DNA from: a virus
Direction: 5' to 3' (one strand)
Length of the DNA stretch: 10,350 nt
IMG/VR virus record: IMGVR_UViG_3300015608_001846
Span: 21,651 to 32,000 of that record
A program made the position numbers and the translations under genes. Shown piece by piece: positions 1 to 10,350 of this stretch (the first letter of the stretch is position 1; every line of letters begins with the position of its first letter). The notes beneath the pieces are model-generated. The model was not told the DNA's origin and ran no database searches. It saw only the letters and a program-made list of their open reading frames with translations.

Positions 1-142
1 GCGTCTCACCCGAATGCGACGCAAGACACAGGCCAAACACCTTGTCAAGGTCTAGGCCAGCGACCTCGGTCATTGCATGGATCAGGAGGTGACCGACGAA
101 AGAATCATCGATCACAGCCTTCGACAAGTTGATCTTCTCCAT
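1..142 (-). CDS. hypothetical protein, N-terminal fragment (gene continues past the left edge of the window)
   Basis: Absent from the ORF track because it is truncated. ATG at 142-140 is preceded by a good SD on the minus strand (aaAAGAGGttgtgatATG, 7-nt spacer). The frame stays open to position 1 (MEKINLSKAVIDDSFVGHLLIHAMTEVAGLDLDKVFGLCLASHSGET...). No recognisable motif. Confidence 0.5.
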   Translation of the reverse strand, partial: MEKINLSKAVIDDSFVGHLLIHAMTEVAGLDLDKVFGLCLASHSGET

Positions 143-236
143 ATCACAACCTCTTTTTAACAATGATCGCTCAATAAGACTGCGCGCCGTTTCTCACTGT
201 CGTCATTGACTGTTGATCGATCGATTCAGCGAACCA

Positions 237-1262
237 TCATGGCTTCTTGGCCTGCTCGAGGTACCACGCGCGCGCTCGATTGCTGCAAGCCTGAACAGCT
301 TTCTTCTGGTCGAGCCCAGAAGCTTCCATCTGAGCCGTCGTCTCCTTGATGATGTCTTTGCTGATCCACGCAAGGAACGCTCCAACGTTCCTAAGCTCAA
401 ACTGCAGCTCGCCGCTGTTGACAGCTCGAACCCCTTGTTCGAGCCTGGCCGGCGTCAGGACCATCTGCGAGAAGTCATCGAGACCCTGGGCCACAGCTGG
501 ATCCAGCTGAGCCGGTCGTTCCTTGGCAACGACCTTGTGCTTGTCGCCCTTGGCCTTGAAACACAGGTTGCTGAAGTTCCTGTAGCCGCCATGTGCCTCG
601 TCCACCGGATAGAAGACAAGCCCCTCGCCGGTGCCCTCAATCCCGAACGTCTGCTTCGTCCAGGGGTCACATGCCTCGACCTGTGCCACCCGATCGTTGA
701 TACGATCCAACACCGGCTGGAGTTGCTCGCTCGGCAGCGACCAGTCGATGTCGTACGACTCGTCTGAGTCCCAAGGAATGATCTTGACACTCGCGTCACA
801 GAGGCCGCGCACGACAGTTTGAAAGAGCGCCTCGAGGGCCTGAGGTTGAGAAAGCAAGGTGTCATCACCTTCGACGTAGTCAACGTAGCGGGCAGCGAAC
901 ACAGCAAAGGTCCGTTGTGGGATCTGATTGACAGCTACGCCCTTTTGGATGCCCGGTCCACACCATTCGCCATAGAAGACGACGGGACGTGCCAGACGGT
1001 CGACGTTGACATAGGGCTCGATGGTGTTTTTGACCCACGCAGCAAAACCAACGTTGTCAGACGTCGGAGTGATGACGTTGGTCCGAGAGAACGCAGTCAC
1101 TGTTCCATTGGGATCGATCCGGATGCCGGCGTTGGTCCCATGGAGCTTGACCTTGGCCCGATACCTGACAATGTTGCTTGATCCCAGTAGTTCTGGGTAC
1201 CTCAAGACGTTCTTGCGAACGTTGTGAAAGGCTTCGATGTCTGTCCAGGGTACGTGTGTCAT
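237..1262 (-). CDS. ATP-dependent RNA ligase, Rnl2 (T4 gp24.1/RnlB) type
   Basis: 341-aa ORF with ATG at 1262. Covalent nucleotidyltransferase motifs occur in the correct order: motif I KLHGTN (K39, nt 1131-1148), FYGEWCGPGIQKG, EGLVFYP (motif IV), FKAKGDKH (motif V). From memory these align closely with T4 Rnl2 (EKIHGTN, VFGEFAGPGIQKN, EGYVLKP, IKCKNSKF). The length and the helical C-terminal domain also fit Rnl2 rather than Rnl1 or a DNA ligase. Confidence 0.9.
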   Translation of the reverse strand: MTHVPWTDIEAFHNVRKNVLRYPELLGSSNIVRYRAKVKLHGTNAGIRIDPNGTVTAFSRTNVITPTSDNVGFAAWVKNTIEPYVNVDRLARPVVFYGEWCGPGIQKGVAVNQIPQRTFAVFAARYVDYVEGDDTLLSQPQALEALFQTVVRGLCDASVKIIPWDSDESYDIDWSLPSEQLQPVLDRINDRVAQVEACDPWTKQTFGIEGTGEGLVFYPVDEAHGGYRNFSNLCFKAKGDKHKVVAKERPAQLDPAVAQGLDDFSQMVLTPARLEQGVRAVNSGELQFELRNVGAFLAWISKDIIKETTAQMEASGLDQKKAVQACSNRARAWYLEQAKKP

Positions 1263-1357
1263 ATGAATTTCTCTTACGTCTTTTCATCTAGACACAAAAC
1301 ATTTGCTATCGCAATGGTCACGGCTTGCGTTTTTTGAAGGAGCATCCATAAGCCCAA

Positions 1358-1642
1358 TCATTCACCGCCGAGAGTGATGGCCGCAAATGCCCTGACGGCG
1401 TTCGTCATCGATTTTTCTGACATGCACAGTTCATCGCCCAACATCAGACGCGTATAACCTAGCGCAACGTGGAAGGCGACATCGCTGATGTCAGAGCACG
1501 ACGGATCACCACCATTCACCATGGTGTTGAGGAAACGCGAGGCGACGACAGCTTCGGAGTCGACCTTGATGATGGTACAGACATAGACGCGGTCAATCTC
1601 GAGCACTGTTCCGGCTGGAGCCGTCGACGGTGCAATCATCAT
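1358..1642 (-). CDS. hypothetical protein (94 aa; start uncertain)
   Basis: Minus-strand ORF. The track start at 1717 is GTG and adds a Cys/Arg-rich N-terminus, so I prefer the ATG-ATG at 1642/1639 (MMIAPSTAPAGTVLEIDRVYV...). An alternative ATG lies at 1708. No clear SD and no motif. It is co-directional with its neighbours and a better candidate than the antisense ORF 1469-1705. Confidence 0.35.
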   Translation of the reverse strand: MMIAPSTAPAGTVLEIDRVYVCTIIKVDSEAVVASRFLNTMVNGGDPSCSDISDVAFHVALGYTRLMLGDELCMSEKSMTNAVRAFAAITLGGE

Positions 1643-1885
1643 GAAACTCGAACAACCTGGCGTTGTATCGCAGGACCTCAGGCGAGGGCATGCTCGTCGG
1701 CTTAGCATCGGTTGCACCGGTGTGGTATCAAAAGTGAACCTTCAGCTCAGGTTCCCTGTTGAGCCAGCCCCGCATCAGATCCTTGATCGCCTTCGTCGAT
1801 AGCTTCACGATTAAATCCTAACGTTGATGATGGATTAAAACCCTGTCCGTGACCCAAAGGAGCCCCAGAGGGACCCACGTGGGCA

Positions 1886-2107
1886 CTAGACCTCAATGTC
1901 ACAATTCTCGTAGGTGACCTTGACGCGGCGGACGGATGACATTGCAAAACCAGGTTTTGCAATGTGAATGCATCCGACGAACTCAAGGTCGTACACAGCG
2001 TCATTGATCGTCCAAACCTGAACGTGTGCCTTCTTGACGTTGACGAACTTAAGCCTGGCGACAGGGTCTGACTGCCCCGTCCAGAGTTCCTTCAACCACT
2101 TGAGCAT
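1886..2107 (-). CDS. hypothetical small protein (73 aa)
   Basis: The track start at 2122 is GTG. The first ATG is at 2107 (MLKWLKELWTGQSDPV...), 31 nt downstream of the Thg1-like stop codon. The composition looks beta-rich. No motif. Confidence 0.5.
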   Translation of the reverse strand: MLKWLKELWTGQSDPVARLKFVNVKKAHVQVWTINDAVYDLEFVGCIHIAKPGFAMSSVRRVKVTYENCDIEV

Positions 2108-2138
2108 AGTTGACCATAACACCCCAATTGTCCAGCTT

Positions 2139-2909
2139 TCACTCTTCGATGAGCGCTAGGTGGCGGTTGACGTAGTCACGGTCACGAGAAAACACTGGGA
2201 TGTTGTGGTCGACGTACCAGATCCCGCGAGCGACTGCAACCTCGCCCGTCTCAGAGTCTTGATACGTCCCATCGACCGTTCGAACGATGCAGCTGCCTCG
2301 CGTCCACCGTTGTTCCAGCATGTTCCACGGATGCCCTGCCTGTTCACACATCTTGACGAGCTCAGTGCCTGGCTTGCCTTGGCACTGTGCGTGTGAAAAC
2401 AGCGATCGAGCCAGCTGCTGCACCGAGTTGCGTGCACAGTCTTGCTGCCTCCACAGGAAGTAGTTGCAAACGTCCGATTCGGGCACGACAAACGCCCGGG
2501 CATCGAACACAGCAGGCCTGATGCTGCTGTCACGCCAGATCTTGTACGACTGTGCTGTAAACGTCGCGCTAGCGACGGCGGCGGCCACAGAACACATCTT
2601 CTGGACCTGTCGATCGAACCACGATGACGAGTTGAACCGCTTGTAGCCATGGACCAACAGCGAGATCTCATCTGATTGTGTGTATGCCAGCTGCGCTCCC
2701 TGCACCTCCTCACACAGCTGCTGTGCCGTTGCCACCATCACGTCAGCCAGGCTGGTGTCGAATGGTCGCTGGCACCCTCGAGTGTATGTATGAAACGCCT
2801 TGCCGTCGATCCTGATGATGATCGGCAGTCGATCGGGCAGCACCGTCCGGCTAGCCTCCTCGTAGCGTTTCATCCTGTCGCCCAGTGAAGTTCGATCGCT
2901 GTTTCCCAT
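2139..2909 (-). CDS. Thg1-like protein (tRNA-His guanylyltransferase family, 3'-5' nucleotidyltransferase / reverse polymerase)
   Basis: 256-aa ORF with ATG at 2909. Family motifs are present in order: MKRYE, IIRIDGKAFHTYT, AYTQSDEISLLV, FDARAFVVP, YFLWRQQDCARNS, TRGSCIV. From memory these correspond to human/yeast Thg1 VVRLDGRNFHRF, AYGQSDEYSFVF, FDGRVVVYP, YLSWRQADCHINN, YRKGTVL. The catalytic carboxylate positions (D of RIDG, D/E of QSDE) are conserved. Confidence 0.9.
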   Translation of the reverse strand: MGNSDRTSLGDRMKRYEEASRTVLPDRLPIIIRIDGKAFHTYTRGCQRPFDTSLADVMVATAQQLCEEVQGAQLAYTQSDEISLLVHGYKRFNSSSWFDRQVQKMCSVAAAVASATFTAQSYKIWRDSSIRPAVFDARAFVVPESDVCNYFLWRQQDCARNSVQQLARSLFSHAQCQGKPGTELVKMCEQAGHPWNMLEQRWTRGSCIVRTVDGTYQDSETGEVAVARGIWYVDHNIPVFSRDRDYVNRHLALIEE

Positions 2910-2918
2910 TGCACTTGC

Positions 2919-3203
2919 TCACTTGATAGCGCAACCGATGTTATCGGCTTGTTTCTTGGCTTCCTCCAAAGAGGGATACATCCCCAGTGATGTGTTGCTG
3001 CGCCAAGGTCGATGAGCGTATAAGCGATACTTGGTCGTTTCCAATCCTTGGTACGATGTAGCATCGACAAAGCAGTAGTCTGCCTGGCCGCTGGCGCTTA
3101 CCAAGAGATAAAACGTGTACAATCCAAGTGACAACAGTCCCACTATGGACAACCAAATGACGATTGAACCGATTGCTTCGGTGAAGTTACTTTTGTTATT
3201 CAT
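2919..3203 (-). CDS. small single-pass membrane protein (94 aa), hypothetical
   Basis: The track start at 3260 is GTG and lies inside the upstream gene. ATG at 3203 overlaps the upstream stop (aaATGAATAA, 8-nt overlap), and GAAG lies 9 nt upstream. An alternative ATG is at 3212. One clear hydrophobic helix (AIGSIVIWLSIVGLLSLGLYTFYLLV) is followed by a ~55-aa soluble tail with two Cys. The ORF ends 9 nt before the Thg1-like ATG. Confidence 0.6.
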   Translation of the reverse strand: MNNKSNFTEAIGSIVIWLSIVGLLSLGLYTFYLLVSASGQADYCFVDATSYQGLETTKYRLYAHRPWRSNTSLGMYPSLEEAKKQADNIGCAIK

Positions 3204-3618
3204 TTGACGCATCTTCGATCGACAGTCGATTGCATTTGGCTGCGCGTTTAGCACGAACACTCAGCAATGCACGTTGCAGCTCGTCTTCTTCGATGGCAAG
3301 AGCTCGTTGGTGAAACTGATCAGCAACATCAGCTGTGATCCACGACGCGATCGGCCCGCGGGTCTTTTCGTACATCTTGACTGATTCGTGGTAAATCACA
3401 TGGTGTCGTTGCTGACCCAGCTTACAACGAGAGTGCCAAGCAGCTGCAGCAAACAGACCCATCTTGGTCAACAAAGCAGGCACCTCAGCAGAAAACATGT
3501 TACAAATGCCGAGCTCTCGGAAGTACTCGATCTCGAGCATCTCTTCCCAGGTCAGGATGCACTCCATGAAATTGTGCCAATCAATGACACCACGAAAATC
3601 GTGGGAAGGCTTTTGCAT
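3196..3618 (-). CDS. hypothetical protein (140 aa)
   Basis: ATG at 3618 with GGAAAGG/AAGGTG upstream. Its stop overlaps the start of the downstream membrane-protein gene. No motif recognised. Confidence 0.65.
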   Translation of the reverse strand: MQKPSHDFRGVIDWHNFMECILTWEEMLEIEYFRELGICNMFSAEVPALLTKMGLFAAAAWHSRCKLGQQRHHVIYHESVKMYEKTRGPIASWITADVADQFHQRALAIEEDELQRALLSVRAKRAAKCNRLSIEDASNE

Positions 3619-3648
3619 CCTTTCCGCACCTTAATGTGTCAAGACAGC

Positions 3649-3900
3649 CTATTTCACTTTTTTTTGTGCGGCTAGCTTTTGCCAAACCTCGAGCGGTATC
3701 GATTGCAAGGCGGTCATCGCTAGCGTGACGCTGTCAAAGTACGCCTTCAGAGCAGCTTCATCATCGATATCACCCGAAGCGACGGCGGCTGAAATCATCG
3801 ATTGCAGCTGCTCCCGCACTCGTTCTTTCTTCATGTATGACGCAGAAGCAGCGATCCTTGCCTCTATCAGAGAACGTAGCTGCCTGATTGACACTTTCAT
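3649..3900 (-). CDS. hypothetical small helical protein (83 aa)
   Basis: ATG at 3900, 6 nt after the HAD gene stop. The sequence looks alpha-helical (MKVSIRQLRSLIEARIAASASYMKKERVREQLQ...). No motif. Confidence 0.6.
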   Translation of the reverse strand: MKVSIRQLRSLIEARIAASASYMKKERVREQLQSMISAAVASGDIDDEAALKAYFDSVTLAMTALQSIPLEVWQKLAAQKKVK

Positions 3901-3906
3901 CGATGA

Positions 3907-4668
3907 CTAAATACTGGTCAACATCTCTGAGATGACGCCCAAGGTGTCGTCTGGATCTCGGACTGAAATGCACTGAACGCCGCTGAGGTGAACTACGCTG
4001 TCATTCCCACCTGGAAACAACGCGTCACCGATAAACACTGCATCGCCCTTTTGAAGGGCTAACATCCGCAGCAGTCGCTCGACGCCGTATCGCTTGTCAA
4101 AGCCTGCTAGGGTGACATCAACCGACGTCATGCCACCGACTCGAGCAGCAAACTGTTCAGGCAACGCTTGGGCAATCGCATCGCGAAGAGCGATCTTCTT
4201 CGAAGACGTTGGGTCCCAACGACGTTTTTCATCGACAGGAGCACGTTGGCCCAGTGCCGACAAGGTCACCTGTGAGCCACGAACTTCGATGCGTTCTCCC
4301 CATGCGTCCGGGATTTCAGGCAGTCCAACGCCTGAGGCGTGTGTGGCTGTCAAGATGGCTTTTTTGATCTGCTCAACGTCACGTTCGCTCAAAAGGTGTT
4401 GATACAGCGAACTCCAGGAAGACCCATCGTGTGTGTAGCAAGCAGCACCGCTCGTCGGTAGCAGGTACATCTGTTGCGCTAGCTCTGGGTCGACAGATGA
4501 CACCGGCTCGATCAATTGCGACAACAACTGTTGCAAGTTACACCCAGAAACAACGGCGACCGTCGACCGCGCCAGCAGGCTAGCAACCGCAACTGCCATC
4601 TTTTCAGATACGGGTTGCTTGCTCTCAGCCAAGGTTCCATCGAGATCAAAGATGATCAGTTTTTTCAT
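3907..4668 (-). CDS. HAD-IIB superfamily enzyme, eukaryotic-type phosphomannomutase (PMM)-like
   Basis: 253 aa. HAD motif I is FDLDGTL (residues 7-13), followed by VAVVSG and motif IV GDALFPGGND. The cap-domain stretch is RIEVRGSQVTLSALGQ...GGMTSVDVTLAGFDKRYG. From memory these align with human PMM2 (FDVDGTL, GVVGGSD, FIEFRNGMLNVSPIGR, SFDVFPDGWDKRY, FFGDKTMPGGND). The start ATG overlaps the upstream stop (ATGA). Confidence 0.85.
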   Translation of the reverse strand: MKKLIIFDLDGTLAESKQPVSEKMAVAVASLLARSTVAVVSGCNLQQLLSQLIEPVSSVDPELAQQMYLLPTSGAACYTHDGSSWSSLYQHLLSERDVEQIKKAILTATHASGVGLPEIPDAWGERIEVRGSQVTLSALGQRAPVDEKRRWDPTSSKKIALRDAIAQALPEQFAARVGGMTSVDVTLAGFDKRYGVERLLRMLALQKGDAVFIGDALFPGGNDSVVHLSGVQCISVRDPDDTLGVISEMLTSI

Positions 4669-5150
4669 GCGATGGCGTCCGGCAGCTTCACGCTCTTGAC
4701 TCGAGCAACAGTACCATCAGGCAGCGTGACCACGCTGCCTTCAGTTACCTCAGCTTCCGCCGAAAGCTCAGCTGCTAGTTCGTGGACTGGATTGTTGCGC
4801 GCGGGATTGGGCGGTTTTTTCTTGAGATCGGTGATCATGTTTGGGCTCTCAAAAGAACCCGCGTACCATTCGTTTGATTTCTTGCTCGCCTCGTCGATCA
4901 TGCGTGTGATCTGGGCGGAGGCCCGCTCGATCAACACCGTCTTGGCTTTTTCCGCTGAATCAAACAGCTCGCCGTCAACGTCGCTGATGACCATCGTCTT
5001 GTTGGGATCTGCACCGACGCGGACAACGTAATCGACGGACTTACCGGTCATTGACGTCTTGGTGATGACTTCGACCACCTGAATCGGATACACCCGTGGT
5101 TCTTTGCGAAGAACTGCGTACAACACTTGCCCAACGTCGTATGCCATCAT
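4665..5150 (-). CDS. hypothetical protein (161 aa)
   Basis: The track start at 5153 is GTG. ATG at 5150 shares 1 nt with the upstream stop (TGATG), and GAGGA lies 7 nt upstream. Its stop overlaps the HAD start (ATGA). No motif recognised. Confidence 0.7.
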   Translation of the reverse strand: MMAYDVGQVLYAVLRKEPRVYPIQVVEVITKTSMTGKSVDYVVRVGADPNKTMVISDVDGELFDSAEKAKTVLIERASAQITRMIDEASKKSNEWYAGSFESPNMITDLKKKPPNPARNNPVHELAAELSAEAEVTEGSVVTLPDGTVARVKSVKLPDAIA

Positions 5151-5497
5151 CACTCATCCTCAGTGAACATGCTGTTGGGCAGGTTACCTTCAGCGTCAGG
5201 AGACGGCTCTTCGGCAGCGACCAAGAAAACATCGATGGGTGGCGCCTCAGAGGCACTGACCACAAAATCGGGGGCGTCATCGTCCAGTGCGACCTGAGCG
5301 TCTTGGCACGCCTTGACGACCTTCTTCCACAGGACAGTCTCCACGATCTTACGCCCTTCCTTCATGGCCAGCGCCTGGCTGACAGTCAGCCTGACAGTTG
5401 GGGGCAGCCCGACGCTGAAGAGGTCGCGCAGGTGAACCAGTTCGTGCTTTGTCAGCTTGATCGTGTACGTCTTTTTTGCATCGATGTTGTTGGGCAT
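5150..5497 (-). CDS. hypothetical protein (115 aa) with a strongly acidic C-terminal tail
   Basis: ATG at 5497 preceded by GGAAGGATAGGA. The N-terminal half is Lys-rich. The last ~44 residues carry 13 Asp/Glu and no Lys/Arg (DDDAPDFVVSASEAPPIDVFLVAAEEPSPDAEGNLPNSMFTEDE). Confidence 0.7.
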   Translation of the reverse strand: MPNNIDAKKTYTIKLTKHELVHLRDLFSVGLPPTVRLTVSQALAMKEGRKIVETVLWKKVVKACQDAQVALDDDAPDFVVSASEAPPIDVFLVAAEEPSPDAEGNLPNSMFTEDE

Positions 5498-5535
5498 CGA
5501 ACAATCCTATCCTTCCCGCGTTGAGCGTTAACGGA

Positions 5536-5823
5536 TCAGGTCGATGGATCCCGTAGGACTTCAAGGAACAACTCGTAGGTGTCCTTGTGTTGAATGCCTT
5601 GTTCGATCTTTAGGACGCTGAGCGCGGCCTTGAGCACTTTGACATCGAGCTTTTCAGCATACTCTTCGATGAGTTCCTTGCGATCTTCTTTGAGAAGCTC
5701 GATCTCGTTGTCGATGTTGCTCGCACGCTCCATGAACTCTTTGACCGTCGCCTTGAGAGCATTCAATTCATCAGGTTGTAGCACAGCGACGTTGTACTGT
5801 TCGATTGACTTTTTCTTTGCCAT
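5536..5823 (-). CDS. small coiled-coil protein, GapR/DUF2312-like (putative DNA-binding)
   Basis: 95 aa, ATG at 5823. The segment LKATVKEFMERASNIDNEIELLKEDRKELIEEYAEKLDVKVLKAALSVLK resembles, from memory, Caulobacter GapR ([47 protein letters not shown]). The CDS call is solid. The family call is moderate. Confidence 0.5.
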   Translation of the reverse strand: MAKKKSIEQYNVAVLQPDELNALKATVKEFMERASNIDNEIELLKEDRKELIEEYAEKLDVKVLKAALSVLKIEQGIQHKDTYELFLEVLRDPST

Positions 5824-5868
5824 GCATGCATGGTAACACGTGCACGTTCAGTGTTCAGTTGATTAGGT
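5824..5868. promoter_or_regulatory. palindrome- and repeat-rich intergenic spacer upstream of the GapR-like gene (candidate operator/promoter)
   Basis: A 14-bp perfect palindrome CCATGCATGCATGG (5820-5833) covers the start codon. A 10-bp perfect palindrome ACGTGCACGT (5838-5847) follows, then a tandem 7-mer GTTCAGT x2 (5846-5859). No canonical -35/-10 pair or SD is visible. Confidence 0.25.
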
Positions 5869-6885
5869 TCAAAGTACTTTTATCTTTTGAATGACGCTCT
5901 GATAGTCCTTGATAAATGGATGATCACTGGGCACCCCCGCCTTGGCAGCCGACTGTGCCTGCATCTCCAGCTGCTTGACGTAGAATTCTTTCATGCTCTT
6001 CTTTGTCACCGCCAACAACTGAGCCTCAACCTTGGCACGCTCTTGTTCCGGAACCTGCTGCAGCTTATCGAGCCCGGGCAACTGCTTGCCGACCTTACGT
6101 TGCAGGTCGTCAAGAGACCGTGAATTGAGAACAGACGACGCTTGCTTGTAGACGTTGCTCAACGTTGAGCGGACGATCGCCTTGGCTTGCTTAGACATCG
6201 CTTGCACGTCGTGGTTTTGCTCGATCATTTCCTTTATGCGCTTGTCGTTGATGACGCGGGCCAGGCGTTCAGCAGGATCATCGTGTTCCTCACGGAGGAT
6301 TCCTTCGTGCTGGCGACTGGGCGATATGCCCAAACGCTTCAACAACTTGTCAGCTGCTCCTCCTGTCAAGATGCTAAGCAAGTTCGCAGCGACTTTGGGT
6401 GCCTTTGCTGCCAGCTTTGTCGTCAGGAAAATGTCGGGCCTATACATGAAGGCCGCAATCATTACGTCACTTTCGTTAAAGGCGTCCCACGTGGCCTTGT
6501 AGACCTGTCCATACTGCTGGCGGATCTGATCGAGCTGTTCTTTTTCTGACGCAAATATCTCAGCGTAGCTGTCCTTCAAGATGGGCAGCAACGACGTTGC
6601 GACGGCTTCGAAGGCGACCTTCGCCAAGGTCAACCCACGTTGAGAGATCTCTTTGGTTTTGCCTGCAGCGACACCTACCACGTCAACGAACGGCTTGATG
6701 AATGCTTTGTACAGCTGGTCACCGTCAGCGAAGTGCATGCCATACGTGCCGTTGGCGCCGGGACCAGTGTCATGCAATCCCAGACCGGCGTAATCGCCAC
6801 CGTACATGCCGTAGCCCCCGCCGAACCCGTAGTCCTCTCGGAGGATCTCAGTCACCAGTTCACGCAACAGGTCGTCAGGTCGCAT
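5869..6885 (-). CDS. hypothetical protein (338 aa) with a Gly/Tyr-rich low-complexity N-terminal segment
   Basis: ATG at 6885 overlaps the end of the upstream ORF by 11 nt. Residues ~18-56 are DYGFGGGYGMYGGDYAGLGLHDTGPGANGTYGMHFADGD. The rest looks long and helical, rich in K, Q, E and A. No enzymatic motif recognised. Confidence 0.75.
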   Translation of the reverse strand: MRPDDLLRELVTEILREDYGFGGGYGMYGGDYAGLGLHDTGPGANGTYGMHFADGDQLYKAFIKPFVDVVGVAAGKTKEISQRGLTLAKVAFEAVATSLLPILKDSYAEIFASEKEQLDQIRQQYGQVYKATWDAFNESDVMIAAFMYRPDIFLTTKLAAKAPKVAANLLSILTGGAADKLLKRLGISPSRQHEGILREEHDDPAERLARVINDKRIKEMIEQNHDVQAMSKQAKAIVRSTLSNVYKQASSVLNSRSLDDLQRKVGKQLPGLDKLQQVPEQERAKVEAQLLAVTKKSMKEFYVKQLEMQAQSAAKAGVPSDHPFIKDYQSVIQKIKVL

Positions 6886-7123
6886 CGTCCCTAAATAGGA
6901 CAGGGCGACCTGACATTTCCGACCAACGTGCAGCTAACTGACGCTCAAAGTCATTGGTCTGCTGTCGTTTGGTGAGAGGGTGTCGGTTTGAAAACGCGCT
7001 GCGCTCGTCGGGAGGCAACACCTTCAACATCTCCTTCTTGATGACTAAGAAATCATCAACGTCCGAAGCGTATGAAAAAACGTAATCAAGGGCCTGTATG
7101 ACCTTCGTTGACATCGCGATCAT
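6875..7123 (-). CDS. hypothetical small protein (82 aa; start uncertain)
   Basis: Preferred ATG is at 7123 (MIAMSTKVIQALDYV...) with GAGGGG just upstream. Alternatives are ATG 7114 and ATG 7195. The latter would add a basic low-complexity N-terminus and overlap the Nudix gene by 110 nt. With the 7123 start it overlaps the Nudix 3' end by 38 nt. Confidence 0.45.
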   Translation of the reverse strand: MIAMSTKVIQALDYVFSYASDVDDFLVIKKEMLKVLPPDERSAFSNRHPLTKRQQTNDFERQLAARWSEMSGRPVLFRDDAT

Positions 7124-7598
7124 GGTCCCCTCGCACGAGTTTGGTAAGAAACGTAGTGATGTGTTCCGCCTGGTATGCTTGCAGCCGCGGCGCATTTACT
7201 GCGTCTGAAACGATGTCATCAACGTCGAACCATCGAGCGTCTGCGACCTCGCAGTCAGGGTCGTCGTGGATGGGCTCCTGCAGTGGGTCTACAGGCGATG
7301 CAGCGAAGGTGACGAGCGTCTTTGATTCGTTCTTCAGTTCGATCCGGATGTCTGGCAACCTGCGTCCGACTACGACGCCCAACCCGGTTTCTTCTCGAGT
7401 TTCACGGACTGCGCATTCCTCAAGCGTTTCGTCGGCATGGATGTGACCCTTTGGTATGCCCCACGAGTCCTTGTGAGCAAACTGTTTGATCAACAGGACT
7501 TGCAAGCGGCCTGGGACGGTAGGGTTCACACGCGATGTCAGCGTACCGCATGACGTCGTTTTCTGAACCTTGTTCTTCGACTTCATGTTATGTATCAT
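7086..7598 (-). CDS. Nudix hydrolase
   Basis: 170 aa. The Nudix box GX5EX7REUXEEXGU is complete: GHIHADETLEECAVRETREETGL. ATG at 7598 (alternative 7586). No obvious SD. Substrate specificity cannot be read from the sequence. Confidence 0.85.
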   Translation of the reverse strand: MIHNMKSKNKVQKTTSCGTLTSRVNPTVPGRLQVLLIKQFAHKDSWGIPKGHIHADETLEECAVRETREETGLGVVVGRRLPDIRIELKNESKTLVTFAASPVDPLQEPIHDDPDCEVADARWFDVDDIVSDAVNAPRLQAYQAEHITTFLTKLVRGDHDRDVNEGHTGP

Positions 7599-7712
7599 AA
7601 AACAACCAGCTAGCGGTTGACACTCCGTAAGTGTCGCTCAGGCTTTAGGCTTTACCTCGATGCTATGCTAGCACAACGCGCTGCTGTCCACCACCGGAGC
7701 GATTAAAATAAC
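7599..7712. promoter_or_regulatory. divergent intergenic control region between the Nudix and NMNAT-like genes
   Basis: 114-bp spacer between head-to-head genes. It contains a TTGACA hexamer (7617-7622) overlapped by the inverted repeat GACACT-ccgta-AGTGTC (7619-7635), a tandem AGGCTTT x2 (7640-7653), and GGAG (7696-7699) 13 nt before the plus-strand ATG. I could not pair any convincing -10 with the TTGACA. Confidence 0.3.
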
Positions 7713-8306
7713 ATGAGAATCGGATTGATTGCGGGTAGCTATAGCCCATACCACGCCGGGCACGATGGGTTAGTGCGCCTGGCATCGAGCGAGTGTGACG
7801 AAGTCCATCTTTTTGTTTCGCTAAGCGACCGTGCCCGACCGGGTGAGATCGCAGTCCTAGGCACTGACAAGGCCAAGATCTGGCAGACGATCATCGAACC
7901 ATCCTTGCCCGACAACGTCGAGGTGACGTACGGAGGCAGTCCCATCGGTAACATCTGGAAGGAGCTCGGCAATGCTAACATCGCCGGATCGGAGGACACC
8001 TTCATCCTGTACGGAGACGTCGACGACGCCGCTACCAATTTTTCTAAGGACTTCCTGACAAAGTACGCCGGCGACCTCTACAGGCGTGGCCTCATCGAGG
8101 TGCGCCCAGTCAAACGCACCGATACCGTCGACGTTTCAGGGACGAGGATGCGTCAGTACCTCGCAGCCGGCGATGCCAAGTCGTTCATCGCTGGCCTTCC
8201 ACGATCGATCGATGGCCAGCGAGTGTGGGACATCTTGTCAGCGACGGCGGCATCTAGACCCACCGTCAAGACAACGGCTCGAGCCAAGAAGCCTACGAAG
8301 CGCTGA
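7713..8306 (+). CDS. nicotinamide/nicotinate mononucleotide adenylyltransferase-like protein (NadM-type, HxGH nucleotidyltransferase superfamily)
   Basis: 197 aa and the only plus-strand gene. The N-terminal GSYSPYHAGH matches the NMNAT signature GxFxPxHxGH. VSGTRMRQYLAAGDAKSFIAGLP matches the second signature (ISSTxxR). From memory it resembles archaeal NadM [21 protein letters not shown]. The C-terminal tail is basic (KTTARAKKPTKR). Confidence 0.75.
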   Translation: MRIGLIAGSYSPYHAGHDGLVRLASSECDEVHLFVSLSDRARPGEIAVLGTDKAKIWQTIIEPSLPDNVEVTYGGSPIGNIWKELGNANIAGSEDTFILYGDVDDAATNFSKDFLTKYAGDLYRRGLIEVRPVKRTDTVDVSGTRMRQYLAAGDAKSFIAGLPRSIDGQRVWDILSATAASRPTVKTTARAKKPTKR

Positions 8307-9102
8307 CGATTCCCAATCGTGATTCGACGTAATCACGTCGTAGGATGTACTTGGGTGACATCTTGGTGATACAGACGAGTCGAAAGGCCCGATCGTAGTC
8401 AGCGGCGGGTACCCGCAGGAAGCCCATGGACGTCGTCCCATTGATTGCTGCGTACTTTCCCAGCACCTTGGAGGGCGCCAGTTCACGTTGCAACTCATTG
8501 CGAATGTGTTCGGGCAACGTGTTGTACAGCTTGCCAGCAGACACCTCGCCGGTGTCAAAGGCTTCCCACATCGATTCATCTAACATCGCGTCTGTCGTTG
8601 ACCTGATGATCGATCGCTTGACACGGCCGAACATTTTCATCCCAATTGCACCAACCTTGAAAGAGGCGATCGAACCCAAGTCAGTCGTCACCTCCCATGA
8701 CTTGATCTCTTCGTTGAGTCCAGGTAGGTCACAGTCAAACTGCGTCGGACCATCGATGATCGAGTGTCGAGTCCTTAGAGCCTTTTCGCCGTAGCCTTCG
8801 TAGCTCAGCGTCGGTTGCTGGTTGAGCGTTCGTTCCTCATCTGTCCACAACGTGCCATCGCAGTCCATCAATACGGTCAACAGCTGGTGCAGCGTCAAGC
8901 GATTGGGATCTTGTATTCGTAACAACCTGCCATCGATCAACCTGATCTTCGTCTTTGCTGTTGAACGCTGTCGCGAGGCGCCCTTGACGTTGGTCGCAGC
9001 CTCCAACGACTGGAGCGCTCGTTGCCGCTGCGCCAACAGCTCTACCTTGTCACGTTCAATGAAGTCCTTGAAGGTCTGACACCGATGATAGGTGCACTCC
9101 AT
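8293..9102 (-). CDS. hypothetical protein (269 aa) carrying a DxDGT-like motif
   Basis: The track start at 9132 is GTG. ATG at 9102 has a strong SD (atGGAGGgtactATG). It contains LLTVLMDCDGTLW (nt 8845-8865 region), which resembles HAD/DxDxT motif I, but I could not identify motifs II-IV. Its 3' end overlaps the convergent NMNAT-like gene by 14 nt. Confidence 0.7.
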   Translation of the reverse strand: MECTYHRCQTFKDFIERDKVELLAQRQRALQSLEAATNVKGASRQRSTAKTKIRLIDGRLLRIQDPNRLTLHQLLTVLMDCDGTLWTDEERTLNQQPTLSYEGYGEKALRTRHSIIDGPTQFDCDLPGLNEEIKSWEVTTDLGSIASFKVGAIGMKMFGRVKRSIIRSTTDAMLDESMWEAFDTGEVSAGKLYNTLPEHIRNELQRELAPSKVLGKYAAINGTTSMGFLRVPAADYDRAFRLVCITKMSPKYILRRDYVESRLGIVSAS

Positions 9103-9183
9103 AGTACCCTCCATGACGCCAATAATATCCACTGTAGGAATGGTGTATTCCCACCTCGACCGCTCACAGAATATTTTGAGTGG

Positions 9184-10350
9184 CTACTGTGGGCCTGAAC
9201 CAAAGGTGGCGAGGATAAAGCGAGGACGACCTTGGGTCACCTTTTCGAACTTCAGAGCGTTGGCCAACTGGTCACGTGGGATTGCCATGAAGCCTTGTGG
9301 GTTGACGATGAAGACACCGTCGACCTGCGAAAAGACGTTGTCGATCTTGATGCTCTGGAACCATTCGTTGAAGAACGCCCGCGGGTCGTCGAACGCCTTG
9401 TCCTTCAACGTCGCCATCGCGATGTCGATCTCTTCGAAGTCTGTTAAGATGTCCTCGCGGCCGGTCGCCTTCTTGACACGCTTGGCCACGTCGATGAAGG
9501 TTGATTTGTCGACGCGGGTCTCCTTGTCGTTGAGTGCAACGCGGGTGTCGGGCTGTGCAACGTCCTTCTTGTCGGGATCGATGCGGTTCTTGATGTTGCT
9601 GACGATTGTCAACACTGACCTGAGGTCGATGAACTTTCCCTTGCTGACCTCGCCCTTGCTGACGATCATCTCATACTCGTCTTCAACGAATGACTTGACA
9701 AACTCGAGCTTCTTGGCGTCGTCAGGTGTCAGGGTATCGCTCAGTTTCACCTTGTCACAGACGACAGTGAAGTTTTTCAACTGTTGCATGACGCTGTTCA
9801 ACCGCCGCCTCGAGTGTTCGAAGGCCTTGAGTCCTTCGGTTCCCGGACGGATCGTCTCTGACTTGCTGAGCAGTTGTTTGACCTCCCAGGCCGACCCATC
9901 GGTCATGACAACGTCGTATGAGACACTTCCGCCTTGCACCTGTCCGCCAAAGACGTACGCTAGCCATTCTTCACCGGGCCCGGTACCCATCGCTGCCTGC
10001 TCGTTATCATCGCCTGCCGCCTTCGAGCCGTACGACAGCTTCGTACGTTTGACCTGTGCGGGCCAGGCGTGCCACTTCATGAATGAGATCTTGTTGATGT
10101 CCAGGACGCCCTTCTTGTCCTTCGAAGGCAGCTGTTTATCGTCAGTCGTTCGAGCTCCCGATCCTCCACGCCGCTCTCGACGGTAGCCTCTGACCTCAGG
10201 GTTGTATGCAGCATAACGAGCTTCAGCCTTGTCAAGCAACTGCTCGAGCGTCTCTCGACGCTTGGCTGCCAAGGACGGACTGTAGTCGTACTCTGGCTGT
10301 GACTTCAGTTGCTTGCGCGCCTTTTCTTCACCGATGCCCTGCTTACGTAG
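9184..10350 (-). CDS. large hypothetical protein with a PD-(D/E)xK nuclease-like motif (5' end outside the window)
   Basis: The frame is open from 9184 to the window edge. The track start at 10272 is only a TTG, and the upstream codons read LRKQGIGEEKARKQLKSQPEYDYSPS with no stop, so the gene is probably truncated. The motif GTGPGEEWLAYVFGGQVQGGSVSYDVVMTDGSAWEVKQL (nt ~9877-9987) has the E...D...ExK spacing typical of restriction-endonuclease-fold nucleases. The CDS call is confident (~0.8). The nuclease call is tentative (~0.4). Confidence 0.6.
   Translation of the reverse strand, partial: LRKQGIGEEKARKQLKSQPEYDYSPSLAAKRRETLEQLLDKAEARYAAYNPEVRGYRRERRGGSGARTTDDKQLPSKDKKGVLDINKISFMKWHAWPAQVKRTKLSYGSKAAGDDNEQAAMGTGPGEEWLAYVFGGQVQGGSVSYDVVMTDGSAWEVKQLLSKSETIRPGTEGLKAFEHSRRRLNSVMQQLKNFTVVCDKVKLSDTLTPDDAKKLEFVKSFVEDEYEMIVSKGEVSKGKFIDLRSVLTIVSNIKNRIDPDKKDVAQPDTRVALNDKETRVDKSTFIDVAKRVKKATGREDILTDFEEIDIAMATLKDKAFDDPRAFFNEWFQSIKIDNVFSQVDGVFIVNPQGFMAIPRDQLANALKFEKVTQGRPRFILATFGSGPQ

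Follow-up and report, generated by a model that had tools for sequence, protein, structure and literature searches.

Loosely linked genes for a Thg1-like protein and an Rnl2-like RNA ligase in an uncultured jumbo phage: candidate tRNA-maintenance enzymes

Gene content of the locus

The window, by which we mean the whole analyzed stretch of 10,350 nucleotides (positions 21,651 to 32,000 of IMG/VR record IMGVR_UViG_3300015608_001846), lies in a block of accessory genes; the contig, from an uncultured jumbo phage, spans ~323 kb (322,887 bp; ENA ERZ27282949, k141_2353102). In a first-pass annotation made from the sequence alone, an Rnl2-type RNA ligase and a Thg1-like 3'-5' polymerase encoded ~880 nt apart on the same strand were proposed to form a non-canonical viral tRNA repair module. 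The two genes are located on the (-) strand with 876 nt between them, and the region comprises the following features:

237..1262, (-) strand: Rnl2-like ATP-dependent RNA ligase of 341 aa, with a nucleotidyltransferase domain and a putative helical C-terminal domain (PF09414, PHROG 548)
1358..1639 (to 1717 from an upstream GTG), (-) strand: small orphan ORF preceding the ligase gene; the called product has 93 aa, or 119 aa with the GTG start
1640..1885, (-) strand: apparently non-coding gap of ~246 nt separating the small ORFs; a terminator-like hairpin lies at 1754-1736
1886..2122, (-) strand: small orphan ORF that follows the Thg1-like gene, 78 aa in length (73 aa in the contig gene calls); coding status doubtful
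2139..2909, (-) strand: Thg1-like protein (TLP) of bacterial type, 256 aa (matches to PF04446, PHROG 4717, and PDB 4kgk)

The first-pass annotation placed a 243-nt non-coding gap and a doubtful ORF between the two genes; the region has a gap of ~246 nt and two small orphan ORFs. ORF 1886..2122 has no Pfam or PHROG match and no homologue in related loci; strains differ in it by an in-frame, palindromic indel of 3 or 18 nt. Every contig has a gene call for ORF 1358..1639; the family matches of this ORF are all sub-threshold, and related loci contain no homologue. The gap contains no tRNA and no Rfam match at E ≤ 1 (positions 1200-2200 searched), and has a fold z-score of -2.1. It is 100% identical among strains, so that conservation is uninformative there. 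At Rfam gathering thresholds, nothing was found in the window or in locus L001. Terminator-like sites number 6 in the region, against 2.8 ± 1.4 expected.

Comparison of the whole window with phages by megablast produced no match, and PHROG and Pfam searches with the neighboring unknown proteins were mostly empty. No tRNA genes were detected in the window or in six loci of 20 kb each from this virus. In agreement with the first-pass annotation, no P-loop kinase was found among the scanned window ORFs or among the Pfam annotations covering ±10 kb in the parent contig. NUDIX enzymes are encoded among the neighboring genes, and the repair genes Fpg and HhH-GPD are located near the ligase/TLP block. 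A HAD-IIB/PMM-like gene (3907-4668) was considered as an RNA 3'-phosphatase, but this reading found no support and was dropped, because the gene's own matches and the neighboring UDPGP gene point to sugar-phosphate metabolism.

The assignment of the 237..1262 product to the Rnl2-like ligases was confirmed in profile and motif comparisons. The protein matches Pfam RNA_ligase (PF09414) with 49.5 bits (cut-off 27; E = 6.9e-13) and PHROG 548 over its full length (6e-45). It contains the sequences KLHGTN, GEWCGPGIQKG, EGLVF, and FKAKG, its motifs I, III, IV, and V are intact, and residues K39, E99, E213, K236, and K238 do not vary among 28 homologues. For the AF2 model (pLDDT 91), the top Foldseek matches in the PDB are full-length T4 Rnl2 (2hvr/2hvq, E = 2e-11). 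These alignments cover 363-368 columns with a TM score of only 0.42-0.47 and an rmsd of ~15-17 Å, as expected if the two domains differ in relative orientation. Pfam T4_Rnl2_C leaves the window ligase unmatched and weakly matches its homologue in locus L112. Because the ligase scores 27.4 bits against the Rnl2 equivalog model NCBIfam TIGR02307, below the cut-off of 197, we file it in an Rnl2-like subfamily and not as a T4 Rnl2 orthologue. This subfamily is distinct; its members are found in jumbo phages, in tRNA arrays of cyanobacteria, and in Myxococcota. The C-terminal part of the ligase is swapped between strains independently of TLP.

Membership of the 2139..2909 product in the Thg1 family was likewise confirmed, with 110 bits against Pfam Thg1 (PF04446; cut-off 29.2; E = 1e-31; residues 11-143), a PHROG 4717 match at 1.4e-85, and the sequences RIDGKAFH, QSDEIS, and WRQQDC. 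The Bacillus thuringiensis TLP structure (PDB 4kgk) is matched over residues 8-251 at E = 8.5e-63; the eukaryotic Thg1 structures 3wbz and 3otb are matched only at ~3e-14 and only in the N-terminal part. Residues D35, D80, and E81 correspond to D29, D76, and E77 of human Thg1 (aligned to 3otb) and are invariant in 21 homologues. The HINNLYN motif is missing, DCARNSVQ standing in place of the DCHINNLY of Thg1. Judged by sequence, the protein belongs to the TLP branch of the Thg1 superfamily, nearer to bacterial and archaeal TLPs than to eukaryotic Thg1, and its predicted activity is templated 3'-5' nucleotidyl transfer to the 5' ends of tRNAs. To our knowledge, no biological role has been demonstrated for a Thg1-like protein encoded by a phage. 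Given the three catalytic carboxylates shared with the B. thuringiensis enzyme and the missing HINNLYN motif, templated 3'-5' repair of 5'-truncated tRNAs would be expected of this TLP (PMC3061083).

Genomic context and linkage of the two genes

In cyanobacteria, members of the ligase subfamily are encoded inside tRNA arrays. At least three tRNA genes were present in 31 of 80 cellular ligase loci (52 tRNAs per 100 kb), tRNAs lay within 2 kb on both sides of the ligase in 22 of the 80, and nearly all nearby tRNAs in these loci (306/312) were co-oriented with the ligase. Among viral ligase loci, 21 of 66 contained tRNA genes. Fusions of the ligase to a tRNA_bind domain were found in loci L112 and L123. 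It is this placement in tRNA arrays, along with the fusion of some members to a tRNA-binding domain, that ties the ligase to tRNA. For TLP, the corresponding tie comes from the genes that adjoin it in viruses. Within ±2 genes, 40 dereplicated viral TLP clusters included PheRS-like (4), RlaP (2), PTH2 (2), CCA-adding enzyme (1), Metallophos (3), and HD_4 (3) neighbors; the gene order is RlaP-TLP-CCA in the related locus L049 and ligase-orf-TLP-RlaP in L032. A tRNA-directed repair role for each enzyme separately is well supported.

The linkage between the two genes was followed from both sides. A TLP gene occurs within 10 kb and on the same strand in 9 of 146 ligase-centered viral or metagenomic loci. 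These nine represent ~5-6 divergent uncultured viral lineages, and their TLPs are only 22-38% identical to each other. In L144, the two genes are directly adjacent (~190-225 nt apart). Two relatives, L087 and L088, have TLP, four variable genes, the ligase, and then a 5'-3' exonuclease, and the closest relative, L089, has the same block, including TLP and the exonuclease, without the ligase. Each lineage has its own intervening genes, and the linked lineages have no third gene in common. None of the 80 viral TLP-centered loci yielded a ligase with a narrow ligase profile (E ≤ 10) or tblastn (E ≤ 1). This profile may miss other ligase families, as L032 has an ATP-dependent ligase near TLP, and one viral TLP neighbor, which phmmer, hhalign, and motif searches did not pinpoint, matched PF09414 at 2e-27; with such other ligase types and RlaP near some TLPs, the 0/80 count is not decisive. 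No TLP was found in the 80 cellular ligase loci. TLP and ligase are ~36-42 kb apart in the complete genomes of MD18, DSS3_MAL1, Xoo-sp13, and CM1, and >20 kb apart in CcrColossus.

At the level of whole genomes, ~20 phage records carry both genes against 0.67 expected under independence, a calculation in which genome size is not controlled. About nine of these records are Caulobacter phages and several are roseophages, and the excess comes mostly from two phage groups and from large genomes. Proximity in ~5-6 divergent uncultured lineages exceeds the rough random expectation of ~1 in 94 well-flanked loci, so that some functional coupling is possible. The TLP-ligase pairing is facultative: adjacency is not conserved across the lineages that carry the genes. 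The interpretation proposed in the first-pass annotation is partly supported. The tRNA role of each enzyme is retained, whereas the case for a dedicated two-enzyme module is weak, the linkage being facultative and without a third partner.

Probable roles in tRNA maintenance

We regard it as rather probable that TLP and the ligase are two separate tRNA-maintenance enzymes, loosely but not obligatorily linked, with TLP performing fill-in and the ligase resealing. TLP would probably activate the 5'-monophosphate end of a tRNA with ATP or GTP and then add the missing nucleotides in the 3'-5' direction, using the 3' strand of the acceptor stem as the template, so that 5'-truncated tRNAs are rebuilt. 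We infer this step from ~50% identity to the biochemically characterized B. thuringiensis enzyme (BtTLP) and from the catalytic residues, which are all present. Breaks with 3'-OH and 5'-phosphate ends in folded tRNA would probably be resealed by the ligase via lysyl-AMP and App-RNA steps, as suggested by the preservation of its motifs, its Rnl2 fold, and the association of its subfamily with tRNA. Metal-dependent nucleases leave 5'-phosphate and 3'-OH ends; with no kinase or phosphatase for end-healing encoded nearby, the ligase appears best suited to breaks made by such nucleases. A plausible function of both enzymes is protection of the tRNA pool of host or phage during infection, and the lesions on which they act may differ.

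A tighter arrangement, as in the first-pass annotation, in which TLP and the ligase constitute one coupled pathway of 3'-5' stem-gap filling by TLP and nick sealing by the ligase against a host nuclease acting on the 5' end or acceptor stem, appears unlikely to us. The recurrence of same-strand proximity within 10 kb in divergent viruses, the direct adjacency in L144, and the ~20 records with both genes speak for it, and so does chemistry. App-RNA, the product of the first TLP step, is the very intermediate that Rnl2 seals. This overlap between Thg1 and ligase chemistry has been suggested before (PMC2904730). However, the final TLP product ends in a 5'-triphosphate, which Rnl2 cannot use directly, and fill-in of a 5'-truncated acceptor stem requires no ligase. 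The distribution of the genes also argues against coupling: viral TLP loci lack a ligase by the narrow profile and tblastn, cellular ligase loci lack TLP, L089 lacks the ligase, the genes are far apart in the four complete genomes and in CcrColossus, no third partner recurs, the surplus of two-gene records stems mainly from two phage groups and large genomes, and the ligase C-terminal part is exchanged between strains independently of TLP. A more elaborate proposal is gap repair of tRNA stems, in which TLP would activate and extend the 5' side, the ligase would seal, and a NUDIX enzyme might trim the 5'-triphosphate; large phages would have assembled this pathway repeatedly against an as yet unnamed host nuclease acting on the acceptor stem, and the ligase subfamily would carry out the same salvage in cyanobacterial tRNA arrays. 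We consider this decidedly speculative and quite unlikely.

Two further readings separate the enzymes and are, in our estimation, improbable. Databases label the TLP family tRNA-His guanylyltransferase, and bacterial TLPs are able to add G-1 opposite C73 in a templated manner (PMC3061083); TLP could accordingly add or restore G-1 on phage-encoded or host tRNA-His, the ligase being unrelated. Yet tRNA-His is found nearby in only 1 of 80 viral TLP loci, the tRNA-His genes in related loci carry G-1 genomically, and the tRNA-His of phage MD18 has no encoded G-1 and has a G1·U72 pair. In kinetic terms, BtTLP favors truncated tRNAs, whatever their type (PMC3061083). G-1 addition is further weakened by the presence of TLPs in phages of hosts not using G-1: they are common in phages of Caulobacter, Brevundimonas, Ruegeria, and Sinorhizobium, of which at least Caulobacter has a tRNA-His without G-1 (PMC3064791). 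Similarly poor odds attach to a ligase role outside tRNA metabolism, such as sealing of RNA-containing duplex nicks together with the adjacent exonuclease, with the proximity of TLP reflecting early-gene-block synteny. The 5'-3' exonuclease (PF02739/PF01367) adjoins the ligase throughout the clade, with 0-2 genes between it and the upstream ligase slot in L001, L087, L088, and L089, so that the ligase may take part in the metabolism of DNA or RNA-DNA hybrids, and Fpg and HhH-GPD in the neighborhood would fit such a role. Rnl2-type enzymes, as known from T4 Rnl2, seal nicks in duplexes, RNA-DNA hybrids included. Against it stand the strong independent association of the subfamily with tRNA in cellular genomes, with some tRNA_bind fusions, and the retention of the exonuclease in L089 without the ligase.

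The locus and its relatives are of value because they offer natural ligase-bearing and ligase-free variants of one gene block, as well as tRNA-binding-domain fusions and directly adjacent pairs, so that a possible cooperation of 3'-5' polymerization and nick sealing in tRNA salvage can be tested directly. The presence of the ligase subfamily inside cyanobacterial tRNA operons provides an independent, experimentally tractable handle on the ligase substrate.

Comparison with known RNA repair systems

With T4 Rnl2 (2hvq/2hvr), the window ligase shares nucleotidyltransferase motifs I, III, IV, and V and a probable architecture of two domains. In contrast, phmmer links the two only through their N-terminal part (E = 5e-6), and identity in the structural alignment is 18-20%. 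TLP is homologous over its full length to BtTLP (PDB 4kgk/4kgm) and other bacterial and archaeal TLPs, with the same catalytic carboxylates and without HINNLYN; unlike BtTLP, to which it is ~45-50% identical by eye, it is encoded by a virus, a jumbo phage. The commonest partner of bacterial TLPs is a polynucleotide kinase (PMC2904730), whereas the window TLP has none adjacent.

The T4 Pnkp and Rnl1 pair, which repairs the anticodon loop to counter PrrC, is also phage-encoded and restores cleaved tRNA with an ATP-dependent ligase. The window differs in that no Pnkp, other kinase/phosphatase, or Rnl1 was found in its scanned ORFs or within ±10 kb, and in that an Rnl2-like ligase is accompanied by a 3'-5' polymerase and not by an end-healing enzyme. 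A further parallel is with the jumbo-phage RNA-repair sets of Iyer et al. (2021; PMC7824862), which comprise Rnl1/Rnl2/RtcB, RlaP, the CCA-adding enzyme, Thg1, and PTH2. Their proposed purpose is tRNA-end restoration after host RNase attack, Thg1 being listed as a sporadic 5'-end restorer. Loci L049 and L032 fit these sets, with which the window virus shares repertoire and proposed purpose; within 21 kb, however, it has only TLP and the Rnl2-like ligase, and no RlaP, CCA-adding enzyme, or PTH2. Bacterial Thg1 neighborhoods with PNK, Macro, and RNA ligase were described in 2010, when a phage RNA-repair role was also proposed (PMC2904730). The idea of tRNA repair by phage Thg1 and RNA ligases was already published in 2010 and 2021 (PMC2904730, PMC7824862), and the locus described here joins that line of proposals.

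Two RNA-end enzymes in the accessory-gene block of a probable jumbo phage

The first-pass annotation had recognized an Rnl2-type RNA ligase and a Thg1-family enzyme on one strand of the window and proposed that fill-in by the latter and sealing by the former form a coupled tRNA repair module. Both ORFs and all quoted motifs were found, and profile HMM, AlphaFold and structure searches upheld the two families. All sizeable ORFs of the window lie on the minus strand, with one exception.

Features of the window and of L001, a ~20-kb locus of the same virus
window ~1-545, extending past the window start (L001 12365-13225 vs strains L002/L003): segment replaced between strains
window 237..1262, minus: RNA ligase, 341 aa; Pfam RNA_ligase, PHROG 548
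window 1358..1639/1717, minus: orphan small ORF between the two enzyme genes
window 1886..2122, minus: orphan small ORF between the two enzyme genes
window 2139..2909, minus: Thg1-like protein (TLP), 256 aa; Pfam Thg1, PHROG 4717
window 3907-4668, minus: HAD-IIB/phosphomannomutase-like protein
window 7086-7598, minus: NUDIX hydrolase, divergent from the next gene
window 7713-8306, plus: NMN-adenylyltransferase-like (cytidylyltransferase-fold) protein
window 9184-10350, minus, continuing in L001 1048-3726: large protein, 892 aa
L001 15496-16392, 17450-18538 and 18535-20189: GH25 lysozyme, UDP-glucose pyrophosphorylase and base-excision repair genes HhH-GPD and Fpg/Nei

The TLP matched Pfam Thg1 (PF04446; 110 bits, cut-off 29.2) and, over its full length, PHROG 4717 'tRNA-His guanylyltransferase' (1.4e-85). 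Among solved structures, the closest to it is that of the Bacillus thuringiensis Thg1-like protein (4kgk; E 8.5e-63, residues 8-251), whereas eukaryotic Thg1 structures match the N-terminal half only (~3e-14). Residues D35, D80 and E81, invariant across 21 homologues, align with the catalytic human Thg1 residues D29, D76 and E77. Because of these structure matches, and because DCARNSVQ replaces the eukaryotic DCHINNLY, the TLP is of the bacterial type. BtTLP favours templated addition of missing nucleotides to 5'-truncated tRNAs, and its substrates are not confined to tRNA-His (PMC3061083).

The ligase matched Pfam RNA_ligase (PF09414; 49.5 bits, cut-off 27) and, over its full length, PHROG 548 'RNA ligase' (6e-45), with motifs I (K39), III (E99), IV (E213) and V (K236/K238) intact. 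The best PDB match of its AlphaFold model (pLDDT 91) is full-length T4 Rnl2 (E 2e-11, 363-368 aligned columns), followed by TbREL1 and Naegleria Rnl. At the sequence level it resembles T4 Rnl2 only weakly (E 5e-6), and the score against the NCBIfam Rnl2 equivalog (27 bits) is far under the cut-off of 197. The enzyme is Rnl2-like, in a subfamily separate from T4 Rnl2. Its C-terminal ~100 residues, which make up the C-terminal domain, and the downstream ORFs form the only segment replaced between strains, which are otherwise ~99.8% identical; in other strains this segment is divergent and carries different small genes. It looks like a recombination cassette boundary within the ligase gene. Variation in the ligase is therefore independent of the TLP.

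The 876 nt separating the two genes contain the two orphan small ORFs and a gap of ~246 nt. A tRNA scan found no tRNA gene in the window, Rfam families gave no match anywhere in it, including spacer 1640-1890(-), and family searches of the window ORFs scanned detected no P-loop kinase, in line with the initial reading. Spacer 1640-1890(-) folds slightly more strongly than shuffled sequence (z = -2.1), holds a terminator-like hairpin (1754-1736) and is identical between strains, which makes covariation uninformative. The entire 880-nt spacer is identical among strains except for expansion of a palindrome, GCAAAACCT/AGGTTTTGC (~1940-1960, inside ORF 1886..2122(-)), by 3 nt or 18 nt, both in frame.

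The source of the window is most likely an uncultured jumbo phage. Fifteen metagenomic contigs, of up to 322,887 bp, encode the identical TLP, and homologues of the two enzymes are found on many 320-480-kb contigs; megablast of the window against phages found no related phage, and PHROG matches are lacking for most neighbouring proteins. Neighbours on the TLP contigs include GH25 lysozyme, a 5'-3' exonuclease, two NUDIX proteins, UDPGP, Fpg and HhH-GPD; relatives' blocks additionally hold a PEP mutase/isocitrate lyase-like gene. For the 892-aa protein, the phage collection gave only matches to the N-terminal 400 residues, at ~30% identity: the Microcystis phage Mel-JY01 'cytidylyltransferase like protein' and ORFs from two uncultured phages of 460-480 kb. 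The divergent NUDIX/NMN-adenylyltransferase-like pair is kept in two relatives (L087 and L088), and NAMPT and NadM-Nudix genes lie near the ligase in the viral locus L144 and in Phaeobacter phage MD18, hinting that NAD+ salvage genes travel in the same accessory region.

Linkage of the TLP and the ligase

In L087 and L088, whose TLPs are 54-55% identical to that of the window, the TLP is followed by four variable genes (EamA-like and others), the ligase and the 5'-3' exonuclease. The relative with the closest TLP (L089, 68% identical) has the same block and exonuclease without the ligase. No ligase was found within 10 kb of the TLP in 80 TLP-centred IMG/VR loci, representing 40 clusters at 70% identity (window-subfamily profile, E<=10; tblastn, E<=1), and no TLP in 80 cellular ligase loci. 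Viewed from the ligase, a same-strand TLP lies within 10 kb in 5 of 66 viral loci (L094, L112, L123, L136 and L144, the last with the TLP starting ~190-225 nt past the ligase) and in 4/80 metagenomic loci (L160/L161, L188, L199), 28 of the 80 being at least 10 kb long. The linked TLPs share only 22-38% identity and therefore represent ~5-6 divergent lineages; comparison of the linked loci found no third gene common to them. A rough null assumes that ~10% of phages with the ligase also encode a TLP and that, in a genome of 150-300 kb, a randomly placed TLP falls within 10 kb in ~10% of cases; ~1 linked locus is then expected per ~94 well-flanked loci. Proximity exceeds this and is thus enriched, yet it is a minority state.

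Across 50,697 phage records, ~20 carry both genes (chimeric query; 164 + 206 - 350) against 0.67 expected under independence, a comparison that is not corrected for genome size and in which Caulobacter phages account for ~9 of the joint records and roseophages for several more. The genes lie far apart in complete genomes: at 63.1 kb (TLP) and 100.5 kb (ligase) in MD18, ~38 kb apart in DSS3_MAL1, and ~42 kb apart in Xoo-sp13 and Stenotrophomonas phage CM1. In CcrColossus the ligase is more than 20 kb from the TLP; both genes are also present on two more IMG/VR contigs, at ~46 kb and 365 kb. The TLP and ligase thus form a facultative, loosely linked pair and not a conserved operon.

tRNA-related settings of each enzyme

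We surveyed two genes on either side of the TLP in the 40 viral clusters. A monomeric PheRS-like gene (tRNA-synt_2d + FDX-ACB) lies directly downstream in four clusters, a pairing that the accessible literature does not mention. Other neighbours are RlaP (2 clusters), PTH2 (2), a CCA-adding enzyme (1), Metallophos (3), HD_4 phosphoesterases (3) and other ligase types. In CcrColossus and MD18, too, a CCA-adding enzyme is encoded 6-9 kb away from the TLP. With such neighbours, viral TLPs occupy variable tRNA-maintenance neighbourhoods, of which the window is one variant. In two loci (L049 and L032) genes for tRNA-end enzymes cluster tightly about the TLP.

tRNA-related genes at viral TLP and ligase loci
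L011:10863-11927, L012:10834-11877, L017:10839-11903, L023:11008-12126: PheRS-like genes
L049:9225-12442: RlaP, TLP, small ORF, CCA-adding enzyme; tRNA-Lys at 8470
L032:8169-11791: ATP-dependent ligase, ORF, TLP, RlaP
L112:9689-10966(+), L123:9692-10957(+): tRNA_bind-ligase fusions

tRNA genes occur in 21/66 viral ligase loci versus 9/80 TLP loci. In L112 and L123 the ligase bears a fused tRNA_bind domain (PF01588, Trbp111/EMAP type) at its N-terminus, and in both lineages a TLP is encoded 2-4 kb from it. Cellular ligase loci, mainly from filamentous cyanobacteria and also from Myxococcota, place the gene within long tRNA arrays (loci L240-L319; examples are L247, L250, L256, L261, L263, L265, L266 and, in Acaryochloris marina, L268, NC_009925 284671-305612). 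They total 662 tRNAs (52 per 100 kb); 31 of the 80 have at least three, 22 have the ligase flanked on either side by tRNAs no more than 2 kb away, and 306 of the 312 tRNAs nearby share its orientation. Macro, NADAR and PARG-like ORFs, by their appearance in sequence, lie near array ligases. The accessible literature on cyanobacterial tRNA arrays names RtcB and HNH endonuclease and not the ligase, whose location there may merit separate study.

Possible roles and comparison with known systems

Intact catalytic sites, folds and tRNA-related genomic context form the observed basis for a mechanism in which the TLP would adenylylate or guanylylate a 5'-P tRNA end and then add templated nucleotides 3'-5' up to position +1, and the ligase would seal 3'-OH/5'-P breaks in folded tRNA. 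Our best reading, which we hold to be fairly probable, is that the accessory block of a jumbo phage encodes two enzymes of tRNA salvage whose genes are loosely linked. Coupling, with TLP fill-in followed by ligase sealing, would be feasible chemically, as both enzymes go through an App-RNA intermediate. It is nevertheless unnecessary, since a rebuilt 5' end leaves nothing to ligate, and the 5'-triphosphate of the TLP product poses a difficulty. We consider coupling unlikely. The first-pass interpretation is supported in part: a tRNA role is backed for each enzyme by its context, but not their union in a conserved operon.

Addition of G-1 to tRNA-His as the sole explanation of the TLP is argued against by the rarity of a nearby tRNA-His (1 of 80 viral TLP loci) and by related loci, whose tRNA-His genes encode G-1. 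Phages that infect Caulobacter or its relatives, moreover, often carry TLPs, and Caulobacter tRNA-His is without G-1 (PMC3064791). The tRNA-His of MD18 (MT270409.1; unannotated, found by ARAGORN at L158 15858-15933) also has no encoded G-1, with T at -1, G1.U72 and encoded CCA. The MD18 TLP (63117-63935) is annotated merely as a hypothetical protein.

In 2010 Anantharaman, Iyer and Aravind described bacterial Thg1 genes that have PNK, Macro and in some cases RNA ligase genes as neighbours, and they suggested an RNA-repair role for Thg1 of phage 201phi2-1 and mimivirus (PMC2904730). Iyer et al. (2021) treated Thg1 as a sporadic 5'-end restorer in jumbo phages and listed Rnl1, Rnl2, RtcB, RlaP and CCA-adding enzymes beside it (PMC7824862). 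Given these proposals, the concept of phage Thg1/RNA-ligase repair is already published as a hypothesis, and the window locus is a new example; no account of a phage TLP's biochemistry or genetics was found in the literature searched. Near the TLP and ligase, no enzyme for end healing was detected, and the pair is therefore unsuited to the 2',3'-cyclic-phosphate/5'-OH ends that PrrC-type enzymes leave, and suits instead lesions made by metal-dependent nucleases or by 5' exonucleolytic trimming.
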